Shown here: positions 1 to 64,000 of the stretch, in pieces
How positions within the stretch are numbered: position 1 is the first letter of the stretch
How the letters are laid out: the number at the start of each line of letters is the position of its first letter
NCBI GenBank assembly: GCA_016187465.1
Contig: JACPJQ010000004.1
Location: 104,861-168,860 of the forward strand
Direction of reading: 5' to 3'
Source: Candidatus Woesearchaeota archaeon
GTDB taxonomy: Archaea; Nanobdellota; Nanobdellia; Woesearchaeales; GW2011-AR4
Length of the DNA stretch: 64,000 bases
Position numbers and translations under genes: made by a program
Notes under the pieces: generated by a model
Databases searched by the model: none
What the model was told of the DNA's origin: nothing
What the model saw: the letters and a program-made list of their open reading frames with translations, nothing else

Positions 1-362
1 CTAAAAATCGTCTAATGAATGGATATTGTAAAAATATTTTTCTTTTGTGTTCTGGTAAAAAATTCAGCAAATCTTGCATAAGGCTTTTGATTTCAACTTC
101 TATTTAAGATTTACTCAAAATAAAAGTTCGTCTAAGAATTAACGATTTTACACTCAAAAAGGGGGCTTTTCTTCTCGGCTTCGCATAATCCTATGGATTA
201 TACAAACTTTTTCTACAAAAAAGTACGCCGAGAACGATTTAGGCGGGAAAAAAGAAATTGCTCACTACGTTCACAATTTGTGGAATTTAATAATTCCACT
301 GCGTATAATACTCGTTTCGTGGCAAAATCGAATTCCTTGCGTCATTCAGATTTTGACCTAAC

Positions 363-402
363 TTTTTCTCAGCTCTGAAAAATTAGCCAGCTCTGAAGTT
401 TG
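363..402. repeat. ~40-nt dispersed repeat, copy 1 (ttttctcagctctgaaaaatt[a/c]gccagctctgaagtttg); contains an internal 10-nt duplication
   Basis: 39/40 identical to 2025..2064; read directly in sequence. Confidence 0.7.
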
Positions 403-692
403 CGAGTTCAAACTTCGAGGGCAATTTTTCGAGGAGAAAAAGTTCACGAAACTTTGGGCATTATACGAACTTTTGGGGCTCTTTAGAATAATAATTTTGG
501 TTTTTTACTCGCTTTACTCATAAAAAACTTTCCAAGGGCACTTTTATAACGTTTAGATGGGCTTATTTCATAAGAATATATCATTTTTCAATGACTTTAC
601 GCATTAAACTAAAATCCAATAACGAAAAACTCAATAAACATAAAAAAAATCAAAAATCCAGCCCACCTTCCAGTCCGCCCCTCCACCCACCC

Positions 693-1163
693 TTAAATAA
701 TAAAGTAAATTACAAAATAAACAACAAGAGCGACTATTAGCATAGCTGAATATTGAAGTAGATTATCCCTTACATATTCATTTTCCCTAGTTTTTTTTGA
801 TTGTGAGTAAGTTGCAACTAGCAAGCAAGTGACCGAAATAAAGACTAAAATATGTTTTATTATGCTGGATATTAAAATCGATAAGACAAAAGTTATACTC
901 CCAATTAGCATTAAGTTACCTTCAAGGGTAAGCCAATTCTCTTCTTTCTGAGCCTTTGAAAGATTTTTTTTAATGTTATTATACCTGTAATTGAAACCTC
1001 CGATTAACAAGAGGAATGTTAATGCAATAAGAAACATTTCATATTTAATATTCCCTTGGAATTTGGCTAATAGTACTCTTGCAAAAACCCTGTACAGAAT
1101 CGCTAAGATTATTATTATCAAGATAGTTAAAAAGGAACGATTCTTCCATATGGATTTTTCCAT
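693..1163 (-). CDS. hypothetical integral membrane protein
   Basis: 156-aa ORF with several hydrophobic helices; no recognisable family. Confidence 0.35.
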   Translation of the reverse strand: MEKSIWKNRSFLTILIIIILAILYRVFARVLLAKFQGNIKYEMFLIALTFLLLIGGFNYRYNNIKKNLSKAQKEENWLTLEGNLMLIGSITFVLSILISSIIKHILVFISVTCLLVATYSQSKKTRENEYVRDNLLQYSAMLIVALVVYFVIYFII

Positions 1164-1192
1164 TTTAAACTGTAATGAATGCTTTTCTTTAA

Positions 1193-1238
1193 AAAAGTTC
1201 GCCTAAGTGACGACTATTCTTGTGCCCTTGGACTTAAG
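1193..1238. repeat. ~45-nt imperfect direct repeat (copy 1) flanking the 1241..1764 two-gene cassette
   Basis: shares ttcg[c/t]ctaa..cgact..ttgtgcccttggactta with 1815..1860. Confidence 0.6.
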
Positions 1239-1240
1239 AA

Positions 1241-1453
1241 CTAACTGACAACAACCTCGACAGGCAAGTCTTCAATTTTTGTTTTTCCAGAAATAAAATT
1301 TAGCTTCTCAAAACCAATAACTTTCTTTGTTTTTGGATCTTTTTTTAAAATAACTTCCTCTCCAGTTTCCTCACTAATGACTTTTCTTGGCTTTTCAAAC
1401 CACACATCTAAGGTGTTGCCTTCCTTGTCAAAAAATACCCTGATTTTCTTCAT
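1241..1453 (-). CDS. DUF2283-like small protein, putative antitoxin partner
   Basis: 70 aa; N-terminal M-K-x-I-x-x-F-D-x-E pattern typical of DUF2283; 4-nt overlap with upstream gene. Confidence 0.5.
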   Translation of the reverse strand: MKKIRVFFDKEGNTLDVWFEKPRKVISEETGEEVILKKDPKTKKVIGFEKLNFISGKTKIEDLPVEVVVS

Positions 1454-1764
1454 TTTCCTTTGTAAAATTGCTTCCCTTCCTTTATTCTGTCTGTAAAATA
1501 TGCTGTTATAATAAATCCATCGCCGTTTTTGTGCTTTACAACAACTGAAACCAACAATCTTCCATAATGTTTGTAATAAAGGTAAACCGAATCATCACTG
1601 ACACTTTGCCTTATTTCGTCTGGATTTGTTAATGTTTCTTTGACTTCTTTTTCTTTGCCTTCCATCTCAAGATGTTTAGTCTTGATAATTAATTCCCATC
1701 TAGATTTTGTAACATACACTCTTTTATCGAGTTTGGATGTCACCTCAAAATAGTTTTCATTCAT
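1450..1764 (-). CDS. DUF4258-like small protein, putative toxin of a DUF4258/DUF2283 pair
   Basis: 104 aa; operonic overlap with the DUF2283-like gene; weak motif resemblance only. Confidence 0.4.
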   Translation of the reverse strand: MNENYFEVTSKLDKRVYVTKSRWELIIKTKHLEMEGKEKEVKETLTNPDEIRQSVSDDSVYLYYKHYGRLLVSVVVKHKNGDGFIITAYFTDRIKEGKQFYKGK

Positions 1765-1814
1765 GTAGAATCGTATAATCTTGAGTATATAAACCTTTTT
1801 AAATTTTTGTTTAA

Positions 1815-1860
1815 AATTCGTCTAATGCCAACGACTGATATTGTGCCCTTGGACTTATTG
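1815..1860. repeat. ~45-nt imperfect direct repeat (copy 2) flanking the 1241..1764 cassette
   Basis: matches 1193..1238. Confidence 0.6.
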
Positions 1861-2024
1861 CCTTTCGTCTAATGTAAGACATTAGGCAAACTTTTTAACG
1901 AGTAAAAAGACGGCAATAAGCGAAATTATTATGAGCCCCAAAAGTTTAGAACCCTATCGGGCATCTAATACTCGTTATGCGGTTCGCTCCTTATTTCATA
2001 ATGTCGCTCAACCTAAGTTTTTTC

Positions 2025-2064
2025 TCAGCTCTGAAAAATTCGCCAGCTCTGAAGTTTGTTGGGT
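2025..2064. repeat. ~40-nt dispersed repeat, copy 2
   Basis: matches 363..402; preceded ~50 nt upstream by a second shared block (taatactcgtt), as in copy 1. Confidence 0.7.
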
Positions 2065-2126
2065 TGCCTCAAACACCGAGAAAGAACCGATATTTTTATA
2101 TATATGGGCTTCTATTATGCATTAAT

Positions 2127-2261
2127 ATGGAAACAATAACAATACCTAAGGAAGAGTATGAAAGACTAAAGAAATTAGAGCAGCTTGATTTTGATTTGAT
2201 AAGGCAATTTGCCAGTTCTCTAGAAGACTTAAAACAAGGCAGATTCAAGAGACTTGCTTAG
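2127..2261 (+). CDS. small charged protein (44 aa), possible antitoxin-like partner
   Basis: internal ATG of ORF 1977..2261; convergent with and overlapping the RelE-like gene. Confidence 0.25.
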   Translation: METITIPKEEYERLKKLEQLDFDLIRQFASSLEDLKQGRFKRLA

Positions 2262-2631
2262 CAATTTGTTCTGCAACTTTTCTGTATTCAGCAAATTGTG
2301 ATATTATGTGGTCTATCGTCGCTTGCTGATCTTTCTTGCCGCTCGTAGCAACAAGTAAAACTAACTTCAAGTCTTCGTAAATGAGATAATAAACTCTCTT
2401 TTCTTTTATGCGTTTTTCTCTCAAGAAAGGATATCTTAGCTGATGACCAACAAATGGATTTTCTGCAAGTTGCTCCGGAATTTTTTCTGTTGCTTCAATT
2501 TCTGGATTTGACCATTTGCTAATTTCTTTAAGATAAGTATCAGTTCCGATTACTTTAAACATTTTCACAATACTTCTTTGCTTCTTTATAAACTTTCTCG
2601 GTAAAAGTACGCTGAGAACGATTTTGGGCAA
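2245..2631 (-). CDS. RelE/ParE-family toxin-like protein (true start probably an internal Met near 2565)
   Basis: C-terminal region R-x-Y-Y-L-I-Y-E...L-x-L-L-V-A resembles the RelE/ParE fold signature. Confidence 0.4.
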   Translation of the reverse strand: MPKIVLSVLLPRKFIKKQRSIVKMFKVIGTDTYLKEISKWSNPEIEATEKIPEQLAENPFVGHQLRYPFLREKRIKEKRVYYLIYEDLKLVLLVATSGKKDQQATIDHIISQFAEYRKVAEQIAKQVS

Positions 2632-2634
2632 AAT

Positions 2635-2832
2635 TTACAGCCTTAAATGCTTTGTTTTCTTTTCAATTGTTTTTGTTGTTTTATATCTTCCTTCGCTTAT
2701 GCACTTAAAGCATTCTTCTTTATAATCACTGTAGAATTTGTCGCCTGCATTCCAACATTTTCTTTTACATCTAAACAAAACATAGCCGTGCTTTCCGCAC
2801 AGCATTACTCTCTTTCTCATTCTGGACACCAT
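2635..2832 (-). CDS. small Cys-rich zinc-ribbon-like protein, operonic with the RelE-like gene
   Basis: 65 aa with 6 Cys in CxxH.../CxxxC/CxxC spacing; stop 4 nt before downstream start. Confidence 0.35.
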   Translation of the reverse strand: MVSRMRKRVMLCGKHGYVLFRCKRKCWNAGDKFYSDYKEECFKCISEGRYKTTKTIEKKTKHLRL

Positions 2833-2983
2833 CCAGACCGCATAACCAAAAACTGCCTTGCTTTTGGCTATGTTGCTCTTAGAGCAGTGGTCTTAATGCG
2901 TGCCGGTTTTGTACTTTGTCGACGAAACTTTGTTTAGCATTTTAATCGTTTGATAAAAATAAGATAGTTTTAATAAAAAGATA

Positions 2984-3136
2984 TCATCGATGATACTTTG
3001 GATTCACTCCAATCGCTTTCATGTCTTCCTGGCCGCATTCATTGCACCTGTAGACATCGTATTTTGAATTTCCGCTTTGAATCACGCCTTTCTTAATCAT
3101 CTTCTCGCCGCATTTGCCGCATTTTCCGTCTTTCAT
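2984..3136 (-). CDS. small C4 zinc-ribbon protein (start trimmed to internal Met)
   Basis: CGKCGEK...CNECGQ; the long N-terminal extension of ORF 2984..3301 overlaps the DUF192 gene in another frame. Confidence 0.35.
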   Translation of the reverse strand: MKDGKCGKCGEKMIKKGVIQSGNSKYDVYRCNECGQEDMKAIGVNPKYHR

Positions 3137-3155
3137 TCTTTTTCCTGTTGCAAGC

Positions 3156-3593
3156 TTATTTATAAAGTTTTTTAATTTCAGCTTTATTTCCGACGATGAC
3201 GCTGTTTCTTGAAGTAAAATTGCCATTGACCTCAAGGACATATTTGGCCGGCCTTGCGGATTTGTGCAATGTGCAAGGGTCTTCCTTACACGGAACTGCA
3301 CTTTTTATGTCGACAATCTCCATATTTTTGCTGATAAAAATCATGTCCAAAGGAATCAAGGTGTTTTTCATCCAGAATGTCTGGTAGTTTTCTTCATCAA
3401 AAACAAAAAGCATTCCTGAATTTTCATCAAGTTTTGTCCTGAGCATCAAGCCATGCCTTCTTTCATCATTACCGTCTGCAATTTCAACTTTTACTTTGAT
3501 TAACTCTTTCCCATTATCAATCAAAATTTCATTAAAACTTTTTGAACATCCGATTAAAAAAATCAGCAAAAAACTTACAAGAATCTTGTTCAT
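3156..3593 (-). CDS. DUF192-family protein with N-terminal lipoprotein-like signal
   Basis: HGLMLR...MLFVF...FWMKNTLIPLD...YVLEVNG motifs typical of DUF192/COG1430. Confidence 0.65.
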   Translation of the reverse strand: MNKILVSFLLIFLIGCSKSFNEILIDNGKELIKVKVEIADGNDERRHGLMLRTKLDENSGMLFVFDEENYQTFWMKNTLIPLDMIFISKNMEIVDIKSAVPCKEDPCTLHKSARPAKYVLEVNGNFTSRNSVIVGNKAEIKKLYK

Positions 3594-4282
3594 CTTTTGA
3601 TTAAATTTTTTCAGAATTTTTAATGTTTTTGGTTAAAAATATTTAAATTTTGCAATTAGAATTTATTAAAATATTCAATCTTTTATTGTATATTATCGGC
3701 AATTTCATATTTTACCTCCTCTATCTTTAATCAATATCTTTAAAACAAATTCGTTATTAAATAATTATTCTATCATCTATTTTAAACTATATACCAAATT
3801 CGTAATTTATCTTCAATATAGAAAATTATATATAAAAGTGAAGTTATAGAGTGAAAAGTGAGAGTTCCCATAGTACACATGAATGTGTAAAGAAGATAGA
3901 AAAATTACTCAAGTTCTAAAAGACAGGCAATGGGCAGCTAAAGAGTGGCATTTAGCCTTTGAAATTGGGAAAACTTAAAGCACCATTTTAGATATCATGG
4001 TTTGGCCCTAAAGACTGGTTCCAAGCATCACCCAAGCTCTCTTAAAATTACCCTAGCCTAAACTATCAATTATTGGCAAAGCGCAAAAATTAGATTAAAA
4101 TACACCTTTTAATATATAAAAGTGAGAGTTTAATACAAAATTAGGCACCATGAAATTTAGTATATATTTCTATCTTATAAAGCTTATAGTGCTTAAATTC
4201 TGCCTTTATAGCCAGTTTAAACTATAACCAATAAACATATAAATTTGAGCACTTTAACAGCAAAGTGAGTGCTTCAGCCAAA

Positions 4283-5071
4283 ATGTACTATTCAAATGGT
4301 CTAGAATACATTGTCGGAAGTTCCTATCCAGATAACTCTTACATTAGAGTTAACTACTTCTCCAAAAATGTCGACGATAATTATGGATTTGCAAGAGAAA
4401 CTCCAATAATCTTTGAAAGGAAATACTCTGGAAGCTCAATAAAGCCGATTCAATATGAAACTCAGCAGTATCATCAATTATCCTATTCAATAAAACATTC
4501 GTTCACTCCAGACATCTTCTTAAGCCCTTCAAGGCCAAAAACAAAATTTGTCGGCGATAATAGTGAAGTAAGAAAAATTTCAGAGGAAGTTTTTGAGTTA
4601 ATGACAAATAAAAAATTGCCAGACAACATATCAATCAATGTCTTGTCATTTAATGAATTCAAGGCATTGCACTCAAACTTCGGGCCATGGAGCAGCGGCA
4701 TTTTGGGATTTTCAATCAATGGAACTCAAAAGAGGATATTTGTCAGGGAAACCAATCTGGACGCTTTAATGCTCGTGATAGGGCACGAGATTGGGCATGT
4801 TCTTACAGAAACTTTGCCAAATAGGCATGATGAAGAGGCAAAAGCCTTTGCTTTTTCAATAGAGTGGGCTAAAACTATCAAGAAGCACAATATAGCTAAT
4901 TTGGGCTTGAATATCAAAGACGAGCTTGACTTTCAGCCAGCAAGAAACGGGCTGCACGACATAGCCTTTGCTTTTGTTGATTTTATGGTCAAGAAGGGAA
5001 GAATAGCAATTCAGTTGCATGACGATTTGGTAAAAGGTTATGTTTCGGTGTTTGGAAGGGTTTATCATTAA
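4283..5071 (+). CDS. HExxH zinc-metallopeptidase-like protein (ImmA/IrrE-like?)
   Basis: LMLVIGHEIGHVL motif; ORF track begins at GTG 4265, first ATG at 4283. Confidence 0.45.
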   Translation: MYYSNGLEYIVGSSYPDNSYIRVNYFSKNVDDNYGFARETPIIFERKYSGSSIKPIQYETQQYHQLSYSIKHSFTPDIFLSPSRPKTKFVGDNSEVRKISEEVFELMTNKKLPDNISINVLSFNEFKALHSNFGPWSSGILGFSINGTQKRIFVRETNLDALMLVIGHEIGHVLTETLPNRHDEEAKAFAFSIEWAKTIKKHNIANLGLNIKDELDFQPARNGLHDIAFAFVDFMVKKGRIAIQLHDDLVKGYVSVFGRVYH

Positions 5072-5180
5072 TATTCATTAAATAGTAGTTACAAAATAGA
5101 AAGATTTAAATATGTATATCCTTTTACATGGATAATGGAAAAAGTCTATATAGGCTATGGTACAAGACTAGAATCAATTT

Positions 5181-5522
5181 ATGGTATACTCCCTCCAACT
5201 CAATTCCTATTTTATAAGACCCAAAAAGGGTATTTTTGATTATACAAGATATGACAAAACCTTAGATAAAGCATTAAATCCAGAAGCTGTTTTTGTTGTT
5301 ATAGAGGACACAGCGCATAGGCTGCGCGGTCACACCAGTTTAAATGAAGAGAAATATAACCCGGATAAATCACAAGTTCTTGAAGCGCCTTTTGATTCCT
5401 TAAGACAATATTTATCAAATACTAAAGGAGATAAAGTTATAGTAACTAAGGAACCGTTGGTTGAGAAAGTCGAATCTGCAATAAAACAGTTCGGTTTTGA
5501 TACAGCACGTTTTAGTATTTAA
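5181..5522 (+). CDS. hypothetical protein
   Basis: 113-aa ORF, no family recognised. Confidence 0.3.
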   Translation: MVYSLQLNSYFIRPKKGIFDYTRYDKTLDKALNPEAVFVVIEDTAHRLRGHTSLNEEKYNPDKSQVLEAPFDSLRQYLSNTKGDKVIVTKEPLVEKVESAIKQFGFDTARFSI

Positions 5523-5535
5523 TTGGAAACAAATT

Positions 5536-6246
5536 TTACCCCAAATAGCTCAGCTTTTTCTTGTCGCTTACATCCTGTGCTTCCTGGCTTTTCTGTAAAA
5601 TTGTCTTAAGCTTCTCTTCAAACTTTTCAGCCTGCTCCAGCAAAGGCTTGTAGTCCAAGTCCATTCCAAGATACTTGTCAAGCGCTTCTACGATTCGTGC
5701 AGCAGCCTTGCTGTCGGGCAGGTTTGAATGCGTTTCAGCGAAAAGACAGCTCAACGGAGTTTTCTCAACCCTTAAGAGTATCGCGCCGGTAACTCCTATT
5801 ATAATCCCTTCCTTAAGGGGTTCTATGCCTGCCTTTTCAAATGCCTTTGCAATCTTTTCATTGTTGGAATAATAGAAAACTCTTGTATCTACGCTGTCCT
5901 GCGCAGAGCCCACACCTTCAAGCGATATAATCTCTTTCGCCTGTAAATCAGACGCAAGCTTACCTATGGTTTCAGCCATGGGCCACTCATACTTAGTTGC
6001 AGCAGTTATTGCGTGGAAAATCACGATGTTGTGCTTTTGGTTGTAGAATATCCCCAATGGCTCAACAACTTTTTTCTCGTGGATTGCGACCATTGCAGGC
6101 ATGTCATTGAACAGAACCTTGCCAATCTGCTCTGTTTTCAGGTGCTCAATCAGGAATTCTGATGCAATTGTGCCTACTAATCCAAATCCCGGAAAACCTT
6201 CAATTATAGTGCAGTTCTTCGGTTTCTTCCATAATTTGACTTCCAT
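5536..6246 (-). CDS. PAC2-family (proteasome assembly chaperone 2-like) protein
   Basis: N-terminal IIEGFPGFGLVG motif characteristic of PAC2/COG1938. Confidence 0.55.
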   Translation of the reverse strand: MEVKLWKKPKNCTIIEGFPGFGLVGTIASEFLIEHLKTEQIGKVLFNDMPAMVAIHEKKVVEPLGIFYNQKHNIVIFHAITAATKYEWPMAETIGKLASDLQAKEIISLEGVGSAQDSVDTRVFYYSNNEKIAKAFEKAGIEPLKEGIIIGVTGAILLRVEKTPLSCLFAETHSNLPDSKAAARIVEALDKYLGMDLDYKPLLEQAEKFEEKLKTILQKSQEAQDVSDKKKLSYLG

Positions 6247-6480
6247 CAGGCACCTCTCTGTAGAAATACCGCATCAAATAGAAATATTTAAATATATGCA
6301 TTTTGAAGAATAGCGGATTAAACGAAAAAGGTGATTTCAATGAAATTTTTAAGGAGCAAGAAAGGAATTGTAACCCATCCGGTAGTTTTATTTATTGTAG
6401 GTATTGTGATTGGGCTGGTTTTGGCTTATCTGTGGATAAACTATACAACCATAGCAAATCCATTCTGCGCATAAACTTTT

Positions 6481-6855
6481 TTATAATTCCATCGCAAAAG
6501 TGGCAATCATAAGGAAGACTCCTTCTATGATAAAGATTACATCATAAGCCTTTCTGTTCAGCCAGTTGAACTCAAACCACGCCGGCCCAATACCAAACGA
6601 GTGCAGCACTGGAAACAATCCGATAATCAGAACAGCAATCGCAACTCCAAAGCTCCACCACCCTACAATGTTGCTGTTGGTTATTTCAATTATTGAGTTA
6701 ATTGCGAGGTAAAAACCTGCTCCTGCAACTATCCATATCAAAATAGAAGGCGCCAAATCATTCAGGAAAGTAAGATAGCCCATCATCGGCAGCAGTCCCA
6801 GTAGGAATATCGCAGCTCCGACTGCTCCAGAAATCCAGTCACGCATCTGCATCAT
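6481..6855 (-). CDS. small integral membrane protein
   Basis: 124 aa, 3-4 hydrophobic helices. Confidence 0.4.
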   Translation of the reverse strand: MMQMRDWISGAVGAAIFLLGLLPMMGYLTFLNDLAPSILIWIVAGAGFYLAINSIIEITNSNIVGWWSFGVAIAVLIIGLFPVLHSFGIGPAWFEFNWLNRKAYDVIFIIEGVFLMIATFAMEL

Positions 6856-6879
6856 GGTAATATCCTCTTTTTTAGAATA

Positions 6880-7875
6880 TTAGGCTGCCCTTGCTAGTCT
6901 TTCTGCCTCAGATCCTTCTTCTTCTAGCTGTTTAATGACTATTCTGAATTCTTGCGCCAATACTTTATTAAACTCTTTTCCAACTTCATCAACAATAACT
7001 TTTCTTAGCTTAGTTCTAGCTTCTTCTGTTTTTTGTTGAGGCAAGTTATGTTTTCCCGCCATCTCTTCCAAATACGTGTCAGCCGATTCCGCTATATACA
7101 GAACTCTTAGAATCATAAGAATAGCTCTTTCTCTAACTAGATAAGACTCTCTAAAATAAGTATTTATGTCTTTACAGATTTGATTTAATTCAAATTCTGA
7201 TTCTTTCACTAACCCTTTGATTTTATCTCTTGGACCCTTTGAAATCTTTCCCAAAAGTCTTTTTAAGTTATCTCTTCTATTTTTCAATATGCTTATTTCT
7301 CTAGCAGATATGGATATTTGAGACCGCCATGCAAATCTTTCGAGTAAATTTCTTAACTCGGCCCTTTCTTTAAGCCTTGTCCTTAACCAATCCATAAATT
7401 TCTGATGATCCCCTTCTAATCTTTTAGCTTCAATAATTATTGCCTCTACCTCTGTGTATTCGGGGCGATACCTCAATTTTTCCTCTTCTTTATCTATCGC
7501 AGCTATTTTTTTTAACGATCTTTTCTCGACTTCTTGCAACCCTTCTATCTTAGGCAGCTTTATCCAAAAGTCTGAAATTTGTTTAACAATACCCTCTTCT
7601 GTCCTAATCTCGGTCATATCCTGTGTTAACTGGTTGAAAATTATATTTACACTATTAGAACAAACTTTTTTGATTGCATTTAAGAAGTGATCAAACCTCC
7701 TATAGAATTCTGTAATTCTATGTTCTTTCTGAATTAGCCTAGGTGCATCCTTAAAGAGAAATTTTGTAACCTGACCACCGAATTTTTCTACGCGCCTTAC
7801 TTCCCATCTCTCTTTAAATTTCGTTGCGCCAGGTCCTTTTAATAGTGTACTCCATTTCTTTATATAAAATCCCAT
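6880..7875 (-). CDS. hypothetical charged coiled-coil protein
   Basis: 331-aa ORF rich in E/K/R; no family recognised. Confidence 0.4.
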   Translation of the reverse strand: MGFYIKKWSTLLKGPGATKFKERWEVRRVEKFGGQVTKFLFKDAPRLIQKEHRITEFYRRFDHFLNAIKKVCSNSVNIIFNQLTQDMTEIRTEEGIVKQISDFWIKLPKIEGLQEVEKRSLKKIAAIDKEEEKLRYRPEYTEVEAIIIEAKRLEGDHQKFMDWLRTRLKERAELRNLLERFAWRSQISISAREISILKNRRDNLKRLLGKISKGPRDKIKGLVKESEFELNQICKDINTYFRESYLVRERAILMILRVLYIAESADTYLEEMAGKHNLPQQKTEEARTKLRKVIVDEVGKEFNKVLAQEFRIVIKQLEEEGSEAERLARAA

Positions 7876-8078
7876 TCATTTCACCTTTTTAACACTCAAC
7901 CCTTTAGCTTATTTTATTTAAATCTTTCCTTTTTGTTGAGTTTTAGGGAGTGGTGAAATGTATAGGTGCGGAGGGGTAGCACAAAGGAAAATAACTTTGA
8001 CAGCAGAATGCCGACGCACACAATCTATTGCGAAGCGGATTGAATAAGAATATAAATTCGTAAATAATCCTCTTAAAT

Positions 8079-9938
8079 ATGCTCACCGAAGAACTTCAAA
8101 AGGAAATCTATTTCCCTTACTCAAAAATAAGAGACGTGCAAAGCAATATGATTTCTGATGTTTACAGCGCCGTCAGGGAAAGAAAGCACATAATAATGCA
8201 CGCTCCGACAGGCATCGGAAAGACAATAGCGGTCTTGGCGCCTGCTTTGTCGTTTGCGATGAAACACGAACTTACAATCTTCTTCCTGACATCAAGGCAG
8301 ACCCAGCATAAGATAGTCATTGACACGTTAAAGCAGATTAGGCAGAAATTCAACTTGTATTTTGAGACAGTCGACGTCATTGGCAAGAAGTGGATGTGCC
8401 TTCAGAATAGCGTAGAGGCAATGCAGTCCGGATCCTTTCACGAGTACTGCAGGAAATTGCGTGACGAGAAAAACTGCGAATTCTACATGAACACCATTAA
8501 GGAAACAGGAGCAGCCACTGTTGAGGTAAAACTTGCCCTGGAAGAGCTTAAAGTTGCAAGCCCGTGCCATGTGCAGGAATACGTAATAAAAGCCAAGGAG
8601 AAGAGGCTTTGCCCCTACGAGCTTGCGCTGCTTAATTCCCCGAAAGCAAAAGTCGTCGTGGCTGACTATTACTACATGTTCAACGATTCCATAAGGAACG
8701 GCTTTTTGATGAAAATGAGAAAAAAGCTTGAGCAGTGCATTGTGGTTGTTGACGAGGCCCATAACCTGCCCAACAGGCTAAGGGAGCTTATGACGCACAA
8801 AACATCAAGCGTAGCAATAGAGATTGCAAAGAAAGAAGCTGCTAGGTTCGGTTTTGAGACTGTAAACCTCGAGTTTGTTGAGGCTGCTTTGTTCGAGCTG
8901 GCAAAAGAGATTGAGGAAGAAGATGTTGTCTCGAGAAACAGCTTCGTAGACCTGATTGAAAAGTACAAGAAATATGATGAGGTGGTGGCGGAGCTTATTT
9001 TTGCAGGCGAAAACATAAGGGATAAGCAAAAAATAAGCTACCTGCTCAATGTGGGTAAATTCCTTGAGGCTTGGCTCGGTCCCGATAAAGGCTTTGGGAG
9101 GATTCTTTCAAAGGCAATAGACAGGAAAATGAAGATAAGTTTGGTGTACAGGTGCTTAGACCCTTCAATTGCGGCCAAGGAAGTCATTGACAACAGCTAC
9201 TCTACCTTGCTCATGTCAGGCACCTTGACGCCGACATCAATGTACAGGGACTTGCTCGGATACACCCATGTTGTTGAGAGAGAATACAACAGCCCGTTTC
9301 CAAAGAAAAACAGGCTTAACTTGATAATCCCGAAGACGACAACAAGATTTACAGAAAGAACCCACAGGCAATTCGGGGAAATCGCAAAAGTTTGCTCTGA
9401 TATTGCAAATTGCGTTAATGGCAACTGTGCCATGTTCTTCCCAAGCTACGATTTAATGCTGAACATTCACGAGCATTTCAGAAAAATGTGCAGCAGGACT
9501 GTATTTATGGAAAAACAGGTGTCAAAAAAAGAGGAAAAGGAAATGCAGCTTGCATCATTTGTGAAAAATCCTGAATCGGTGCTTATGGCCACCTCAACAG
9601 GCTCTTTTGGAGAGGGCATTGATTTGCCGGGCATACTGAAAGCCGTAATAATTGTGGGATTGCCTTTGAACAAGCCGGATGTTGAAGCAAGACTGCTCAT
9701 CCAGTATTATGGTGACAAGTACAGCAAGGGCATGGAATATGGCTACATCCTGCCTGCAATCACAAAATGCGTGCAGAATGCCGGAAGATGCATAAGGTCA
9801 GAGACAGATAAAGGCGCTATAATCTTCCTTGACGAAAGGTATGCTTCGCCTGTATATCACGAATGCTTCCCCGAAGAATGGGATATGGAAGTGAGTTTGG
9901 ATTATTTGAGAGAGTTGAAGGGGTTTTTTGGGAGATAA
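8079..9938 (+). CDS. XPD/Rad3-family FeS DNA helicase
   Basis: Walker A HAPTGIGKT, DEAH box VVVDEAHNL, four-Cys FeS insertion (C-x..C-x..C-x..C between helicase motifs). Confidence 0.85.
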   Translation: MLTEELQKEIYFPYSKIRDVQSNMISDVYSAVRERKHIIMHAPTGIGKTIAVLAPALSFAMKHELTIFFLTSRQTQHKIVIDTLKQIRQKFNLYFETVDVIGKKWMCLQNSVEAMQSGSFHEYCRKLRDEKNCEFYMNTIKETGAATVEVKLALEELKVASPCHVQEYVIKAKEKRLCPYELALLNSPKAKVVVADYYYMFNDSIRNGFLMKMRKKLEQCIVVVDEAHNLPNRLRELMTHKTSSVAIEIAKKEAARFGFETVNLEFVEAALFELAKEIEEEDVVSRNSFVDLIEKYKKYDEVVAELIFAGENIRDKQKISYLLNVGKFLEAWLGPDKGFGRILSKAIDRKMKISLVYRCLDPSIAAKEVIDNSYSTLLMSGTLTPTSMYRDLLGYTHVVEREYNSPFPKKNRLNLIIPKTTTRFTERTHRQFGEIAKVCSDIANCVNGNCAMFFPSYDLMLNIHEHFRKMCSRTVFMEKQVSKKEEKEMQLASFVKNPESVLMATSTGSFGEGIDLPGILKAVIIVGLPLNKPDVEARLLIQYYGDKYSKGMEYGYILPAITKCVQNAGRCIRSETDKGAIIFLDERYASPVYHECFPEEWDMEVSLDYLRELKGFFGR

Positions 9939-10192
9939 ATGATAAATGGAAAGTTTATTATAATTATTAAGTGAATATTTAATAACAATGCGAAACAAAC
10001 CAGTAAAAGTTAAAGATATTTTTGGAAAGCTTAAATTAGAGAAGAGTGCAAAAGAGATAATGAAGGAAGTTGATGAGGAATTAGATAGCAAATTTTTTGA
10101 CGATTGAATTTTGATAATGTGAAGTTTGTTAAATGAGATTTGTTAAAAATATGGTTGTTCTTTACTTTAGCCCTCTTGTTCTATAAATATCT

Positions 10193-10465
10193 TCAAATAT
10201 CTTCAACAACAGACAGAGGAACTCCCAAAACTCCCCAGTGTAGATACTCCTTAGGTGAACACTCACATATAGAGGCATAATGCCCATTTCTGCAGTATTT
10301 CATTAATTCTTGATTAACAATAATAGTTAATTGTCTCAAACCATTAGAGTCAATAATAGAAAATCTTCCGCTTAACATACTTTTAATTAGTTCTGTTATT
10401 TCATTAGGTATAGTTATTCCTTGCGCAACTTGATTTTTATCCTGCAAATCTGTTTGAGTTACCAT
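10193..10465 (-). CDS. hypothetical protein
   Basis: 90-aa ORF. Confidence 0.3.
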   Translation of the reverse strand: MVTQTDLQDKNQVAQGITIPNEITELIKSMLSGRFSIIDSNGLRQLTIIVNQELMKYCRNGHYASICECSPKEYLHWGVLGVPLSVVEDI

Positions 10466-10596
10466 TTTAATAAAGTAATGAGAGGAGGCTTATAAATTTT
10501 TCATTTTTTAACATCTATTCGATAATCAATATACCTTTCTCTATACTAGTATCTAAAATCGAAATATTTATATACTTGTTATGCTTATCCCATTAA

Positions 10597-11007
10597 ATGG
10601 TTATTTTGTTCGACAGGTTTAATCTGCCTGAGGACATATATGAGGTTGTTTTTGCGACAAAGCAGCAGATAATTGTTGCTAAATTGCTAATAGAGATGAT
10701 GAAAGACAATGGCGGAGAGATTGGCAAAACAGAGATGTCTTTGTTCGCAACCAAGCTTCATGACGGTAATTTAATAACAGATTTGATAGAGGAACCTCCG
10801 TACAAGGGCAAGAAAGTCAAGGTAAGCTACAATAAAAGGCAGTTTTACGACAGGATATTGACCCCCATGAAAAGCATGGGCATAATTGATTACGATCTTT
10901 ACAAAAAAACATACAGGATAAGCGACAAGTTAAACAAGGACTTGCAGCACATCGGCCTGATGTGGATAAGGGAGATGCGTAAGCCGCCAAAATCATTGGT
11001 GAGATAA
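10597..11007 (+). CDS. hypothetical protein
   Basis: 136-aa ORF, divergent from 10193..10465. Confidence 0.3.
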   Translation: MVILFDRFNLPEDIYEVVFATKQQIIVAKLLIEMMKDNGGEIGKTEMSLFATKLHDGNLITDLIEEPPYKGKKVKVSYNKRQFYDRILTPMKSMGIIDYDLYKKTYRISDKLNKDLQHIGLMWIREMRKPPKSLVR

Positions 11008-11172
11008 GTTCAATATAAAAATTCAAAAATCAAATAAATCAAAAAAAGAGGTCATCAAACAAAAAATTAAGCTCTTCAATTTGGCCCCCCGAAACTTTTT
11101 CTTTTCAAACCACCCCCACGTATTAAAGAATACGGGGGCCAAACCCTTTTAAAAAAGAGGTGATCATAGGGT

Positions 11173-11439
11173 ATGACTCAAGAATATCTTATCAGCTGGG
11201 GAAAACACGCATTTGAAAAGGGATTATCTTTATCACACATAGAAGATTACTTTCTAAAAAGGGGAATGAAGCAAAGCGAGGCGCTAAAAGCACTGCATGA
11301 GATAACTGCTTTTGAGCATAAAATTCATCAGGAAGCTGAAGACATAAGAAAGGATCTGATAAGCATACCTCTTTTGTTTTTGCTGATCTTAAGCGGAATC
11401 ATATTCCTTTACCTTACAGGCGTGATTAGGGTGAAGTAA
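11173..11439 (+). CDS. small membrane-anchored protein, paralog A
   Basis: N-terminal domain similar to the adjacent 11441..11791 product; C-terminal TM helix. Confidence 0.4.
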   Translation: MTQEYLISWGKHAFEKGLSLSHIEDYFLKRGMKQSEALKALHEITAFEHKIHQEAEDIRKDLISIPLLFLLILSGIIFLYLTGVIRVK

Positions 11440-11440
11440 A

Positions 11441-11791
11441 ATGAAGATGGATCTGTCACATAAAGACCTTGTCAAATTAGGAGTTCATGAATCAAAGCAA
11501 GGTCATTCTTTGAATGAGATAGAAGCCGATTTTTCAAAAAAAGGAATCAGCAGAAAAGAGACTATCAAAGCCCTGAAGGAAGTGGAATACCACAATAAAA
11601 GAGACGAAGCGCTAAAAGCCAAAGAAACAGCGTCTAAAAAGCTTCAGGATAAAACAGCTGGTGACGCTAAATCAAATACAGAAAATGCGCAATCTGCAGA
11701 AAAAAAATCATCATTTTGGGTTTACCTCCTTGTATTCTTGGTATTGGCGGCATTAGCAATATTTTACTATAGCTACAATAACAAATTTTAA
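11441..11791 (+). CDS. small membrane-anchored protein, paralog B
   Basis: shares GxSLxxIExxFxKxGxxxxExxKALxE N-terminal module with 11173..11439; Lys-rich linker and C-terminal TM. Confidence 0.4.
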   Translation: MKMDLSHKDLVKLGVHESKQGHSLNEIEADFSKKGISRKETIKALKEVEYHNKRDEALKAKETASKKLQDKTAGDAKSNTENAQSAEKKSSFWVYLLVFLVLAALAIFYYSYNNKF

Positions 11792-11816
11792 ATAAACATT
11801 TTCTCTGCTTTTTGCT

Positions 11817-12470
11817 GTGTTTGACTTCACGAAGCTAAAAGAGGAGCAGCTGAAGCTGGCAAAAAAGGTTGTTTTGAAGGATTCCTTTGATAAGCTTGAG
11901 CTGATTGGCGGTGCAGACTGTGCATACAACCAAGACAGGGTAATATCTGCAATTGCAGTCTGCGATTACAAAACAATGGAATTAAAAGAAAAAGTTTTTG
12001 CCGTTTCAAAGGCAAAAGTTCCCTACTTTTCTGGATTTCTCGCTTACAGGGAAGGGCCTGCAATATCGGAAGCGTATGCAAAGCTGCAGCACAAGCCAGA
12101 TGTTATGATATTTGACGGCAACGGCATACTGCACCCAAGAAGATGCGGCTTGGCATCTCATTTAGGCATATTGCTTGAGCAGGCTTCAATCGGGATTGCA
12201 AAACAGCTTCTCGTTGGAGAAGTTAAAGGCAATAAAGTTTATGTTGAAAAAGAGGCAAGAGCAGAACTAGTTGTTACAAGAGAGCACGCAAAGCCAATCT
12301 ATGTCAGTCCAAGACACAAGATTAGCCTTAAAACAAGCGTTGAGATTGTTAAGAACTGCATGAGGTTTCCCCACAAGCTTCCGGAGCCCCTGCACTTGGC
12401 TCATAAGTATGCAAATGAGATAAAGGAAAGGATTGCTAAAGGGGAGTTAAGCGAGGAGGTTAAACTATAA
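11817..12470 (+). CDS. nfi: endonuclease V
   Basis: GGADCAY, FSGFLAYREGP, IFDGNGILHPRRCGLASHLG motifs with the catalytic Asp/Glu/His. Confidence 0.85.
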   Translation: MFDFTKLKEEQLKLAKKVVLKDSFDKLELIGGADCAYNQDRVISAIAVCDYKTMELKEKVFAVSKAKVPYFSGFLAYREGPAISEAYAKLQHKPDVMIFDGNGILHPRRCGLASHLGILLEQASIGIAKQLLVGEVKGNKVYVEKEARAELVVTREHAKPIYVSPRHKISLKTSVEIVKNCMRFPHKLPEPLHLAHKYANEIKERIAKGELSEEVKL

Positions 12471-12780
12471 TCCGGCACCCGTTAAAACTAAAGCGAGCAC
12501 TGCATAGATAAATTTTTAATGCTTTTAAAAATACTTTCCTTATGGGTATCTATTATCTAAATGAGAAACGACAGAAGGCGTTATCCATGACCTATGGTCA
12601 TTTTTTGGGCGGCGGATGCGGCCGCAGTGATGGAACACAAATTGTGCGGGTCTATGGTAAGGAGATACTTACTAAAAGTGAAAGAGTTGAAGTCATAGAA
12701 TTAATGAAAAAAGAAGAATATGCCAGACAATATTATTTTTATTGTTTACATCTTGAAGATTTGGTAATCTGATATGCATT

Positions 12781-12852
12781 GGGCCCATGGTCTAGTGGCT
12801 AGGACACAACCTTCACAGGGTTGGGGCAGGAGTTCAATTCTTCTTGGGCCCA
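12781..12852 (+). tRNA. tRNA-Val (anticodon CAC), no intron, CCA not encoded
   Basis: 7-bp acceptor GGGCCCA/TGGGCCC, D-stem gtct/ggac, anticodon stem caacc/ggttg, loop ttCACag, T-stem aggag/cttct with TTCAATT loop. Confidence 0.85.
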
Positions 12853-12865
12853 TTAAAAATAAGAA

Positions 12866-13336
12866 TTACTTAAATTGTTTTTCCATACTATACACTGCCA
12901 ATTTCTGATTTTTTATTGGGAATTTAGTTTTCCTTATGAGTTTATACCCGTGCTTTTTGTAGAAGCCCTTGGCAGTTATTGTAGAACTCAAAAATAATTT
13001 TTTGATGCCTTTTTGGCGAGCAGATTTCTCTATCTTTTTCAGCAAAGAATAACCAACACCTTTCCTTTGATAGCCCTTATGAACATAAAGTCCTGCAAGT
13101 TCACCATCTTTTTTAAAGTCCCCATAGCCGACTATTTTGCCGTTATGTATGGCAAGAAAACGATAAAACATATTCAAGGAATCTCTAAATCTTTTAGCTG
13201 ATGTCCTACCAGCCCAAACCTTTATTTGACGAGAAGGATAGTCTTTGCTGTTCACAAATTTAATAGTATTGCGATGCATTCTTGCCACTTCAACTGCATC
13301 AGAGGCTCTGAATTTTCTTACATACATAAAAATCAT
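12866..13336 (-). CDS. GNAT-family N-acetyltransferase
   Basis: YVHKGYQRKGVGYSLL acetyl-CoA-binding motif. Confidence 0.8.
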   Translation of the reverse strand: MIFMYVRKFRASDAVEVARMHRNTIKFVNSKDYPSRQIKVWAGRTSAKRFRDSLNMFYRFLAIHNGKIVGYGDFKKDGELAGLYVHKGYQRKGVGYSLLKKIEKSARQKGIKKLFLSSTITAKGFYKKHGYKLIRKTKFPIKNQKLAVYSMEKQFK

Positions 13337-13339
13337 TTC

Positions 13340-13588
13340 TCATATTTGATTTTTAGGATTAATTGGGATATAACAATTGCCCCAAAAATAACATTCATTA
13401 TTGCAACTGGTCTGCTTCCAATCAGAAATCCATAAACAATTCAGAACATTGTGCCAAGCAAAGTCGCAACAATCATCCAAATTGAAATATCCTTCACGTT
13501 TTTTGTTTTTGTATGATTTAATAACTTGAGGAACAAAGCTAACCATTATAAAAATCCCGCCCAGATAGCCAATAACGTCTTGAAGCAT
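13340..13588 (-). pseudogene. SemiSWEET/PQ-loop-like transporter gene disrupted by a frameshift in an A-run and an in-frame TGA at the conserved Trp position
   Basis: N-terminus FVPQVIKSYKNKK (PQ motif) in one frame; continuation KDISIWMIVATLLGTMF*IVYGFLIG... in the +1 frame. Confidence 0.45.
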
Positions 13589-13633
13589 TATTATTGCATA
13601 AACCTGCCCAAAATATAAATGTTTTTATAGAAT

Positions 13634-13942
13634 TTAATAATTTATCCCCAAAGCAATCTTCGCCTCTTCTGTCATCTTGTCAGGCCCCCACACCGGAGTG
13701 AATGTCAACTCAATTAAAACTTCCCCAACTCCGTCAATTGCAGAAACCTGCCTCCTAATGTCATCCATGAGCTGAGGGCCGTAAGGGCACATGGGTGTTG
13801 TAAAGGTCATCAAAATCTTTACTTTATTTCCCGCAATTTCAATATTATATATCAATCCAAGGCTGTAGACATCATATTGTATCTCGGGGTCATAAACCTT
13901 CTTTAAAACCTCTATGACTTGCTCTTTCTCAACCATAGGCAT
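13634..13942 (-). CDS. DUF59/MIP18-family FeS-cluster assembly protein
   Basis: DPEI...LGLIY...MTFTTPMCPYGP...TFTPVWGP pattern. Confidence 0.8.
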   Translation of the reverse strand: MPMVEKEQVIEVLKKVYDPEIQYDVYSLGLIYNIEIAGNKVKILMTFTTPMCPYGPQLMDDIRRQVSAIDGVGEVLIELTFTPVWGPDKMTEEAKIALGINY

Positions 13943-14041
13943 GGCAATCTTTTAATTCTATAAAAATGTTTTTATGAAATATGCATTAAAACACGAAAAC
14001 ATTAAAAAAGTTTAAGTATCCATCCATCTTTAACCTAAAAT

Positions 14042-14683
14042 ATGGTCCAAAAAATAGAGCTTTTAAAATTCTGGAATGAGAATTTTGGATTTAAGAATAT
14101 AGAATTAAAGGCATTTCAGGAAGTTAAGAGGGAAGATTTTATACTGCAGGAGCTCAAAGACTCAGCATACCAAGATACCCCCTTGCCTTTGCTTAGGGGC
14201 AAGACAATCTCGCAGCCAACCACGGTTATGCTCATGACCCATGCCCTTGAGCTGAAGAAGGGCGAAAAGGTTTTTGAGGTAGGCACGGGTTCAGGTTACC
14301 AGGCTGCCATAATTGCAAAAATAATTGGGCATAAAGGAAGAGTCATAACAACAGAAGTTGTTCCTGAGCTTGTCAGCTTCGCGAAACAAAATTTGAAAAA
14401 AGCAAAAATAAGCAATGTTTTTGTTTATGAAGAGGACGGCTCAAATGGGATGCCGAGCGAGGCTCCTTTTGACAAAATCATTATAACAGCGGCTTGCAAG
14501 GAATTTCCAAAGCCATTACTGGAGCAGCTTAAGCCCGAAGGAATGGTAGTTGGACCGGTAGGCAATGAGTACGAGCAGGAGATGGTGAGGGGTGTAAAGG
14601 ATAAAAACGGGCATCTCGAGTTGGAGTTCTTAGGTCAATTTTTATTTACTCCGATGTATGGAAAATACGGATTTGAGGTTTAG
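14042..14683 (+). CDS. pcm: protein-L-isoaspartate O-methyltransferase
   Basis: TISQP...VFEVGTGSGYQAA SAM-binding motif and overall PIMT colinearity. Confidence 0.9.
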   Translation: MVQKIELLKFWNENFGFKNIELKAFQEVKREDFILQELKDSAYQDTPLPLLRGKTISQPTTVMLMTHALELKKGEKVFEVGTGSGYQAAIIAKIIGHKGRVITTEVVPELVSFAKQNLKKAKISNVFVYEEDGSNGMPSEAPFDKIIITAACKEFPKPLLEQLKPEGMVVGPVGNEYEQEMVRGVKDKNGHLELEFLGQFLFTPMYGKYGFEV

Positions 14684-14701
14684 TTAATCTTAAATATAAG
14701 T

Positions 14702-17152
14702 ATGCAAAAGAGATTAAAAAAGGTGATCAAAGTCAGGAAATCTCTGTCTTTATTGATAATTGTTTTGATGATTCTTAGTAATCTTGTTTTTGCGCAGTAT
14801 CCTGGCTCATATGAAGGCAAGCCAATAGAAAGCTCAGGCGAAGGTTCTGAATACTATTACGAAGGCGATGTTGTCGTTTACCCATCTAAAGGTCCAGGCT
14901 CTAAAGAAGAGCAGATGATGGAGCGCTTTATGAAGGGCAACATCGGGGAAGATGAAATGCGCGCGATGGCAAAGGCCAAGCAAGGTGACAGATTTAACGA
15001 AATGGAGTTTCAGAAAGGAATGCTGGAACTTAAGGGGAGGATGCAAAGAAAAGAGGCGTTTTCTTATGAAAATGAAGCCTTTCAGGGTAAACATGACATA
15101 GGCCCTTCATACGAAGGCTATTCCAAAGAGCAGATGGTGTTTGGCATGATTTTTGAGCATATTGGCGGTGATATTGACCCAAGGGAGATAAAGCAGTACT
15201 GCAATGAACCAGACAAAATTGCTGATATGTTAATAACTAAATTAAGAGAAAAGGTGGGCGACTTGCAGAATATCTGCAGCAGGGCTGAAGAGAATGAAGC
15301 AAGATGCGCTGAAATGGCAAAGAAGGGCTGCTCACAAATAGGAATTCCTTTTGTCAGGGAAGATGCAACTGAAATGGAGAAGATACAGTCAGTGGCATAC
15401 TCATGCCCGGTAAATAAGGACGCGATAGTCCAGGCTTGCAAGCTAAGGGCTAAGTTTAATATGGAGCAGAGAATTCAGCATGTTGCGGAATCATGCGAAA
15501 AAAGATTTGATTTAGAAGGAGACTGGTTAGTCAGGGAATGTGAAAAATTTAAGCAATACCAGACTTGCGACAGGGAAAGATTCATGAGTCAGTGCATGGG
15601 CGGGATTAAAAAAGAAAATTTTGAAAAGCCATGCCCAGAATATCCCATCCCTTCCTGCGGTGAAAATCAAAAGCTTAGGGATAAAAAAGACGCAAGAGGG
15701 TGTACTCTCTATTATTGTGAAACCATTGCAGCGAATGAGTGTCCTACTGCTTCTGCTCCCCAATGCGCCGAAGGATCTGCATTGCAAAAGAAAGTTGATG
15801 ATAAAGGCTGCGTTTACTATTACTGCTCAGAGCCAAAATGCCCTGAAGTTTCAAAGCCAATGTGCAATAATGATGAAAGATTGGAAGCTTATTTTGATAA
15901 TGCAGGATGTGCGGCAAGCTACCAATGCATAAAACGGCAAACATGCCCGGAAGTTGCAAAGCCAACTTGCGGTGAAGGCGCGAGCTTAACAACAAAATAT
16001 GACGATAAAGGCTGCATTGTGGGCTACGAGTGCATAAGCATAACAACAAATGAGTCACTTACCTCAATTACGGGCGGCGCTGTGTTAAACACTTACAATG
16101 ACTTCATGATGCACTGCGAGAATTCCTGGAAAGAGCAGGAAAGGATTTGCTCAAATATGGAAGGCAGATGCGACCAGAGCGCGTTTATCGAGAGGTGCAA
16201 GCAGCAGGAAAAGAAAAATTATGATGATTTTGTGTCAAAAATTGACCGGCATTGCGAAACTGAGACAGCATCTCAAATAAGCGCTGCTGAGCAAAGATGC
16301 AGCAGGCTGGGTGAAGAGAGGCAGCGCTGCCTAGAGCAAAGCACAAAAAGATGCGAGCAAATGAAGGGAATTGCGCAGCAATGCAAGGATTTATTGACGG
16401 AAGAAAACTTAAGGAGATTCATAGTGGAGGAGGCAAAGAAAAGGTGCAAGTTCAGCAATATAATCCAAGATGAAGAGGGTGTAAGAAAGGCAGACAAGGT
16501 GGAGATTATTCTGGCGGTTTTAAACACGGCAACTGAAGATGACCTGCAAAAATTAGGGCTTTTTGTTGACGGCTTTCATGAAGAATTAAAACTTCAGGAC
16601 ACAACTGTTTACAAAGGCACTATTGATCCAAACAGGTTTGGCGATGTTAAACTATTGCCGTTTGTGGTAAATGCAAAGATAAGCCCTGTTGCGGGCTCTG
16701 AAAGGTCAAAAGAGGTCAAAACAAAAATCATCGCAAGGCAAAGAGTGGAAGAATCTGCAGGCAAGCTTGCTTCATTAAGGGATTCTGATTTGTCCGACGA
16801 ATACATTTACATTATTGAGGATAAAGCAAGCGACGTTCTTAATGTCTCAGATAGCCTGGAAGACATAGAAAAAAAAGAAGAACAGAAGGGGATTGGCTAT
16901 AAAATAAGATTGTTCTTGGGCTTGGCAAAGAAGGCTGAGCAGATGGAAATCAGCCAATTAACCGACGGCAAAGAAAAATTAAAAAATTCAATTGAAGCAT
17001 TAACAAGCCTTATTGAGGAAGTGCCAAGCGATATTGCAAAAGCTGTCTTGAAAGAACAAGTTGAAAACTTGAAGAAACAGCAGGAAGACATAGAAGTTCT
17101 AATTGAGGTCAAAGAAAAGAAGGCAAAGGGCTTGTTTGGTATATTTGGATAA
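14702..17152 (+). CDS. large secreted Cys-rich protein with four tandem ~32-aa CPx4PxC...GCxxxYxC modules and a C-terminal coiled-coil region
   Basis: N-terminal signal/anchor; repeated module between 15632 and 16033; many additional Cys pairs. Confidence 0.6.
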   Translation: MQKRLKKVIKVRKSLSLLIIVLMILSNLVFAQYPGSYEGKPIESSGEGSEYYYEGDVVVYPSKGPGSKEEQMMERFMKGNIGEDEMRAMAKAKQGDRFNEMEFQKGMLELKGRMQRKEAFSYENEAFQGKHDIGPSYEGYSKEQMVFGMIFEHIGGDIDPREIKQYCNEPDKIADMLITKLREKVGDLQNICSRAEENEARCAEMAKKGCSQIGIPFVREDATEMEKIQSVAYSCPVNKDAIVQACKLRAKFNMEQRIQHVAESCEKRFDLEGDWLVRECEKFKQYQTCDRERFMSQCMGGIKKENFEKPCPEYPIPSCGENQKLRDKKDARGCTLYYCETIAANECPTASAPQCAEGSALQKKVDDKGCVYYYCSEPKCPEVSKPMCNNDERLEAYFDNAGCAASYQCIKRQTCPEVAKPTCGEGASLTTKYDDKGCIVGYECISITTNESLTSITGGAVLNTYNDFMMHCENSWKEQERICSNMEGRCDQSAFIERCKQQEKKNYDDFVSKIDRHCETETASQISAAEQRCSRLGEERQRCLEQSTKRCEQMKGIAQQCKDLLTEENLRRFIVEEAKKRCKFSNIIQDEEGVRKADKVEIILAVLNTATEDDLQKLGLFVDGFHEELKLQDTTVYKGTIDPNRFGDVKLLPFVVNAKISPVAGSERSKEVKTKIIARQRVEESAGKLASLRDSDLSDEYIYIIEDKASDVLNVSDSLEDIEKKEEQKGIGYKIRLFLGLAKKAEQMEISQLTDGKEKLKNSIEALTSLIEEVPSDIAKAVLKEQVENLKKQQEDIEVLIEVKEKKAKGLFGIFG
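15632..16033 (+). repeat. 4x tandem in-frame repeat encoding Cys-rich modules inside 14702..17152
   Basis: CPEYPIPSC..GCTLYYC / CPTASAPQC..GCVYYYC / CPEVSKPMC..GCAASYQC / CPEVAKPTC..GCIVGYEC. Confidence 0.6.
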
Positions 17153-17191
17153 GCTACAATCTACAACCATTATTGGGTGTCTCAGGTTAAA

Positions 17192-18490
17192 CTATCTAAA
17201 TCTTCTAGAATGATAGCTTCCTCTTCTTTCACCTGAGCCGTGGCTTGCTCTTTCCTCTCTTGGATGATAAGGCCTTTTTTGTTCACCAAATCTGTGGCTC
17301 CTGCCTTCCCTTGAGTAAGAGCCGTGCCGCTGATAGCCATGCCCTCTTGGCCCGAAATGGGACCTTTGGGATGCGAAAAACGGCACCCTCTGAAATTCAG
17401 GAAGCTTCAGCTGCCCAATGACCAAAGACCTGTCTTCAAGCACATTCCTAAAATTATCATGGTCTTGCTCAGATAATAAGGATATAACCTTTCCTTCTGT
17501 CCCTGCCCTTGCAGTCCTTCCAATCCGATGGATGTATTCTTTGGATGTTTTTGGTATGTCATAATTGATTATGTGGCTTACATTTTTAATGTCCAGTCCC
17601 CTGGCTGCAACATCGCTGGCAACCAGTATATTTGCCTTATTGCCGTGGAACATTTCAATGGCTTGCTTCCTTCTGCTCTGCGTCAATCCGCCATGTATCC
17701 TCAGGGAGTTGATGCCTTGCTTGTAAAGATTTTTGCTCAACACATCAACCCTGTTTCTCGTTGCGCAGAAAATTATTGCAAGTCCCGGTGATTCATGCCT
17801 TAAAATATGCACCAGCAGGGAAAACTTATCCCTTGAGTTTACTGAGTAGAAGTGCTGCGCAAGCTTGCTTTCTTCAACATATGACTGCACTTTGATTTTT
17901 TCCGGATTTCGCATATAGTGTTTTACAATTTCCTGAACCTGATGGGAGATTGTTGCGCTGAAAAGCAATGTCTGCCTTTCCTTTGGAATCTGGGAGATTA
18001 TCTTCTTGACATCATCTATAAACCCCATTTCAAACATCTTGTCTGCTTCGTCCAAAACAAGGATTTTTACTTTAGTTAAATGGGCAGTTCCCCTCTGGAT
18101 ATGGTCAAGCATCCTTCCAGGAGTTGCTACCACAATGTCTGCATGCCTCAAGTCATGTATTTGCGGGTTGATTGAAACGCCCCCGTAAACTGCGGTAATT
18201 GACATTCTCTTGTGCTTGGAAAATTTCCGCATCTCTGTCGTGACTTGCTCGCACAATTCACGGGTCGGCACAAGGATTAAAGTCTGTAACCCGTGAGTGT
18301 GGATTACCTTCTCAAGAATTGGAAACCCAAATGCAGCTGTCTTTCCGGAGCCTGTCTGCGACTGGCCTATCACATCTCTGCCTTGCTGAATCAAAGGAAT
18401 GGCTTTTTCCTGAATGTCAGTCAGCTCAAGAAACCCCATATCCTCAAATGCTTTTGCCAGCTCTGGCTGTAAATGTATGCCTGAAACCAT
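17192..18490 (-). CDS. DEAD-box ATP-dependent RNA helicase with RG-rich C-terminal tail
   Basis: Q-motif, GSGKTAAF, DEAD, SAT, HRIGRTARAG. Confidence 0.9.
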   Translation of the reverse strand: MVSGIHLQPELAKAFEDMGFLELTDIQEKAIPLIQQGRDVIGQSQTGSGKTAAFGFPILEKVIHTHGLQTLILVPTRELCEQVTTEMRKFSKHKRMSITAVYGGVSINPQIHDLRHADIVVATPGRMLDHIQRGTAHLTKVKILVLDEADKMFEMGFIDDVKKIISQIPKERQTLLFSATISHQVQEIVKHYMRNPEKIKVQSYVEESKLAQHFYSVNSRDKFSLLVHILRHESPGLAIIFCATRNRVDVLSKNLYKQGINSLRIHGGLTQSRRKQAIEMFHGNKANILVASDVAARGLDIKNVSHIINYDIPKTSKEYIHRIGRTARAGTEGKVISLLSEQDHDNFRNVLEDRSLVIGQLKLPEFQRVPFFASQRSHFGPRGHGYQRHGSYSREGRSHRFGEQKRPYHPREERASHGSGERRGSYHSRRFR

Positions 18491-18644
18491 TTTAATTGTA
18501 TTTTATCGTGTTTTTGTTTGTATATTTAGTGTCCGCACGTCTGTTTATTTATATACCTTTGTGTTTATCCGATATCAAATACCGCTGCCCACTGGACAGC
18601 TGCGCGTGTGAAGTATATAAAGGAGTTCTGACCATACTTTCAAA

Positions 18645-19775
18645 ATGCTCAAAACAGGCATTGCAAATCTCCCATTGCATAACGGACAAGCACCTCGTTG
18701 GTTGTTTAGTAGGATGATTAAATTGACCCAATCGGTTTCAGAAGCAGTCATTAATGAGTTTGGATCAGATGTATTTTTAAGCCGATTAGGTGATCCATTT
18801 TGGTTTCAATCTTTAGCCTGCGTCGTTGGATACGACTGGCATTCTAGTGGTACCACTACTGTCACATGTGGAGCTCTCAAGCAAGCATTAAACAACCAAA
18901 ATCTTGGAATACAAATTGCAGGCGGCAAGGGAAAAATATCAAAAAAGGCATTAGAAGAAATAGAGAATACCGATTTTGATTTATCAACGACAAAAATTGA
19001 AAAATTAAAATATTCTTCCAGAATGAGCGCTAAAGTGGATAATTCTCTTGTTCAGGACAGCTACCAGCTTTACCACCATTCTTTTATATTTGATGAAAAA
19101 GGGAAATGGGTCGTCATACAGCAAGGAATGAACTCAGAAACAAAATACGCCCGCAGATACCATTGGCTTAGCGATAATATTGTTGATTTTGTTGAAGAGC
19201 CCCATAGTGCAATTTGCTGCGATAGTATGAATAATGAAACCCTAGACTTGACATCAAAAAACAGCAATGAAATAAAAAAGATTTCTGTTGATTTGGTTAA
19301 TGACGACATCAGTCATCTTAAAAAATATTTTAATGTCAGAATAAAAACAAAAAAATCAAATTCAGTCCAAAAAACAATAAGCGATTTCAATGAAAATCAA
19401 AAAACAAAAATAATGACGATGGTGCCTAGACATACAATCATTGAAATGGGCAAACGAAACATGGAAATGCTGCAAAAAGCCCATGAATTTCAGCCTCAAA
19501 ATTATGAGGAGCTTGTTGCCATAAAAGGCATTGGCGCCAAGACAATAAGAAGTTTGGCATTGATTTCAGAATTGATTTATGGGGCAGAAATACAATGGAA
19601 AGATCCTGTTAAATATTCATTTGCGCATGGAGGAAAAGATAGAATACCTTTCGAGATTGACGGAAAGCACTATGATGAAACAATTGAAATAATGAGAAAT
19701 GCGGTTAATGATGCTAAAATTGGCGATAAGGACAGGTTAAATGCTATAAGAAGGCTTAGTATTTTTTATTCTTAG
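18645..19775 (+). CDS. conserved archaeal protein, DUF763-like, with C-terminal helix-hairpin-helix
   Basis: N-terminal LPLHNGQAPRWLF...GYDWHSSGTTTV; C-terminal IKGIGAKTIRSLALISELI. Confidence 0.45.
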   Translation: MLKTGIANLPLHNGQAPRWLFSRMIKLTQSVSEAVINEFGSDVFLSRLGDPFWFQSLACVVGYDWHSSGTTTVTCGALKQALNNQNLGIQIAGGKGKISKKALEEIENTDFDLSTTKIEKLKYSSRMSAKVDNSLVQDSYQLYHHSFIFDEKGKWVVIQQGMNSETKYARRYHWLSDNIVDFVEEPHSAICCDSMNNETLDLTSKNSNEIKKISVDLVNDDISHLKKYFNVRIKTKKSNSVQKTISDFNENQKTKIMTMVPRHTIIEMGKRNMEMLQKAHEFQPQNYEELVAIKGIGAKTIRSLALISELIYGAEIQWKDPVKYSFAHGGKDRIPFEIDGKHYDETIEIMRNAVNDAKIGDKDRLNAIRRLSIFYS

Positions 19776-19819
19776 CAATAATTTTAAACTAGGGTTTATT
19801 CCTTAATCTTAGTGAGATT

Positions 19820-20389
19820 TTGGTACAGGATACAATTCCAATTAATGTCTTTGAAATTAATAATGGAGTCGGAGCAGTATTCCCTAAAAGTTTCCACACT
19901 AATCTGGCCTTGGAGAAAATCTTAGGGTTATTGGACTCTTATCATTCTGAAATTCTTAAAAATAGTAATGTTACAAAACAAAAGGGCATCCAGCTTAAAA
20001 AATTATGGATAGAACCTGTTGGACAAGAAACAGATTCGGATCAAAAATCCTACAGAGTTGTAGGAGAATATGTTGGCAATTTACCAAATAATGTGACTGC
20101 AGTTGAGGAAGAATATGGATTGCCAAACAGCAGAATTCCTTACGAAGTTAAATTTGGAGAGATAGTTATAAAAATTACAGAAGTCAATGGCAAATTTGAA
20201 CAAAAATATAATCTGTACAGTGTTGAATTTTCTATGAGAGACAAAAACGCACTAGAGGATAAATTAAGTCATGGCTTTTTGGTAGATGATAAAACTAATA
20301 TACATCATCAAGTAGCTGAAGTCAATAATATTTGTAAATACATTATTAGTGTTTGGCCCAGATTAAAACCTGAATTTAAACCTATTTAA
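19820..20389 (+). CDS. hypothetical protein
   Basis: 189-aa ORF. Confidence 0.3.
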   Translation: MVQDTIPINVFEINNGVGAVFPKSFHTNLALEKILGLLDSYHSEILKNSNVTKQKGIQLKKLWIEPVGQETDSDQKSYRVVGEYVGNLPNNVTAVEEEYGLPNSRIPYEVKFGEIVIKITEVNGKFEQKYNLYSVEFSMRDKNALEDKLSHGFLVDDKTNIHHQVAEVNNICKYIISVWPRLKPEFKPI

Positions 20390-20393
20390 TGAC

Positions 20394-21101
20394 CTATCTC
20401 CCTCCCAAATAAATCTTCTCGATTCTTTTATCGTTCAAAATATTTTTGTTTCCGCTCAAAGCAATTTTTCCATCTTCCAAAACAAATATTTTGTCTGCAA
20501 TGCCAGTTGCCTGCCTTGCGTTCTGCTCCACAATCATAATGGCTACGCCTTCTTCATTTATCTCTTTGATTTTTTTAAATAATTCTTTCATTATTTTGGG
20601 CGCCAATCCAAGAGAAGGCTCATCAAGAAGCAGCAATTGCGGGTCCTGCACCAATGCCCTGCCGATTGCAAGCATCTGCTGCTGCCCTCCTGATAATGTA
20701 AAAGCGTAATCGCCAAGCTTTTCTCTCAAGTCAGGAAAATGAACGCTTAAGACTTCCTCAATTCTTTCCTCAATTAAATTTTTTTCTTTTGTAAGGAAAG
20801 CGCCCATCTCAAGATTTTCCTTTACTGTCAAAGTGTTGAACACCTGCCTTCCCTGCAGTACATAGCTGATTCCCAATTCAATCAATTGGTGGGTTGGTAT
20901 TTTTGTAATATTCTTATTCTTGAAAATGATTTTTCCATTATAAACATCAACTAAATTAAATATGCTTTTTAATAAAGTAGATTTTCCAGCGCCGTTCGGC
21001 CCAATTAAAACAGCAATCTCATCAGGCTTGACATCTAAACTGATGCCAAACAGCACTTGCATTTTCCCATATCCCGACTCAAGCTTTCTTATTGATAGCA
21101 T
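20394..21101 (-). CDS. livF: branched-chain amino-acid ABC transporter ATP-binding protein (LivF-like)
   Basis: Walker A GPNGAGKST, LSGGQQQMLAIGRAL, LLLDEPS. Confidence 0.85.
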   Translation of the reverse strand: MLSIRKLESGYGKMQVLFGISLDVKPDEIAVLIGPNGAGKSTLLKSIFNLVDVYNGKIIFKNKNITKIPTHQLIELGISYVLQGRQVFNTLTVKENLEMGAFLTKEKNLIEERIEEVLSVHFPDLREKLGDYAFTLSGGQQQMLAIGRALVQDPQLLLLDEPSLGLAPKIMKELFKKIKEINEEGVAIMIVEQNARQATGIADKIFVLEDGKIALSGNKNILNDKRIEKIYLGGR

Positions 21102-22206
21102 TTGAATCCAATTTTACGCGCATAATTCTGTCATCGTTAAGTTTTGGAAATCCTCTCCCGTCTCTATTGCTGGTTGCAATGTAAAGATAACCCTCATTCT
21201 CAACAACATCCCTTATCCTCCCGAATTCGCTAAATAATTCCTCTTCGTTAAGAATAGTTACGTAGTCCTTATCCAAAACAAATTTCCTTATTTGTGTTCC
21301 CCTTAAACCTCCAACATACAAGTCATCATTATAAAATGCGATTCCTGAAGGCGCTAAAGTAAATTCAGAAAAGCACCTCAACGGCTTTTCATATCCTGAA
21401 GTTTTGTCGCACTCTTCAATCGGCCAGCCGTAATTTTTGCCTTTAACAATAAGGTTGATTTCATCATTTTTTGTTGGTCCATGCTCGGAAGCATACAACT
21501 GCTTGCTGACAGGATGCCACGCCAATCCTTGGGGATTCCTATGGCCATAAGAGTAAACATAGTTATGGAAAGAGTTGTCGTCTGGAATAGTGCCGTCTTT
21601 ATTCGTTCTTAATATCTTTCCTGCTAAGGAATTGATGTCCTGCGCAGATGATGGCGCAGTTGCATCTCCTGTTGTAATGTAAAGTTTTCCGTCAGGGCCG
21701 AATTTCAGTCTGCCGCCGTCATGGAACCTTTCATTGGGAATGTTGTCCAGCAATATAAATTCCTGCTCAAATCTGCCATTTAAAATAAATCTTGAAACTC
21801 GGTTCCCATTTTCATGAGTGTAATAAACATACACAAATCTGTTTTTTTCAAAATCAGGATCAACCGCTATCCCCAGCAAGCCAGACTCACTTATTTCGCT
21901 TACATTGATGTCAGCAACAGCCGTAATTTTGCCGTTATCCAGAATGCTGACTTTGCCATACCTTTCAGTGAAAATCATTTTTCCATCTGGCAAAAAGTCA
22001 ATTGCCCACGGAGTGTCCAAGTTTTCCGCCAAAACTTCAATTTCAGGATATTTTTGCTCAATTTTTTTTGTGTTGATAAAATAAATGTATGTAACAACAA
22101 TCAATATGCCAATAAATATTGGAATTAAACTTTTGATTTTTTTGTTATTTGCCAAGATAAGCCTCCAAAACTCTTTTATCTTTTGCAATGTCTTTTGGCT
22201 TTCCAA
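21079..22206 (-). CDS. soluble PQQ-type sugar (glucose/sorbosone) dehydrogenase-like beta-propeller protein with N-terminal membrane anchor
   Basis: propeller motifs incl. GHRNPQGLAWHP...YGWP; embedded in the liv operon with overlaps at both ends. Confidence 0.6.
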   Translation of the reverse strand: MESQKTLQKIKEFWRLILANNKKIKSLIPIFIGILIVVTYIYFINTKKIEQKYPEIEVLAENLDTPWAIDFLPDGKMIFTERYGKVSILDNGKITAVADINVSEISESGLLGIAVDPDFEKNRFVYVYYTHENGNRVSRFILNGRFEQEFILLDNIPNERFHDGGRLKFGPDGKLYITTGDATAPSSAQDINSLAGKILRTNKDGTIPDDNSFHNYVYSYGHRNPQGLAWHPVSKQLYASEHGPTKNDEINLIVKGKNYGWPIEECDKTSGYEKPLRCFSEFTLAPSGIAFYNDDLYVGGLRGTQIRKFVLDKDYVTILNEEELFSEFGRIRDVVENEGYLYIATSNRDGRGFPKLNDDRIMRVKLDSNAINKKA

Positions 22207-22831
22207 TTTTCAAAACCTTGCCTTCGTTTAAAACAACAACAAAATCGCTTATATCCATCACGAAGTCCATGTCATGCTCTATCAGCAGGATAGTTTTGCC
22301 ATCCTTTCTTAGCCTTTTTAGGATTGATTTTAACTCCTGCCTTATTCTTGGGTTTACGCCTGCAGTGGGCTCGTCAAGCATTAAAAGCGAATGCGGCTTT
22401 AGCAATGCCCTTGCCAGCTCCAGCAGTCTCTGCTGGCCGTACGATAGTTCAGATGCAGTTGTGTTAAGCGGTTTCTGCAAATAGACACTTTCAAGCAACT
22501 TTTTCATTTTATCTTCGCCTGTATTATTGGCAATCAGAAGGTTGTCTTTTATTGACATATTTTTGAAAACCTTTGTCAGCTGGAAGGTTCTGCTTATGCC
22601 TGCCTGCGCTATCTTATAAGGAGGCAAATTATTTATTTTTTTATTGAGAAGTTTTATTGTGCCAGAGTCGGGTGCTGTTAGTCCGCTTATAACATTGAAT
22701 AAAGTTGTCTTTCCCGCGCCATTCGGCCCGATAAGGGAGGTAATTGTGTTCTCTTTAACTTCAAAACTGCAGCCATCAACAGCTTTGATTCCGCCAAAAT
22801 TTTTTGAAATATTTTTTACTGATAGCATCAT
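22145..22831 (-). CDS. livG: branched-chain amino-acid ABC transporter ATP-binding protein (LivG-like)
   Basis: GPNGAGKTT, LSYGQQRLLELARAL, LMLDEPTAG. Confidence 0.85.
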   Translation of the reverse strand: MMLSVKNISKNFGGIKAVDGCSFEVKENTITSLIGPNGAGKTTLFNVISGLTAPDSGTIKLLNKKINNLPPYKIAQAGISRTFQLTKVFKNMSIKDNLLIANNTGEDKMKKLLESVYLQKPLNTTASELSYGQQRLLELARALLKPHSLLMLDEPTAGVNPRIRQELKSILKRLRKDGKTILLIEHDMDFVMDISDFVVVLNEGKVLKIGKPKDIAKDKRVLEAYLGK

Positions 22832-23679
22832 ACATCAACCTTTCCGAATATGCCTTTTGGTTTGTAGATTAAAATAATTATAAGTATGACCACATAAACG
22901 ATATCTCTTACAGCGCCTATCAATGAAGGGCTTACAACAATATACCTCATTGCCTCTGACACTATCGATAATCCAAAAACCCCAACAATAGAGCCTTTCA
23001 ATGAAGCCAAGCCGCCTGCAATGAGCATTGATATAACAAAGATAAAAAACTCCAAGTCAAAAACGCTTGGATCAACAAAATTAATGTGATGCGCAAACAA
23101 AGAGCCTGCTATTCCTGCAAAAAATGTTGATATCGCAATTGAAAGCACTTTGTAAAAATAAGTGTTCTTGCCGAGAATTGCTGCTGCAGTCTCATCATCT
23201 CTTATTGCCTGCAATACCTTGCCTGTTTCTGAGTTTGTGAGTTTGTATAAAAATAAAATGCATAGCCCTGCAACAGCCCAGCTGAAAATCATATAATAAA
23301 AATTATCCCTTATGATGTCGGGCACTCCGGGAATGCCCAAAGCCCCCCTTGTCAATGAAATCCAGTTTCTTGAGATTGCAGTTGCTATAAAAACTAACCC
23401 CAAAGTGACCATAGCGAAGTATTCCCCTTTCAGCCTAACAGTTATTGCAGCAATCAATGTGCCTAAAACAGATGCAAGCAAACCAGCAAGGATAAATGCA
23501 AAATACCATGGAATGCCATGTGTGGTTAAGATTGCAGAGGTGTAAGCTCCAATTCCGAAGAAAACCATGTGGCCAAGGTTAATCAATCCTGTAAAGCCGA
23601 CAGCAAGATTAAGAGCGAGAACCAGAATAGTGTAAAATGCCAGTGAAGTCATTAAAATAACAAAGTAATCAAGTATCAT
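22828..23679 (-). CDS. livM: branched-chain amino-acid ABC transporter permease (LivM-like)
   Basis: polytopic membrane protein; order and overlaps typical of the livHMGF operon. Confidence 0.8.
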   Translation of the reverse strand: MILDYFVILMTSLAFYTILVLALNLAVGFTGLINLGHMVFFGIGAYTSAILTTHGIPWYFAFILAGLLASVLGTLIAAITVRLKGEYFAMVTLGLVFIATAISRNWISLTRGALGIPGVPDIIRDNFYYMIFSWAVAGLCILFLYKLTNSETGKVLQAIRDDETAAAILGKNTYFYKVLSIAISTFFAGIAGSLFAHHINFVDPSVFDLEFFIFVISMLIAGGLASLKGSIVGVFGLSIVSEAMRYIVVSPSLIGAVRDIVYVVILIIILIYKPKGIFGKVDV

Positions 23680-24559
23680 CTCTCATCCCCCTTCCCAAAA
23701 TGCCTCTTGGCCTAAGCAATAAGAACAATAATAAAATGCTGAATGATATTGCATCTTTGTATCCGCTTGGCAAAAACCATATTCCAAGGTTTTCCACTAA
23801 GCCAATAAACAAGCCGCCTATGATTGCGCCAGGCACAGAATTTATTCCACCGACAACAGAGCTGATAAAGCCCTTCACAATTATAATCACGCTCATTCTC
23901 GGATAAAGATTTTGCTCCAAGCCTATTAGAATTCCAGAAATTCCTGCGAAAATCCCAGCAATAATGAAAGTGTAAGTGTAGATTTTTTCCGGGTTGATGC
24001 CAACAACTTGTGCAACCTCTTTGTTGTCTGACAATGCACGCATTGCCTTTCCAAGCCTTGTTTTTCTCATCAAAATCCAAAGAAGCAAAAAGAGCAATAC
24101 AGCAGAAATTATTATTGCAAGCTGGATTGATGTTATGGTAAATAACCCAAAATCAAAGCTTTTATTGTGTTTGCTCAGCAGCAATGTCTTTGTGCTTGGA
24201 CCGAATAAAGCGCGAATTAATGACGCTGTAAATGTCAGGATTGCCAGGGAAGATATAAGCAAAATTACTCCTGTGGCTTTCCTTTTTCTTAGTGGCGTAT
24301 AAACAGCATAATTCATTAGCAGAGTTGCAGCTACCGCAATTGATATAGTTAGCAAAATGCTTAATATGCCGTTTAGACCAACTTGATTTGATAAAGTAAA
24401 CAATGCATATGCTGCAATCGCTATCGCTGCCCCCTGAGCAAAATGAAGAAACCTTATGACATAGTAAGCAAGAGAAAATCCCGAGGCGGCCAATGCATAA
24501 ATCGAGCCTGCAATCAAGCCATTAACGATAAGTTGAGGCAGAATTGATAGTGACGGCAT
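23669..24559 (-). CDS. livH: branched-chain amino-acid ABC transporter permease (LivH-like)
   Basis: polytopic membrane protein upstream of LivM. Confidence 0.8.
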   Translation of the reverse strand: MPSLSILPQLIVNGLIAGSIYALAASGFSLAYYVIRFLHFAQGAAIAIAAYALFTLSNQVGLNGILSILLTISIAVAATLLMNYAVYTPLRKRKATGVILLISSLAILTFTASLIRALFGPSTKTLLLSKHNKSFDFGLFTITSIQLAIIISAVLLFLLLWILMRKTRLGKAMRALSDNKEVAQVVGINPEKIYTYTFIIAGIFAGISGILIGLEQNLYPRMSVIIIVKGFISSVVGGINSVPGAIIGGLFIGLVENLGIWFLPSGYKDAISFSILLLFLLLRPRGILGRGMRDDT

Positions 24560-24630
24560 TTTTCAATTTTTATAGTTTTGTTTATTTAAAGTTATTGAAA
24601 AAGAAATAAAAAAATAAAACAAAACTTGAA

Positions 24631-25779
24631 TTACCTTAGCATAACCGGCTGGCTGTTCTTTACTTGCAATATTGAGTACTCCATGATTGGATCGCCGTTG
24701 TCATCGATCGTCAATTTTCCTACAGCCCCATCATAATCTTTCACTTCATATAGGTAATCCCTTATCTTCTCGCTGTCGTAGCCGTATTTTCCAATAGCAT
24801 CTGCAAGCAGATATACTATATCATAAGCGCCCGCCATGTATCCTGGAAAAGGAGGCTCTTCCTTGGCTTCCTGCGTATATTTTGCCACCAAGGCAGCTGC
24901 TTTTGGATTTTTCTCGTCAAACTTCTGCTCAATGCCGATTAACCCTTCCATGTCCGCGCCATTCTCCTTGATAATATTTCTTCCTATAAGCACCTCTGCA
25001 GTTAGCAACTGCTTAGCGTATCCAGATTCCTTTAACTGCTTAATGAGCAGAATGCCTTTTGCAGGGGCCTGCGGCACTAGATAGATGACATCAGGGTTAG
25101 TCACTTTTACCTTTGCGACTTGTGCTCTGAAATCAGTATCCTCAGGATTGTAAGTTTCGTCAGCAACAATCTCGCTGCCTAGCTTTACAAAATTCTCCTT
25201 GAAAACATTTCTTAAGCCCTGCGCATAATCTGTTGTTTCTGATATTACTGCTGCTTTTTTGGCATTAGCGTCTTTGAAGGCATATTCAGAAGCCACAATT
25301 CCAGCAAATGCGTCGCTCGGGGCAACCCTAAAAACAAAATCCCCAGCTTTTGTAATGTCGGGGGATGTTGCACTTGGCGAAATCAAAATGACCTTATCTG
25401 CTTCGGTTATCGGAGCTGCACCAAGTGTTTCGCCTGAACACACTCCACCTACAATAACCTTGACCTTGTCAATATTCACAAGCTTTTGAGCAGCAGCATT
25501 TCCATCTTTTGGATTACATTTGCTGTCTTCGTAAATCGCCTCCAGCTTTCTTCCGTTCACTCCGCCTTTTGAATTTACTTCCTGAAGAGCTATCTTAAAT
25601 GCTTTCTGTATCGGCAGTCCATAAGCGGCTGCATCGCCCGACAGAGGCATCATCACTCCGATCTTGTAAGAGCCGACTAATTCTTTTTCTTCTTCGACTT
25701 GTTGTGCTGGCTGTTTGGGCGCACAGGCTGTTAGAATTATTACAATTAATGTTAAGAATGCAAACATTGTTTTATTCAT
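24631..25779 (-). CDS. livK: Leu/Ile/Val-type periplasmic-binding (LivK/LivJ-like) lipoprotein
   Basis: type-I PBP fold motifs; N-terminal signal with LTAC lipobox. Confidence 0.8.
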   Translation of the reverse strand: MNKTMFAFLTLIVIILTACAPKQPAQQVEEEKELVGSYKIGVMMPLSGDAAAYGLPIQKAFKIALQEVNSKGGVNGRKLEAIYEDSKCNPKDGNAAAQKLVNIDKVKVIVGGVCSGETLGAAPITEADKVILISPSATSPDITKAGDFVFRVAPSDAFAGIVASEYAFKDANAKKAAVISETTDYAQGLRNVFKENFVKLGSEIVADETYNPEDTDFRAQVAKVKVTNPDVIYLVPQAPAKGILLIKQLKESGYAKQLLTAEVLIGRNIIKENGADMEGLIGIEQKFDEKNPKAAALVAKYTQEAKEEPPFPGYMAGAYDIVYLLADAIGKYGYDSEKIRDYLYEVKDYDGAVGKLTIDDNGDPIMEYSILQVKNSQPVMLR

Positions 25780-25886
25780 CGAAACACCCCCAATTCTTAA
25801 TATTTGCTATATTGAAAGCCTTTTGTATATAAAAGTTTTGTCGCGATTTTGGATATTTTTGTGCAGGCGTGGTGGTGAAAATCCAA

Positions 25887-27293
25887 TTAACGGTCATATC
25901 TGCCCTCATTAAAACTTTTTATCTCATGAATTTGTTCGGACGACAAGTTTGGAGTTATAGGTTTTGTAGGTAATGTGGTGTTTCCAGGCATTTTGCACAT
26001 TTCCAAATAGTAGTTGGTTACAGATTTTCTGAATTCCTGGCTAAGCGGATGGGTAAGTTCAGAAGGCAATGCTGTAAAATCCAGCGCTTGAAATGCCTCT
26101 GGATGTTTCAGGAATACATCTACAAAGAACCAGTTTTCTGGGTCTGACCATCCTTTATTTCCAGGGACCATGCTTTTTGCCACATGTGGACGGGGAACTG
26201 CACCATATTTCGCAATCATATCCAAAGTGAATTCATTAGCAAGCTTCAAAGTCTCCTCAGTATCTACGCCTATGTGTCCAAATACCATCAAAACTTCAGG
26301 AGTCAAACCATAATCCTTGCGGGCAGACCTTATAGCTTCTAGGCATTTGTTTTTTGTGTTTATTCCTTTATTAACTCCTCTCCATACCCTGGGAGTCATT
26401 CCATCAATGCCAAATCCAACAGTATTGAATCCCGCCTCAATGAGTTCTTCGATGGGTTTTCCTGCATGGCTTTTTGCTTTTACGAAGGAATCCACAGTTG
26501 ACAACCCACGTAATTTTATATCAAAGCCCGGGTTTTGTTTTTTTACAGACTGAACGGCATAAGCAAACTCAAGCAGTTCAGGAGGTGATTGAAATACATC
26601 AAGGTTCGACATGTAAATATCTAATTTTTTTAGCCCGAATTTTCTTGCTTTTCCAACTAGGTATTCCAAATCTCCACGCATTACTTCAGGGTCTCTGTAA
26701 GATTCCATTACTCTCCTAAATTCACCGGTGCTAGGGTCGCGAAAACTTCTTACTGCTGCACAAAAGTCGCATAAAAACTTGCAGCCTTGTGAAACGTATA
26801 GTGAAAATTCTCTTGAAAGATATTGCTTCATAGATGCGTCAGGTAATTTTTCATAAGCTGGAATGAGAGAAGTCGCTTCTGGAGATTTTAGATCAGAACT
26901 GTTGATTCCCAATGCTTGGGCAAGTGTTGCATCATTGTTGCCGTTGTAAGCCGATTGTCCAAATAATAATCTAAATTGGGAAGTATTTAATCCTGAAGCT
27001 ACTTGACCGCCAATTAAATAAACCGCATCATTTCTTGTTTCTGCACTTATTTCTTTTTGCATATCTATTGCAATTGGAATGTATGGGGCACCGAGAAGAT
27101 TTATCCCTACATAAGGAGAGGATATTCTCTTAGGCTGAATATTCTCATCATGAATCTCTATATCCACTCCAGCTTCTAATAGCCTTGCTCCTGCAGTAAG
27201 CAATGATGTTGGCATGTAAACATGTCCAATTGGCTCCTCGCTAAACGAAGGAGCGTAATTATGCCTTGGCTGAATCAGTTCCACCTTCTTCAT
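25887..27293 (-). CDS. B12-binding-domain radical SAM protein
   Basis: CKFLCDFC (CxxxCxxC) and N-terminal YMPTSLLTAGARLLEAGVDIEIHDEN resembling the cobalamin-binding domain of class-B radical SAM enzymes. Confidence 0.7.
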   Translation of the reverse strand: MKKVELIQPRHNYAPSFSEEPIGHVYMPTSLLTAGARLLEAGVDIEIHDENIQPKRISSPYVGINLLGAPYIPIAIDMQKEISAETRNDAVYLIGGQVASGLNTSQFRLLFGQSAYNGNNDATLAQALGINSSDLKSPEATSLIPAYEKLPDASMKQYLSREFSLYVSQGCKFLCDFCAAVRSFRDPSTGEFRRVMESYRDPEVMRGDLEYLVGKARKFGLKKLDIYMSNLDVFQSPPELLEFAYAVQSVKKQNPGFDIKLRGLSTVDSFVKAKSHAGKPIEELIEAGFNTVGFGIDGMTPRVWRGVNKGINTKNKCLEAIRSARKDYGLTPEVLMVFGHIGVDTEETLKLANEFTLDMIAKYGAVPRPHVAKSMVPGNKGWSDPENWFFVDVFLKHPEAFQALDFTALPSELTHPLSQEFRKSVTNYYLEMCKMPGNTTLPTKPITPNLSSEQIHEIKSFNEGRYDR

Positions 27294-27568
27294 TGATACC
27301 AGCCTCCGGACCTAAACGAAGAGTAGATTGCTTTCCTGTCATAGCCGGTAGCTTCTGCTACCCACGGCACCAGCATAATCTTCGCATTGGTAGAAGTTGC
27401 AATAGGGCAAGGCCTCATTCCGTCTTTTACGGCTATAAAAGGATGGTTGCTACCTTGTCTTATGCTTACCCCAGGCAATTGTCCCAGCAATTTGACTATT
27501 GCTGATATGCTTATTCCGTCGCTTGTTTTGTTTCCTGCCATCTTATTTTTACTAAAAGTTACTACCAT
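27290..27568 (-). CDS. small protein translationally coupled downstream of the radical SAM gene
   Basis: 4-nt ATGA overlap; 92 aa; no family recognised. Confidence 0.35.
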   Translation of the reverse strand: MVVTFSKNKMAGNKTSDGISISAIVKLLGQLPGVSIRQGSNHPFIAVKDGMRPCPIATSTNAKIMLVPWVAEATGYDRKAIYSSFRSGGWYQ

Positions 27569-27665
27569 TAGATAATAACAAACTTATTAAGAATATCAAA
27601 CTTTCTTTCATTTTTTAACCGATTTATAGAAATATTTATAAATAAAAACAAATAATGGTAGAATA

Positions 27666-28652
27666 ATGGAGCAAATAAAGCTAGATGTGACGGACCGCAA
27701 GATTCTAGCAGAACTGGACAAAAATTGCAGGATACACAATTCGGTATTGGCAAAGAAGGTAAACAAATCCCGGGAAGCGGTGAAATATAGAATACAGCAG
27801 CTTCAGAAAAAAGGAGTTGTAACGGGTTTTATTACATCAATTAATCCGAACAAGCTTGGCTATTACATGTTCAAAGTATACCTAAAATTGGAGAATATAC
27901 CAAACGAAAGGGAAAAATTCTTTGAAGAGCTGAAGCAGAACAAGGACATCTATTGGTTTGGGATTTCTGACGGGGTTTTTGACGTTGTTTTTGCAATACT
28001 CTCAAAAAGTGTTACAGGATATTATGAAAAAATAAATATCCTGCTTTCTAAATGGGAGCATTTGATAGTCAGCAAAGTGCTCGGAACTATGGTGGATACT
28101 AGGCAGTTCAACAAGAAATTCTTTACAAACGACACAAATGGGCAATATGTAATTTTTGGGGGTGATGTTGTCAATAATGAAATTGAAGAATTAGATTACA
28201 AGATTTTAAATATTTTGGCGAATGAGGCAAGAATGCCGTTGACGGAACTGACAAGGAGAGTAAAGTCGACTATTGAAATCGTAAGGGGCAGAATTAGAAA
28301 GCTTGAGGAAAAACAAATCATTTTGAATTACAGAATTTCAGTTGATTTCAATAAACTGGGGTTGGAATTCTTTAAGGCAATTATTTATTTCAGAAAATTG
28401 TCCGAAAGAGATGAAAAGGCGCTCTTTGAATGGATGAGAACACATCCAAATTCATTATATTATATCAGAAGCCTTGCCCCGTGGGAAGTAGAATTTGAGT
28501 TTGCAGTCGAAAGCTACCAGCAGTTTAACTCAATAATAAACGATTTGAGGAAAAGGTTTCCCCATGTCATTAGGAATTATGAGCATTTGATAATGATTTA
28601 TGAAAACTGGATGCCCGCATATCAGGAAATGCTAAAGATAGCTACTTATTAA
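27666..28652 (+). CDS. tandem (duplicated) Lrp/AsnC-family transcriptional regulator
   Basis: two consecutive HTH_AsnC + RAM-like units (DRKILAEL... and LDYKILNILANEARMPLTEL...). Confidence 0.75.
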   Translation: MEQIKLDVTDRKILAELDKNCRIHNSVLAKKVNKSREAVKYRIQQLQKKGVVTGFITSINPNKLGYYMFKVYLKLENIPNEREKFFEELKQNKDIYWFGISDGVFDVVFAILSKSVTGYYEKINILLSKWEHLIVSKVLGTMVDTRQFNKKFFTNDTNGQYVIFGGDVVNNEIEELDYKILNILANEARMPLTELTRRVKSTIEIVRGRIRKLEEKQIILNYRISVDFNKLGLEFFKAIIYFRKLSERDEKALFEWMRTHPNSLYYIRSLAPWEVEFEFAVESYQQFNSIINDLRKRFPHVIRNYEHLIMIYENWMPAYQEMLKIATY

Positions 28653-28751
28653 TTAAATCGCATTTTAATCAAAAATCCAAAAACTCAAGCGATTGCAATT
28701 GTGCGCTCAGGTGCAAACATTTAAATATAAGATGGTATATACGTATATACT

Positions 28752-29525
28752 ATGGAAGCAAAGCTAGTCCGGAAATTCGGCAACAGCGGTCATGTAATCG
28801 TGCCAAAAGAATATATAGGCAAAAGAATAAAGTTTATTGCAGAGCCAAAAACCTTTGAAGATATAAAATCTGAGATATTAGTAATTCTAAAGTCGTGTCT
28901 AGAAAACATAATTGGCATTTATTTATACGGCTCTTATGCCAGAAATGAGCAGACAATAGAATCCGACATAGACATTTTGGTAATTACTGACACAAAATTA
29001 AAAATAATGGAAAAGATTTATGATTACTCTATTGTTTCTATCACAATAAATGAGCTTGAAAAGACACTAGATACTAACGCTGTTTTAATATTTCCAATAA
29101 TAAAAGAAGCTAAAATTATTATTAATCCGGAATTATTAGAAAAGTATAAGCAATACAAATTTACGAAAAAGAATACTGAAGTTTTCATTGAAGGTACTGG
29201 CAAAATTTTGGATTTAAATAAAAAAGGTCTTGAGTTGGATTTTGAGTTAGGAAGCCTTGTTTATTCCTTGATGCTGAGGATCAGGGGCTTGTTAATGATA
29301 AATCTTATACTGAGCGGTAAATTCTATTCAAAATCAGTTTTATTCGATTTTTTGGAAGGCAAAGGCTTGACAAAAGACAAAATTTTGGAGTTATATAAAA
29401 TCTATTCCTCTGAAATGGACGGGATTAAAATAAAAGAAAACAGAATTGTCACAAAAGAAGATATCAAAAAATTGCTAATTATTGCTGAAAATCTATTAAA
29501 AGAAGCGATAGGCTTGCTAAAATGA
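28752..29525 (+). CDS. AbrB/SpoVT-like swapped-hairpin domain fused to a minimal nucleotidyltransferase (MNT) domain plus uncharacterised C-terminal domain
   Basis: VRKFGNSGHVIVPKEYIGK N-terminus; GIYLYGSYARNEQTIESDIDILVITD NTase motif. Confidence 0.6.
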   Translation: MEAKLVRKFGNSGHVIVPKEYIGKRIKFIAEPKTFEDIKSEILVILKSCLENIIGIYLYGSYARNEQTIESDIDILVITDTKLKIMEKIYDYSIVSITINELEKTLDTNAVLIFPIIKEAKIIINPELLEKYKQYKFTKKNTEVFIEGTGKILDLNKKGLELDFELGSLVYSLMLRIRGLLMINLILSGKFYSKSVLFDFLEGKGLTKDKILELYKIYSSEMDGIKIKENRIVTKEDIKKLLIIAENLLKEAIGLLK

Positions 29526-29740
29526 GCAAAAAGAAATTCAAGAAAGGAATTGAAAGCATCGGACACCAAATCAATATTCATAAAAATATTAAATTAAAAA
29601 AAGCTATAGAAGAAGGAAATGTTGAATTAGCAGGATATTATGAAAAAGAAATTAAAAGGTTAGAGGAGCAGTTGATTGAAAAGCAGGAAAAATTATTGCC
29701 GAGAAGCAAAAGAATTAAACTGAAAACCAAACTCAAATAA
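29522..29740 (+). CDS. small Lys/Glu-rich coiled-coil protein
   Basis: 72 aa; ATGA overlap with upstream gene. Confidence 0.3.
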   Translation: MSKKKFKKGIESIGHQINIHKNIKLKKAIEEGNVELAGYYEKEIKRLEEQLIEKQEKLLPRSKRIKLKTKLK

Positions 29741-29744
29741 TCCT

Positions 29745-31853
29745 TCAAGCAATCCTCGCCTTATACCTGTTCAGCAGCATCGCATTCCCGACAACAGTTA
29801 TTGAGCTTGAGGCCATTGCTATTGCAGCAAAGATAGGGTTAAGAAGTATTCCGAACGGATAAAGCACGCCTGCTGCCACAGGTATCAAGCTCACATTGTA
29901 AAAGAAAGCCCAGAAAAGGTTCTGCTTCATCTTTGCAACAGTTCTTTTGCTCAAATCTATTGCAGTTACAACATCCCTTAAGTCATTTTTTATCAAAACT
30001 ATGCCGCCAGTTTCTTTTGCGATGTCTGTGCCTGCGCCGATAGCAATGCCGACATCTGCCTTGGCAAGCATAGGCGCATCATTAATTCCGTCGCCAACAG
30101 CAGCAACTATCTTGCCTTTTTCCTGCAGTTCCTTTACCTTTTTTGCCTTATCCTGAGGCAGAACCTCTGCCATCACGTTATCGATACCAAGCTGCAAAGC
30201 AATCGCCTTTGCAGTCCTTTCATTATCGCCGGTAATCATCCAGACTTCCTTGCCCATCGTCTTCAGTTTTTCAATAGCATCTTTTGAATTTTCCTTTAAG
30301 GTGTCAGCAATTGCAATCAAACCGATAATTTTCTTATCATACGCCGCTAATACAACTGTCTTGCCCTCATTTTCCAATTTTTGAATTTGATTTTCTATAT
30401 TATCACTAGGAATTCTGTAATCACGCATAAACAGCCTGTTGCCGACAAGAATTGTTTTGTTTTTATAATCGGCTTTAATGCCCTTGCCTGCAACAGTCTG
30501 ATAAGATTCAGCTTTTGGCAATTGCAGTTTCATTTCATCAGATTTTTTTAAAATAGCTTGGCCTAAAGGGTGCTCTGAACCTTTCTCAGCAATAGCCGCA
30601 AATTTAGTAACATCATTTTCCACAAATTTTGAATCTAAAACAACAACATTAGTAACAGAGGGCTCGCCTTTGGTAAGCGTTCCGGTCTTGTCAAAAATTA
30701 TAGATGTTATTTTGTGTGTTTTCTCCAAGAACTCGCCGCTCTTGACCAAAATCCCGTTTTGAGCGCCTTTGCCGGCGCCTATCATTATGGCTGACGGAGT
30801 TGCGATTCCCAATGCGCATGGGCAAGCAATTATCAGAACAGAAATTAGCATAGTCATTGCCATCGGGAAATGCAGGCCTGCAATAAAATACCAGAACAAA
30901 AATGATAAAACCGAAATCAAAATGACTATTGGCACAAAATAGGAAGAAATCAAGTCCGCCAGCCTCTGCATGGGCGCCCTGCTTCTTATTGCATCCTGCA
31001 CCATCTTTACAATCTGGGCAAGAGTCGTAGCCTCCCCGACTCTGGCAGCCTTCACTTTCAGCAATCCGCTTTTGTTGATAGTTGCTCCGATAACCTCATC
31101 TCCAGGCTTCTTGCCTGCTGGAATAGACTCGCCTGTAATCATTGATTGGTCAACAGAAGAGCTGCCCTCAAGCACAATTCCATCAACTGCAATTTTCTCT
31201 CCGGGCTTTGCTATGAAAATATCGCCAACCTTGATTTGCTCAACTGGAATTTGCATTTCATTTTCACCTCTGATTATAGTTGCAAGCTTTGGCTGCAGAT
31301 CAACAAGCTTTCTTATTGCCTGCGAAGCCCTCCCCTTGACCAAATGCTCCAGATACTTTCCCAGCATTATGAATCCGATAATCAGGCCAGATTCGGTGAA
31401 ATACACTTCTGTCATTCCGCCGGTTGAAGGGAATATTGCCGGCCATAAAATTCCCTGAAAAGCAATGATTGTGCTGTAAATCCAGGCAGCTGATGTGCCA
31501 ATCGCAATCAAGCTGTCCATATTCGCCTGCTTGGCCTTTACCGCGTCAACTGCTCCCCTGTAAAACCGCCAGCCACCTATAAACTGCACAGGGGTTGCAA
31601 GCAAAAAAAGCAAAATATAATTCGGCAAGCCAGGAAATGAAACCCTGTAGATATATTCAAAGAATGCAGTTACCAGTCCAAATCCTAAACTGAAGGCTGT
31701 CAAATATTTCAAATTCCTTTTCTCCTTTTCAGGCTTCAGAAAAGCTTCAAGGCAGTTGCCGCTGCAGAAGTAATATGCTGTCCCCTCCTGAGTTGTTTTG
31801 AATTTAGCCTTGCTTTCGTCAACATACATCCCGCAAATAAGGTCCTTTGCCAT
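29745..31853 (-). CDS. copA: copper-translocating P1B-type ATPase with N-terminal TRASH/YHS-type metal-binding domain
   Basis: CGMYVDESKA...YYFCSGNC N-terminus, TGES, CPCALG, DKTGTLT, GDGINDAP. Confidence 0.9.
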   Translation of the reverse strand: MAKDLICGMYVDESKAKFKTTQEGTAYYFCSGNCLEAFLKPEKEKRNLKYLTAFSLGFGLVTAFFEYIYRVSFPGLPNYILLFLLATPVQFIGGWRFYRGAVDAVKAKQANMDSLIAIGTSAAWIYSTIIAFQGILWPAIFPSTGGMTEVYFTESGLIIGFIMLGKYLEHLVKGRASQAIRKLVDLQPKLATIIRGENEMQIPVEQIKVGDIFIAKPGEKIAVDGIVLEGSSSVDQSMITGESIPAGKKPGDEVIGATINKSGLLKVKAARVGEATTLAQIVKMVQDAIRSRAPMQRLADLISSYFVPIVILISVLSFLFWYFIAGLHFPMAMTMLISVLIIACPCALGIATPSAIMIGAGKGAQNGILVKSGEFLEKTHKITSIIFDKTGTLTKGEPSVTNVVVLDSKFVENDVTKFAAIAEKGSEHPLGQAILKKSDEMKLQLPKAESYQTVAGKGIKADYKNKTILVGNRLFMRDYRIPSDNIENQIQKLENEGKTVVLAAYDKKIIGLIAIADTLKENSKDAIEKLKTMGKEVWMITGDNERTAKAIALQLGIDNVMAEVLPQDKAKKVKELQEKGKIVAAVGDGINDAPMLAKADVGIAIGAGTDIAKETGGIVLIKNDLRDVVTAIDLSKRTVAKMKQNLFWAFFYNVSLIPVAAGVLYPFGILLNPIFAAIAMASSSITVVGNAMLLNRYKARIA

Positions 31854-31854
31854 T

Positions 31855-31983
31855 TTATTCAGATTCCTCGAATTCGTTAAGGCAGTTCTCGCTGCAAAAA
31901 TAATGCTTTTTGCCGTTTTTCACAAAGGCGTATTCTGCAGCCTTTTCGTCCACTTCCATTCCGCATATTGGGTCTATTGCCAT
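31855..31983 (-). CDS. 42-aa stand-alone TRASH/YHS metal-binding mini-protein (putative copper chaperone)
   Basis: MAIDPICGMEVDEKAAEYAFVKNGKKHYFCSENCLNEFEESE; found manually (below ORF-track size cutoff); 1 nt upstream of copA. Confidence 0.5.
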   Translation of the reverse strand: MAIDPICGMEVDEKAAEYAFVKNGKKHYFCSENCLNEFEESE

Positions 31984-31985
31984 TT

Positions 31986-32144
31986 TCAAATTTTAATTGC
32001 GTGCTTTGTTATTTCTATGCTGCAGGCATAATGCTTTTTGCAATAAGCCTCACATTCTTCAGCAATTTTTTTATCTTTATAAACAAAATTGCACGCTTCA
32101 CATTCAAAATATTTTTTGCCCGATCTTTTAATTTCTTTGACCAT
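31986..32144 (-). CDS. 52-aa Cys-rich (zinc-ribbon-like) mini-protein
   Basis: MVKEIKRSGKKYFECEACNF...CEAYCKKHYAC; found manually; start overlaps DUF2892 stop (ATGA). Confidence 0.35.
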   Translation of the reverse strand: MVKEIKRSGKKYFECEACNFVYKDKKIAEECEAYCKKHYACSIEITKHAIKI

Positions 32145-32152
32145 TTGCAAAA

Positions 32153-32353
32153 TCATTGGTCTTTATTGCTGATGCCTAAAGCATTATGTACCCAGCACCA
32201 TCCTATAAAGCTCTCAACCAATGCAATCCAGCCAACAATGAACATGGCCCAGTTTACCAGTTCAGTGCCGTATTCTGGAGCCAAGGGCCCTAGCCACCAA
32301 AATGCCAGCGCAAACCTTAAAATCCTGTCGGTTTTGCCTAAATTCTGCCTCAT
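32153..32353 (-). CDS. DUF2892 (YgaP-like) small membrane protein
   Basis: DRILRFALAFWWLG...GWCWVHNALGI pattern. Confidence 0.5.
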   Translation of the reverse strand: MRQNLGKTDRILRFALAFWWLGPLAPEYGTELVNWAMFIVGWIALVESFIGWCWVHNALGISNKDQ

Positions 32354-32413
32354 TTTTTCACCTCCGCATTAATATGAAGTGGTTCCTAAAATCACTGATT
32401 TTCGATATTCGTC

Positions 32414-32860
32414 TTAATTCCATTCAAAGACTCTTTCTTCAACATTGGGAATACCTTTTATGATTATTCTAAACTTATCAAACTTTTCAATTACGTTAAA
32501 TGCAAGTGCGCCGGAGCTGTGGTGCCCCTCTAATTTCGGCGCATTTATTGGAGAGATTTTCTTTCCGCCATATTCCAAAGTTGTTATTTTTTCCAATGCA
32601 TACGTGCCCAACTCAACTGAATGTGTGTTTACTGCAAAATCAACTTGCAGCTGGCTATTGGCAAAGCCTCTTGGAGTTAAATCAATCTGCACGCTTCCCT
32701 GATCTGTGCTGCCTGTTGATATCATCTTAAAGCCCGGAGAGGGGTTATTACCTGCAGTCGGCACATCCTCATTTTTTTCAGCAGTCAGCCCGTAAATCGA
32801 ATAAAACAGTATAAGCACAGCCACTGCCAAAGCCCCATAAACTATATAGTCACTTTTCAA
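32414..32860 (-). CDS. secreted/anchored hypothetical protein
   Basis: N-terminal TM then soluble domain. Confidence 0.35.
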   Translation of the reverse strand: MKSDYIVYGALAVAVLILFYSIYGLTAEKNEDVPTAGNNPSPGFKMISTGSTDQGSVQIDLTPRGFANSQLQVDFAVNTHSVELGTYALEKITTLEYGGKKISPINAPKLEGHHSSGALAFNVIEKFDKFRIIIKGIPNVEERVFEWN

Positions 32861-33287
32861 TATGGCACCTCCTGTTGCTTATTCTATCCCTTATAAACAA
32901 GACTATGCCAACTAATGCAACAAATCCCCCAATTGCCCAAAAAAACACGTTAAACCTCTGCAAATTCTGGAACGGCGTGCCTGCAATTATAAGCCCAGAG
33001 TTGAGAATTATAAGGTTCTTTGAAATGCATTTTCTGGTTTGGTAAAGAACGATTGTCGCCAACAAAATCAAAACAGCCACTGCCCACAGCGGAACAGCTA
33101 TTTTTGTCAGGAAAAGCAGCGGCATTCCTGTTATGGTTATGCCGACTAGGCTCAATAAAAAAATCATGCCTAAACAAACGTTATGGCATACCTGCCATGA
33201 GCCAAGTATGCTTGCACCTCCTGAAATGCTTCCAGTCGCTCCTATCAATTTTTCCTTGACGTTTTTTGGCTTTGAATCCATTGTCAT
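32850..33287 (-). CDS. membrane protein with CxxxC motif (possible metal-handling)
   Basis: SWQVCHNVCLGM within first TM region. Confidence 0.35.
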   Translation of the reverse strand: MTMDSKPKNVKEKLIGATGSISGGASILGSWQVCHNVCLGMIFLLSLVGITITGMPLLFLTKIAVPLWAVAVLILLATIVLYQTRKCISKNLIILNSGLIIAGTPFQNLQRFNVFFWAIGGFVALVGIVLFIRDRISNRRCHIEK

Positions 33288-33778
33288 AATTCCTTGCAGC
33301 AGTCCAATATCTTTTTCATTATCTCTGAAAATTTTGAGCTTAAGGCCTGACTGGAAGGATTTGAGATAGTTTTTATCTCTTCCTTGTCTACAATTTTCAG
33401 GTTAATTGCAAAGAACAATGAAAAAAGCTCGAATGCAGCTTCAAAGTAGGAGTTTGCCTCATTTTTGTCAGTTTTGTACGCTTTTGTGCCGACTTCTATT
33501 AAGCGCATGCTTGAGGCAAGAAGGTGCTTGCTTACGCACCATTCCTCCCCTTTTGGGTTTGTAACGATTTTCTTCATCAGTTTTGTTCTCAATCCTCTTA
33601 TCGAGTCGAGCATTTCAAGGTACTTTTGGTTGTTTGTTTTTATTGCAGTGAAATAAAAATGCTCTTCGAGGCTTATCAAGTTCATGATGGCTATTGCCAA
33701 GTCCTCATCTTTTGACAAATCCGCTTCATTCTTGATATTTTTGACTTTCTCTATCCATCTGTTAATTTCATCTTTCAT
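33284..33778 (-). CDS. hypothetical cytoplasmic protein
   Basis: 164-aa ORF. Confidence 0.35.
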   Translation of the reverse strand: MKDEINRWIEKVKNIKNEADLSKDEDLAIAIMNLISLEEHFYFTAIKTNNQKYLEMLDSIRGLRTKLMKKIVTNPKGEEWCVSKHLLASSMRLIEVGTKAYKTDKNEANSYFEAAFELFSLFFAINLKIVDKEEIKTISNPSSQALSSKFSEIMKKILDCCKEL

Positions 33779-34323
33779 TTTATTATATTGTAATGCAGCA
33801 TTAACTGCAGGATTATCCCGGTAATAATCAGCAATAGAAAAGTCAATGCTATCCCTTGGTATGGAATGTGCCTTCCTTTTCTGATAGATGTTATTTTATC
33901 GCTTAAGTAAGGCGCAATTGCAACCACAACAGAGCCAATTATGCTCCCAACAACAAAATAATCAACAAGGTAAGTCCTGTTAAACAGGCTTCCATAATCC
34001 CCGTATAAGGAAATAAATAACGGGTGCTCGTCCTTTAGAATCATCCTCATGGGAATAATTGTTAGCAAATAAGAAGCAATTGTTATTATGGATTTTTGCA
34101 ACGGTACAAACTTTTTCTTAAGAATCCTTGAAAACCACAGCCCTGTTGAAACTGCGAAAGCTCCTATAAAAACCCCGATAACCATTCTGTGCACCCCTAA
34201 GACAGCAGCTCCTCCGGCTACAAAAGCAGCTCCAACAGTGCACAATGGGCAATGCGCGAAAGCAGTTTGCGGCACCGTGAGTAATATTGCAGCCGCTATT
34301 AGAAAAAACTTGATTCTTCCCAT
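33775..34323 (-). CDS. membrane protein with N-terminal HCPLC motif
   Basis: 182 aa, several TM helices. Confidence 0.35.
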   Translation of the reverse strand: MGRIKFFLIAAAILLTVPQTAFAHCPLCTVGAAFVAGGAAVLGVHRMVIGVFIGAFAVSTGLWFSRILKKKFVPLQKSIITIASYLLTIIPMRMILKDEHPLFISLYGDYGSLFNRTYLVDYFVVGSIIGSVVVAIAPYLSDKITSIRKGRHIPYQGIALTFLLLIITGIILQLMLHYNIIK

Positions 34324-34803
34324 TTATATCCTCGTAAATTCCGCTATGGAACCGTCCTTAGATATAGAATAAATGATGAAAGGCCCTGTCTTTTTTCCAG
34401 GCATCCCTGGCGAGGCAGATGGCATCCCGGGCAATGAAATTCCTTTTGTATCAGGCTTTTCCTTCAACAATTTTTCAATTGCCTCAACAGGAACATGCCC
34501 TTCAACATAATAATCACCTATAAGCGATGTATGGCAGCTAAGAAGATTTTTAGGTATGCTGTACTCGTTTTTCACGCCTTCAAGACTCGAAACAAGCTTG
34601 ACCTCTACATCAAACCCGTTCCTTTTCATGTAGTCGCTGTATAAACCGCAGCACCCGCAGGAAGGATCTTGGAATATTGTTATTTTTACATCCTTAAAAT
34701 TGGCATTTTTGCCGGCATCTTTGCTGCATCCAGCCAAAACAACAGCCAATGAAACCAGCAGTACAAATGCGGTTGTTCTAATCTTGAAGTTCATTTCAAT
34801 CAC
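34324..34803 (-). CDS. DUF411-family metal(copper)-binding protein with signal peptide
   Basis: DPSCGCCG...SCHTSLIGDYYVEGHVPVEAIEKLL. Confidence 0.6.
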   Translation of the reverse strand: MIEMNFKIRTTAFVLLVSLAVVLAGCSKDAGKNANFKDVKITIFQDPSCGCCGLYSDYMKRNGFDVEVKLVSSLEGVKNEYSIPKNLLSCHTSLIGDYYVEGHVPVEAIEKLLKEKPDTKGISLPGMPSASPGMPGKKTGPFIIYSISKDGSIAEFTRI

Positions 34804-34809
34804 CCTAAT

Positions 34810-35121
34810 TCAAATATTGAATTTTTCAGCAACCTTGTTGTAAACAAACGCAAATATGTATCCAGTGGCTGCTGCAATTACAAACCATCCAATAACACCG
34901 GTCACAGCACCCGCCAAAGAAATGTTTTTGACGACTATTCCAGACACATCAATGCTGTGCTGAAGCGCATTCACAAAACTTACAACCAATGGGATAGGAA
35001 TAAACGCGACAATAGCAAGACATATTACATACAGCACAATTGCCGTAATGCCGAGCGACAAAGCCACAATATTTCCGTTTAATTTTTCCATGCGATATCT
35101 CCTCCGGGACTTATAACTCAA
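34810..35121 (-). CDS. small membrane protein
   Basis: 103 aa, 3 hydrophobic helices. Confidence 0.3.
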   Translation of the reverse strand: MSYKSRRRYRMEKLNGNIVALSLGITAIVLYVICLAIVAFIPIPLVVSFVNALQHSIDVSGIVVKNISLAGAVTGVIGWFVIAAATGYIFAFVYNKVAEKFNI

Positions 35122-35299
35122 CGCCCAGATATTTTTGCCTTAAATCTTCAAGCGAAGCTTCTTCATTACATTCGCCACACAGATTATTCGCTTCAAGGGC
35201 TTGCACCAATATTGCCTTGCCGCAAATTTCACATCTTGCTCTTTTCATGCTTTTCAACCAGCTCGTTTTATCTCGCTGTCCATCCCCCGTCAACAACAA
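35111..35299 (-). CDS. small zinc-ribbon protein
   Basis: CEICGK...CGEC. Confidence 0.3.
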   Translation of the reverse strand: MLLTGDGQRDKTSWLKSMKRARCEICGKAILVQALEANNLCGECNEEASLEDLRQKYLGVEL

Positions 35300-36026
35300 G
35301 ATTATGGCCTGTTATGAAGCTTGATTCGTCCAATGCCAAAAATACAGCAGCATTCCCTATATCCTCAGGCTGCCCGAATCTTCCAACTGGGGTGTTTTCA
35401 AGCAGCGATTTTCTTGTTTCCTCGTCATTAATCATTCCCTTTGTCATGTCTGTGACTATAACTCCGGGATTGATTGCGTTTACTGTTATCTTGTATTGTG
35501 CGCAGTCCAGCGCAACTTCTCTTGTGAATTCTGTAACCCCCCCTTTTGATGCGCAATAAGCGGAAATGCCAGGAAATCCGACCAGGCCGGCAATTGAAGA
35601 AATGTTTATGATTCTTCCGCTTGTGCCTTGCTTTTTCATCTGCATAACTGCATATTTTGTCGCAAAGAAAACTCCTTTAAGGTTTACATCCATCTGCTTG
35701 TCCCAGTCCTGCTCTGTGAGCGTATCGACAGTTCCCTGCACGAGAATACCTGCATTATTGACCATTATGTCCAGCCTGCCAAAATGTTTAACTGTATGCT
35801 CGACTAAACTCTTCATATCCACTTCCCTTATGACATCTGCCTTTACAAATATAGAGTCTGCACCAAGTTTTTTTATTTCTTCAGCAGTCTTTTTAGCATC
35901 TTCATCTTCCTTATAGCTGTTAACAACAACCTTGCAGCCTTCTCTTGCCAGTGCAATTGCAATGCCTTTTCCAATTCCCCTGTTGGAGCCTGTAACAATT
36001 GCGATTTTTCCATCCAGTTTTCCCAT
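35268..36026 (-). CDS. short-chain dehydrogenase/reductase (FabG-like)
   Basis: TGSNRGIGKGIA, NNAG, S...YxxxK (YCASKGG). Confidence 0.85.
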   Translation of the reverse strand: MGKLDGKIAIVTGSNRGIGKGIAIALAREGCKVVVNSYKEDEDAKKTAEEIKKLGADSIFVKADVIREVDMKSLVEHTVKHFGRLDIMVNNAGILVQGTVDTLTEQDWDKQMDVNLKGVFFATKYAVMQMKKQGTSGRIINISSIAGLVGFPGISAYCASKGGVTEFTREVALDCAQYKITVNAINPGVIVTDMTKGMINDEETRKSLLENTPVGRFGQPEDIGNAAVFLALDESSFITGHNLVVDGGWTAR

Positions 36027-36030
36027 TCTA

Positions 36031-36579
36031 TCACCTTTTCTTGAACACTCCCTTCCATAGCTTTATTATCCACAAATACACAAGTATAATGAGCCCTATC
36101 ACCAAGACTAATGACAGGAAATTGATAAATCCCAAGTAACCATATCCGACATTTCCCATCATTCCGTATCCTGAACCCATCATTCCATACCCAAAATTGC
36201 CTCCCATCATGGTCATCATTCCTCCATAGTTTGCTTTTGTGTTTAAACCAGTTCCCATCATGCCATAACCCATCATTCCGTAACTCGCGGAGCTGTTGAA
36301 ATCGTTGCAGTAAATTCTTTTTGCCATCGCGATGTGCATGAGCCTCAGGCTTTGAGAGCCTTCGCCCCCCATCATCTTGTCCATTGCTTCATGCGCTTGC
36401 CCAGGATGCATCTGCTCCATAAGATAGTCGCCGATAATTTCCAGCTGGCTTTCTGTCAGCTTAAAGCAAGGCGTTTTAGCGTCAATCAGTTTCTTCGCTT
36501 CCGCAAACTCCTCTGCATCGGCAAAAACAAATCCGATGCTGAAAATAAAAATCAAAAAAAATATTATATGTTTCTTCAT
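36031..36579 (-). CDS. secreted LTXXQ-motif (Spy/CpxP/ZraP-like) protein with Met/Gly-rich repetitive tail and C-terminal TM
   Basis: signal peptide; KLTESQLEII; (YGMMG)n low-complexity Met-rich region. Confidence 0.5.
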   Translation of the reverse strand: MKKHIIFFLIFIFSIGFVFADAEEFAEAKKLIDAKTPCFKLTESQLEIIGDYLMEQMHPGQAHEAMDKMMGGEGSQSLRLMHIAMAKRIYCNDFNSSASYGMMGYGMMGTGLNTKANYGGMMTMMGGNFGYGMMGSGYGMMGNVGYGYLGFINFLSLVLVIGLIILVYLWIIKLWKGVFKKR

Positions 36580-36601
36580 TTTGGCACCTCATTGTTTGTA
36601 T

Positions 36602-36988
36602 TTACCCTTTTGATATTGCTTGTACGGCTTGGCTCACTTCATCCGCATAATTTTTTTCTGTTCCACTATATTCATCTGGCAAGTTTAGTTTTTCTATTTT
36701 ATGATCTCCTCCATTATATAACGCAACACCTATCTTTCCTCCCATAAAATCCAATTCAACCCAATCTTTAGACTGATCACTATTAGACTACTCCGCCCTT
36801 ATTTGGTATTTTTTACCTTCACTTTCAACTATACTTTCAAGAACACAAACGAACTTATCACTTATGTTTACATTTCCAGGAAGTGCAATTTTTTCCCCAA
36901 GGCGTGCTATCTTACGGATTCCTTCGAATAGCCTGGCTATTTCTTCCTTGCCCAAGAGTTTGTCTAAATTTTTTTGCCCTGTCATCAT
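36602..36988 (-). pseudogene. 127-codon reading frame interrupted by one in-frame TAG (36788..36790)
   Basis: coding-like sequence continues in the same frame for 61 more codons after the TAG to a TAA at 36602. Confidence 0.3.
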
Positions 36989-37163
36989 AATCCACCCCCA
37001 ACAATTTTAGCAGCAGCCTTTGCTTTTTCCTTTTCCCATTTTATTTGCCTCCAATATGTCCAATTTTGATATATAACGCGCTTAGGTATATAAATTTTTC
37101 TGTATATATCCTATTTTGATATATCCAAAACAGAAAGATATTTATATTGGACTGGCTTATTGC

Positions 37164-37583
37164 CGGAGGATGGCAGACGTAAAAATAACAAACATGCTGA
37201 AATTCTACACATTGTGCCTTTTGGCAGCCGGAACAAAGCACGGCTATGACTTAATCAAAGAACTCGAAGAAAAACTTGGAAGGAAAATCAGCGCCAGCAA
37301 TGTCTACCCTTTCCTGAGCAATTTAAGAAAGAATAAATTGATAAGGTTTGATAAAGTCGGGAAGCGGGATAAAAAAACATATTACCTGACTTCTGAAGGG
37401 AAAAAGTTCACCACACAGATGTTCAGCAAATTCGGGGACTTGATCAACGCAGCTGTGGAGCCAAGGCTTAGGACATGCCCGTGCGGCTGCAGGGTTTATT
37501 CAGGCGGCTATTCAGAAAAGATTAGGGGAAAGATCATGCATTTCTGCTGCTCGCACTGCGCGAAAATGTTCAAGTCAAAATAG
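37164..37583 (+). CDS. PadR-family transcriptional regulator fused to C-terminal TRASH/YHS-like Cys-rich metal-binding domain
   Basis: PadR wHTH (KHGYDLIKELEEKLGRKISASNVYPFLSNLRKNKLI); C-terminus CPCGC...HFCCSHCAKMF. Confidence 0.6.
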   Translation, partial: RRMADVKITNMLKFYTLCLLAAGTKHGYDLIKELEEKLGRKISASNVYPFLSNLRKNKLIRFDKVGKRDKKTYYLTSEGKKFTTQMFSKFGDLINAAVEPRLRTCPCGCRVYSGGYSEKIRGKIMHFCCSHCAKMFKSK

Positions 37584-37605
37584 TTATGATCAAGCAGACA
37601 CCATA

Positions 37606-38901
37606 ATGCCAGCTTACAGGTTAAAAAAAGAAATTGGATTGCTTGAGGCTACGCTTTATGGAATTGGCGTAATCCTTGGAGCAGGCATCTATGCCCTTAT
37701 CGGCGTGGGTGCAGGAACAGCCGGAAACGCCTTGTGGATTTCTTTTTTGATTGGAGCGGTCATAGCTACATTTACGGGCTTCAGCTATGCAGAGCTGTCT
37801 TCAATGTATCCGAAAGAGGCGGCAGAGTACGTGTATACTCGGCATGCTTTTCGCAAGAAGCTGCTGGCATTTATAGTGCAGTGGCTTATGCTGTTTGTGG
37901 TCATTGCAGGGGCTGCTACTGTTGCGCTTGGGTTTGCAGGCTATTGGTACTTTTTGTTTGGCGGGAACCTTTTATTCATAGGCATTCTTCTTATTGCAGC
38001 AATGTCATTTATCAATTATATCGGCATAAAGGAGTCTGCTAGGTATAATGACATCTCCACCATCATAGAATCTTTTGGATTAGTTGCAATTATCCTTCTG
38101 GGCGCTTATTACATAAACAGGAATAATCTGCTGGAGTCAATCAATTTTTTTGAATCACCCTCGGGTTTTCATGGAATTCTCTCGGCGACAACCATAGTTT
38201 ATTTTGCTTTTATCGGATTTGAGAACCTTGTCAATATTTCAGAAGAGGCAAAGGATGCGCACAGGACGATTCCAAAAGCCTTGCTTATTTCGCTTGCCGT
38301 ATCCGCTCTGATTTATGTTTTGGTTTCGATATCGGCAGTCTCAATTCTTGGCTCAGACGTGCTTGCGAAGTCAAAAGCTCCTTTGGCAGAGGCTGCTGAG
38401 AAAGTAATCCCGAAAAGTTCAATTGTTTTGAGCCTGATTGCGCTATTTGCAACTTCCAATACAGTGCTTATACTTCTGATTGTCGCTTCCAGGCTGGTGT
38501 ACGGCTTGTCGTCTAATAGCCTGCTTCCTTCAGCTTTTTCAAGAATAGGCGGGCGGGGAACTCCTTTTATTTCAATAATAACCATCTCAGGATTGGCAGG
38601 GTTAAGCTTGCTTATCTTGGATATAAAGCGGCTGGCGCATCTTGTTGATCTTGGCGTATTTATTGTTTATATCTTTGTAAATATGTCCGTAATCCTCTTA
38701 AGATACCGAGAACCGGATATGAAAAGAGCCTTTAAAGCCCCTTTAAACATAGGCAGATTTCCATTATTGGCATTTTTTGGCATTGTCTTAAATTTTGGAA
38801 TGCTTTATTTTTACGACCTTATGACATTTGCTTACGGGCTTATTCTTATTGTTGTCGGCGCTGCAGTTTATTATATTTTTAATACGAAACAAAAATCTTA
38901 A
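37606..38901 (+). CDS. APC-family amino-acid permease
   Basis: 12-TM architecture; N-terminal GIGVILGAGIY and FIGFEN motifs. Confidence 0.8.
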   Translation: MPAYRLKKEIGLLEATLYGIGVILGAGIYALIGVGAGTAGNALWISFLIGAVIATFTGFSYAELSSMYPKEAAEYVYTRHAFRKKLLAFIVQWLMLFVVIAGAATVALGFAGYWYFLFGGNLLFIGILLIAAMSFINYIGIKESARYNDISTIIESFGLVAIILLGAYYINRNNLLESINFFESPSGFHGILSATTIVYFAFIGFENLVNISEEAKDAHRTIPKALLISLAVSALIYVLVSISAVSILGSDVLAKSKAPLAEAAEKVIPKSSIVLSLIALFATSNTVLILLIVASRLVYGLSSNSLLPSAFSRIGGRGTPFISIITISGLAGLSLLILDIKRLAHLVDLGVFIVYIFVNMSVILLRYREPDMKRAFKAPLNIGRFPLLAFFGIVLNFGMLYFYDLMTFAYGLILIVVGAAVYYIFNTKQKS

Positions 38902-39693
38902 CTATCTGGCTTTTATTTTTAATCTAAATAACATGAACGCCCCCAGCAAAAACAACGGAAAGCTCAATAACTGCCCCATAGTAAAATAACCGAGGATAAA
39001 GCTGATTTGCCCGTCAGGCTGCCTGAAAAACTCCACTAGTGTCCTGAACAATCCGTACAAAGCTACAAAGCTCCAGAACATGAATCCTTTCGGCAGTTTC
39101 TTGTCTTTGATAAACCATAAAATGAAGAAAATAGCTAAATTTTTCATTGATTCATAAATCTGCGACGGATGCCTGCAGCCTGACGGCAGATTTTCAACAA
39201 ACTTGTTCTTCGAGTAGTCGATGCACCATGGAGCATTTGTTATTCTTCCGTAAAGCTCTGCGTTTATGAAGTTTCCAATCCTTCCAAAAGCTAACGCCAA
39301 GGCCACCGGAACAACTGCAATATCCGCCATATCATAAAACTCTATCTTTTTCTTTTTGCAGAAAAAGTAAGTGGCAATAATTGCTCCCAATAATCCTCCG
39401 TGAAAACTCAAGCCGCCATGCCACAGTGCAAAAATCTCAATCGGATTCTGAATATAAAACTGCAGATTATAAAACAAAATATATACGATTCTTGCGCCAA
39501 GCACAATCCCAACTATTTCATAGACGATAAAATCAGCAACATCATCTTTTGTTATAGGTAACTCTTTTCTTTTTGCAAGGTAAGAAATCATAAAATACGC
39601 AATCAGAAACCCAAGCGCGTAGAACAATCCGTAATACCTTATCTGAAAAGGCCCTATTTCGAGCAAAACGGGATTTATGTTGTGGAAGAACAT
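38902..39693 (-). CDS. lgt: prolipoprotein diacylglyceryl transferase
   Basis: Lgt signature LWHGGLSFHGGLLG and 7-TM architecture. Confidence 0.7.
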   Translation of the reverse strand: MFFHNINPVLLEIGPFQIRYYGLFYALGFLIAYFMISYLAKRKELPITKDDVADFIVYEIVGIVLGARIVYILFYNLQFYIQNPIEIFALWHGGLSFHGGLLGAIIATYFFCKKKKIEFYDMADIAVVPVALALAFGRIGNFINAELYGRITNAPWCIDYSKNKFVENLPSGCRHPSQIYESMKNLAIFFILWFIKDKKLPKGFMFWSFVALYGLFRTLVEFFRQPDGQISFILGYFTMGQLLSFPLFLLGAFMLFRLKIKAR

Positions 39694-39884
39694 ACAAGAT
39701 AGATTAAAAGTATTTTATTTAAAGTTATTGTATAAATGAAATAGGCGAGCTAATGAGCGAGCCAAGAATACGCCGTAGGCGGATTAATTTATTTCAAATC
39801 AATGTTTTGCTTACTTCTTGCCTTGGACAATGGAGGCACGATCCAATAATATAAAACCCATTAATAAAAATCTAAAAAATAAAG

Positions 39885-40454
39885 CTAATTCCTGCCTTTC
39901 ATAGAAATATCATACATTACTTCCTCTAATTTCTTTAAGTTCCATTTTATAGAGTCTGATTTCTTCCTCAGCTCGCCGTTTCTTAGGTGAAGTTTCAAGA
40001 ATTCACCGTAAATGTCGTGCACTAATTCTTTTATTTTTTCCGCTTCATCAAACTTCTTGTGTATAACGTCATAAATTGCCTTCCTCACAAGTTCGCCCGT
40101 CAAATCACAAAGCCCGCTTAGATAATCTTCAGCGGAGACCCCGAGGCTTGCTCTTGTCGGTATCTTATTGTTCTTGACAAATTCATGGAAAGCAACTGCC
40201 TCAACATACTCCTGGAAAGCAACAGAATTAATGTTTGTATCGGTATCAATATTGATTTTTTTCAGCTTATTGACCTTTTCTTTTATATCTTTGACAATAT
40301 TACCTGCTTGGATTAAATCATTCCTCTGCGCAGCATATATCACCTGCTTTGACAAAGTGATTATCTCTCTTGACAGCTGGATTATATTCTCCCTTTTCTC
40401 GTCCAGCCTGTGCATCTCTTCCCTTATCCTGCTAAATTCATTTTTGTTGAGCAT
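39885..40454 (-). CDS. translin-family protein
   Basis: DYLSGLCDLTGELVRKAI motif; start trimmed to internal Met. Confidence 0.55.
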   Translation of the reverse strand: MLNKNEFSRIREEMHRLDEKRENIIQLSREIITLSKQVIYAAQRNDLIQAGNIVKDIKEKVNKLKKINIDTDTNINSVAFQEYVEAVAFHEFVKNNKIPTRASLGVSAEDYLSGLCDLTGELVRKAIYDVIHKKFDEAEKIKELVHDIYGEFLKLHLRNGELRKKSDSIKWNLKKLEEVMYDISMKGRN

Positions 40455-40595
40455 ATAACCTAAGTTTGGTTTTATGTTTATAAAGGTTTTCAGTTTTGGC
40501 GGCAAAAACCAAAACATACTCACTTACGTTCATAGCTTCTTTTTTGCTTGCACAAAAAAGAAACATTTAAATACATATTTTAGAGTTAAACTAGC

Positions 40596-41171
40596 ATGGC
40601 AAGCCAAGTTGCTGCAGTTACCCCGTTTAGAGGAGTCATAAACTTCTTTGATAGCATTGGATTGTTTGATGTTGTTCTGCCTTTCTTACTGGTATTCACG
40701 ATTGTTTTTGCCATACTTGAAAAGACAAAAGTCTTGGGAATGGAGGAGATTGAAGGCAAGAAATACACAAAGAAGAACTTAAATGCAATCGCAGCTTTCG
40801 TAATTGCATTTTTGGTAGTTGCCTCATCACAATTGGTTGAGATTATAACAACAGTCTCGGCAAATGCAGTCGTTGTTTTGTTCCTGGCAGTTTTATTCCT
40901 GATGCTGGTCGGCTCATTTTACAAGGAAGGCGAGGCAGTTTACCTTGAAGGAGGCTGGAAGATAGTTTTCATGATAATAGTCTTTATAGCAATAGTCGGC
41001 ATTTTCCTTGACGCAATAAAGGATGAAAATGGAAGAAGCTGGCTTGAGCGGGTAGGTGACTTTTCAGGAGGCAATGACCAGATTGCGGGCGCTGTCATTT
41101 TATTGGCAATCATTGTTTTGTTCATGGTTTATGCCATGAAAGAGCCTTCCAAAGAGGCAAAGCATTCATAA
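40596..41171 (+). CDS. membrane protein, paralog 1 of tandem triplet
   Basis: shared N-terminal module GLFDVVLPFLLVFTIVFAILEKTKVLG. Confidence 0.45.
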   Translation: MASQVAAVTPFRGVINFFDSIGLFDVVLPFLLVFTIVFAILEKTKVLGMEEIEGKKYTKKNLNAIAAFVIAFLVVASSQLVEIITTVSANAVVVLFLAVLFLMLVGSFYKEGEAVYLEGGWKIVFMIIVFIAIVGIFLDAIKDENGRSWLERVGDFSGGNDQIAGAVILLAIIVLFMVYAMKEPSKEAKHS

Positions 41172-41225
41172 ACTTTATATACTACTTCCAAAATGATTTA
41201 ATCCTATAATAAAAGAGGCAAAAAA

Positions 41226-41828
41226 ATGGTTGCAGAGTCTTTCAGGCTTGAAAGCTTTTTCAGGAATCTTGACAATTGGGGCTTGACAGACATCATCCTG
41301 CCGTTCTTATTGATATTTGTAATTGTATACGCAATACTTCAGAAAACAAAAATCCTTGGAGAGGGAAAGAAAAACCTCAACAGCATTGTTGCGATAGTGG
41401 CTGCCTTGCTTGTTGTGGTGCCGCATGCAACCGGCAGGTTTCCCTCAAACGCAGACCCTGTCCTCATTATAAACCAGGCTCTGCCCCAGGTTTCAATTGT
41501 TATTGTTGCAGTAATTTTCCTGCTTATCCTGATAGGTGTATTTGGCCAGGATTATGTATTCCTGGGCGTTTCAATGCCCGGCTGGATTACATTAGTCTCA
41601 TTAGTCATCATAGTGCTGATTTTTGGCGGGGCAGCCGGATGGTGGGAAGGCGATTTCGGCAGTACCCTTGAGAACTTTTTCGGCACAGAAGGCGTAGCTG
41701 TATTCATCATGCTGGTCACTTTTGGGTTAATCATAGCGTGGGTTACAGGCGATTCAAAGGAAAGGGAAGACCGCACGATCCTCAACCGCCTTGGCATGGA
41801 CTTCAGCAAGCTTTTCGGCAAGAAATAG
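41226..41828 (+). CDS. membrane protein, paralog 2 of tandem triplet
   Basis: GLTDIILPFLLIFVIVYAILQKTKILG. Confidence 0.45.
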   Translation: MVAESFRLESFFRNLDNWGLTDIILPFLLIFVIVYAILQKTKILGEGKKNLNSIVAIVAALLVVVPHATGRFPSNADPVLIINQALPQVSIVIVAVIFLLILIGVFGQDYVFLGVSMPGWITLVSLVIIVLIFGGAAGWWEGDFGSTLENFFGTEGVAVFIMLVTFGLIIAWVTGDSKEREDRTILNRLGMDFSKLFGKK

Positions 41829-41840
41829 CTTTAAAATAAC

Positions 41841-42341
41841 ATGGCAACATTCTTGGATGTAACGGGCTTGGAGCATTTCTCGAGCATTTTTGTCTTTCTT
41901 TTCGTATGGCTGGTTGTGTACGCTGTAATGCTCTGGACAAAGGTCTTGGGCGACAACCATTTCGTACATGCAATGGTTGGATTGCTGATGGGCATTTTCG
42001 TGCTGATATCTCCGATAGCAACAAATGTGATTGCCAGCGTTGCCCCTTATCTTGCAGTTATCCTATTGTTTGTGGTCTTAGTAAATACAGCATCAAAAAT
42101 GCTTGGAGCAGACATGGAATCCTTTCCGGCACTCAAAGGCATTATGCTGACATTTATCCTGCTCACAATTATTATAGCGGTTGGCGTGAAAGTGAGGGAG
42201 CAGGTAGACGTTCCTTCGGAAACCCAGAAAGACCTCTCAAAGACAGTCAACTTGATTTTCCATCCCACCTTTCTCGGCATGATTCTGGTTTTTGCAATAG
42301 CTGTTTTCACGATTGCGCTGCTGGCTAGCAAAGGCGGTTGA
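41841..42341 (+). CDS. membrane protein, paralog 3 of tandem triplet (more diverged)
   Basis: GLEHFSSIFVFLFVWLVVYAVMLWTKVLG. Confidence 0.4.
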   Translation: MATFLDVTGLEHFSSIFVFLFVWLVVYAVMLWTKVLGDNHFVHAMVGLLMGIFVLISPIATNVIASVAPYLAVILLFVVLVNTASKMLGADMESFPALKGIMLTFILLTIIIAVGVKVREQVDVPSETQKDLSKTVNLIFHPTFLGMILVFAIAVFTIALLASKGG

Positions 42342-42409
42342 AAAAGTTAAATGTAATTAAAGAAAGATTTCTCGCAAAGTTTTTAACTACAATCGTTATA
42401 AAATTTGTT

Positions 42410-42637
42410 ATGGAAGATTTAAAACCCGGCAAATACAAACATTACAAGGGTAAATTCTATGAAGTGATAGGCGTTGCAAGACACACAGAAACAATGGAAG
42501 AATTAGTTATTTATCGTGCTCTTTATACCTCCAAGGAATTTGGTAAAAACACTTCATGGGTCAGGCCAAAATCGGTTTTCCTTGGCAATGTTGAAGTTGA
42601 TGGAGAACAGGTCCCTCGTTTTAGGTTTATTGGATAG
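42410..42637 (+). CDS. DUF1653-domain protein
   Basis: GKYKHYKGKFYEV...HTETMEELVIYRALY...WVRP...VPRFRF. Confidence 0.65.
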   Translation: MEDLKPGKYKHYKGKFYEVIGVARHTETMEELVIYRALYTSKEFGKNTSWVRPKSVFLGNVEVDGEQVPRFRFIG

Positions 42638-42702
42638 CAATGACTTGTTTTGACTCGCACAATAATCTATCGCCAGAAAAAAGGCAGATGGAACACCTTA
42701 TC

Positions 42703-43398
42703 TTACTTCTTCACAGGCTCTTTATACCCTTTAGTCATCCTGTCCAATTTATTCACGCTCTCTGTTAGATTAGGCAGAACTTTCTGGAATACCTTTTCCA
42801 TAGCCTTGACCTCCACGCCAACGTCAACAATATTCTGGTCATAGGCTGTAATCTTGCTCATTATGCTTTTTGTCAATGTATCCATGCTAATCCTCATATC
42901 AATTATCTGCTGCTCAAGCTTTGCTATTCTATCCTCACTTTTTTCCTTCCATTCAATAACCTTCTTTATGTCCTTTGTCATTTCATCCCATTTCTCATCA
43001 ATAATTGCTTCTGCCACTTCCTGTATCCTCTCTTCATCTATTGAAACAGGAGTTTCGAGCTCCTTGGGGGTCTGAAAGCTTTGGAATGGCTGCTGGTAAG
43101 GCTGCTCGTAACTCTGCCCGTACTCCGGCATCCCGGTTTCCATATCTTCTGGCGGCTCAGCAGCCTTAATTCCGCCGCTTAAGCCTGCTTGGTTTATCGC
43201 ATCATAAATCTGGTTTGTGTTGTAGCCCTGGCTTTGAAGGGTCTGTACTATCTGGTTGTTTGTGTACCCCTGCTGTTTCATCATAAGAATTTGCTCAATG
43301 GGCGAGCTTTGGGCTGGCGCCTGCACTTCTGGAGGGGGTATTTGCAAATCCAATGATTCATCCTTTTTTTTCTTTGCCAGCTTAAAGAAAGCCATCAA
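42703..43398 (-). CDS. hypothetical Gln-rich / coiled-coil protein
   Basis: 231-aa ORF. Confidence 0.35.
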   Translation of the reverse strand: MMAFFKLAKKKKDESLDLQIPPPEVQAPAQSSPIEQILMMKQQGYTNNQIVQTLQSQGYNTNQIYDAINQAGLSGGIKAAEPPEDMETGMPEYGQSYEQPYQQPFQSFQTPKELETPVSIDEERIQEVAEAIIDEKWDEMTKDIKKVIEWKEKSEDRIAKLEQQIIDMRISMDTLTKSIMSKITAYDQNIVDVGVEVKAMEKVFQKVLPNLTESVNKLDRMTKGYKEPVKK

Positions 43399-43593
43399 TG
43401 CACCTCTCTTTTGACATATCGGAAATTTTTATATTTAATTTATTTGCAAAATGTCGGAAATCAATATTTCCGAGCACCATCGAAAATTGCAAAGCAATTT
43501 ATCGAGGATTTCCGAGTATACTCGAAAACCACTCATTAATATTATGAATTGTGGTTTTTGACATTCTACTTTTTAGAATATATTTAAACCTTT

Positions 43594-44043
43594 CTATTGC
43601 TGCTTTTTCTCAAGAATTTCGCTGATAATCTGCTCAACCTCGTTTTGAGTAACAAACCTAATGGGATTCCATAAATTTATGTATTTCTCAAGCACCTTGA
43701 CTTCTTCTTTTCTCGCAACATTTTGCAGCTCTTTTATTATGAGAAGCAATTTGTCCCTCAACTCCTGGATTTCCTTTCTTATCTCGTTGACGTCGGATGT
43801 TAGGGTTTTTATTTCAGCAGAGTAATGCCTGTTCTTTGCTATGATATTTTCTTCTGTAATCTGCAGAAATCTTCTAAGGTTTGTAAAGCCCTCCTCAATC
43901 AGCCTTAATCTCCTGCTTAATGTGTTTATGTCATCTGTAACATTGCCCAAATCAGGCCCTTGAGGCTGCTGCGCATGGCCAAAATTCAGAATTCCCTCAT
44001 GTTTTTTAGGCGGTGGCGGCAAAGTAGATGGGGTAATCTCCAT
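43594..44043 (-). CDS. hypothetical coiled-coil protein
   Basis: 149-aa ORF. Confidence 0.35.
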   Translation of the reverse strand: MEITPSTLPPPPKKHEGILNFGHAQQPQGPDLGNVTDDINTLSRRLRLIEEGFTNLRRFLQITEENIIAKNRHYSAEIKTLTSDVNEIRKEIQELRDKLLLIIKELQNVARKEEVKVLEKYINLWNPIRFVTQNEVEQIISEILEKKQQ

Positions 44044-44091
44044 TTTAACCTCTTTTTTGGTTATAATTTTGAACTATTTATTTAAACTTTG

Positions 44092-44919
44092 TTATTTGTA
44101 ATAATCCTTCAAATCACTCTCAATCTTATAAACTCTTTTTGCGTCCTTGACAATCCTTAAGTCGACTTCCTTAATTAATACCCCCTCTTTATTGTTGTTT
44201 ATCATGGAGATTGTTCCATAAAACGGCAAGGCGATCTGTGTCCTGCCCAGCAATATATCTTTAGAGTTAAAATCACCGGCAGCGTTTACATAAACAAACA
44301 CAGCATGGCTTTCAATAGCCCTCGCAGAAACTAAATCATCAACTTCTTTTGGAGTCTTGTTCTTAAAATACTTGTTGCTGTAAATCCAGTCGTAAGAAGG
44401 TGATTTTGCGCACCAGAACGACGGGCAGAATACGATTTCAGCATTCTTCAGCATAAGCTTTCTTGTTATTTCAGGATAAAGCAAATCCCTGCATATCTGG
44501 ATTCCTATATTGCCGATTTTTGTCTTGAAAACTGAAACTTCATTCCCTTCTGTTAAATATTTTGCCTCGGATTTCTGCACCAAATGATTTTTTTCATAAA
44601 TGCCATTAGTGCTGCCTTTGTCGTTGAATAAATAGCTTATATTGTAAAAATGATTATTGATTTTTTCTATCACTGAACCCATAACTGAGTAAATGCCGTA
44701 GTCTTTTGATAATCTGGAAAATATTTTTTTTGATATAACCGGTATTTTAGAATCATACTTTTCCTTTTTTAATGGCCCTGTCAGAAATATCTCCGGGAAG
44801 CAGATTATATCGCAGTTTTTTTTATTCGCAATCTTAAAGAATTTTTCAGCACTGATCAAGTTTTTATTGAAATCTTCTGATACTTTGGATTGCACAGCGC
44901 AGATTTTGATTGATTTCAT
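44092..44919 (-). CDS. carbon-nitrogen hydrolase (nitrilase superfamily)
   Basis: catalytic E (FPE), K and C (IGIQICRD) in the expected order. Confidence 0.8.
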   Translation of the reverse strand: MKSIKICAVQSKVSEDFNKNLISAEKFFKIANKKNCDIICFPEIFLTGPLKKEKYDSKIPVISKKIFSRLSKDYGIYSVMGSVIEKINNHFYNISYLFNDKGSTNGIYEKNHLVQKSEAKYLTEGNEVSVFKTKIGNIGIQICRDLLYPEITRKLMLKNAEIVFCPSFWCAKSPSYDWIYSNKYFKNKTPKEVDDLVSARAIESHAVFVYVNAAGDFNSKDILLGRTQIALPFYGTISMINNNKEGVLIKEVDLRIVKDAKRVYKIESDLKDYYK

Positions 44920-45060
44920 CTGTTTATTGGTATATCCCTGTGGTTTTTAATTTTTGCCATTTGGTATTTTGGAACCAAAATCTTTAAATATCCGTTATAT
45001 TATGAACTAACATAAACTATAGAAAATAATATAAAATATATATTATAATATATTTTGCTG

Positions 45061-45201
45061 ATGAAAAAGCCTATAAGCGCCACCATAGATCAGGATTTGG
45101 TCAATTGGATTGAAAAGGAGATTAATGATACTAAAAAATACAGGAATAAGTCGCATCTGATAGAAGTTGCAATAGAAATGCTAAAGTCAGGCAAAAAATA
45201 A
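45061..45201 (+). CDS. 46-aa ribbon-helix-helix (CopG/Arc-like) putative regulator upstream of the pilus ATPase
   Basis: MKKPISATIDQDLVNWIEKE...HLIEVAIEMLK; found manually. Confidence 0.4.
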   Translation: MKKPISATIDQDLVNWIEKEINDTKKYRNKSHLIEVAIEMLKSGKK

Positions 45202-45390
45202 CCAATATGGAATCAAAAATAAAATTCATTAGCGATTTAAAACATCAACCAAATTAAAATAAAATAACAATAAATAACCCATTAGATAAAATTCATTAAC
45301 AAATAACTCAATAACGATTGGACATTAACCATCAAACATTAACAAAATAAAAATAAAAAATTAATGAATGAATAGGCGAGGCTCCGAATA

Positions 45391-47790
45391 ATGGCAGAAA
45401 ATGAGGAGCCGAGCACAAAATTTGCGAAGCATATTGAAATAAAAATAACGCGCAAAAATAAAATCAAAAAAAGAGGTGAAGAAATAATGGCACTGTTCGG
45501 CGAGGTAAAAAAGCCCTTTACTTATGACGTTTTGAGGGAGGGCGAGGAGATAATACTCATGATTGACATGGAGCAATACCCGCATATACCCTCTCTTGAG
45601 GATGATCCTGTCTGCATGTCACGCACAATGGACATTCTTGCAGAAGCCGGAACTGTCACAAAAATCATCTATTCGCAAAAAAGGAACTATGAGTATGACT
45701 ACAGCCAGACCTCAATGATTCAGGAAATTGCATATCTCTATATGCAGCTGACAAAAAGAAGGGATGTATTCAGCTACGGCAACCTGCTTGCTGACCCGAA
45801 ATGCACAAAATGGGCAGCCCAGTGGTATGCAAACATACAGAATATCACAGCCGATTTGCTGAAAAGAGACCCAATAGGGGCATATGTCGAGTTAAAAAGG
45901 ACTGTCAGGGATGAAAGGATAAACATAGACAGGACTCTTGACCAAACTTATATACAATCCGCTCAAAAATACATTTCTATTCTGCAGTATTTAATGAGCT
46001 TGATGGAAAAAACCAGGCTCATTTCAGCAGCAAGGCAGTATCTGCCGGGATATAAGATGGGAGACCGAACCGTATACAGAAGAATATTCACTCCCGATAT
46101 AAGGCCCGACTTCATGTTCACGAAACTGATGGCGACTTTTCCGCCTGAAGGCGAGGAGATTGACAATTACCAAATCGATAAGAACACAGAAGTCACCATA
46201 TTTGAGCTGCCGGACAACGTGCAGTACCTTTACCATTTAATGCCGCCCGAATTCAAGCTAAGCGAGGAGAAATACGAGATTCTTGACACAGCAAGGAAGA
46301 TAATGGCAGAGCACAAGCCCACAAGGCAGGAGTTCATAGATCCTGAGAGGATGCGCCAGGTTTTCTACAACATAGGTTCTGACTTGATTGACGAGCTGAT
46401 TAACTACAGAAATCTAAGGTTTTCATCTGCAGAAGTGGACGAAATGACAAAAATTTTGGTCAGGTACACTGTAGGCTTTGGCCTCATAGAGGTGCTTTTG
46501 CAGGATGAAAAGGTTCAAGACATTACAATAAACTCACCGCTTGGCGAGATACCTATGTTCATAGTGCATCAGGACTATGCAGACTGCAAAACCAACATAA
46601 TCCCTACCGTGCCCGAATCAGAGTCATGGGCCTCCAAGCTCAGGCTTCTGTCAGGAAGGCCATTGGATGAAGCAAACCCCATTTTAGATACAGAACTCAG
46701 CATTCCAGGGGCGAATTCCAGAATTGCTGTTGTTGCTCCCCCTTTAAATCCAAGCGGCTTGGCATTCTCTTTCAGAAGGCATCGCGACAAGCCATGGACT
46801 CTGCCTTTGTTCATAAAAAACAAAATGATGAACCCATTAGCAGCTGGCATTCTGAGTTTCCTGATAGACGGCTCAAGATCAATGCTTATTGCAGGAACAA
46901 GAAGCGCCGGAAAAACCAGCCTGCTTGGAGCGGTGCTGGTGGAGCTAATGAGAAAGTATCGTGTAATCACAATAGAGGACACTTTGGAACTTCCCACAGG
47001 CTCATTGAGAAAGCTTGGCTACAACATTCAGTCAATGAAAGTAGCTGCTGCACTGACAAAAGGAACAAGCGAAGTTCCTGCAGACGAGGGCATAAGGACA
47101 ACATTAAGGATGGGAGATTCTGCCTTGATTATTGGGGAGATAAGGAGCAAGGAGGCATTGGCTTTGTACGAAGCAATGAGGGTTGGAGCATTGGCTAATG
47201 TAGTTGCAGGCACCATACACGGAGATTCACCTTACGGGGTGTTTGACAGGGTTGTAAATGACTTGCAGGTCCCAAGAACAAGCTTCAAGGCTACCGATGT
47301 TATAGTTGTAGCAAATCCTGTCAGAAGCGCTGATGGACTGCATCGCTGGAGAAGGATAACCCAAATAACAGAAGTAAGAAAGCACTGGGAGCAGGACCCA
47401 TTAGTCGAGAAAGGCTTCGTCGATCTTATGAGGTATGACTCAAAAAAAGACGTTTTAGAGCCAAGCGAGGAGCTGATTAATGGCGACTCTGAAATTCTTA
47501 AAGCGATTGCCGGCAATGTCAAAGAGTGGGCAGGCAACTGGGACGATGTCTGGGATAACATAACCTTAAGGGCAAAAATAAAAGAAACATTGGTCGATTT
47601 TGCTGCAAAGCAAAATATGCCAGGGCTCCTTGAAGCAGACTTTGTGATACAAAGCAACGACCAGTTTCACAAGATATCTGAAAGAATAAGGGACGAGATA
47701 GGAACTCTTGACTCAAAGAGGATACTCTTCGACTGGAGCGAGTGGCTGAAAAGGCACGTCAAGAAAATGGATTTTCACAGCAAACTATAA
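45391..47790 (+). CDS. FlaI/ArlI-PilB-like type IV pilus/archaellum assembly ATPase with long N-terminal extension
   Basis: Walker A AGTRSAGKTS, Asp/His boxes, TadA/VirB11-like body. Confidence 0.85.
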   Translation: MAENEEPSTKFAKHIEIKITRKNKIKKRGEEIMALFGEVKKPFTYDVLREGEEIILMIDMEQYPHIPSLEDDPVCMSRTMDILAEAGTVTKIIYSQKRNYEYDYSQTSMIQEIAYLYMQLTKRRDVFSYGNLLADPKCTKWAAQWYANIQNITADLLKRDPIGAYVELKRTVRDERINIDRTLDQTYIQSAQKYISILQYLMSLMEKTRLISAARQYLPGYKMGDRTVYRRIFTPDIRPDFMFTKLMATFPPEGEEIDNYQIDKNTEVTIFELPDNVQYLYHLMPPEFKLSEEKYEILDTARKIMAEHKPTRQEFIDPERMRQVFYNIGSDLIDELINYRNLRFSSAEVDEMTKILVRYTVGFGLIEVLLQDEKVQDITINSPLGEIPMFIVHQDYADCKTNIIPTVPESESWASKLRLLSGRPLDEANPILDTELSIPGANSRIAVVAPPLNPSGLAFSFRRHRDKPWTLPLFIKNKMMNPLAAGILSFLIDGSRSMLIAGTRSAGKTSLLGAVLVELMRKYRVITIEDTLELPTGSLRKLGYNIQSMKVAAALTKGTSEVPADEGIRTTLRMGDSALIIGEIRSKEALALYEAMRVGALANVVAGTIHGDSPYGVFDRVVNDLQVPRTSFKATDVIVVANPVRSADGLHRWRRITQITEVRKHWEQDPLVEKGFVDLMRYDSKKDVLEPSEELINGDSEILKAIAGNVKEWAGNWDDVWDNITLRAKIKETLVDFAAKQNMPGLLEADFVIQSNDQFHKISERIRDEIGTLDSKRILFDWSEWLKRHVKKMDFHSKL

Positions 47791-47994
47791 TCCATTTTTT
47801 TGATCTGTCTAGATACGTTGATTTAACTTAGTGGTAAAAAGTTTATTGCGTTATATGGGAACTTGGAAAACTAACAAAACATACGAAATTCAAAATAATA
47901 AAGGCAAATACATAGCCAACATTAAAAATTCAAAATATTAAAAATCAATCAACAAAAACATCAAAAAAAAGAGGTGAAAGAATTATTCTAAAAC

Positions 47995-50181
47995 ATGCCG
48001 CCTGAATTAGACAAGCAAAAACTGTTGTCTTTGATGGAGATTTACAAGAGGCATTTAGAGAGAGAGCTGGGCGCCAAGCTTGAGCCGCAGTCTTCTGCTC
48101 CGACAACAAAGGAATACCAGGAATTCAAGGCAGAATTCCTTCCGCGGCACATGACTTTATACGAGAAATTGTGCAACCTTAGCGAAAAAATTCTCAAAAT
48201 AAAGCCCGATCAGAAAAAGGCAGAGGCTTTGCAGGAAGCAATTGACATAACCCACCTCAACATTACACCTGCAGGAGCAGTTTCATTTTCATTCTTGATT
48301 CCATTACTTGCGGCAGTATTCGGCTCATTGTTCGCTTTTCTGGTTTTCAATTCCATGTTTTTTGTTTTATTGTTTATTGTGGGCACTCTTTGCATGATAA
48401 GACCCCTCGGAAAGGCGCCTGAATTCATTGCAAACAACTGGCGCCTCAAGGCAAGCAACCAGATGGTGCTGTGCATCTTCTATACTGTCACTTATATGAG
48501 GCACACATCTAACATTGAGAATGCGCTTGAATTTGCGTCGCAGCACCTCTCCCCGCCATTATCATTAGACCTTAAAAAAGTGCTTTGGGATGTAGAAACT
48601 GAAAAATATTCTTCTGTGAAAGAGTCCCTTGACATGTATCTTGAGACATGGAAAAAATGGAATATCGAGTTTATTGAATCGTTTCACTTGATTGAAAGCT
48701 CTTTGTATGAGGGAGAAGAATCAAGAAGATTAAACGCGCTTGACAAGTCTCTTGATGTTATACTTGATGAGACATACGAAAAAATGCTGCATTACGCCCA
48801 CAACCTCCAAAACCCGATTACAATGCTCCACATGCTTGGAATCATTTTGCCAATCTTGGGGCTTGTGATACTGCCATTGGTTGTAAGCTTTATGGAAAAT
48901 GTGCGGTGGTATCATCTGGCTGTCATATATAATGTAATACTCACTGTTGTCGTTTATTACCTTGGAAAAAATATTCTTTCAAGAAGGCCGACAGGCTACG
49001 GTGACACAGATATTTCTGAGGAAAATCCTGAGCTCAAGAAATACCGCAATATACTGATAAGAATAGGAAAAAATGAATTTCAGATGACTCCCGCCATCAT
49101 AAGCGTGTTTATTGGAGTAATCTTTTTCCTGATAGGGCTGAGCCCTTTGATATTTCACGCACTTGGGATTCCTGATTTTGGATTTGGAGGAGAGGATGTG
49201 TCATCAAGCTGCGGCCAGAGATATTGCTTCCTTGAGTACAGGCTAAGCTCAACAACTAACCAGGAAATTGGACCTTATGGATTAGGGGCGGCAGTCGCAA
49301 GCCTGTTCATACCATTGAGCTTTGGAGTGGCAATAGGCTTGTATTACGGCCTAAAATCCAAGAATATTATCAAGATAAGGGAAAAGGCAAAGCAGCTTGA
49401 GTTGGAGTTTGCAAGCGCCTTATTCCAGCTTGGAAATCGCTTGGGCGACAACATACCAATAGAGATTGCTGTAGGCAAGGTGGCAAGCGTCATGGAAGGC
49501 ACTGTTTCAGGAAGCTTCTTCCAGCTGGTAAGCATGAACATAAGAAGACTAGGGATGAACATCGATAAAGCAATATTTGACCCTCAGCACGGCGCTCTTG
49601 TGTCATTTCCCAGCAACCTGATTGAAAGCTCGATGAAGGTCCTTACGCAGGCAATCAAAAAAGGGCCTTTGATTGCTGCGCAGGCATTGACGAACGTCTC
49701 AAGGTATATAAAAGAGATACATAAGGTTAATGAAAGGCTGAAGGACTTAATGGCTGATGTTATCTCGTCCATGCGATCCCAAATCAAGTTTTTAACTCCT
49801 GCCATTGCCGGAGTTGTTATTGGCATTACTTCCATGATAACTTCCATTCTTGGAAAATTAAGCGCCCAATTGCAGCAAGTCACCTCTTCTGTTGCAGGCT
49901 CGGATGCGGCAGCACCGACCGGAATCCTGGGATTGTTTGGGGATGGCATACCCACATATTATTTCCAGCTTATTGTTGGCATCTATGTTGTGCAGATCAC
50001 CTTTATCCTGACAGTGATTGCAAACGGGGTTGAAAACGGCTCTGACAAATTAAGCGAAAGGTATCTGCTGGGCACAAACTTGATAAGGAGCACGATAATT
50101 TATGTTTTCATATCAGGAGCGGTTATGCTGATGTTCAACATAATCGCGGGAAGAATTCTAACTGCTACACTAAGCGCTTGA
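47995..50181 (+). CDS. FlaJ/TadC-like polytopic membrane platform protein
   Basis: 728 aa, multiple TM bundles separated by cytoplasmic domains, adjacent to the FlaI-like ATPase. Confidence 0.65.
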   Translation: MPPELDKQKLLSLMEIYKRHLERELGAKLEPQSSAPTTKEYQEFKAEFLPRHMTLYEKLCNLSEKILKIKPDQKKAEALQEAIDITHLNITPAGAVSFSFLIPLLAAVFGSLFAFLVFNSMFFVLLFIVGTLCMIRPLGKAPEFIANNWRLKASNQMVLCIFYTVTYMRHTSNIENALEFASQHLSPPLSLDLKKVLWDVETEKYSSVKESLDMYLETWKKWNIEFIESFHLIESSLYEGEESRRLNALDKSLDVILDETYEKMLHYAHNLQNPITMLHMLGIILPILGLVILPLVVSFMENVRWYHLAVIYNVILTVVVYYLGKNILSRRPTGYGDTDISEENPELKKYRNILIRIGKNEFQMTPAIISVFIGVIFFLIGLSPLIFHALGIPDFGFGGEDVSSSCGQRYCFLEYRLSSTTNQEIGPYGLGAAVASLFIPLSFGVAIGLYYGLKSKNIIKIREKAKQLELEFASALFQLGNRLGDNIPIEIAVGKVASVMEGTVSGSFFQLVSMNIRRLGMNIDKAIFDPQHGALVSFPSNLIESSMKVLTQAIKKGPLIAAQALTNVSRYIKEIHKVNERLKDLMADVISSMRSQIKFLTPAIAGVVIGITSMITSILGKLSAQLQQVTSSVAGSDAAAPTGILGLFGDGIPTYYFQLIVGIYVVQITFILTVIANGVENGSDKLSERYLLGTNLIRSTIIYVFISGAVMLMFNIIAGRILTATLSA

Positions 50182-50435
50182 AAAAATGGGGCGTGAGGAA
50201 CTTCCATAACGCTTTAAACGTTGTTTTGAATCCTCGACACCACGGTCTTCAGCCGTCTAAGCCAACTTATGTTGTGTGCTCTCCATAGCCGAAGACTAGC
50301 TTTCCTTCTCAGGCTGAGCTAACGTAATGGTCTAATAAGCATTGCTTACTAAATCCCCATGATGCCCAACCAAAAATTAAGAACAAGATAATAATTTAAA
50401 AGGCTTTCGATTTAACTTAAGGTTTTCATGTTCTA

Positions 50436-51167
50436 TTAGATGAATGTTCCAAAAATAATCTTATGGCCTACAGACATGATTCCAATATCAATCAGAAGAT
50501 GGCTTACCCAAACACTGATAAGGCTGCCATCTTTCCGGAATAATCTGCACCATACTATGCCGCCTAAAAACACTATCGCCCCGAAAATAGAGCCCAGCCA
50601 CGCCCCAAAAAAATAAATTGAAATAATGAAGTGATGCAAAGAAAAAGCAGCGGATGAGGATAATTGGGCTTGGACAAGTCCCATTATTTTGGCAAGATTT
50701 CCGAATACAAACCACCTCCAGTAAAATTCCTCCATGAAGGAATGTATCATGGACAGGAATATTGCGAATACCCAGTAATACCCCGCAAATCCAAAAATTT
50801 CAGTCTTGTGCGTGATTTTATTGCTGTACTGGAGAACTATCTCTCCGAATGCCGTCTGCATTAAGCCCGTGATTAATGCCGCTATGGTTAGGCCATAAGC
50901 AATACCGGCGAAAAAAGACTTTTTTTTAATGCTGAGAAGTTTTGATAAAGGAATCCCTGATTTAATTATGCAATATGCTGCAAAAATAGGCCAGACTATA
51001 ATGAATAATTTTGTAAGTGCGTAAAGAACTTGAATTGATTTTGTCTCATTGAATATTAGAAAATAAAAAAAAGAGCTTGCAAAAGGGACTGCCATAGCAG
51101 GGATCACTGCTAGCAGGATTTTGTTTTTTGGGTATGCAGCCATGAATAATACAATCTTGAAAATCAC
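50436..51167 (-). CDS. CPBP (CAAX/Abi) family intramembrane metalloprotease
   Basis: EEFYWRWFVF, FSLHH, HLLID motifs. Confidence 0.8.
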   Translation of the reverse strand: MIFKIVLFMAAYPKNKILLAVIPAMAVPFASSFFYFLIFNETKSIQVLYALTKLFIIVWPIFAAYCIIKSGIPLSKLLSIKKKSFFAGIAYGLTIAALITGLMQTAFGEIVLQYSNKITHKTEIFGFAGYYWVFAIFLSMIHSFMEEFYWRWFVFGNLAKIMGLVQAQLSSSAAFSLHHFIISIYFFGAWLGSIFGAIVFLGGIVWCRLFRKDGSLISVWVSHLLIDIGIMSVGHKIIFGTFI

Positions 51168-51580
51168 TAAATCTCTTCGTCGTCTGAATCTTCTATGTCT
51201 TCTTCCTCAACGCTGACGTCTTCATCAGGCTCTTCCATCGGGACATTTGTCTTTATTTCAGAATCAGAGTCTTTACCCATGCCGCCCTCGGCTTTTCCTA
51301 TAATCTCCAGCTTGCCCATTCTTCCTGTGGTCAGTTGCATTTCGCCCTGCCACTCGTTTACATACCCATTTGTTAAGTGAACCTTGTCGCCGGCTTTGAC
51401 TTTTTCAATGTCCTCATTCCATAGAGTAAGCTTTATATCTCCTGTTTCGTCCTTTGCGATTGCAGTCGAAACCCTTCCTGGCTTGCCGAATTTGTTGAAC
51501 TCTCTGACATCACCTATATCAACAACATCCACAGTTATATCAACATTCCCCTGCTTTGGTTTTAGGTCCTTTATTTGCAT
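51167..51580 (-). CDS. OB-fold single-stranded DNA-binding protein (RPA-like) with acidic C-terminal tail
   Basis: KPGRVSTAIAKDETGDIKLTLWNE OB motif; DEE-rich tail. Confidence 0.6.
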   Translation of the reverse strand: MQIKDLKPKQGNVDITVDVVDIGDVREFNKFGKPGRVSTAIAKDETGDIKLTLWNEDIEKVKAGDKVHLTNGYVNEWQGEMQLTTGRMGKLEIIGKAEGGMGKDSDSEIKTNVPMEEPDEDVSVEEEDIEDSDDEEI

Positions 51581-51645
51581 TTTATAACCGATTTATTTAA
51601 GCAATATTTAAATTTATGCTTTAAATTATTCAAGAAGAAACGTTA

Positions 51646-52086
51646 TCAAAACTCTAATTTATTGACCCAATCAGGCACTTTTTCATTTTCAACTTTGTCA
51701 TATTGAGGCCAATACGGTTTTATATCAATTACAGGTGTACCACCAACAACATCCAGGCCTTTTACTTTTATTTTGTTTCCGTTGTGTTCTAATAATTTTA
51801 CTGTGGTTATTGCAATCGGATTTGGCCTTGCGGGGCATCTGCACGCAAAGATTCCAACTATTGGCACATTTGGATTGCCTTGCGGTTGGTGTTTTATTAC
51901 ATAGTCCTTTACCTTATCCATCCAATACACTATAATCACATGGGAGTAATCATCGATGCCGTCTAATGCCTCTGTAAACTTCTTATCAATTATAATTTCA
52001 GAAACTTCATTTGCAAAATTGCCAAATCTTGGCTCTTTGACATTATTTTTTACAAAGCCTATTGGTTTTAAAGTGATTTCATTCAT
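51646..52086 (-). CDS. TsaA/TrmO (YaeB)-family tRNA methyltransferase-like protein
   Basis: ARPNPIAIT...GTPVIDIKPYWPQYD. Confidence 0.75.
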   Translation of the reverse strand: MNEITLKPIGFVKNNVKEPRFGNFANEVSEIIIDKKFTEALDGIDDYSHVIIVYWMDKVKDYVIKHQPQGNPNVPIVGIFACRCPARPNPIAITTVKLLEHNGNKIKVKGLDVVGGTPVIDIKPYWPQYDKVENEKVPDWVNKLEF

Positions 52087-52778
52087 AGTTTCGAATTTTA
52101 TTTTTTTAATATATAAACTTTTGTGTGAAAAATAAAAAGGAAATAGAAAATTAAAATTAATCCGTAAAATTAGGAAATTATTGCTGCTCCATTTGCTGCT
52201 CTTTTTTCTTCTTTGCCATAAACATCACCTCCTGCAAGTTCAATTAATCGCCGGCTTCTCCAGCCACTTTTTCAGATTTATATGCCTTGCGAAAAAGCTA
52301 GTAACCTGTATTTTTTGGTAATATTGAAAGAAAATTATTTGTGAGTGAAAATGCGGATTTCGTTTACAATATGGAAAATAATCACCGCAATCTTTAAATA
52401 ACCTGCAATTATCCTTGTAATCCGCTGCGCATGCTCGCAATAATTGGCATTAGCCAAATGCAGAGAGTGTGCGTGGAATTATTGAGTTAATTCTGCGCAA
52501 AATATGTTAAATTAGATTTCATAAGAATAAAAATTTACAATAAAAATTCAATATTCAAATATGTCGCTTCCCGGCATCGGCCAAGGTGGAATTGGAGCCC
52601 CGCTTAGGAAAATTTGCCTTGCTATCTGGATAAATATGCGAGGCGGATCGACTGGTTTAGGGGTAACATGCCCAAAAACGGAAATTGTCGTTGCCGCCGA
52701 GCACTAATGTTTGCCGAAGGCGGATTGAAAAATAAATAAAAAATTTAACTAAAAACTTAAACAAGAATGAGGTGCTAA

Positions 52779-54313
52779 ATGGAACAAATCAGTGGAAGAC
52801 CAAAAGACATCAAGCAAATTAGTGATGTAGTTTGGGAGATACCCCCATCCTACAAGAAAGGGATGTTAGTTCCTGCAAGAATATATGCGACTAAAAAGCT
52901 TCTTGCAGAGATGGATGATGGTGTCTTTAATCAGGTAACGAATGTTGCGTGCCTGCCTGGAATCCAGAAATACAGTTTCTGTATGCCCGATGGTCATTTT
53001 GCTCTGTAGTTAATTCTACTGCAAGACAAGTGGGGCTATGGATTTCCAATTGGAGGTGTAGCTGCTTTTGATGCAGAAAATGGGGTTATAAGCCCAGGCG
53101 GTATCGGATTTGACATTTTCGTTGAAGAATAAACTTCGCGAAGTCACGTAATTGCGGTATGCGCCTGGTTACAACTAATCTTACCTATAAAGAAGTCCAG
53201 CCAAAACTAAAAGAATTAGTTGACACAATGTTCAAGACTGTCCCGTCCGGAGTCGGGGCAAAGGGCTTTGTCCAGGCAAGCAAGCAGCAATTCAAGGAAA
53301 TAATTTCTGATGGCTCAAAATGGTGCGTTGAAAACGGATATGGGTGGCAGGAAGATGTTGAAAGGACGGAAGGCTATGGAAGAATAGACTGGGCAGAGCC
53401 TGAAAAAGTGAGCACAAAAGCAGTCGACAGGGGCATGAACCAATTGGGAACTCTTGGCTCGGGCAACCATTATCTTGAGATCCAGATTGTAAGGGCGGAA
53501 AATATTTTTGATCAGGAAATAGCAAAAAGGTTTGGCATTGCAGAGCCGGAGCAGATTGTTGTTATGGTACACTGCGGCAGCAGAGGCTTTGGGCACCAGA
53601 TAGGAACTGACTATTTGAGAATTTTCGAGGGCGCAATGAAGAAATATGGCATTGAAGTTTATGACAGAGAATTGGCTTGCGCGCCATTCCAAAGCAGTGA
53701 GGGCCAGGATTATTACAAGGCAATGGCATGCGCAGCCAACATGGCATTTGCAAACCGCCAGGTGATTTTGCATAGGATAAGGGAAGGATTTTCAAAAGTT
53801 TTCCATACAGATGCCGAAAAACTGGAGATGCACATGGTTTATGACGTTGCCCACAACATAGCAAAGCTTGAGGAGCACAATGTCGACGGTCACAGGAAGA
53901 AAGTGATAGTACATAGAAAAGGCAGCACAAGAGCCTTTCCGCCGCACCACCCTGAGCTTGCAAAGCTTTACAAGGAGACAGGACAGCCCGTCATCATAGG
54001 CGGCTCAATGGAAACAGGCTCATTTTTGCTAGTTGGAACCCAAAAGGCAATGGACGAGACATTTGGCTCAACAGCTCACGGCTCCGGCAGAACAATGTCA
54101 AGGGCTGCTGCAAAACATCAAGTGCGAGGCGAGCAATTGCAAAGAGATATGGAAAAGAAGGGGATTTATGTGAAGGCAACCTCGATGCCGGGATTAGCCG
54201 AAGAAGCGGGTTTTGCGTACAAGAATATAAATGACGTCATTGACGCTGTTTCGCAGGCCGGTATATCAAAACCAGTAGTGAAATTAATCCCCTGCGGCAA
54301 CGTCAAGGGTTAG
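52779..54313 (+). CDS. rtcB: RNA-splicing ligase RtcB, interrupted by two short BHB-type insertions (exons 52779..52997, 53031..53116, 53149..54313)
   Basis: MPDGH / [14 protein letters not shown]...[10 protein letters not shown] / [12 protein letters not shown] and downstream His ligand motifs; joined exons give 489 uninterrupted codons. Confidence 0.85.
52998..53030 (+). other. putative 33-nt BHB intron 1 in rtcB (contains in-frame TAG)
   Basis: bulges at|t and ag|t flank central helix ggtc/gaca; inner helix ttgc/gcaa; hairpin gtag-ttaatt-ctac. Confidence 0.55.
53117..53148 (+). other. putative 32-nt BHB intron 2 in rtcB (contains TAA; removal restores frame and the DINCG metal-ligand motif)
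   Basis: outer helix 53107-53110/53150-53153, bulge at|t, central tgac/gtca (4 WC), bulge cg|t, inner helix 5 bp, hairpin gaag-aataaa-cttc. Confidence 0.65.
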
Positions 54314-54320
54314 TTATAAA

Positions 54321-54539
54321 ATGAAGATAACCGTCAAAATAAAACCAAATTCCAAGAAAGAGGAAATCAAGAAAATTGATGGCACGAATTTTTTCATTGC
54401 AGTAAAAGAACCGCCTATCGATGGAAAAGCAAATAAGGCGCTTGTAAAAGCTTTGGCAAAACATTTTAATATCCCGTCTTCAGCTGTGCGTATTGCCTCA
54501 GGCCATACATCCAAACAAAAGATTATAGAAATACCGTGA
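54321..54539 (+). CDS. DUF167 (YggU/UPF0235) family protein
   Basis: KPNSKKEEI...VKEPPIDGKANKALVKALAKHFNIPSSAVRIASGHTSKQKII. Confidence 0.75.
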   Translation: MKITVKIKPNSKKEEIKKIDGTNFFIAVKEPPIDGKANKALVKALAKHFNIPSSAVRIASGHTSKQKIIEIP

Positions 54540-54546
54540 ATTTAAA

Positions 54547-55287
54547 ATGCCAATAATCCTGCTTCAAATCCTCATTGCAGTTTTCATAGTGAGTTTAATC
54601 TCAATTCTCGGAATTTTCATATTCCTGAAAGAAAAGACACTGAATAAGATTCTGTTTTTTTTGGTTAGTTTTGCTGCAGGGTCACTGCTTGGGGCTGCAT
54701 TTCTTGATTTGCTCCCTGAGGCGCTTGAAGGGGGATTTAGGGAGAGCGTGCCTGTTTTTATCTTGCTGGGCATACTGTCATTTTTCATTCTGGAAAAATT
54801 CCTTTACTGGCACCACCACCATACAGGGGAGGAAGCGCATGCTTTTACGTACCTAAATGTGATTGGGGACGGGATCCACAATTTTTTGGACGGTGCTGTT
54901 ATTGCTGTAAGCTTCATGAACAATACTGCGCTGGGGATTGTAGCAACAATTGCAATAATTGCCCACGAGATTCCCCAGGAAATAGCGGATTTCTCAGTCT
55001 TGATTTACGGCGGATTTTCAAAAATGAAAGCGCTTGTCTATAATTTCCTGACAGCCCTTACTGCAGTAATCGGCGCTCTGGCTGCCTACTTTTACTCAAG
55101 TGCAATAGAAAACTCGACAATTTTCCTTACTTCCTTTGCTGTCGGCGGCTTTGTCTACATAGCAAGCACAGACTTAATACCTGAAATACACAAGGAAAAG
55201 GATGTTAGGAAATCGCTTGTCCAGTTCGGCCTGCTTGCGCTCGGCATATTTGTCATATGGGTTGTTGGAGAGGTGTTTCATCAATAA
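54547..55287 (+). CDS. zupT: ZIP-family zinc transporter (ZupT-like)
   Basis: HNFLDGAVIAVSF and IIAHEIPQEIADF motifs. Confidence 0.85.
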   Translation: MPIILLQILIAVFIVSLISILGIFIFLKEKTLNKILFFLVSFAAGSLLGAAFLDLLPEALEGGFRESVPVFILLGILSFFILEKFLYWHHHHTGEEAHAFTYLNVIGDGIHNFLDGAVIAVSFMNNTALGIVATIAIIAHEIPQEIADFSVLIYGGFSKMKALVYNFLTALTAVIGALAAYFYSSAIENSTIFLTSFAVGGFVYIASTDLIPEIHKEKDVRKSLVQFGLLALGIFVIWVVGEVFHQ

Positions 55288-55288
55288 A

Positions 55289-55735
55289 ATGAACATAAAA
55301 AACGACAAGAAGAAATACAAATTTCTCGAAGACGTTGCAATAGCGGATATAGCGTTTGAGGCTTACGGAAAAACCTTGACTGAAATGTTTGAGAACTCCG
55401 CCTTGGCAATTTTTGAGCTGAGTGCTGATTTGAAAACAGTGGATGCAAGGGAAAAGTTAGAGTTTGCATTGGAGAATGAAAAAATAGATAATCTGCTTTA
55501 TGATTTTTTATCAGAAATTTTATTTCTAAAGGACTCAAAATACATGGTTTTTAAGAAATCCGAGGTTTCAATAATTGAAAATGAAAAATATCAGCTGAAG
55601 GCAGTCCTTGAAGGCGACACAATAAATCCGCAAAAACAAAAATTGGAGAATGACATAAAGGCAGTAACAATGCACATGTTCGAGGTTAAGAAAGAAAAGA
55701 CTCGATGGAAAGCGACAGTTGTGGTGGATATTTAG
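55289..55735 (+). CDS. archease (RtcB activator)
   Basis: MNIKNDKKKYKFLEDVAIADIAFEAYGKT...VKAVTMHMFEV...WKATVVVDI; start trimmed to internal Met of ORF 55202..55735. Confidence 0.8.
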   Translation: MNIKNDKKKYKFLEDVAIADIAFEAYGKTLTEMFENSALAIFELSADLKTVDAREKLEFALENEKIDNLLYDFLSEILFLKDSKYMVFKKSEVSIIENEKYQLKAVLEGDTINPQKQKLENDIKAVTMHMFEVKKEKTRWKATVVVDI

Positions 55736-56292
55736 AATTGTTCCAATCTTGATAATAATTCATCTAAACTAGAAACAGGCTTCGAAGTTCCTCGCAAAGA
55801 TAATTTTTCAATCTTGCCGTCTTTATGCTTGAATATCTCCTGTTTAGCGCTTAAAAATACTTGAAAGTCATTTGAATCTTCCGTATACTGAACATCGCCT
55901 CCTAAATAAATTCTTGTTTGTAAAATTTCCGCAATTGGCCCAAAATCTTTTATAAATCGGGCTTTACCGTCGAAACTGCCCAAACTTAATCCTATAAAAT
56001 CTGGGTCGAATCTGAATTTTTTCAGTTTTTTTGCCATTTCAATTGTGGATTTTATTGAGTCTGATATGGGTTGTTCTTCTAAATTGCCTGAAAAACCTAA
56101 ATAAAAATCATCAGGTGTAAAATGTGCCCATCGGTCATCGGTTGTTTTAATAATGAATGCGGTATGTTCGCCATAACTTTTTTCTTTATCAAACAATCCT
56201 GATGTGATTATATAATTTTTTGTATCCTCAAATGTAACTAAATCCCCTTCTCGAAGTTCGTATTCCAATCCTACACTATAGTTTCTTGCCAT
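55732..56292 (-). CDS. hypothetical protein
   Basis: 186-aa ORF. Confidence 0.35.
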   Translation of the reverse strand: MARNYSVGLEYELREGDLVTFEDTKNYIITSGLFDKEKSYGEHTAFIIKTTDDRWAHFTPDDFYLGFSGNLEEQPISDSIKSTIEMAKKLKKFRFDPDFIGLSLGSFDGKARFIKDFGPIAEILQTRIYLGGDVQYTEDSNDFQVFLSAKQEIFKHKDGKIEKLSLRGTSKPVSSLDELLSRLEQF

Positions 56293-56364
56293 AGCATCAA
56301 AATCTCTAAAGAATTCCCCTTTTTAATGATTGATAGGGTGCTAGATTTAAAAATATATCTAAAA

Positions 56365-56952
56365 TTAATGAGTTATTGATAACAGATTATCAATCTTCAA
56401 TAACTGAGATGTTGTCAAAAACTTTGCGCCTTTCTTCTTAAATAAAACAATATATTTCTTTTCATTATCTTTCGATGTTGATCTTATTGCATCTATAACT
56501 ACATAAGTTTCAATACCCATCTCCCTCAATCCCAAAACAGCCTCTTTGACGCAAGAGTCTGTCGCAACGCCGTATACAAATGCTTTTTTTACGCTTTGCA
56601 GCAGTTTTTTCGTATTTGGATTTGAGAAGACATCATGCTTTTGCTTTTCTATCAGCAGCCTGTTTTTTTCCCTTAGCCTCTTGATTTTTTTATCGCTGAG
56701 TTTTCTATTTGGAATTGAAAATGCATTGCTAAACCTTGTTTCTTTTATTTTCTCCTGCCCGGGCATTTTATGATTGTCCATAGAAGCGATTACAGAAATA
56801 CTTTTTTCCTTTGCAAACTGTGTTATCCTCTTCAGGTTCGGGATTATCTTTTCCGCACCTTTTACATAAAACCTGCCTTTTTTGTGCATGAAGCTGTATT
56901 GCGTGTCTATGTCAAAAAATACTATGTCTTCCATAACAGAAAAATAATCCAA
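56365..56952 (-). CDS. isochorismatase-family cysteine hydrolase (nicotinamidase-like)
   Basis: FFDIDTQYSF, K, GVATDSCVKEAVLGL catalytic triad arrangement. Confidence 0.7.
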   Translation of the reverse strand: MDYFSVMEDIVFFDIDTQYSFMHKKGRFYVKGAEKIIPNLKRITQFAKEKSISVIASMDNHKMPGQEKIKETRFSNAFSIPNRKLSDKKIKRLREKNRLLIEKQKHDVFSNPNTKKLLQSVKKAFVYGVATDSCVKEAVLGLREMGIETYVVIDAIRSTSKDNEKKYIVLFKKKGAKFLTTSQLLKIDNLLSITH

Positions 56953-56983
56953 TTTTGTTTATAAAATTTTAGTTTTTGTAGAA

Positions 56984-57649
56984 TTAAGACTTCATAATGC
57001 TTTCAAGGCTGTTTATTACATTCAGCGCCTTAAGCAAATCTTCCTTTTTTATAAAAACCAGCAGTTCAGGCGCGCAGCTTATAACCTCAATGATATTTAT
57101 GTCTTCGGCGTTCAAGCTTGATGATATCAGCGACAATATCCCTTTTGTTCTTGTAGCCTCAAGTGTAAAATGCAGATTAATCTCTATCAGGTTCTTTTCA
57201 GTTGAAACGCAGTCGCTTTTCGAAAAATAATCAAAAAACTTGTCCAGGTTTTTTTCATCCAGTATTACCCTTATGCTTTCCTCTGCCTGTATAATCCTTA
57301 TGACCTCGCCTTTCTCAACATCGACTATTGAGTTGATTTTATTCAGCTGCTCCAGCATCTTTTTGTTCTTTCTCAGGCAGATATCCACAATATTGCTTCT
57401 TGTTTTGACTGAAATCCTGGAAAATAGTTTTTTCAGCTCTGCCTCTGTTTTGTTTTTTTCTTCTCTTTTGTACCTTCTAACGGCGCTAATAACTGCATCA
57501 AGATTTTTTTCCTCTAAATTCAGAGTTTGGATGATATACCGGGCAAGCGCCCTCAGGCTTATTATGTTCCTGAACAGACATTTCCGTATGATAAAATCAT
57601 TGTCCAAAAATATCTTTACCTTTTCCGCTATATGTGTCATAAAAGACAC
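56984..57649 (-). CDS. ACT-domain-containing putative regulator
   Basis: C-terminal GILSLISSSLNAEDINIIEVIS...ELLVFIKKEDLLKALNVI ACT fold pattern. Confidence 0.4.
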   Translation of the reverse strand: MSFMTHIAEKVKIFLDNDFIIRKCLFRNIISLRALARYIIQTLNLEEKNLDAVISAVRRYKREEKNKTEAELKKLFSRISVKTRSNIVDICLRKNKKMLEQLNKINSIVDVEKGEVIRIIQAEESIRVILDEKNLDKFFDYFSKSDCVSTEKNLIEINLHFTLEATRTKGILSLISSSLNAEDINIIEVISCAPELLVFIKKEDLLKALNVINSLESIMKS

Positions 57650-57723
57650 AAATAAGCCTTTATTTATAAATTTTATGAATTTGTGACATAAAGTTTAAGA
57701 TGATACGGTCTCTAACCTATTAG

Positions 57724-58053
57724 GTGATAAACATGAATGCAGATAAATTAAGTGGCAAGAAACACAAATTAACTACAGGCTACCTTTCCCATTTAATAAT
57801 AAAAATGCTGGAACGAAAAGGAATTAAAATAGAAGTTACTGCCAGCGGTGAAGAAGCTGATTCTATCGATGGCTTCCTTTACCTTAATCCCGGGCAGGAA
57901 TACTTAGTAATCGGCGATTATGCGAATCGGGGAAAATTTGTTGAGAGAAAGGGGAACCAGTTGGTTTTTGATAAATTTACTTTGGATTACCAAGCAAATT
58001 CCGAAATTACTATGAGTGATTCAATAACGATTGAGGATATACTAAAAGCTTGA
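57724..58053 (+). CDS. small hypothetical protein, paralog of 58563..58823
   Basis: shared GxEYxVxG...NRGxFxE..GNQ..VFDxFxL...ITIxDIxE module. Confidence 0.35.
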   Translation: MINMNADKLSGKKHKLTTGYLSHLIIKMLERKGIKIEVTASGEEADSIDGFLYLNPGQEYLVIGDYANRGKFVERKGNQLVFDKFTLDYQANSEITMSDSITIEDILKA

Positions 58054-58089
58054 CGAAATAATTAAAAATGAGAAATTTACAATATTCAG

Positions 58090-58551
58090 GTGATGAAAAT
58101 GTGGGATTTAATTACACTCAGAGAAATAAATGAACTTGCTGGTCTAGGTCGATCAAAGCAGGATAACCTACCCCCTTCTGAAAAATTTTTAGTTGTAGGT
58201 TCTACAAGAAAAGATTACCTTGATGCTGCAAGAGATAAAATTATGAGGCAGATTGAAAAGACTACAGGAAGATCCTTTAAGGCTACAAAAAATATTGGTG
58301 GAGGGATAGAGGATACGCTTGAAACTCAACATGAATCTTATATGGAGGCAGATGTAATAACAGAACATACTCCTTATTCCAAAATAGGCAAGAATATGGG
58401 ATTTGGCGGATTTAATTTTGGTCTTTATTACAGGGCAACGCAACCGTCCTTTGGGCAAGAAATTGATGCAATAGTGCGAGATGTCGCGCAATCTCATGAA
58501 TTAAATGTAATAAATCTGTCTCATGTTGTAAGAAATCTAAAAAGAGGATAA
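58090..58551 (+). CDS. hypothetical protein
   Basis: 153-aa ORF between two paralogous genes. Confidence 0.35.
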   Translation: MMKMWDLITLREINELAGLGRSKQDNLPPSEKFLVVGSTRKDYLDAARDKIMRQIEKTTGRSFKATKNIGGGIEDTLETQHESYMEADVITEHTPYSKIGKNMGFGGFNFGLYYRATQPSFGQEIDAIVRDVAQSHELNVINLSHVVRNLKRG

Positions 58552-58562
58552 AAAACAATAAA

Positions 58563-58823
58563 ATGAATACAGAACAATTCACTACAGGAAAAGAATACGA
58601 AGTGAGGGGTAAGGACATAGAACATCCTACAGGGTTTGGTCAATTGCCAAAACCAGTTGATTACGTTAATCGGGGCCATTTTATAGAATCCATAAAACAC
58701 GAAAATGGGAATCAAGTTTATGTTTTTGATAATTTTGTTTTATATCATAATAATATGCCAAATGGGCAACTAAGAATGGGTGCTTGTATAACAATAGACG
58801 ACATAATTGAAATTAAAGGCTAA
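58563..58823 (+). CDS. small hypothetical protein, paralog of 57724..58053
   Basis: see paralog. Confidence 0.35.
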   Translation: MNTEQFTTGKEYEVRGKDIEHPTGFGQLPKPVDYVNRGHFIESIKHENGNQVYVFDNFVLYHNNMPNGQLRMGACITIDDIIEIKG

Positions 58824-58998
58824 ATTTTCACTTTTCCATCAGCAAATTCTCGTATCTTCATTCAATAATATGTTTGTCTGTTGTATCAGCAATTATACAG
58901 AGATTCCGAAAGTCATCAGGGCAAACAACTGAAAAATCAGTATACCATTAAGCAATAAACCCAATAACGATGGAACATTAACCAAAAGATTTTTATAT

Positions 58999-59514
58999 AT
59001 GCAATACATTTTACGAAATCGTATGACAATAATTGCGGATTCAACAGCCTTAATACTTTTAGCCAAAGTAAGCGTGTTGGAGACGTTTGTAAAACGCAAT
59101 AATGTTGAAACCTCAAAAGTTGTGCATGGGGAGGTTGTCAAAGGCAAAGAAATCGGAAGAAGTGACAGCATGCTTGTGGAAAAATTAGTTCATGGAAAAA
59201 ATTTGAAGGTGAAGGCGCCAAACAATTCAGTTAAAAACAATATCCAAAAACTGTTTAACTTAAAAGGAGGGGAACTGGAAATTATTTCACTGGCATACAA
59301 AACTAATAATGTGATTTTGAGCGACGATAAAAAATGCTTGAATGCTGCAAAAGCGCTGGAAATAGGCTTTATGACCTCGCTTGATGTTGTTGCGGTACTC
59401 TGCAAAAAACGGATTATAACTAAAGAAAAAGCATTAAAATGTGTTGATGAGCTTGAAGAGTACGGATGGTATGCTAAGGATTTAATTAGAAGTTACAGGG
59501 AGGAGATAAAATGA
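58999..59514 (+). CDS. PIN-domain (DUF3368-like) protein, putative toxin
   Basis: IIADSTALILLAK N-terminus and downstream acidic residues; translationally coupled to a UPF0175-like gene. Confidence 0.45.
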   Translation: MQYILRNRMTIIADSTALILLAKVSVLETFVKRNNVETSKVVHGEVVKGKEIGRSDSMLVEKLVHGKNLKVKAPNNSVKNNIQKLFNLKGGELEIISLAYKTNNVILSDDKKCLNAAKALEIGFMTSLDVVAVLCKKRIITKEKALKCVDELEEYGWYAKDLIRSYREEIK

Positions 59515-59822
59515 TGAAAAGCATTTCAATAAGATTGAAAGAAAACTTTATGAAGGAGGCAAGAAAATTAGCAGAACTCGAGATGGTTGACGAGTCTGTA
59601 ATAATAAGGGAAGCGCTTGAAAAAGGGATGGCTGAAGTTAAATTAGAAACTGCTTTAGAAATGTTTAGCAAAGGAAAAGCCTCGACTGGCGAAGCTGCTG
59701 AAATAGCAGGTATAAGCGTGGGAGAAATAATGGACGAAATAGTTAAAATAGGTTTAAAGCCTGGTATAACCAAAGAAGATATAAAAGGCAGTTTAGAAAG
59801 AGCATTAAAGGCTATAAAATAA
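59511..59822 (+). CDS. UPF0175-family putative antitoxin
   Basis: ISIRLKENFMKEARKLAELEMVDESVIIREALEKGMAE...ASTGEAAEIAGISVGEIMDEI pattern; ATGA overlap. Confidence 0.5.
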   Translation: MMKSISIRLKENFMKEARKLAELEMVDESVIIREALEKGMAEVKLETALEMFSKGKASTGEAAEIAGISVGEIMDEIVKIGLKPGITKEDIKGSLERALKAIK

Positions 59823-59851
59823 ACATTTGATATTGATTAGAGGGTAAAAAT

Positions 59852-60331
59852 CTATTCCCTCAGCAAATTCTCATACTCTTCTTCTTCGGCAACTTCTTCA
59901 GAAAGCAGGTCTTCTGCAAGCTCGTGGGTAACCAAGTCCTTGCCGTGTGTTTTTTGGGCTAAATCATTGTACAAAGAAATTGCATGCCTTTCCATTTCCA
60001 GAAATACCTTGACAAAGCCCATAGTGTCGCTTCTTTTCTTTGGAAAAATTACTTTTCCGAATTCTGCCGCTTTTTCAATATCTGCCATTGCAGCCAGAGG
60101 CTCTCCACCCAGTTCCGCGATTCTTTTTGCAACCCTGTTTGCATGCCCAAGTTCGCCTTCAGCAGCTTTTTTGAATACCTCAGAATATACTGGAGTTCTA
60201 TGGCCTGACAAAATATTTGCAGCCAAAGAAGCATAATAATGAACAACCCATTCAAAAGCATATGCTTTGTTCAATTCATTTATCAGCCATTTATGGTCCA
60301 GTTTTGCAATTTCTTTGCCTTTTTGCCCCAT
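59852..60331 (-). CDS. ferritin-like diiron protein (Dps/bacterioferritin-like)
   Basis: paired E...H ligand motifs (EWVVHYY, EGELGHANR, EMERHAI); start trimmed to internal Met. Confidence 0.65.
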   Translation of the reverse strand: MGQKGKEIAKLDHKWLINELNKAYAFEWVVHYYASLAANILSGHRTPVYSEVFKKAAEGELGHANRVAKRIAELGGEPLAAMADIEKAAEFGKVIFPKKRSDTMGFVKVFLEMERHAISLYNDLAQKTHGKDLVTHELAEDLLSEEVAEEEEYENLLRE

Positions 60332-60347
60332 GAGAAATTCACCAAAA

Positions 60348-60917
60348 TCAATACTCAAAGCTCTGCCCGCAGCCGCAGGAACTATGCGCATTCGGGTTGC
60401 TTATCTTGAATCCGCCGCCCTGCAGGCTGTCAACGTAATCAAGCTTTGCACCTTTCAGGAATTGCAGATTTTCCTTGCTGATAATTATCTTTACATCTTT
60501 TTCTTCAATAACCAAATCAAGGTCTGTTGTGCTGTCGTCCAATTCAAGCCCGTACTGGAATCCTGAGCACCCTCCCGGCACAAGCTCGACTCTCAATCCG
60601 GAGCCCTCCTTGTTGTTTTCCTTTAGGACTTCCTTCAGCTTTTGAGCTGCTTTATTAGTGATTATGATGTCTTTCCCAATATCCATCTTGGATTCTTCAA
60701 CGGCGGTATTCAGCTTTGTGATGACTTCCCCTACTTCATTATCCGTCATTCCATGCCCTTTAAAGCCCTGCTCCAAAGTTTCGTGATAAGAAACATGGCA
60801 GCCTACGCAATGCACACCAGCGCTTTGCAGCGGCTCAATCACAGCCGGGTATTTAGACACAACATCGCCGATTGTCATGTCCTTTGTTATCAATTGCACT
60901 TTTGCTTCCTGTTCCAT
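60348..60917 (-). CDS. DUF1858-domain fused to IscA/HesB A-type FeS carrier
   Basis: N-terminal DMTIGDVVSKYP...HCVGCHVS; C-terminal ...GGCSGFQYGL...SCGCGQSF; start trimmed. Confidence 0.7.
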   Translation of the reverse strand: MEQEAKVQLITKDMTIGDVVSKYPAVIEPLQSAGVHCVGCHVSYHETLEQGFKGHGMTDNEVGEVITKLNTAVEESKMDIGKDIIITNKAAQKLKEVLKENNKEGSGLRVELVPGGCSGFQYGLELDDSTTDLDLVIEEKDVKIIISKENLQFLKGAKLDYVDSLQGGGFKISNPNAHSSCGCGQSFEY

Positions 60918-60969
60918 CTTAACTATTGTTAACAATCCCAATATATAAATGTTTTTATAGTTTGTTTGA

Positions 60970-61371
60970 ATGCAAGTAACCATAGCAATGTTAAGCAAAA
61001 GTATGGTAGACAAAAAACTGAAGGCCTACATACAAAAACATTTGGACAAAGGCTATTCAAAAAGAGCTGTAATAAATGTCTTGGTTAACCATGGCTACGA
61101 CGAGCTATACATCAACAGGCTGTTTATTAAGCATTCTGAAACTCAGTTTGTTAAGGGCTATGCTTTAACTGCTTTAATAGTTTTTATGATTTCTATTTTA
61201 TCTTTCAGTCTTATCCCAGCAGAAAGTCAGCAAAAAATAACCGGCTATGCTGCCTCAATTCAAGAGAAAGCCCAATTAAACTATCCAATGCTTGTCTTAG
61301 CGCTATTGTCCATTCTTTTTTTGGTTTCGTTATCCCTACTGCTTAAAAAAAGAAGAAGGTTGCATGGCTAA
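60970..61371 (+). CDS. hypothetical membrane protein
   Basis: 133-aa ORF with two TM helices. Confidence 0.25.
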   Translation: MQVTIAMLSKSMVDKKLKAYIQKHLDKGYSKRAVINVLVNHGYDELYINRLFIKHSETQFVKGYALTALIVFMISILSFSLIPAESQQKITGYAASIQEKAQLNYPMLVLALLSILFLVSLSLLLKKRRRLHG

Positions 61372-61417
61372 GGCAATTTGATAATATTTATAAATACAAG
61401 ACGTCAAGGCAATTAAA

Positions 61418-62233
61418 ATGTTAAAAAGAGGCGATCACCTGTCTTTCCCGTATTCAAAAGGCCAAGTGGCAATATTCTTCATAATCGGGCTGATAATCTT
61501 GGCAAGCTTCATAATACTAAGCACTGCCAAGAAGGAAAATGCGTCAAAACTGGATGAAGGCATTTCCACTGTTGAAACAGGGCAGGTAGACGACGTAAAT
61601 CTAAGGTCTTTCGTGCAGTTCTGCGTTGACTCTGTTGCAAAAAACGCTGTTTTCTACCTTGGATTTGTTGGCGGAAAGCTGCAAAAGGATTTTTTCCCGA
61701 AATTTTACATTGTAGATGCCAACTACAGAATCCCTTACTTCTATTATAAAGGGGGCTCAAACATGCCCAGTCGGGACGGATTTAGAAATCTCATACTGGC
61801 AAAGTACATGAACGAGAATTTGAGAAAATGCACAAACAACTTCAAGGCCTTTGAAAGCACAAGGATAATTGACTCAAGTTCAAGGACAAATGTTTTGCTT
61901 ACTGATGAAGAAATCATCTTTAATGTCACTTATCCGGTCAGCATTAACAGGGGCTTGCATATTAAGAATCTTGACCAGGCATATTCTACTGAAGTCAAGG
62001 CAAGACTAAAGGAAATCTTGGAGATTGCCCAAACCATTGTCAATTATGAACTCATAAACGACAGGTACATCCATTGGGATTATCTAACGGACATGAGCAA
62101 CAGGAACTACAATATAACAGCATATACTCAGGAAGACAACACAATCCTTTACAGAATCATTGACTTGGAGAATGAGATTGACAGAGAAAAATACATTTTC
62201 CAGTTTGCGAATAAGATAAAAGTGAAAGAATGA
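61418..62233 (+). CDS. secreted/anchored hypothetical protein
   Basis: N-terminal TM anchor; 271 aa. Confidence 0.35.
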   Translation: MLKRGDHLSFPYSKGQVAIFFIIGLIILASFIILSTAKKENASKLDEGISTVETGQVDDVNLRSFVQFCVDSVAKNAVFYLGFVGGKLQKDFFPKFYIVDANYRIPYFYYKGGSNMPSRDGFRNLILAKYMNENLRKCTNNFKAFESTRIIDSSSRTNVLLTDEEIIFNVTYPVSINRGLHIKNLDQAYSTEVKARLKEILEIAQTIVNYELINDRYIHWDYLTDMSNRNYNITAYTQEDNTILYRIIDLENEIDREKYIFQFANKIKVKE

Positions 62234-62410
62234 AAATAAAAAAGAAAATCATAATTGACTTGGATGTTGTGACTGTTGCTTTTTGGGACAATAAAGATGA
62301 TACAAAACTTAACATAGAAAGATTGAGTAAGTAGACCCGTCAAGCCTACTAACCGTCTTAAAGGCGGGATTCGTCAGGGTCTGTTCCTCAACACCCATAT
62401 ATACAGATGT

Positions 62411-62460
62411 GATATATAAACCTTTCGCCGGAAAACAATAACGATTGAAAAAAATGAAAA
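62411..62460 (+). promoter_or_regulatory. TATA box/BRE-containing promoter-5' module, copy 1 (tatatataaacctttcgcc.g.aaacaataa...acgattga...aaaatgaaaa)
   Basis: TATA-like element ~25 nt upstream of ATG 62454; near-identical to 63088..63166. Confidence 0.5.
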
Positions 62461-62975
62461 GAGTATTGCCCGATACCAATTTTTATGAATTGATGTTAAA
62501 ATACTTGGAAGTGGAGAAAATTAGGAAAGTCAAGGAAAGCGGGGCGATTGTTTTTTACGGGATTGACATAATCAGAAAAGAATTAAGAGCCACTCCGAAA
62601 ACAAAAGTAGAAGTTGTAAGGAACGAATTATTCAAATTAAGAAGCACACTGCTCTTAGTTTATGACTTGCTCATAGGCAGACATCAATACGGCATTGACT
62701 CAAAAATAAATCAGTATGCTGATAATTATTATATCGCTTATAAAGTTCTGAAGGGAAAAGCGACAAGAGAAGAAATAATCAATGATTTTAGAATAGTAGC
62801 CTGCGCAACAATTCATAATATAGATATACTTGTTTCTGATGACAATAAAACAATGCTCTCCCAAGAATCAAAAAAAGCTTATACTTCAGTCAATAATATT
62901 CATAAATTAACAACTCCTAACTTTATAGGATTTGAAGAATTTAAAAGATTTTTAAGAGGTGTGAAGCTTGATTAA
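62454..62975 (+). CDS. hypothetical protein, possibly PIN-like
   Basis: VLPDTNFY N-terminus and VSDD acidic cluster; weak. Confidence 0.3.
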   Translation: MKRVLPDTNFYELMLKYLEVEKIRKVKESGAIVFYGIDIIRKELRATPKTKVEVVRNELFKLRSTLLLVYDLLIGRHQYGIDSKINQYADNYYIAYKVLKGKATREEIINDFRIVACATIHNIDILVSDDNKTMLSQESKKAYTSVNNIHKLTTPNFIGFEEFKRFLRGVKLD

Positions 62976-63087
62976 TTCATCCAGTAATTTCATGGATTCA
63001 GGATTGTTGCGAATATCCTCAATGGATTTTTCCAACTTTTCCCACTTTAACTTATCATTGTTTTTCATAGCAAGAGATACACCAACG

Positions 63088-63166
63088 TATATATATAAAC
63101 CTTTCGCCTGCAAACAATAAATAAGTTCATTAACGATTGAGCATTAAATAAAAAATGAAAAAGAAA
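63088..63166 (+). promoter_or_regulatory. promoter-5' module, copy 2 (with 12-nt and 11-nt insertions)
   Basis: same tatatataaacctttcgcc..aaacaataa / acgattga / aaaatgaaaaag blocks upstream of ATG 63155. Confidence 0.5.
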
Positions 63167-64000
63167 ATTTTATTCGGCTTGATGCTGGTGATGGGGTTTG
63201 TATTGGGATTAATAAATGTTCAGGCCGTGCTTGTTCCACCTTGTGGTCCTAGCTTGCCACCTCCATGGTGCCAAACTGCAATTAATTGTGGTGCAAAAGA
63301 ATGTACAGCAGTATATGAAGCAATAGATGCGCCGGCTAGTGCTCTATGCCACACGGATTATGATGTTCTATGCCCAATACCAGAACCTGACGGATTTTGC
63401 AGTCCCTATAATCCATTTTGGGTATGTCAAGGTACGACTGCAAAAGGTGCAAGTTGTGATACAGCTACGTGTACACTAATATGCCAAACTGGTGCTGCGT
63501 ATGTTTACAAAGGAATTGAGGCAACAGCAGAATCAACTGCCACTGCATTTTACACCAGTCTTAAAGCAGCCGGTTTTTTTGGAGATATTGTGCCTTGTGG
63601 TGAAATAGATAGTTGTATGGAAGAAGTACCAGTAAGTGCTCTGCAAAGTTATAACAGGCTCACTTGCGAAGGCATAAAACAATCCACTCTCGTAAGAATA
63701 TTTGGAGATCCTGCAGTAAATAAGGCACTATTGGAGCAAGTCTTGCCTGAAATAGCAACAAGACCAGAAGTTTTAGATGCCCTGAAATCAACAGGCTATC
63801 AATTTGTAAGCCCGGAGCAGCTTGCAAAGTTTATCAATGATTGTGGATTTGAATGTGGAACAAATACATTAGAAGCTGTTGTCAATCAACAAAAGTTGAG
63901 TGTTTTGGCAAATAAAGCTGTTGACGCGGCAAGAGCAGCTTACGGTATTGAACTTTCAACCGCAAACGAAATGGGCGTGACAGCTTTAAAATTATACAAT
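63155..64000 (+). CDS. secreted Cys-rich protein (partial, runs off the window end)
   Basis: signal peptide MKKKILFGLMLVMGFVLGLINVQA then many Cys; no stop before window end. Confidence 0.5.
   Translation, partial: MKKKILFGLMLVMGFVLGLINVQAVLVPPCGPSLPPPWCQTAINCGAKECTAVYEAIDAPASALCHTDYDVLCPIPEPDGFCSPYNPFWVCQGTTAKGASCDTATCTLICQTGAAYVYKGIEATAESTATAFYTSLKAAGFFGDIVPCGEIDSCMEEVPVSALQSYNRLTCEGIKQSTLVRIFGDPAVNKALLEQVLPEIATRPEVLDALKSTGYQFVSPEQLAKFINDCGFECGTNTLEAVVNQQKLSVLANKAVDAARAAYGIELSTANEMGVTALKLYN

Follow-up and report, generated by a model that had tools for sequence, protein, structure and literature searches.

Repeats and predicted toxin-antitoxin modules in a mosaic accessory segment of a Woesearchaeota-like archaeal chromosome

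The first 2.7 kb of the window (the whole 64-kb stretch of DNA analysed here) carries three repeat families, (a), (b) and (c), and the boundaries of two small gene modules that lie in different neighbourhoods in related genomes and are present in some relatives and absent from others. All three families stand above chance and are confined to bases 1-2700; the GC minimum of the window is its first 4 kb (0.33). We give an even chance to recombination-driven shuffling of toxin-antitoxin (TA) modules, with the repeats as left-over copies of module ends. Bases 1-2700 would then be the edge of a TA-rich accessory patch in the chromosome of a Woesearchaeota-like (DPANN) archaeon, built from two small modules that both also occur elsewhere in related genomes, and the repeat families would be the modules' non-coding ends, copied as modules duplicated, inserted, partly deleted or inverted, probably by homologous or illegitimate recombination between shared ends. 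The first (c) copy, c1, would be an orphan copy of the module-2 promoter, and the inverted repeat X/W3 would reproduce part of module 1's left end in inverted orientation; promoter or terminator signals may lie in (c) and in block 2 of (a). On this reading the accessory island is of a fairly common sort, apart from two details left over. Feature coordinates are given in Table 1.

Table 1. Features of the first 2.7 kb of the window
Feature	Position	Strand	Description
Two isolated block-2 motifs	2..135	-	TAAAAATCGTCTAATG at 2-17, TTAGACGAACTTTT at 122-135; repeat families D10, D16
(c) copy 1 (c1)	185..253	-	Putative orphan copy of RelE-module promoter-upstream element, no gene behind it
(b) unit 1 (b1)	297..449	+	48-nt core 356-402; an 85-nt imperfect hairpin spans 360-444; alignment and folding
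Left inverted repeat	468..575	+	X (468-531) and inverted (a) core W3 (532-541, reaching about 575)
Module-1 non-coding tail	573..701	-	G-rich tract GGGTGGGTGGAGGGGCGGACTGGAAGGTGGGCTGG then TTATTGAGTTTTTCGTTATTGGATTTTAG; conserved
Slot occupant	693..1163	-	Orphan 156-aa predicted membrane protein; two homologues only among 5.8 billion protein clusters
(a) copy W1	1188..1238	-	Two-block element right after DUF2283 stop; block 1 AAGTCCAAGGGCACAA, block 2 CTTAGGCGAACTTTTTT
DUF2283 protein, presumed antitoxin	1241..1453	-	70 aa; Pfam 23.5 bits, cut-off 23
DUF4258/PBECR2-like toxin (predicted)	1450..1764	-	104 aa; Pfam PBECR2 1.2e-4, DUF4258 2.2e-4
(a) copy W2	1811..1861	-	Left edge of module 1, 48 nt upstream of DUF4258-like start codon
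Palindrome	1862..1895	.	Two inverted block-2 motifs, TTCGTCTAATG-taaga-CATTAGGCAAA; read in sequence, hairpin in DNA fold
Right copy of X	1888..1946	-	Pairs with 468-531
(b) unit 2 (b2)	1957..2095	+	Core 2011-2058; upstream of the putative promoter of the 44-aa gene; alignment
44-aa partner ORF	2127..2261	+	Convergent with RelE-like gene, 17-nt overlap at the latter's 3' end
RelE/HigB/ParE-fold toxin (predicted)	2245..2562	-	105 aa; AlphaFold2 and Foldseek
(c) copy 2 (c2)	2570..2628	-	AAATCGTTCTCAGCGTACTTTT, then ACCGAGAAAG and TTTATAAAG; 24 nt upstream of RelE-like ATG

An earlier note on this DNA had described three repeat families in 2.7 kb and a mosaic of small accessory cassettes. Both descriptions hold, the first by exact-match counts against expectation and by gapped alignment, the second in a presence/absence comparison with relatives, in which content differs between related contigs. 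The family (a) 17-mer TTGTGCCCTTGGACTTA has exactly two matches in 64 kb (1220-1236 and 1841-1857; expected 0.18), and gapped alignment pairs 1166-1236 with 1790-1857 at 74%. The two copies, W1 and W2 (nhmmer E 5e-11 and 2e-12), immediately flank the DUF4258/DUF2283-like pair as described, 3 nt past the DUF2283 stop and 48 nt short of the start codon of the DUF4258-like gene. Short partial copies are real as well, with five window matches to TWRGRCGAANTTTT (at most one mismatch; expected 1.6), all in 122-1895, and a third (a) core that had been missed lies inverted at 532-541 on the + strand (CCAAGGGCAC). Another omission was the inverted pair X, about 65 nt long, in which 468-531 matches 1946-1888 at 74% (E 8e-5); 468-575 as a whole is the reverse complement of about 1812-1946 minus the 35-nt palindrome. 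The (b) cores (356-402 and 2011-2058) are 94% identical over 48 nt, the complete units align over 297-449 and 1957-2095, and the shared upstream block taatactcgtt is present at 306-316 and 1966-1976. Here the repeat and its first copy stood, and the second coordinate, 2025..2064, proved 6 nt too high, the 40-mer lying at 2019-2058. The (c) repeat at 219-240 and 2603-2624 has exactly two matches against 0 expected, and gapped alignment extends it to 185-243 and 2570-2627. Logan contigs of the same organism end at window positions 408, 427 and 2075. Among known RNA families (Rfam), only a tRNA-Val at 12.8 kb is found in the window; low-threshold matches in 1-3200 fall far below gathering scores.

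Module 1 (about 1893 to 573, - strand) is laid out as (a), DUF4258/PBECR2 toxin, DUF2283, (a), a variable slot and a G-rich tail. Of the two gene calls made previously, DUF2283 reaches the Pfam threshold and the 104-aa predicted toxin stays below the cut-offs (DUF4258 21.9 vs 25 bits, PBECR2 22.8 vs 27.1), with assignments that are mutually consistent; PMC11980606 includes DUF4258 among the BECR-fold type II toxin families. In most of the 80 loci recovered the toxin gene immediately precedes DUF2283, a conserved adjacency; some relatives have swapped or lost the toxin partner. The DUF2283 protein is identical or 99% identical in loci L012-L015, L136 and L137, with synonymous third positions only 63-71% identical, and is 81-83% identical to genes in Acidobacteria MAGs.

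The mosaic description is also supported by the different neighbourhoods of the DUF4258/DUF2283 unit in L012, L013, L136, L137, L143, L230 and L231. Pieces of module 1 adjoin ribonucleotide reductase (L137), Nop5/fibrillarin (L230), RNase HII and LeuA (L231) and still other genes in L136, L013 and L012, with no further synteny with the window; informative related loci number only about eight. At the equivalent junctions of relatives (a) is full, short or absent. The W2 position holds the same element in L137, L136 and L230, and homology to L231 ends at 1807, just short of W2; at the W1 position L231 carries only block 2, so that block 1 and the spacer constitute a 34-nt indel. Family (a), about 50 nt long and made of two blocks, is optional at module-1 junctions. 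Block 2 was also considered as a general promoter motif of the genome and rejected, RCGAAYTTTT occurring five times in the window and four of these within the first 2.1 kb. The slot beside DUF2283 is edged by (a)/block 2 on one side and the conserved G-rich tail on the other; it holds a membrane gene in the window and L231 (156 aa or 120 aa), is empty in L137, and is occupied by unrelated orphan genes in L013, L136 and L230 (181, 250 and 66 aa among relatives). The tail is found in L013, L136, L143 and L230, with its second part only in L137; it has no significant fold and is 86-91% identical across relatives, compared with 63-71% at synonymous sites. On the sequence comparisons, this identity and the invariant blocks of (a) both point to a sequence-specific function beyond hitch-hiking.

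Module 2 (2628 to 2089) consists of the promoter-upstream element (c), the predicted RelE-fold toxin and a convergent 44-aa partner, and is conserved in 14 contigs. Homology to these contigs, in two contexts, spans exactly 2130-2628 or 2089-2608 and therefore includes c2, which as a module component is 85-88% conserved in L216-L229. Family (c), previously taken for a boundary site, is a conserved region upstream of the putative promoter of the RelE-like gene, common to the 14 related contigs; within c2, only position and consensus identify ACCGAGAAAG and TTTATAAAG as a putative BRE/TATA-like promoter core. The RelE-like call itself is confirmed at the fold level. The 105-aa protein is modelled by AlphaFold2 with pLDDT 90.3, and all 27 Foldseek matches in the PDB at E <= 1e-3 are RelE, HigB, ParE or related toxins, the best being E. 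coli RelE (4fxe_E; E 1.9e-5, TM 0.82, rmsd 1.8), so the model has the BECR (RelE-type) fold. At Pfam, ParE_toxin is sub-threshold (E 0.04, 14.9 bits vs cut-off 23), and a profile search of PDB sequences returned nothing relevant. Its 412 homologues are 66-93% identical, and almost all have a length of 105 aa. The same convergent arrangement recurs in all 14 related contigs, where the partner has 44/45 aa and is 93-98% identical, so that the linkage of the small ORF with the predicted toxin gene is conserved. The second TA-like set, described as a trio, is a pair, the Cys-rich ORF lying outside the RelE-like module in relatives.

A profile of the relatives' RelE modules matches 253-201 (E 7e-4) and recovers c1 alone. 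Two decayed RelE genes were considered and rejected: the sole candidate behind c1 is not significant (E 0.19), and a pseudogene at 374-511 reaches only tblastn E 0.074, with nothing at Pfam, frameshift repair included. The PIN/MazE/RelE TA island of L216/L218 contains an extra copy of module 2 that is diverged and truncated and has a period of 574 nt, along with intergenic repeats of 60-115 nt, and L217 and L219 are without the extra copy; under the module-shuffling explanation, this is the same process at work independently. Homology of (b) to the L216 repeats was rejected, the alignment score being equalled by 128 of 500 shuffles.

It is unlikely that the repeats are purely regulatory duplicates (operators, promoters or terminators bound by antitoxins or regulators) kept for co-regulation with no role in mobility. 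The nature of (c) as a conserved promoter-upstream region would suit this, as would the placement of ACCGAGAAAG before the TATA-like boxes of both convergent genes, of (a) 45-95 nt upstream of a TA start codon in four genomes, of the T-run that ends block 2 right after the DUF2283 stop at seven loci, and of a tandem CAGCTCTGAA motif within (b). However, no gene stands behind c1, in L013 and L136 the neighbouring gene turns its 3' end towards the element that follows DUF2283, (a) is dispensable in L231 and L012, and the inverted X/W3 and direct (b) copies hold no consistent position relative to genes.

The first (b) copy has a structure that had gone unseen, b1 being the left arm of an 85-nt hairpin, an imperfect palindrome of 85-92 nt with bulges on one arm. 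It comprises two identical bulged modules, CAGCTCTGAA paired with TTCGAGG, and has the ends ACCTAAC ... GTTCACG. Folded as DNA it reaches -21.2 kcal/mol (z -4.7 and -6.0), folded as RNA z -4.1 and -5.5, and it ranks second in stability among 4,261 90-nt windows. Unit b2 forms no significant hairpin (z -0.66) because its right arm is degenerate; set against attC palindromes, which span 55-140 nt and have extrahelical bases, b1 has such a form, and b2 and both (a) copies lack it. The identically bulged modules of b1 look selected rather than accidental, and the module-shuffling model leaves them unaccounted for. Searches of public viral, genome and metagenome collections gave no match to (b), a lineage-specific unit; since it is absent from every collection searched, no empty (b) site was found in relatives, nor was a recombination event at (b) observed.

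In a further alternative, a non-canonical cassette system with its recombinase encoded elsewhere would use (b) and/or (a) as att sites or attC analogues, and module 1 (about 403-2010), inserted at (b) as a cassette, would have left the (b) copies as attL and attR. The (b) copies are direct repeats flanking module 1, a 1.65-kb insert; a Campbell-type insertion would have such repeats at both junctions along with an empty site in relatives and an integrase. The 94% core of (b) against diverged arms is att-core-like. The extrahelical bases on one arm of b1 and its ACCTAAC ... GTT ends agree with such a site, as do a slot with conserved edges on both sides of a changing gene and the presence of block 2 (ATTRGRCGAA) on both sides of TA genes in the window, L136 and L230; moreover, DUF2283/DUF4258 pairs are listed among archaeal integron cassette proteins (Ghaly et al. 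2022, PMC9668308) and lie within real attC arrays in L205. We nonetheless consider this improbable. An attC covariance model (R1), built from seven attC sites tested in recombination assays and run with filters off, finds nothing in 1-2700; its best match anywhere in the window (43526-43557) has 13 bits and E 0.78. As a positive control, it gives four matches around the DUF4258/DUF2283 genes of L205 and further matches in L189 and L195, genuine attC arrays surrounding DUF2283 genes in bacteria, and canonical attC identity of the repeats is rejected by this test. The attC ends RYYYAAC / GTTRRRY are absent: in b1 (ACCTAAC ... GTTCACG) nothing but the GTT of R' agrees, b2 reads ACCTAAG without GTT, so that the AAC/GTT ends are not kept, and the (a) copies, with ATTAGAC or CTTAGGC, lack a paired inverse core and have no significant fold (z -0.7 to +0.6, a range shared with b2). 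The palindrome at 1862-1895, also weighed as a tyrosine-recombinase core (10-7-10), is rejected as it is not conserved in L137 or L230. Profiles of (a) and (b) run with nhmmer recover no further copies in ~0.7 Mb of related loci, and public scans with a 14-base (a) pattern return chance matches only. None of the 30 window ORFs scanned matches Phage_integrase or transposase families and no IntI is among them, in agreement with the earlier note that the window has no integrase or transposase. Its description of the repeats as recombination-site-like cassette delimiters is not supported, as no repeat showed attC behaviour or signs of being a substrate of site-specific recombination.

Non-integron cassette exchange in Woesearchaeota, with orphan genes swapped in the slot on the DUF2283 side and the (b) hairpin acting as an attC-analogous, unrelated folded recombination site, is quite doubtful. 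A non-autonomous transposon (mobile-insertion-cassette/MITE-like) at 468-1946, with inverted ends of about 110-135 nt and three passenger genes, is highly improbable: inverted repeats at 468-575 and 1812-1946 do bracket three genes, with the direct (b) repeats lying outside them at 65 and 64 nt, but identity between the arms is only 74%, the left arm is missing from every module-bearing relative compared, the module is without an inverted end in L137, L230 and L231, the outer edges have no short target-site duplication, no transposase is found among the 30 ORFs, and no further inverted-end copies occur in the window or related loci.

DPANN archaea have tiny genomes in which accessory gene gain and loss is poorly understood, and under the module-shuffling explanation the locus is a concrete, comparable example: two putative TA modules with recognisable non-coding ends recur in different neighbourhoods, and a slot beside an extremely conserved DUF2283 gene has an occupant that varies between relatives. 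If the conserved ends are recombination substrates, they would provide a second archaeal route of cassette capture alongside integrons; if they are not, the locus would reflect ordinary duplication and decay in a TA island.

Several known systems share parts of this organization. Like mobile insertion cassettes and MITEs, the segment has inverted ends that bracket passenger genes with no transposase within, but its ends are long, 74% identical and window-specific, with neither target-site duplication nor further copies. As in archaeal chromosomal integron arrays and CALINs (PMC9668308), small, mostly same-strand, TA-rich accessory genes lie between repeated non-coding elements, no integrase is seen among the scanned ORFs (a CALIN being an attC cluster without integrase), and b1 folds into a long imperfect hairpin carrying bulged bases; unlike them, there is no attC model match, neither the invariant AACAA nor the L-box of attC sites is present, (a) does not form hairpins, and there is a single convincing hairpin. 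With RelBE, HigBA and ParDE, module 2 shares a 105-aa protein of predicted RelE/HigB/ParE fold and a small, tightly linked, conserved partner, although here the partner gene is not co-transcribed but converges on the predicted toxin gene, overlapping it by 17 nt at the 3' end, and the Pfam score of the 105-aa protein is sub-threshold. Chromosomal type II TA islands under segmental duplication and decay (PIN/MazE/RelE, L216-L218) have tandem and dispersed end copies, truncated module copies and presence/absence differences between close relatives in common with the segment. In the segment, by contrast, the copies are separated by a second, unrelated module that has conserved ends of its own and inverted repeats on either side.

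The first 2.7 kb of the window contain three repeat families, (a), (b) and (c), as the earlier note had described, and counts and alignments across the 64-kb window confirm that all are real and above chance, with no sequence similar to them in the remaining 61 kb. The core of (a), TTGTGCCCTTGGACTTA, has two exact copies in 64 kb (1220-1236 and 1841-1857; 0.18 expected), and all five window matches to block 2 of (a) (TTAGRCGAAYTTTT, at most one mismatch) lie inside 122-1895. The second (b) copy had been placed 6 nt too high, but the pair itself stands and extends to a whole unit including the 'taatactcgtt' block. We propose, with an even chance of being right, that the segment is a toxin-antitoxin patch made from two modules that recur elsewhere. 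Modules found in other neighbourhoods too would have been assembled here, and duplication, insertion, partial deletion and inversion would have left copies of their non-coding ends, which are the repeats.

Genes and repeat pairs of the segment (window coordinates)
Feature	Coordinates	Strand	Remarks
Orphan membrane protein	693-1163	minus	156 aa
DUF2283	1241-1453	minus	Pfam 23.5 bits, cut-off 23
DUF4258/PBECR2-like toxin	1450-1764	minus	sub-threshold in both Pfam families
44-aa ORF	2127-2261	plus	17-nt overlap with 105-aa gene
105-aa protein	2245-2562	minus	weak ParE match; RelE fold
Cys-rich ORF	2635-2832	minus	65 aa
(a) pair, gapped	1166-1236; 1790-1857		74%
(b) pair	356-402; 2011-2058		94% over 48 nt
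Whole (b) unit	297-449; 1957-2095		
(c) pair	219-240; 2603-2624		
(c) pair, extended	185-243; 2570-2627		

Within 693-2832 every coding gene is on the minus strand except the 44-aa ORF; PAC2 and DUF192 genes lie nearby. The best-matching relatives all carry Woesearchaeota or Nanoarchaeota labels, and the organism is probably a DPANN archaeon. Upstream of the Cys-rich ORF, intergenic bases 2821-2910 fold at -31.3 kcal/mol, in seventh place among 4,261 windows; they resemble RsmY weakly in Rfam, below threshold (E 0.42), and may be a small RNA. Another toxin-antitoxin-like gene may lie far from the repeats, at 28752-29525, where an ORF joins a Pol-beta-type nucleotidyltransferase domain to a DUF2080 ('putative transposon-encoded') segment.

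Module 1 runs leftwards from (a) through the DUF4258 toxin, DUF2283, a second (a) and a variable slot to a G-rich tail. Among loci from relatives carrying module genes (handles beginning with L), L012-L015, L136 and L137 encode the 70-aa DUF2283 protein with 99-100% identity, yet only 63-71% of synonymous third positions agree (29-37% differ). Proteins from Acidobacteria MAGs share 81-83% identity with it, and non-coding homology to the window is confined to a few Woesearchaeota-type contigs. In L137, L136 and L230 the toxin gene has the (a) repeat immediately upstream, and in L013 the repeat comes straight after the stop codon of DUF2283. Its two blocks, CCAAnGGCAyAA and ATTrGryGAA, vary hardly or not at all; a short form, block 2 alone (TTrGrCGAAnTTTTT), follows the DUF2283 stop in L012, L136, L143, L230 and L231. 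L231 shares 85% identity with window 644-1807, membrane gene included, with block 1 of the (a) copy after DUF2283 gone as a clean 34-nt indel, and its homology ends 5 nt short of the (a) copy before the toxin gene.

Between DUF2283 and the tail, L137 has an empty slot, the window and L231 have the membrane gene there, and L013, L136 and L230 have unrelated orphan genes encoded on the opposite strand (181, 250 and 66 aa). At the toxin position the window has a 104-aa DUF4258 protein; L137, L013 and L230 have a DUF4258-like gene of 96 aa together with a Zn-ribbon/AbrB-like protein, and in L136 the toxin is deleted. Module 1 has different neighbours in each contig (ribonucleotide reductase; Nop5/fibrillarin; RNase HII and LeuA; others), with no further synteny between these contigs and the window. 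The presence/absence polymorphism that the earlier note proposed to look for is thus found, with slot, toxin, neighbours and (a) all varying between Woesearchaeota-type contigs, and on sequence comparison it places (a) at module 1 junctions. The non-coding tail (573-701, minus strand) closes the module in L013, L136, L143 and L230, and partly in L137, at 86-91% identity in relatives, well above the synonymous-site level; it has no significant fold, and its G-rich tract, GGGTGGGTGGAGGGGCGGACTGGAAGGTGGGCTGG, could by its sequence form a G-quadruplex. The L013 tail carries a 35-nt palindromic insertion.

The 'RelE-like' gene of module 2 earns that name at the level of fold, its sequence having given only the weak ParE match: the AlphaFold2 model (pLDDT 90.3) matches E. 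coli RelE, HigB2, M. tuberculosis RelE and archaeal RelE (top E 1.9e-5, rmsd 1.8). The protein has 412 homologues (66-93% identity, nearly all 105 aa), and a convergent 44/45-aa ORF accompanies the gene in 14 of 14 contigs with the same 17-nt 3'-end overlap. In related contigs module 2 has no linked Cys-rich ORF, and the supposed toxin-antitoxin trio is therefore a pair. In L216-L223 module 2 belongs to a PIN/MazE toxin-antitoxin island, and in L224-L229 it has an H+-pyrophosphatase gene on one side and Rpr2 on the other. DNA homology to the window spans 2130-2628 or 2089-2608 (85-88%), and the right-hand (c) copy, c2, is therefore the conserved promoter-upstream region of the RelE-fold gene. 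It directly precedes ACCGAGAAAG-TTTATAAAG, 24 nt from the ATG, a putative promoter assigned by position only. A profile of the relatives' module 2 recovers the other copy, c1 (253-201, E 7e-4), with no coding remnant found behind it, and c1 is therefore an orphan promoter copy. The same duplication-and-decay pattern is present in a relative, where L216 and L218 carry an extra diverged, truncated module 2 copy (574-nt period) together with repeats of 60-115 nt between genes, whereas L217 and L219 are without both. A reading of the repeats as purely regulatory duplicates seems unlikely.

Between genes of the L216 island (PIN/MazE/RelE) a separate repeat of 60-97 nt occurs three times (3091-3150, 5309-5405 and 6553-6649), with a short inverted repeat that by eye is hairpin-capable; we rejected a relationship to (b), the resemblance not being above chance. 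L231 matches the TATA-proximal part of c2, TTTTACCGnnAAnTTTATAAAGAAGCA, over 28 nt (3406-3432; 89%, E 0.012) directly after the module 1 tail, with no RelE gene behind; the match looks like another orphan fragment of a (c)-type promoter.

Bases 360-444 form an 85-nt imperfect hairpin with the (b) core as its left arm; the earlier note had this copy, b1, but overlooked the hairpin. It folds at -21.2 kcal/mol as DNA (z -4.7 and -6.0; as RNA, z -4.1 and -5.5), ranks second in stability of 4,261 90-nt windows despite 40% GC, and has a tandem CAGCTCTGAA motif that pairs twice with TTCGAGG, with identical bulges both times. Of the two arms the second copy, b2, has kept just the left one (z -0.66). 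Among 90-nt folds across the window, the most stable (49276-49365, -34.7 kcal/mol) lies inside a long ORF (47995-50181). Inverted repeats bracket module 1, and 65 and 64 nt beyond them stand the two (b) units in direct orientation; (b) has no match in viral, genome or metagenome collections and no copy in 0.7 Mb of related loci. Runs SRR12113385 to SRR12113433 contain the window's organism, and its Logan contigs break off at 408, 427 and 2075, a short way to the right of both (b) cores, which may reflect structural variants such as an empty site, an excised circle or an inversion, or only low coverage. A rival reading, in which (b) and/or (a) would serve a site-specific cassette system of a non-canonical kind, is about as unlikely as that of purely regulatory duplicates. 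Duplication does not account for the double bulges of hairpin b1, the invariant (a) blocks or the strong conservation of the G-rich tail, and these keep alive a more novel reading than duplication and decay, doubtful and slightly less probable still.

Absent from the earlier note are an inverted pair (468-531 and 1946-1888; 74%, E 8e-5) and an inverted (a) core directly after its first arm (532-541), and ~468-575 is therefore an inverted, shortened copy of ~1812-1946. Inverted ends could also belong to a non-autonomous transposon, a highly improbable reading.

Archaeal integrons are known, are mostly without an adjacent integrase and are abundant in toxin-antitoxin cassettes, with DUF2283/DUF4258 in the published cassette lists (PMC9668308). 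An attC covariance model built from seven attC sites used in recombination assays (PMC9668308) recovers, as a positive control, four sites in L205, a Dehalococcoidia genome in which a true attC array surrounds the homologous DUF4258/DUF2283 pair, and single sites in L189 and L195; it has no match in window 1-2700 with filters off, nor in the Woesearchaeota relatives. The (a) copies have no significant fold, and none of 30 window ORFs scanned is an integrase or transposase, in agreement with the first reading. Hairpin b1 ends with ACCTAAC on one side and only GTT on the other, and is missing both the invariant AACAA and the L-box of attC sites. We therefore reject integron membership of the window repeats. 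Type II toxin-antitoxin pairs are usually co-transcribed, whereas the RelE-fold gene and its 44-aa partner (2127-2562) are convergent.

Follow-up and report, generated by a model that had tools for sequence, protein, structure and literature searches.

The window, that is, the whole 64-kb stretch of woesearchaeal DNA that was analysed (64,000 nt), carries on its forward strand an open reading frame of 816 aa, exactly where the earlier note had placed it. Its product is 100% identical to P0001, annotated as 'hypothetical protein HYW20_05100 [Candidatus Woesearchaeota archaeon]' and derived from a MAG, which bears out the earlier guess of a small-genome archaeon, here a member of the DPANN. The features of the locus are as follows.

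14690..14699, + strand: TATA-like box TTAAATATAA, read directly from the sequence.
14702..17152, + strand: whole ORF, 816 aa, the coordinates running through the stop codon.
14702..14794, + strand: predicted signal peptide, aa 1-31, with a basic n-region, a 17-aa h-region and a V-F-A↓Q cleavage-type site.
14795..14986, + strand: variable N-terminal region of the mature protein, aa 32-95, with an identity of 0.42, indels and a pLDDT partly <50.
14987..15631, + strand: helical Cys domain A, aa 96-310, with 10 cysteines in helices (helices 100-307, pLDDT 82-94).
15632..15718, + strand: Cys module 1, aa 311-339, 34.1 bits against the homolog-only module HMM; β-hairpin in the model.
15740..15826, + strand: Cys module 2, aa 347-375, 49.4 bits; β-hairpin in the model.
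15839..15928, + strand: Cys module 3, aa 380-409, 31.5 bits; β-hairpin in the model.
15944..16033, + strand: Cys module 4, aa 415-444, 47.6 bits; β-hairpin in the model.
16094..16456, + strand: helical Cys domain B, aa 465-585, with 10 cysteines (helices 465-585, pLDDT ~90).
16493..16687, + strand: ferredoxin-like β-α-β-β-α-β domain, aa 598-662, secondary structure taken from the AlphaFold model.
16688..17110, + strand: helical charged tail, aa 663-803, with a KGxGYKxxLFLGLA motif and a heptad segment.
16931-17065, + strand: heptad segment of the tail, aa 744-788, the only place where the a/d score reaches 7/8.
17111..17149, + strand: C-terminal peptide KEKKAKGLFGIFG, aa 804-816, in which a cluster of basic residues precedes the terminal pattern G-hydrophobic-hydrophobic-G-hydrophobic-hydrophobic-G.

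The true start is probably the GTG at 14723, since the N-termini of homologs read M/V-IKVKK; translation from this codon would give 809 aa. The TATA-like box lies in the 18-nt gap 3′ of the PCMT gene, ~25 nt 5′ of this GTG, and may be the promoter of a leaderless mRNA. The protein is acidic (pI 5.2) and has only 2 N-glycosylation sequons; the family gene is seemingly single-copy. The earlier note had also pointed to a second secreted Cys-rich protein starting at 63155. A Cys-rich ORF with a signal peptide does exist there, truncated by the end of the window, and it has neither a Pfam match nor, according to the module HMM, a four-Cys module.

The conserved core of the family starts with the signal peptide and a first helical Cys domain; a variable spacer leads to the second one, which the ferredoxin-like domain follows, and the helical tail and the C-terminal peptide come last. 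The cysteines of domain A are invariant across the family and the domain A motif is retained in distant relatives; those of domain B are invariant, distant relatives included. Comparison of the two domains (BLASTP E=0.001, hhalign probability 47%) is only suggestive of an internal duplication. No region is more conserved than the ferredoxin-like domain (0.72 identity), which 98 of the 123 full-length relatives possess. A Foldseek search with the full model returned ferredoxin-like local matches only, to ACT, NikR-C, Lrp RAM and the subtilisin prodomain (prob 0.9-1.0, E >= 0.09). The pTM of the full AlphaFold model is 0.46, so that the relative placement of the domains is uncertain.

The leader of the window protein, KKVIKVRK / SLSLLIIVLMILSNLVF / V-F-A↓Q, reads by rule as a Sec/SPase I-type signal peptide, cleavage being predicted from the residue pattern. 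It constitutes the sole hydrophobic segment, no Kyte-Doolittle window elsewhere in the protein exceeding 1.0. Homologs keep the consensus LSNIAFA↓Q, and across the superfamily the small-x-small site is found in 107/109 leaders and the basic n-region in 100/109, the sequences themselves being different. Secretion, as the earlier note had proposed, thus agrees with a canonical Sec/SPase I-type leader conserved across the superfamily, and nothing in these leaders points to a protein that would not be exported. Cleavage and an extracytoplasmic location of the window protein are well supported, if indirectly. A sequence scan of the window protein detected neither a TM helix nor a lipobox, and no signal for sortase or archaeosortase; release from the cell is therefore possible, and the protein could be free rather than cell-bound.

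The window protein contains 36 cysteines, fewer than the more than 40 first counted, and all of them fall within aa 167-582. In the AlphaFold model, those of the helical domains are carried by helices at stapling positions. The Cys count is even in 69/73 full-length members, and CxxC or CPxC knuckles are absent from the window protein, where the closest Cys pair is C-x4-C (5 residues). One relative alone carries a fused thioredoxin-like domain, and Kazal-type modules, which are extracellular, occur in other relatives. The even counts, the absence of CxxC and the thioredoxin fusion therefore argue for extracytoplasmic disulfides, with the cysteines as probable disulfide partners rather than metal sites.

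The four tandem modules were found exactly at the nt 15632-16033 previously reported. Each is 29-30 aa long with four cysteines spaced C-x7-C-x14-C-x4/5-C, and they score with i-E values of 5e-9 to 1e-14 against an HMM built only from homolog modules. The same HMM gave <=7 bits on 500 composition-preserving shuffles of the module region and had no match in any other ORF of the 64-kb window. The motif as first written matched nothing as a regular expression, because it had an extra residue between [KY] and D; the module consensus is CP-x4-P-x-C-x2-G-x2-L-x2-K-x-D-x2-GC-x2-YY-C. Ten positions are invariant in all four copies (C1, P2, P7, C9, L15, D20, G23, C24, Y28 and C29). No DNA-level tandem repeat was found across the modules, which are old duplications. 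The structure model of the region has a pLDDT of 92.9 and displays four hairpin units in succession.

The earlier note could not assign the module to a domain, and our searches agree. No well-known domain was matched in Pfam, in NCBIfam or in PDB sequences, where a search with the module profile returned nothing, and the best Foldseek match of the module model (E = 0.12, probability 0.25, TM 0.14-0.22) is not significant. The weak Foldseek neighbours, namely VWF-C4, integrin PSI, TNFR CRDs and follistatin, are all elongated extracellular disulfide ladders. The module recurs in secreted proteins that are not related to the family and are encoded on contigs that look bacterial; CAP- and META-domain proteins are among its carriers, and it is not archaea-specific.

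Among the 123 full-length relatives the number of module copies varies from 0 to 7. Modules are missing altogether in 46 of them, where linkers of 22-378 aa are found; the linkers that replace modules are P/Q/T/G-rich and of low complexity, acidic, or made of other Cys modules. In some homologs this spacer region contains another kind of module, of 26 aa (C-x2-DAK-x-CPDGS-x-V-x-R-x4-C-x-F-x2-C), scored as Kazal-like by Pfam in P0087 (E=5e-7) and, from precomputed results, in P0229 and P0232. Matches in a diatom (Seminavis) concern the type-B module alone, which is absent from the window protein, and were set aside. The large indels of the family alignment fall in the module region, and no part of the protein is under less constraint than the modules. 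Given this variation in copy number and this replacement, a spacer fits better than a recognition element, and a putative spacer role of the modules follows from the comparative evidence.

At the other end of the protein, the tail (0.70 identity; profile positions 730-851) is shared more widely within the superfamily than any other part. It had been described as a long charged coiled coil. It is indeed helical and charged, but strong heptads are confined to aa ~744-788, and the AlphaFold model shows four helices of ~30 residues (663-693, 699-728, 743-773 and 777-808) rather than one coil. In the C-terminal peptide (KKAKGLFGIFG), K804, K806, K807, G810, G813, F815 and G816 are invariant or near-invariant. 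A G-[ILF]-[FLW]-[SG]-[ILF]-[FL] motif occurs in the last 25 aa of 94 of the 123 relatives, Aenigmarchaeota-type members included. The peptide may bind a membrane and anchor the protein.

Close relatives (n=78) share 45-73% identity over their full length and all come from Woesearchaeota/Nanoarchaeota MAGs. An exhaustive profile search retrieved 483 relatives at E<=1e-3, one of which is from Aenigmarchaeota; the profile search with the diverse alignment A3 was dominated by the close family. Vertical inheritance in one Woesearchaeota clade, as part of a wider DPANN superfamily, appears to be the best explanation of this distribution. A match of P0078 to a clamp-loader lid domain was treated as the product of a chimeric or miscalled gene and left out. 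In closer relatives the gene order is FeS-assembly-P / PCMT / gene / DEAD-box, and PCMT lies directly upstream in 15 of 32 loci. A functional operon with the upstream PCMT gene was rejected, because the adjacency is lost in distant relatives and interrupted in one locus (L002) and because the gene has its own TATA-like box. One distant relative is flanked by two giant signal-peptide proteins, one with a PGF-CTERM-like end. In some relatives the shikimate pathway adjoins the gene, in genomes with fuller biosynthesis.

Pfam searches (E<=10 for the window protein, E<=0.01 for 34 members) gave no Cys-repeat family and noise only; the noise matches were Retrotrans_gag and DUF761, with PKD_4 in one member. 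NCBIfam gave no match with the window protein, PDB sequence searches with the single sequence and with the family profile found nothing, and the acidic relative P0146 used as query had no named matches. PHROGs gave no viral family match (best E = 0.081); this result and the conserved chromosomal synteny stand against a phage or mobile-element protein. The literature on cysteine-rich surface proteins of DPANN/Woesearchaeota yielded no description of the family. By sequence, it is a previously uncharacterised family conserved in tiny DPANN archaea.

We propose that the window protein is an exported, disulfide-stabilised, modular envelope stalk with the modules as a rigid spacer, a reading to which we give an even chance. 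The Sec signal peptide would be cleaved at VFA↓Q, and the mature protein left outside the membrane would be acidic and of ~89 kDa. All 36 cysteines would then pair, 20 of them stapling the two helical domains and 16 providing two disulfides for each β-hairpin module. The four modules would form a rigid rod that sets the length between the domain A side and the domain B side. Domain A and the variable N-terminus may be distal and exposed, and everything from domain B onward proximal, the highly conserved ferredoxin-like domain and helical tail included. These last two may oligomerise or dock on an invariant partner, and the basic stretch with its GLFGIFG peptide, short and amphipathic, may anchor the protein to the membrane of its own cell, on the outer face. 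The earlier note had seen in such repeat proteins candidates for cell-surface or host-attachment functions. To call the window protein a cell-surface candidate is reasonable on the predictions above, and a role in host attachment is conceivable. Two observations weigh against these last points: a whole-length identity of 50-70% is unusually high for a protein in contact with a host, and the paucity of sequons is unlike many archaeal surface glycoproteins.

The same conservation could be read in another way. Outside the modules conservation is very high, and the gene has a syntenic, core-genome-like position; both would suit a housekeeping scaffold or chaperone between the membrane and an outer envelope layer, rather than an exposed adhesin. 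Such a protein would serve envelope assembly or oxidative folding, its conserved domains binding the cell's own conserved partners. Its few sequons agree with this, and ferredoxin-like domains of the ACT, RAM or prodomain type are typically ligand-binding or oligomerising modules. The thioredoxin-like fusion points the same way but is limited to one relative. However, the protein has no catalytic motif and no CxxC, matches no known chaperone or foldase family in Pfam, NCBIfam or PDB sequences, and would carry a rigid or long variable spacer that is hard to account for. We consider this reading unlikely.

The C-terminal peptide might act on a host rather than on the cell itself. Together with the tail it would insert in the host membrane, the other end of the protein staying on the symbiont, and insertion would serve as a tether, a pore or a fusion aid. 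No second anchor was found that would keep the protein on the symbiont, and the seven hydrophobic or small residues could not reach across a membrane. Still, the basic stretch and GLFGIFG terminus are conserved across DPANN lineages, the tail has a long helical region with heptads, and the peptide resembles short Gly-rich membrane-inserting peptides such as those of MinD (...KGFLKRLFGG at the C-terminus of the E. coli protein) and influenza HA2 (GLFGAIAGF at its N-terminus). Cultivated DPANN members are episymbionts; the presence of the shikimate pathway beside the gene means that some relatives, with their fuller biosynthesis, are not obviously obligate symbionts. No significant similarity to fusion or pore-forming proteins was observed, and we regard this reading as less likely again than a scaffold. 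A bolder version, to which we give lower credence, would make the superfamily a DPANN-wide, hitherto unrecognised device for cell-cell contact: a secreted rod whose invariant Gly-rich amphipathic C-terminal peptide and helical tail would insert in a lipid membrane, either that of the host or so as to bridge symbiont and host. Its interchangeable spacer, be it a rod of Cys modules, Kazal-like modules or a P/T/Q linker, would match in each symbiont-host pair the gap between the envelopes. If it were true, the occurrence of the module in CPR-like bacteria as well would suggest an exchange of surface blocks between two radiations of ultra-small cells.

An S-layer lattice protein of these Woesearchaeota, or its stalk subunit, would also be exported, large, acidic, conserved and seemingly single-copy, and the order of elements recalls the SlaB stalk of Sulfolobales. 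The window protein is mostly α-helical, however, with no β-sandwich or Ig-like domains, no C-terminal TM helix and few sequons, and no known S-layer family was matched in Pfam or NCBIfam. The giant surface proteins adjoining the gene in a distant relative speak for such a role; we nevertheless find it improbable. A Zn- or Fe-S-binding protein, intracellular or held by its N-terminal segment as an uncleaved anchor, has in its favour the FeS-assembly-P-type gene upstream and the metal binding often proposed for small Cys-rich domains of archaeal 'dark' proteins (PMC13607799), but is very improbable in view of the lack of CxxC/CPxC knuckles, the minimum C-x4-C spacing, the even Cys parity, the conserved SPase-type site, the helix-stapling cysteines, and a set of extracellular features, namely linkers that are Kazal-type or P/T-rich and the CAP and META partners of the module.

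The analysis defines a conserved exported superfamily whose domain plan is clear, together with a new four-Cys spacer module and a conserved C-terminal signature like that of membrane peptides. DPANN such as Woesearchaeota are abundant, almost entirely uncultured and believed to rely on direct contact with other cells, and to our knowledge hardly any of their surface proteins are annotated. The superfamily provides an HMM-definable marker and a concrete candidate for studies of envelope building or attachment. If it is merely a structural envelope protein, its value will lie mainly in annotation, in the definition of a family for several hundred 'hypothetical' proteins and in a new domain family.

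Several known systems resemble the window protein in part. Like the substrates of archaeosortase with PGF-CTERM, it is a predicted exported archaeal protein with a conserved C-terminal signature, but it has no PGF motif, C-terminal TM helix or trailing basic residues. Like KKAKGLFGIFG, the C-terminus of MinD has a cluster of basic residues and then, at its very end, a short peptide rich in G, L and F. The two proteins have no relationship in sequence or fold, and MinD works at the cytoplasmic face of the membrane, whereas the peptide of the window protein is predicted to lie outside the cell. SlaB, the S-layer stalk protein of Sulfolobales, has the same order of a Sec signal, extracellular domains, a helical or coiled-coil segment and a C-terminal membrane-attachment element, the latter being putative here. 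SlaB differs in its β-sandwich domains, long coiled coil and true C-terminal TM helix, in place of which the window protein has Cys-stapled helical domains, Cys hairpins, a 45-aa heptad segment and a 7-residue hydrophobic/Gly peptide; no sequence or fold match links the two. Kazal-type modules (PF00050/PF07648) occupy the spacer region of some homologs; the window protein has none, and its modules do not match the Kazal HMM. The disulfide ladders built of TNFR CRDs, VWF C, integrin PSI/I-EGF or follistatin modules have patterns of 6-10 cysteines (6 in EGF and the TNFR CRD, 10 in VWC) against four in our module, and the EGF-like, TNFR-CRD and VWC family HMMs had no match in the window protein. 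What these ladders and the predicted modules have in common is a unit of ~30 aa, a β-hairpin held by disulfides, repeated in tandem into rods outside the cell.

The ORF at 14702-17152 (+) encodes an 816-aa protein with no hydrophobic segment other than the N-terminal leader. The same protein, at 100% identity, is recorded as 'hypothetical protein HYW20_05100 [Candidatus Woesearchaeota archaeon]'. Starting from the annotated ATG (14702) gives it 7 N-terminal residues without counterpart in the homologs. Since homolog N-termini read M/V-IKVKK, a start with which a GTG at 14723 aligns, and since a TATA-like TTAAATATAA lies ~25 nt upstream of this codon (14690-14725 region), the GTG is likely to be the true start. 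The TATA-like element falls within the 18-nt gap after the upstream PCMT gene, which points to a promoter specific to this gene and to a leaderless mRNA. The protein was modelled with AlphaFold2 from an alignment of 78 sequences (full model: mean pLDDT 77.8, pTM 0.46).

Domain plan of the window protein (14702-17152, + strand)
aa 1-31: leader
aa 32-95: variable segment
aa 96-310: helical domain A, with 10 Cys in helices
aa 311-339, 347-375, 380-409 and 415-444 (nt 15632-16033): four beta-hairpin modules
aa 465-585: helical domain B, with 10 Cys
aa ~598-662: ferredoxin-like domain, beta-alpha-beta-beta-alpha-beta
aa 663-808: four helices of ~30 residues each
C-terminus: terminal peptide KEKKAKGLFGIFG

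The four tandem modules lie exactly at the position given by the earlier note, and scored 31-49 bits with an HMM built from homolog modules alone, compared to at most 7 bits for 500 shuffles of the same region. Ten positions of their consensus, CP-x4-P-x-C-x2-G-x2-L-x2-K-x-D-x2-GC-x2-YY-C, are the same in all four copies; the regular expression first proposed was off by one residue and matches none of them. The protein contains 36 cysteines rather than the >40 claimed, every one between aa 167 and 582. No tandem repeat was found at the DNA level in the module region, so the duplication is old, and the module HMM matched no other ORF of the 64-kb window. As had been anticipated, the module could not be assigned to a named domain: searches of Pfam, NCBIfam, PHROGs and PDB sequences returned no match for it or for the family. 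Modelled on its own, the module region reached a pLDDT of 92.9. The top Foldseek matches of this model (best E 0.12, prob 0.25) were VWF-C4, NELL2, integrin PSI, TNFR CRDs and follistatin, a likeness of architecture only. HMM searches and Cys pattern both speak against membership of the EGF, TNFR-CRD, VWC and Kazal families.

Identity to the window protein is highest in the ferredoxin-like domain (0.72) and the tail (0.70), followed by domain A (0.60), domain B (0.56) and the modules (0.51), and all large indels of the family alignment fall within the module region. In the C-terminus described earlier as a long coiled coil, strong heptad periodicity is confined to aa 744-788. With the full model, Foldseek returned only local ferredoxin-like matches (E≥0.09). 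A weak C-x9-C-x7-C helical motif common to domains A and B (BLASTP E=0.001, hhalign probability 47%) is suggestive, no more, of an ancient duplication.

The window protein belongs to a widespread, uncharacterised DPANN protein superfamily with a new four-Cys module. Its close relatives number 78 (750-1040 aa, 45-73% identity), and every source is labelled Woesearchaeota/Nanoarchaeota. An exhaustive profile search of 1.84 billion representatives retrieved 483 proteins at E≤1e-3, of which 163 reach E≤1e-10, and one distant cluster includes a Candidatus Aenigmarchaeota protein. Scanning one genome per species gave 31 loci, every one in Woesearchaeota/Nanoarchaeota-type MAGs. Several binchicken MAGs among them (L004, L005, L009, L011, L014-L016, L019, L020, L027, L030, L032) are titled 'uncultured Methanosarcinales archaeon' and carry this Woesearchaeota-type protein; the same PCMT/DEAD-box synteny is present in several, e.g. 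L004, L005, L011, L020 and L030. Their names look like placeholders or mislabels. The block FeS-assembly-P/PCMT/gene/DEAD-box helicase is kept in closer relatives and lost in distant ones, PCMT lying directly upstream of the family gene at 15 of 32 loci. We read this block as vertical inheritance and not as a functional operon. The Woesearchaeota MAG ARS106 (NZDH01, loci L022 and L023) holds two gene copies, each with a DEAD-box helicase gene downstream; a bin that mixes two strains is a likelier cause than true paralogy.

Among the 245 sequences compared, 123 combine domain A with the tail. One to seven modules are present in 77 of these; the other 46 have in their place a linker of 22-378 aa, rich in P/Q/T/G, acidic or made of other Cys modules. 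P0228 and P0114, for instance, share the architecture but carry a ~150-aa P/Q/T linker. The spacer is interchangeable, while the ferredoxin-like domain is retained in 98/123 and a G-[ILF]-[FLW]-[SG]-[ILF]-[FL] motif, in most cases with basic residues before it, occurs in the last 25 residues of 94/123. The modules are thus most likely a spacer and not the functional heart of the protein. In the P0228/P0114 lineage a conserved protein of 313 aa, with several hydrophobic segments near its N-terminus, is encoded 2 nt past the family gene (L037 10409-11350, L038 10400-11341). It has no Pfam match, is not adjacent to the window gene, and may act as a membrane partner in this lineage.

The spacer of many homologs (P0136, P0177, P0218, P0087, P0229, P0232) carries a second, 26-aa four-Cys module, C-x2-DAK-x-CPDGS-x-V-x-R-x4-C-x-F-x2-C, which is Kazal-like by Pfam in some proteins and absent from the window protein. 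It is also arrayed in other proteins, including those of the diatom Seminavis robusta; the diatom matches of the profile search (P0176, P0202) are of this type only. The search for the window-type (type-A) module beyond this genome, which the earlier note had proposed, found it in long tandem arrays in secreted proteins that are otherwise unrelated, encoded on contigs of bacterial gene content. P0181 (L039 8001-10772) combines at least 9 copies with a CAP domain, and its contig also bears a bacterial S10-L3-L4-L23-L2 operon and LysM and LD-carboxypeptidase genes; P0169 (L040 8001-12668) adjoins FtsE/FtsX. Since a CAP-domain family described in the literature is nearly unique to CPR bacteria (bioRxiv 10.1101/335083), both contigs probably derive from CPR-type bacteria, which suggests that the type-A module is common to DPANN archaea and CPR-like bacteria.

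Leader features are kept across the superfamily, although leader sequence is not: a small-x-small site, where cleavage would occur, is found in 107/109 leaders and a basic n-region in 100/109. Of 73 full-length members, 69 have an even number of cysteines, and the window protein has no CxxC anywhere. P0102, a 1220-aa member, has an N-terminally fused thioredoxin-like domain (residues 173-243; PF13098, E=4e-7), a Rosetta-stone hint that may tie the family to extracytoplasmic thiol-disulfide chemistry. The partner domains of the module (Kazal, CAP, META) are extracellular. Taken together, these features make an extracytoplasmic protein with all cysteines paired in disulfides the most economical reading.

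In the mechanism we propose, the window protein would be exported and act as a 'stalk' of the envelope. Its ferredoxin-like domain and helical tail, both conserved, would form oligomers or bind an invariant partner, and the terminal basic and GLFGIFG peptide, whose pattern we take to be like a MinD-type C-terminal targeting sequence, would serve as a short amphipathic anchor lying on the membrane. In the proposed orientation the Cys modules would act as a rigid spacer whose length differs by lineage, and the distal end would display the variable N-terminus together with helical domain A. The protein is at most a candidate for a role in host contact. The neighbourhood of the distant relative P0129 lends some contextual support to a surface role: it is flanked on the same strand by signal-peptide proteins of 1663 and 1382 aa, the first with a PGF-CTERM-like end (VPGIGFLEIGLLVIFSLGAILLL), in what looks like a surface-protein gene cluster (L035 970-11806). 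A housekeeping scaffold or chaperone, likewise extracytoplasmic, is an unlikely competitor of the stalk. Somewhat less probable is a membrane-active tether or effector directed at the host, for which the terminal peptide would also be central, and less again an S-layer lattice or stalk protein proper. In domain content the window protein is not SlaB-like. An intracellular metal-binding protein, at odds with the extracytoplasmic reading, is very improbable.

Other ORFs of the window
45391-47790 (+): 799-aa type II/IV secretion-family ATPase (PF00437, E=6e-14)
47995-50181 (+): 728-aa ORF after the ATPase; no Pfam match
61418-62233 (+): 271-aa ORF, N-terminus …SKGQVAIFFIIGLIILASFIIL; no Pfam match
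63155-64000 (+), continuing past the window end: second ORF, signal-peptide-like leader MKKKILFGLMLVMGFVLGLINVQA, Cys-rich in its first ~110 residues

The first two may belong to a locus for assembling a structure like a type IV pilus or archaellum, and the N-terminus of the third resembles the class III (type IV pilin-like) signals of archaea. The second secreted Cys-rich protein noted at 63155 does have the leader and the cysteines, but it has neither a Pfam match nor the type-A module and is therefore unrelated to the window protein.

Compared with known systems, the window protein is not a PGF-CTERM substrate, a zinc ribbon or phage-derived. It would function in the manner of a broad class of extracellular rod proteins that are modular and stabilised by disulfides.

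Follow-up and report, generated by a model that had tools for sequence, protein, structure and literature searches.

Which function joins the genes of a densely packed row that ends, in a tiny groundwater archaeon, with a copper pump? Positions 29745-37583 of the window (the whole stretch of DNA analysed here, 64,000 nucleotides from a Candidatus Woesearchaeota archaeon of the DPANN group) hold such a row on the minus strand, with copA last and a divergent gene for a PadR-TRASH regulator, as judged from the ORF list and Pfam. A preliminary description had read the region as a copper island and listed its genes, all of which our ORF and Pfam analysis recovered in place (Table 1). It had passed over four further genes: DUF5676, the 148-aa and 164-aa proteins and an ORF of 10 codons.

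We consider it likely that the genes form an island for sensing and exporting copper(I), one that extends the archaeal cop cluster. Its core, consisting of the TRASH regulator, the 42-aa TRASH protein and CopA, is that already-known cluster. New here are five families without Pfam models, a predicted operator of two palindromes, and a micro-ORF encoding MGKGKSKGCC. Chance did not bring these genes together: they recur in almost the same order in related Woesearchaeota contigs, where synteny is nearly complete in L003 and partial in L001, L005, L016 and L017.

Table 1. Features in and beside the copA gene row, by window position
Feature	Position	Strand	Evidence or hallmark
CopA, P1B-1 Cu(I)-exporting ATPase, N-terminal YHS domain	29745-31853	-	Pfam; motifs in translation
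TRASH/YHS mini-protein, 42 aa from ATG	31855-31983	-	Pfam YHS E 3.6e-12
DUF7128 mini-protein, 52 aa	31986-32144	-	Pfam 29 bits (cut-off 25.7)
YgaP-like_TM (former DUF2892) small membrane protein	32153-32353	-	Pfam E 2.8e-11; conserved GxC
148-aa extracytoplasmic beta-sandwich protein, N-terminal anchor, no Pfam family	32414-32860	-	invariant NTHSV and GHH motifs
CxxxC membrane protein, about four hydrophobic segments (by eye), no Pfam family	32850-33287	-	VCHNVC in first segment
164-aa soluble helical CC-tail protein, no Pfam family	33284-33778	-	conserved GE-x-WC-x-SKH; C-terminal DCC-x-E tail
HCPLC polytopic membrane protein, no Pfam family	33775-34323	-	invariant A-H-C-P-L-C right after N-terminal hydrophobic segment
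CopG-like DUF411 protein	34324-34794	-	Pfam E 3e-23; PDB 6WIS E 4e-20
DUF5676 two-TM protein	34810-35091	-	Pfam E 2.7e-15
Candidate 45-aa zinc-ribbon-like ORF, MKRARCEICG...CGEC (doubtful)	35111-35248	-	fits SDR-DUF5676 gap
FabG-like SDR	35268-36026	-	Pfam adh_short_C2 E 2e-72
Membrane-anchored His/Met protein (Met/Gly-rich)	36031-36579	-	unannotated family
Two small ORFs: 47-50 aa (36602-36754), 66 aa (36788-36988)	36602-36988	-	between micro-ORF and Met/Gly gene
Micro-ORF MGKGKSKGCC, 10 codons, two terminal cysteines	37007-37039	-	GGAGG 8 nt upstream
Distal predicted operator palindrome ATATGTCCAATTTTGATATAT	37054-37074	.	centre 106 bp upstream of PadR-TRASH start
Proximal predicted operator palindrome ATATATCCTATTTTGATATAT	37104-37124	.	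centre 56 bp upstream of PadR-TRASH start
PadR-TRASH transcription regulator	37170-37583	+	Pfam PadR E 7e-13; TRASH_HVO_1752_C 25.5 bits
Lgt, bacterial-type prolipoprotein diacylglyceryl transferase	38902-39693	-	Pfam LGT E 6e-81

The pump, the mini-proteins and the control region

CopA carries E1-E2 ATPase and HAD domains in Pfam, and its translation contains the CPC, YN, MxxSS and DKTGT motifs; it shares 84% identity with its counterpart in Woesearchaeota MAGs. As the preliminary description had noticed, its N-terminus is of the YHS/TRASH type (YHS at residues 3-43, E 4e-10), and the Pfam search found no HMA domain. The stand-alone TRASH ORF stops 1 nt from the CopA start. Its orthologues of 41-42 aa keep the pattern C-x21-C-x3-C, and the YHS domain carried by CopA matches it at about 50% identity in related loci. 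A chaperone commonly stands in this relation to its pump, which supports the proposal that the mini-protein is a copper chaperone, a role already published for the TRASH mini-protein of the archaeal cop cluster; on this similarity we regard it as a probable Cu(I) chaperone.

The neighboring 52-aa protein has the cysteine pattern CxxC-x13-CxxxC-x5-C. In one bacterium (L067) DUF7128 is the N-terminal part of a fusion with CopA, and in L076 it is fused with a 562-aa membrane protein. Both mini-ORFs are conserved in relatives under purifying selection (dN/dS 0.1-0.2; 0.11-0.19 for the TRASH protein and 0.09-0.15 for DUF7128) and by this measure are real genes. They had been called easily missed. 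In public gene calls on identical contigs this proves true of the DUF7128 ORF, omitted in three of the four assemblies listed, but not of the 42-aa YHS gene, which is annotated. The YgaP-like gene is likewise conserved beside CopA genes (dN/dS 0.1-0.2); for the three smallest annotated genes together the range is 0.09-0.21.

The TRASH score of the regulator is slightly below the 27-bit cut-off, with the cysteine pattern conserved. Its ORF is open from 37116, and the conserved start MADVKITN lies at 37170; this start and the C-terminal C-x-C-x-C...CC-x2-C are kept in 10 relatives, and identical contigs are annotated with a protein of 137 aa. Upstream of PadR-TRASH genes stand two conserved 21-bp copies of a predicted operator with the consensus ATATATC-N7-GATATAT. 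When sites with at most one mismatch were counted in about 2.0 Mb (two independent sets of loci), 18 of 21 lay upstream of a PadR-TRASH gene, at one of two fixed distances within 55-110 bp. The distal copy has a TATA-like box on one side and the micro-ORF's ribosome-binding site on the other, and the entire promoter region of about 130 bp is conserved. We found no description of this operator in the searchable literature. No copy lies closer to copA; control of copA by the regulator would therefore depend on a single long transcript.

The first gene of the minus-strand row, directly after the operator, is the micro-ORF. It was found 68 times, mainly in copper or thiol-redox neighborhoods: 8 copies in related copper islands and 60 in-frame copies in metagenomes. 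A ribosome-binding site precedes 58 of the 60, compared with none of 51 out-of-frame matches to the pattern, and island proteins occur at 30 of 59 micro-ORF loci and at 1 of 51 controls. The metagenome copies use both AGY and TCN serine codons. No gene like it was found described in the searchable literature. Here an insert of about 400 bp, flanked by a 25-nt imperfect direct repeat, separates it from the Met/Gly gene. The two small ORFs of the insert have no Pfam match, and about 200 related loci contain no homologue of either; relatives have a short intergenic region at this place. The two ORFs are specific to this strain.

Accessory families between regulator and pump

The accessory genes, rather than CopA, served as the starting point in testing linkage. 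The five families without Pfam models recur beside CopA and CopG in DPANN, Altiarchaeota and CPR bacteria. Pfam finds no domain in any of the more than 160 homologues of HCPLC; the HCPLC gene directly follows that of DUF411 here and in L003, L085 and L087, and in CPR bacteria it lies in clusters of the form DUF411-HCPLC-(CC-tail protein)-CopA-CsoR. The 164-aa family comprises 444 representative clusters at E<=1e-3, some of whose members contain inteins inserted exactly at the conserved cysteine. The CxxxC gene always lies directly upstream of the gene for the 148-aa protein (window, L003, L092, L093, L127, L135, L150 and L174), whose homologues also adjoin HCPLC, the 164-aa protein and CopA. 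Both membrane proteins had been reported, from their HCPLC and CxxxC motifs, in the preliminary description.

It fared less well with the Met/Gly-rich protein, described as a secreted protein of the LTXXQ (Spy/CpxP/ZraP-like) type with a repetitive tail. The protein has a signal peptide, a four-helix domain (residues ~22-92) with two conserved cysteines and three conserved histidines, a disordered linker rich in Met, Gly and Tyr (101-146), and a C-terminal transmembrane helix. The repeat is thus not the tail, and the protein is membrane-anchored. The protein does contain an LTESQ string, a motif that its family conserves, but neither this protein nor any of 34 family members matches LTXXQ in Pfam at E<=1. 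With no sequence relative in the PDB either, a Spy/CpxP/ZraP identity is not supported. Of three independent look-ups, two placed the family beside DUF411, HCPLC, the 164-aa protein and CopA; the other, L090, showed no copper context.

The DUF411 protein had been called copper-binding, and its homology to 6WIS, which we take to be, with 6WJE, P. aeruginosa CopG, bears this out. It keeps the CxCC motif as CGCC, together with SCHT and PGMP...PGMP, and a lipobox, LAGC, can be read in its sequence. The bacterial-type Lgt may serve this lipobox-bearing protein, by association only; it also adjoins the island in L001, L003, L004, L092, L103 and L184. DUF5676 recurs beside CopA, CsoR and the micro-ORF in DPANN and CPR loci. 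The zinc-ribbon candidate has a positional counterpart in L003 with the same CxxC...CxxC skeleton, at a similarity that is not significant (E 0.07). The SDR, whose best PDB match is a 3-oxoacyl-ACP reductase (E 7e-63), keeps its position in L001, L003 and L017 and lies near CopA in L015, L038 and L041; we know of no link between it and copper.

Alternative readings and a proposed mechanism

Do the accessory proteins handle copper at all? HCPLC, the 164-aa, CxxxC, 148-aa and YgaP-like proteins and the micro-peptide could form a general extracytoplasmic thiol-disulfide system that merely sits beside the pump. Their CxxC-type motifs fit this reading, as do the fusions of 164-aa family members to thioredoxin or glutaredoxin domains and of HCPLC to a rhodanese domain (L091), and the five loci in which the micro-ORF directly precedes a glutaredoxin gene. 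The neighborhoods also hold many DsbD (DsbD_TM), thioredoxin, VKOR and DsbA genes, so that some of the accessory proteins may work in general disulfide chemistry and not on copper. We nevertheless think this account unlikely for the set as a whole: the accessory genes lie repeatedly between CopG and CopA, downstream of the operator of a TRASH regulator, and the neighbor found with them most constantly, DUF411/CopG, is a copper protein. Known systems such as Scs connect copper stress with thiol redox, and the two readings are thus overlapping, not mutually exclusive.

If copper is the substrate, export could serve supply instead of defense, with a CopA resembling the slow CopA2/CcoI-type pumps that provide metal to extracytoplasmic copper enzymes. 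The many candidate copper binders at the surface (the CopG-like protein, the His/Met domain and the beta-sandwich protein) would suit such a role, and related neighborhoods contain a cupredoxin (L091) and a multicopper-oxidase-like fragment (L152). Within the window, however, ORFs and Pfam reveal no copper enzyme in or beside the island, CPR relatives carry the same genes with CsoR, a copper-stress repressor, and the combination of metal-sensing regulator, chaperone and pump is the classic detoxification layout (PMC7830388). We judge metallation quite improbable. Least probable of all is that the island targets another thiophilic metal (Ag, Hg, Cd or Zn) instead of copper. The copper specificity of TRASH/YHS domains is not proven, and the Cys-rich motifs include C-terminal Cys-Cys tails that we take to be like that of MerA. 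The CPC/YN/MxxSS set, however, is typical of Cu(I)/Ag(I) pumps and not of Zn/Cd or Co pumps, DUF411 is a copper protein, Pfam gives no match to MerA, MerT or MerP, and a Cu(I) system would co-handle silver anyway.

For a copper(I) sensing and export island we propose the following mechanism. The regulator would bind the two palindromes that lie between the divergent promoters, with centres 56 and 106 bp ahead of the start of its own gene. Binding of Cu(I) to its Cys-rich TRASH domain would alter DNA binding and switch on the long minus-strand row. The 42-aa TRASH protein, paralogous to the N-terminal domain of the pump, would bind Cu(I) in the cytoplasm and pass it to CopA for export, and the DUF7128 protein probably does likewise. 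Outside, the lipid-anchored CopG-like protein, the anchored His/Met domain with its Met/Gly linker, and the His-bearing beta-sandwich protein would bind, buffer or redox-convert the exported copper. The HCPLC, CxxxC, YgaP-like and DUF5676 proteins, with the cytoplasmic Cys-Cys-tail protein and the 10-residue peptide, probably form a thiol-based support layer, which could hand over metal or keep surface cysteines reduced.

Relation to known systems

The archaeal cop cluster of Saccharolobus, Pyrococcus and Thermococcus combines a TRASH regulator (CopR/CopT), a TRASH mini-protein chaperone (CopM/CopT) and CopA (PMC7830388, citing Ettema 2003, 2006). The island shares with it a regulator with a C-terminal TRASH sensing domain, a small stand-alone TRASH protein, an adjacent P1B copper ATPase, and a divergent promoter region common to the regulator and its targets. 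It differs in the PadR-type winged helix, where CopR has an Lrp/AsnC-like HTH, in a YHS/TRASH rather than HMA domain on the pump, in about a dozen extra genes in the operon, and in its operator, a pair of palindromes 50 bp apart.

Vibrio copG adjoins copA and is induced 16-fold by copper in a CueR-dependent manner (PMC12341060). The DUF411 protein resembles CopG (6WIS/6WJE) in its homology, its conserved CxCC, CH and Met-Pro motifs and the place of its gene beside a copper pump. Unlike CopG, it comes from an archaeon, bears a lipobox and has a gene for a bacterial-type Lgt in its vicinity, and the gene that always comes next encodes the unannotated HCPLC membrane protein, not described as a CopG partner.

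PcoE/SilE, CusF, CopC and cyanobacterial CopM are Met/His-rich extracytoplasmic copper binders. The Met/Gly protein is like them in surface location, conserved His and Met, and flexible Met-rich segments, features well adapted to binding Cu(I) in a compartment with oxidising conditions. We detected no relation to them in sequence or fold, and its architecture of disulfide-stapled four-helix domain, Met/Gly/Tyr linker and C-terminal membrane anchor is unique. With Spy, CpxP and ZraP it shares export, helicity and one conserved L-T/S-x-x-Q-L-E string; it is membrane-anchored, its two conserved cysteines and three conserved histidines are missing from those families, and no similarity to the Spy or CpxP structures was found.

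DsbD/CcdA-thioredoxin and ScsABCD (copper-sensitivity suppressor) are thiol relays. The island has comparable parts: a CxxC membrane protein, a cytoplasmic Cys partner sometimes fused to thioredoxin or glutaredoxin, and a surface client, CopG, whose fold is presumably thioredoxin-like. HCPLC differs from DsbD in having no DsbD_TM Pfam match and a single invariant Cys pair, and its role in electron transfer is putative. Small thiol buffers and Cys-Cys tails are known from glutathione, phytochelatins, metallothioneins, the C-terminus of MerA and the redox tails of thioredoxin reductase. The micro-peptide and the 164-aa protein resemble these in their vicinal terminal cysteines, beside metal and glutaredoxin genes. 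Unlike the small thiol buffers, the micro-peptide would be a ribosomal product, predicted from a gene of 8-12 codons with its own ribosome-binding site.

The core of the copper island

An ORF and Pfam scan of the window found in place every gene that the preliminary description had named. The island is real and conserved: its core is of a known kind and its type of regulator is new. From a divergent promoter a row of genes runs along the minus strand and ends in copA (Table). Most neighbours in the row overlap or sit 0-6 nt apart, and because of this spacing the row points to transcription as one or few units.

Table. Island genes in order along the minus-strand row, predicted operator palindromes, and micro-ORF copies in related loci (L handles)
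Feature	Position	Strand	Remark
Proximal palindrome ATATATCCTATTTTGATATAT	37104-37124		21 bp, upstream of PadR-TRASH gene
Distal palindrome ATATGTCCAATTTTGATATAT	37054-37074		21 bp, upstream of PadR-TRASH gene
Micro-ORF MGKGKSKGCC	37007-37039	-	10 codons; GGAGG upstream
Orphan ORFs orf66 and orf50	36602-36988	-	66 aa; 47-50 aa
Met/Gly protein	36031-36579	-	
SDR	35268-36026	-	
Zinc-ribbon ORF			45 aa; possibly present
DUF5676 protein	34810-35091	-	
DUF411/CopG-like protein	34324-34794	-	
HCPLC membrane protein	33775-34323	-	
164-aa helical protein	33284-33778	-	
CxxxC membrane protein	32850-33287	-	
148-aa protein	32414-32860	-	
YgaP-like TM protein			
DUF7128 ORF	31986-32144	-	52 aa
TRASH mini-protein	31855-31983	-	42 aa
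CopA	29745-31853	-	
Micro-ORF copies, L001	7564-7596; 9526-9558		
Micro-ORF copy, L003	7160-7192		
Micro-ORF copy, L005	2152-2190		
Micro-ORF copy, L016	1480-1506		
Micro-ORF copy, L017	2084-2119		
Micro-ORF copy, L092	10094-10129		

The translation of copA contains CPC in TM4 (IIACPCALG), YN in TM5 (FFYNVSLIP) and MxxSS in TM6 (AMASSS), together with Pfam matches to the E1-E2 ATPase and HAD domains. These residues are the Cu(I)/Ag(I) signature, and by sequence the protein is a P1B-1 Cu(I) ATPase. Its N-terminus carries a YHS domain and not HMA, as the preliminary description had it (PF04945, residues 3-43; score 40 bits, cut-off 30.3). The nearest relatives of CopA come from groundwater Woesearchaeota (80-84% identity), and HYW20_05210 and HYW20_05195, hypothetical proteins of a Candidatus Woesearchaeota MAG, each match an island protein at 100% identity. 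GC content, 0.39-0.43 in the island against roughly 0.33-0.43 elsewhere in the window, speaks neither for nor against horizontal acquisition. An Rfam scan of the window returned a single tRNA and no RNA element in the island. An NCBIfam scan of ten island proteins gave weak PadR-type matches only and none for the unknown proteins.

Two mini-proteins precede the pump. The stand-alone TRASH ORF (YHS Pfam E 3.6e-12) ends 1 nt upstream of copA and reads C-x21-C-x3-C, within the pattern C-x19-22-C-x3-C, with all three cysteines conserved. At least five related contigs have an orthologue of 41-42 aa immediately ahead of copA, and in related loci the protein shares about 50% identity with CopA's YHS domain. 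The DUF7128 ORF (PF23447, 29.0 bits against a gathering score of 25.7) has five cysteines conserved in archaeal and bacterial members. Conservation of both mini-ORFs in relatives bears out the earlier view of them as genes: dN/dS is 0.11-0.19 for TRASH, with synonymous sites nearly saturated, and 0.09-0.15 for DUF7128. The latter is indeed easily overlooked: of the four assemblies shown with identical contigs, three leave it uncalled.

DUF7128 is probably a metal-binding module that works with the pump. Its best support is a fusion: in locus L067 a CopA of 839 aa begins with it, followed by an HMBD domain, and in L076 it is the N-terminal part of a membrane protein of 562 aa. A PDB sequence search with DUF7128 found no relatives, and the searchable literature held nothing relevant on DUF7128, DUF5676 or DUF2892. 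The TRASH mini-protein had been proposed as an archaeal copper chaperone. The idea is reasonable but not new, because the published archaeal cop cluster consists of a TRASH chaperone, a TRASH-bearing regulator and CopA (PMC7830388).

Some of the content is local. Between the micro-ORF and the Met/Gly gene, orf66 and orf50 are absent from all relatives, and neither homologues nor a family were found for them. They keep the direction of transcription but split the operator-proximal micro-ORF from the Met/Gly gene, and a 25-nt imperfect direct repeat flanks them (36592-36616 and 37098-37122); the region may be a small insertion. The zinc-ribbon ORF is doubtful as a gene, with positional conservation only (E 0.07). 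Directly downstream of copA lie a nucleotidyltransferase gene (28752-29525, plus strand; Polbeta/NTP_transf_2, weak DUF2080 match) and, overlapping it, a 72-aa ORF (29522-29740, plus strand). Relatives lack them, and the two may form a toxin-antitoxin-like pair that marks the island edge. Island gene content is modular, even when strains with about 80% CopA identity are compared. DUF302 genes, of which the window has none, occur in the islands of close relatives and also within CPR islands (loci L001, 9135-9515; L003, 6765-7145; L085, 2721-3131; L155, 1541-1927).

Accessory families and their probable thiol chemistry

The handling of metals by DPANN archaea and CPR bacteria, two abundant and uncultured groups with very small genomes, is poorly understood. 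The island shows a conserved copper toolkit common to both groups. Over half of the island genes fall in families without a name, Pfam model or solved relative, and the accessory set around the core is conserved and unnamed in DPANN archaea and CPR bacteria alike.

The DUF411 protein is a recognizable member of its family. Its match to PF04214 (E 3e-23) and its alignment with 6WIS (E 4e-20) over CGCC, SCHT and PGMP place it by sequence in CopG/DUF411, with the CxCC motif and the conserved Cys-His and Met residues. This CopG-like protein has a canonical lipobox (LAGC), and a bacterial-type Lgt gene lies nearby (38902-39693, minus strand; PF01790, E 6e-81); Lgt also adjoins the copper island in L001, L003, L004, L092, L103 and L184.

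The Met/Gly protein had been assigned to the LTXXQ (Spy/CpxP/ZraP-like) proteins, and this assignment fell. No LTXXQ or Metal_resist Pfam match appeared at E<=0.01 for the window protein or at E<=1 in 34 family members, and we rejected the long bent helical-hairpin fold of Spy and CpxP for it. The family consists instead of proteins of roughly 150 aa, none with a Pfam domain, built of a signal peptide, a conserved domain, a disordered Met/Gly/Tyr stretch and a C-terminal TM helix. In the domain M54, E55, Q56, H58, H82, Y90 and C91 are invariant and C38, H63 and M66 nearly so. A PDB sequence search with the family found no relatives.

Four more proteins, among them the HCPLC, 164-aa and CxxxC proteins, lack any Pfam, NCBIfam or PDB relative. 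Among distant members of the four unannotated families a Pfam scan gave nothing above threshold, the sole hint being a sub-threshold DUF5643 match in long forms of the 148-aa protein. AHCPLC is invariant in the HCPLC family, which numbers over 160 homologues, and no Pfam domain was found among the 120 listed. Its reading as a DsbD/CcdA transporter was rejected: neither the window protein nor distant members gave a Pfam match, to DsbD_TM or otherwise. The 164-aa family (444 representative clusters) has a conserved WC motif and a C-terminal CC; a PDB search with the window protein found no relatives.

Do these proteins belong with copper? Our linkage look-ups began at the accessory-gene homologues and not at CopA. 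Their neighbourhoods again hold DUF411, CopA, CsoR, DUF5676 and one another, in CPR bacteria (Harrisonbacteria), Altiarchaeota and other DPANN. The order is fixed: DUF411, HCPLC, then a partner with a Cys-Cys tail. In DPANN this partner is soluble (the 164-aa protein), in CPR it is a membrane protein with the C-terminus ECCRNW or ACCRDW. A second fixed pair, the Cys-bearing membrane protein followed by the 148-aa protein, is fused in L017. HCPLC is found fused to rhodanese, and the 164-aa family to thioredoxin or glutaredoxin; because of these fusions, both families point to thiol chemistry. This theme could serve either copper directly or general disulfide maintenance. Two members of the 164-aa family, P0269 and P0272, carry a LAGLIDADG intein exactly at the conserved cysteine of GE-x-WC-x-SKH, a position that marks this residue as probably critical for function.

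Other unannotated families recur in related islands, at L085 8951-9772 and L076 3238-4926 among other places. One has the motif RPCC-N-x-T-...-DCNHG and is fused to DUF7128 in L076; another is a protein of about 250 aa with DGRCDxCGM...C (L096, L109 and L155). A His-rich family of about 71 aa with two TM helices (L100, L133, L138, L149, L152, L163, L165 and L189) often lies directly upstream of the micro-ORF, beside a SHOCT-domain protein.

A micro-ORF ending in Cys-Cys

Alignment of the promoter region exposed a ten-codon reading frame that gene finders do not call. Related islands hold eight copies at varying positions, two of them in L001. The copies are 8-12 codons long, end in Cys-Cys-stop and follow a GGAGG or GAGGT ribosome-binding site.

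Could so short a pattern arise by chance? A degenerate pattern scan of metagenome contigs gave 110 loci, with 60 in-frame ORFs and 51 out-of-frame matches that served as controls. A ribosome-binding site precedes 58 of the 60 in-frame matches and none of the 51 controls, and island proteins occur at 30/59 in-frame loci against 1/51 control loci. The 60 copies include MGKGKSKGCC (n=20), MGKGKGCC (n=17), MGKGKGKGCC (n=6) and others; their neighbourhoods are mostly copper or thiol-redox. Thirteen different DNA sequences specify the same decapeptide, serine has AGY as well as TCN codons where the pattern sets no constraint, and length variants always differ by whole codons.

A leader would be the other reading of a short ORF so placed. 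In the window the next start is only 18 nt away, too short a distance for an attenuator, and for this reason we take it for a small gene and not for a leader. The genes immediately downstream include those for DUF5676, the CxxxC protein, the Met/Gly protein, SDR, DUF7128, TRASH-CopA, glutaredoxin (five loci) and VKOR. The peptide strings were not found in the searchable literature.

What might the product do? One reading, which as a whole we think rather improbable, is that these 8-12 codons specify a ribosomally made Lys-rich Cys-Cys peptide, a gene-encoded small thiol of the biosynthetically poor DPANN. The peptide may then be a minimal metallothionein or glutathione stand-in, buffering or carrying Cu(I), and would be serviced by glutaredoxin- or thioredoxin-type proteins; with the CC-tailed 164-aa protein, HCPLC and surface CopG it would form a previously undescribed transmembrane thiol relay. 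If functional, it would to our knowledge be among the shortest functional gene products, and a reminder that standard gene callers overlook real genes in metal islands.

The regulator and the archaeal cop cluster

The PadR-TRASH regulator reported at the island end is present there: a PadR winged helix (PF03551, 48.8 bits, E 7e-13) is fused to TRASH, and Pfam gave no Lrp/AsnC match. No description of such a fusion in a copper context was found in the searchable literature.

Upstream of its gene lie two palindromes 50 bp apart, conserved in 15 loci and forming a putative operator of the PadR-family kind. With one mismatch allowed, the window and related loci (1.37 Mb) contain 11 sites. Ten of these precede PadR-TRASH genes, their centres about 56 and about 106 bp before the start codon. 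A second, independent set of metagenome loci (650 kb) gave 8/10, at 56-66 or 104-110 bp from the start. Conservation extends over the whole 130-bp promoter region, in which two TATA-like boxes flank the proximal palindrome. The distal one falls between the TATA box and the first ribosome-binding site of the minus-strand row, where a bound protein would block transcription initiation of that row.

A third near-perfect copy, ATATATACAGATGTGATATAT (62397-62417), precedes by about 30 bp an unannotated ORF of 176 aa (62445-62975) for which no metal link was found; the copy is probably due to chance. Near the start of the Met/Gly gene, the degenerate repeat at 36592-36616 differs from the operator at five positions and was treated as a remnant.

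The island offers concrete objects for testing: a 21-bp predicted PadR-TRASH operator, small soluble domains and a synthesisable 10-residue peptide.

How does it compare with the archaeal cop cluster? The island has CopA and the stand-alone TRASH protein, and its regulator also carries TRASH but has a PadR domain, not an Lrp/AsnC-like HTH. Because the DNA-binding domain is PadR with no Lrp/AsnC match, the island is a variant of the cop cluster and not a strict member. Its core is known from that cluster (PMC7830388); what is new is the PadR-type regulator, the unnamed accessory set and, beside them, the micro-gene.
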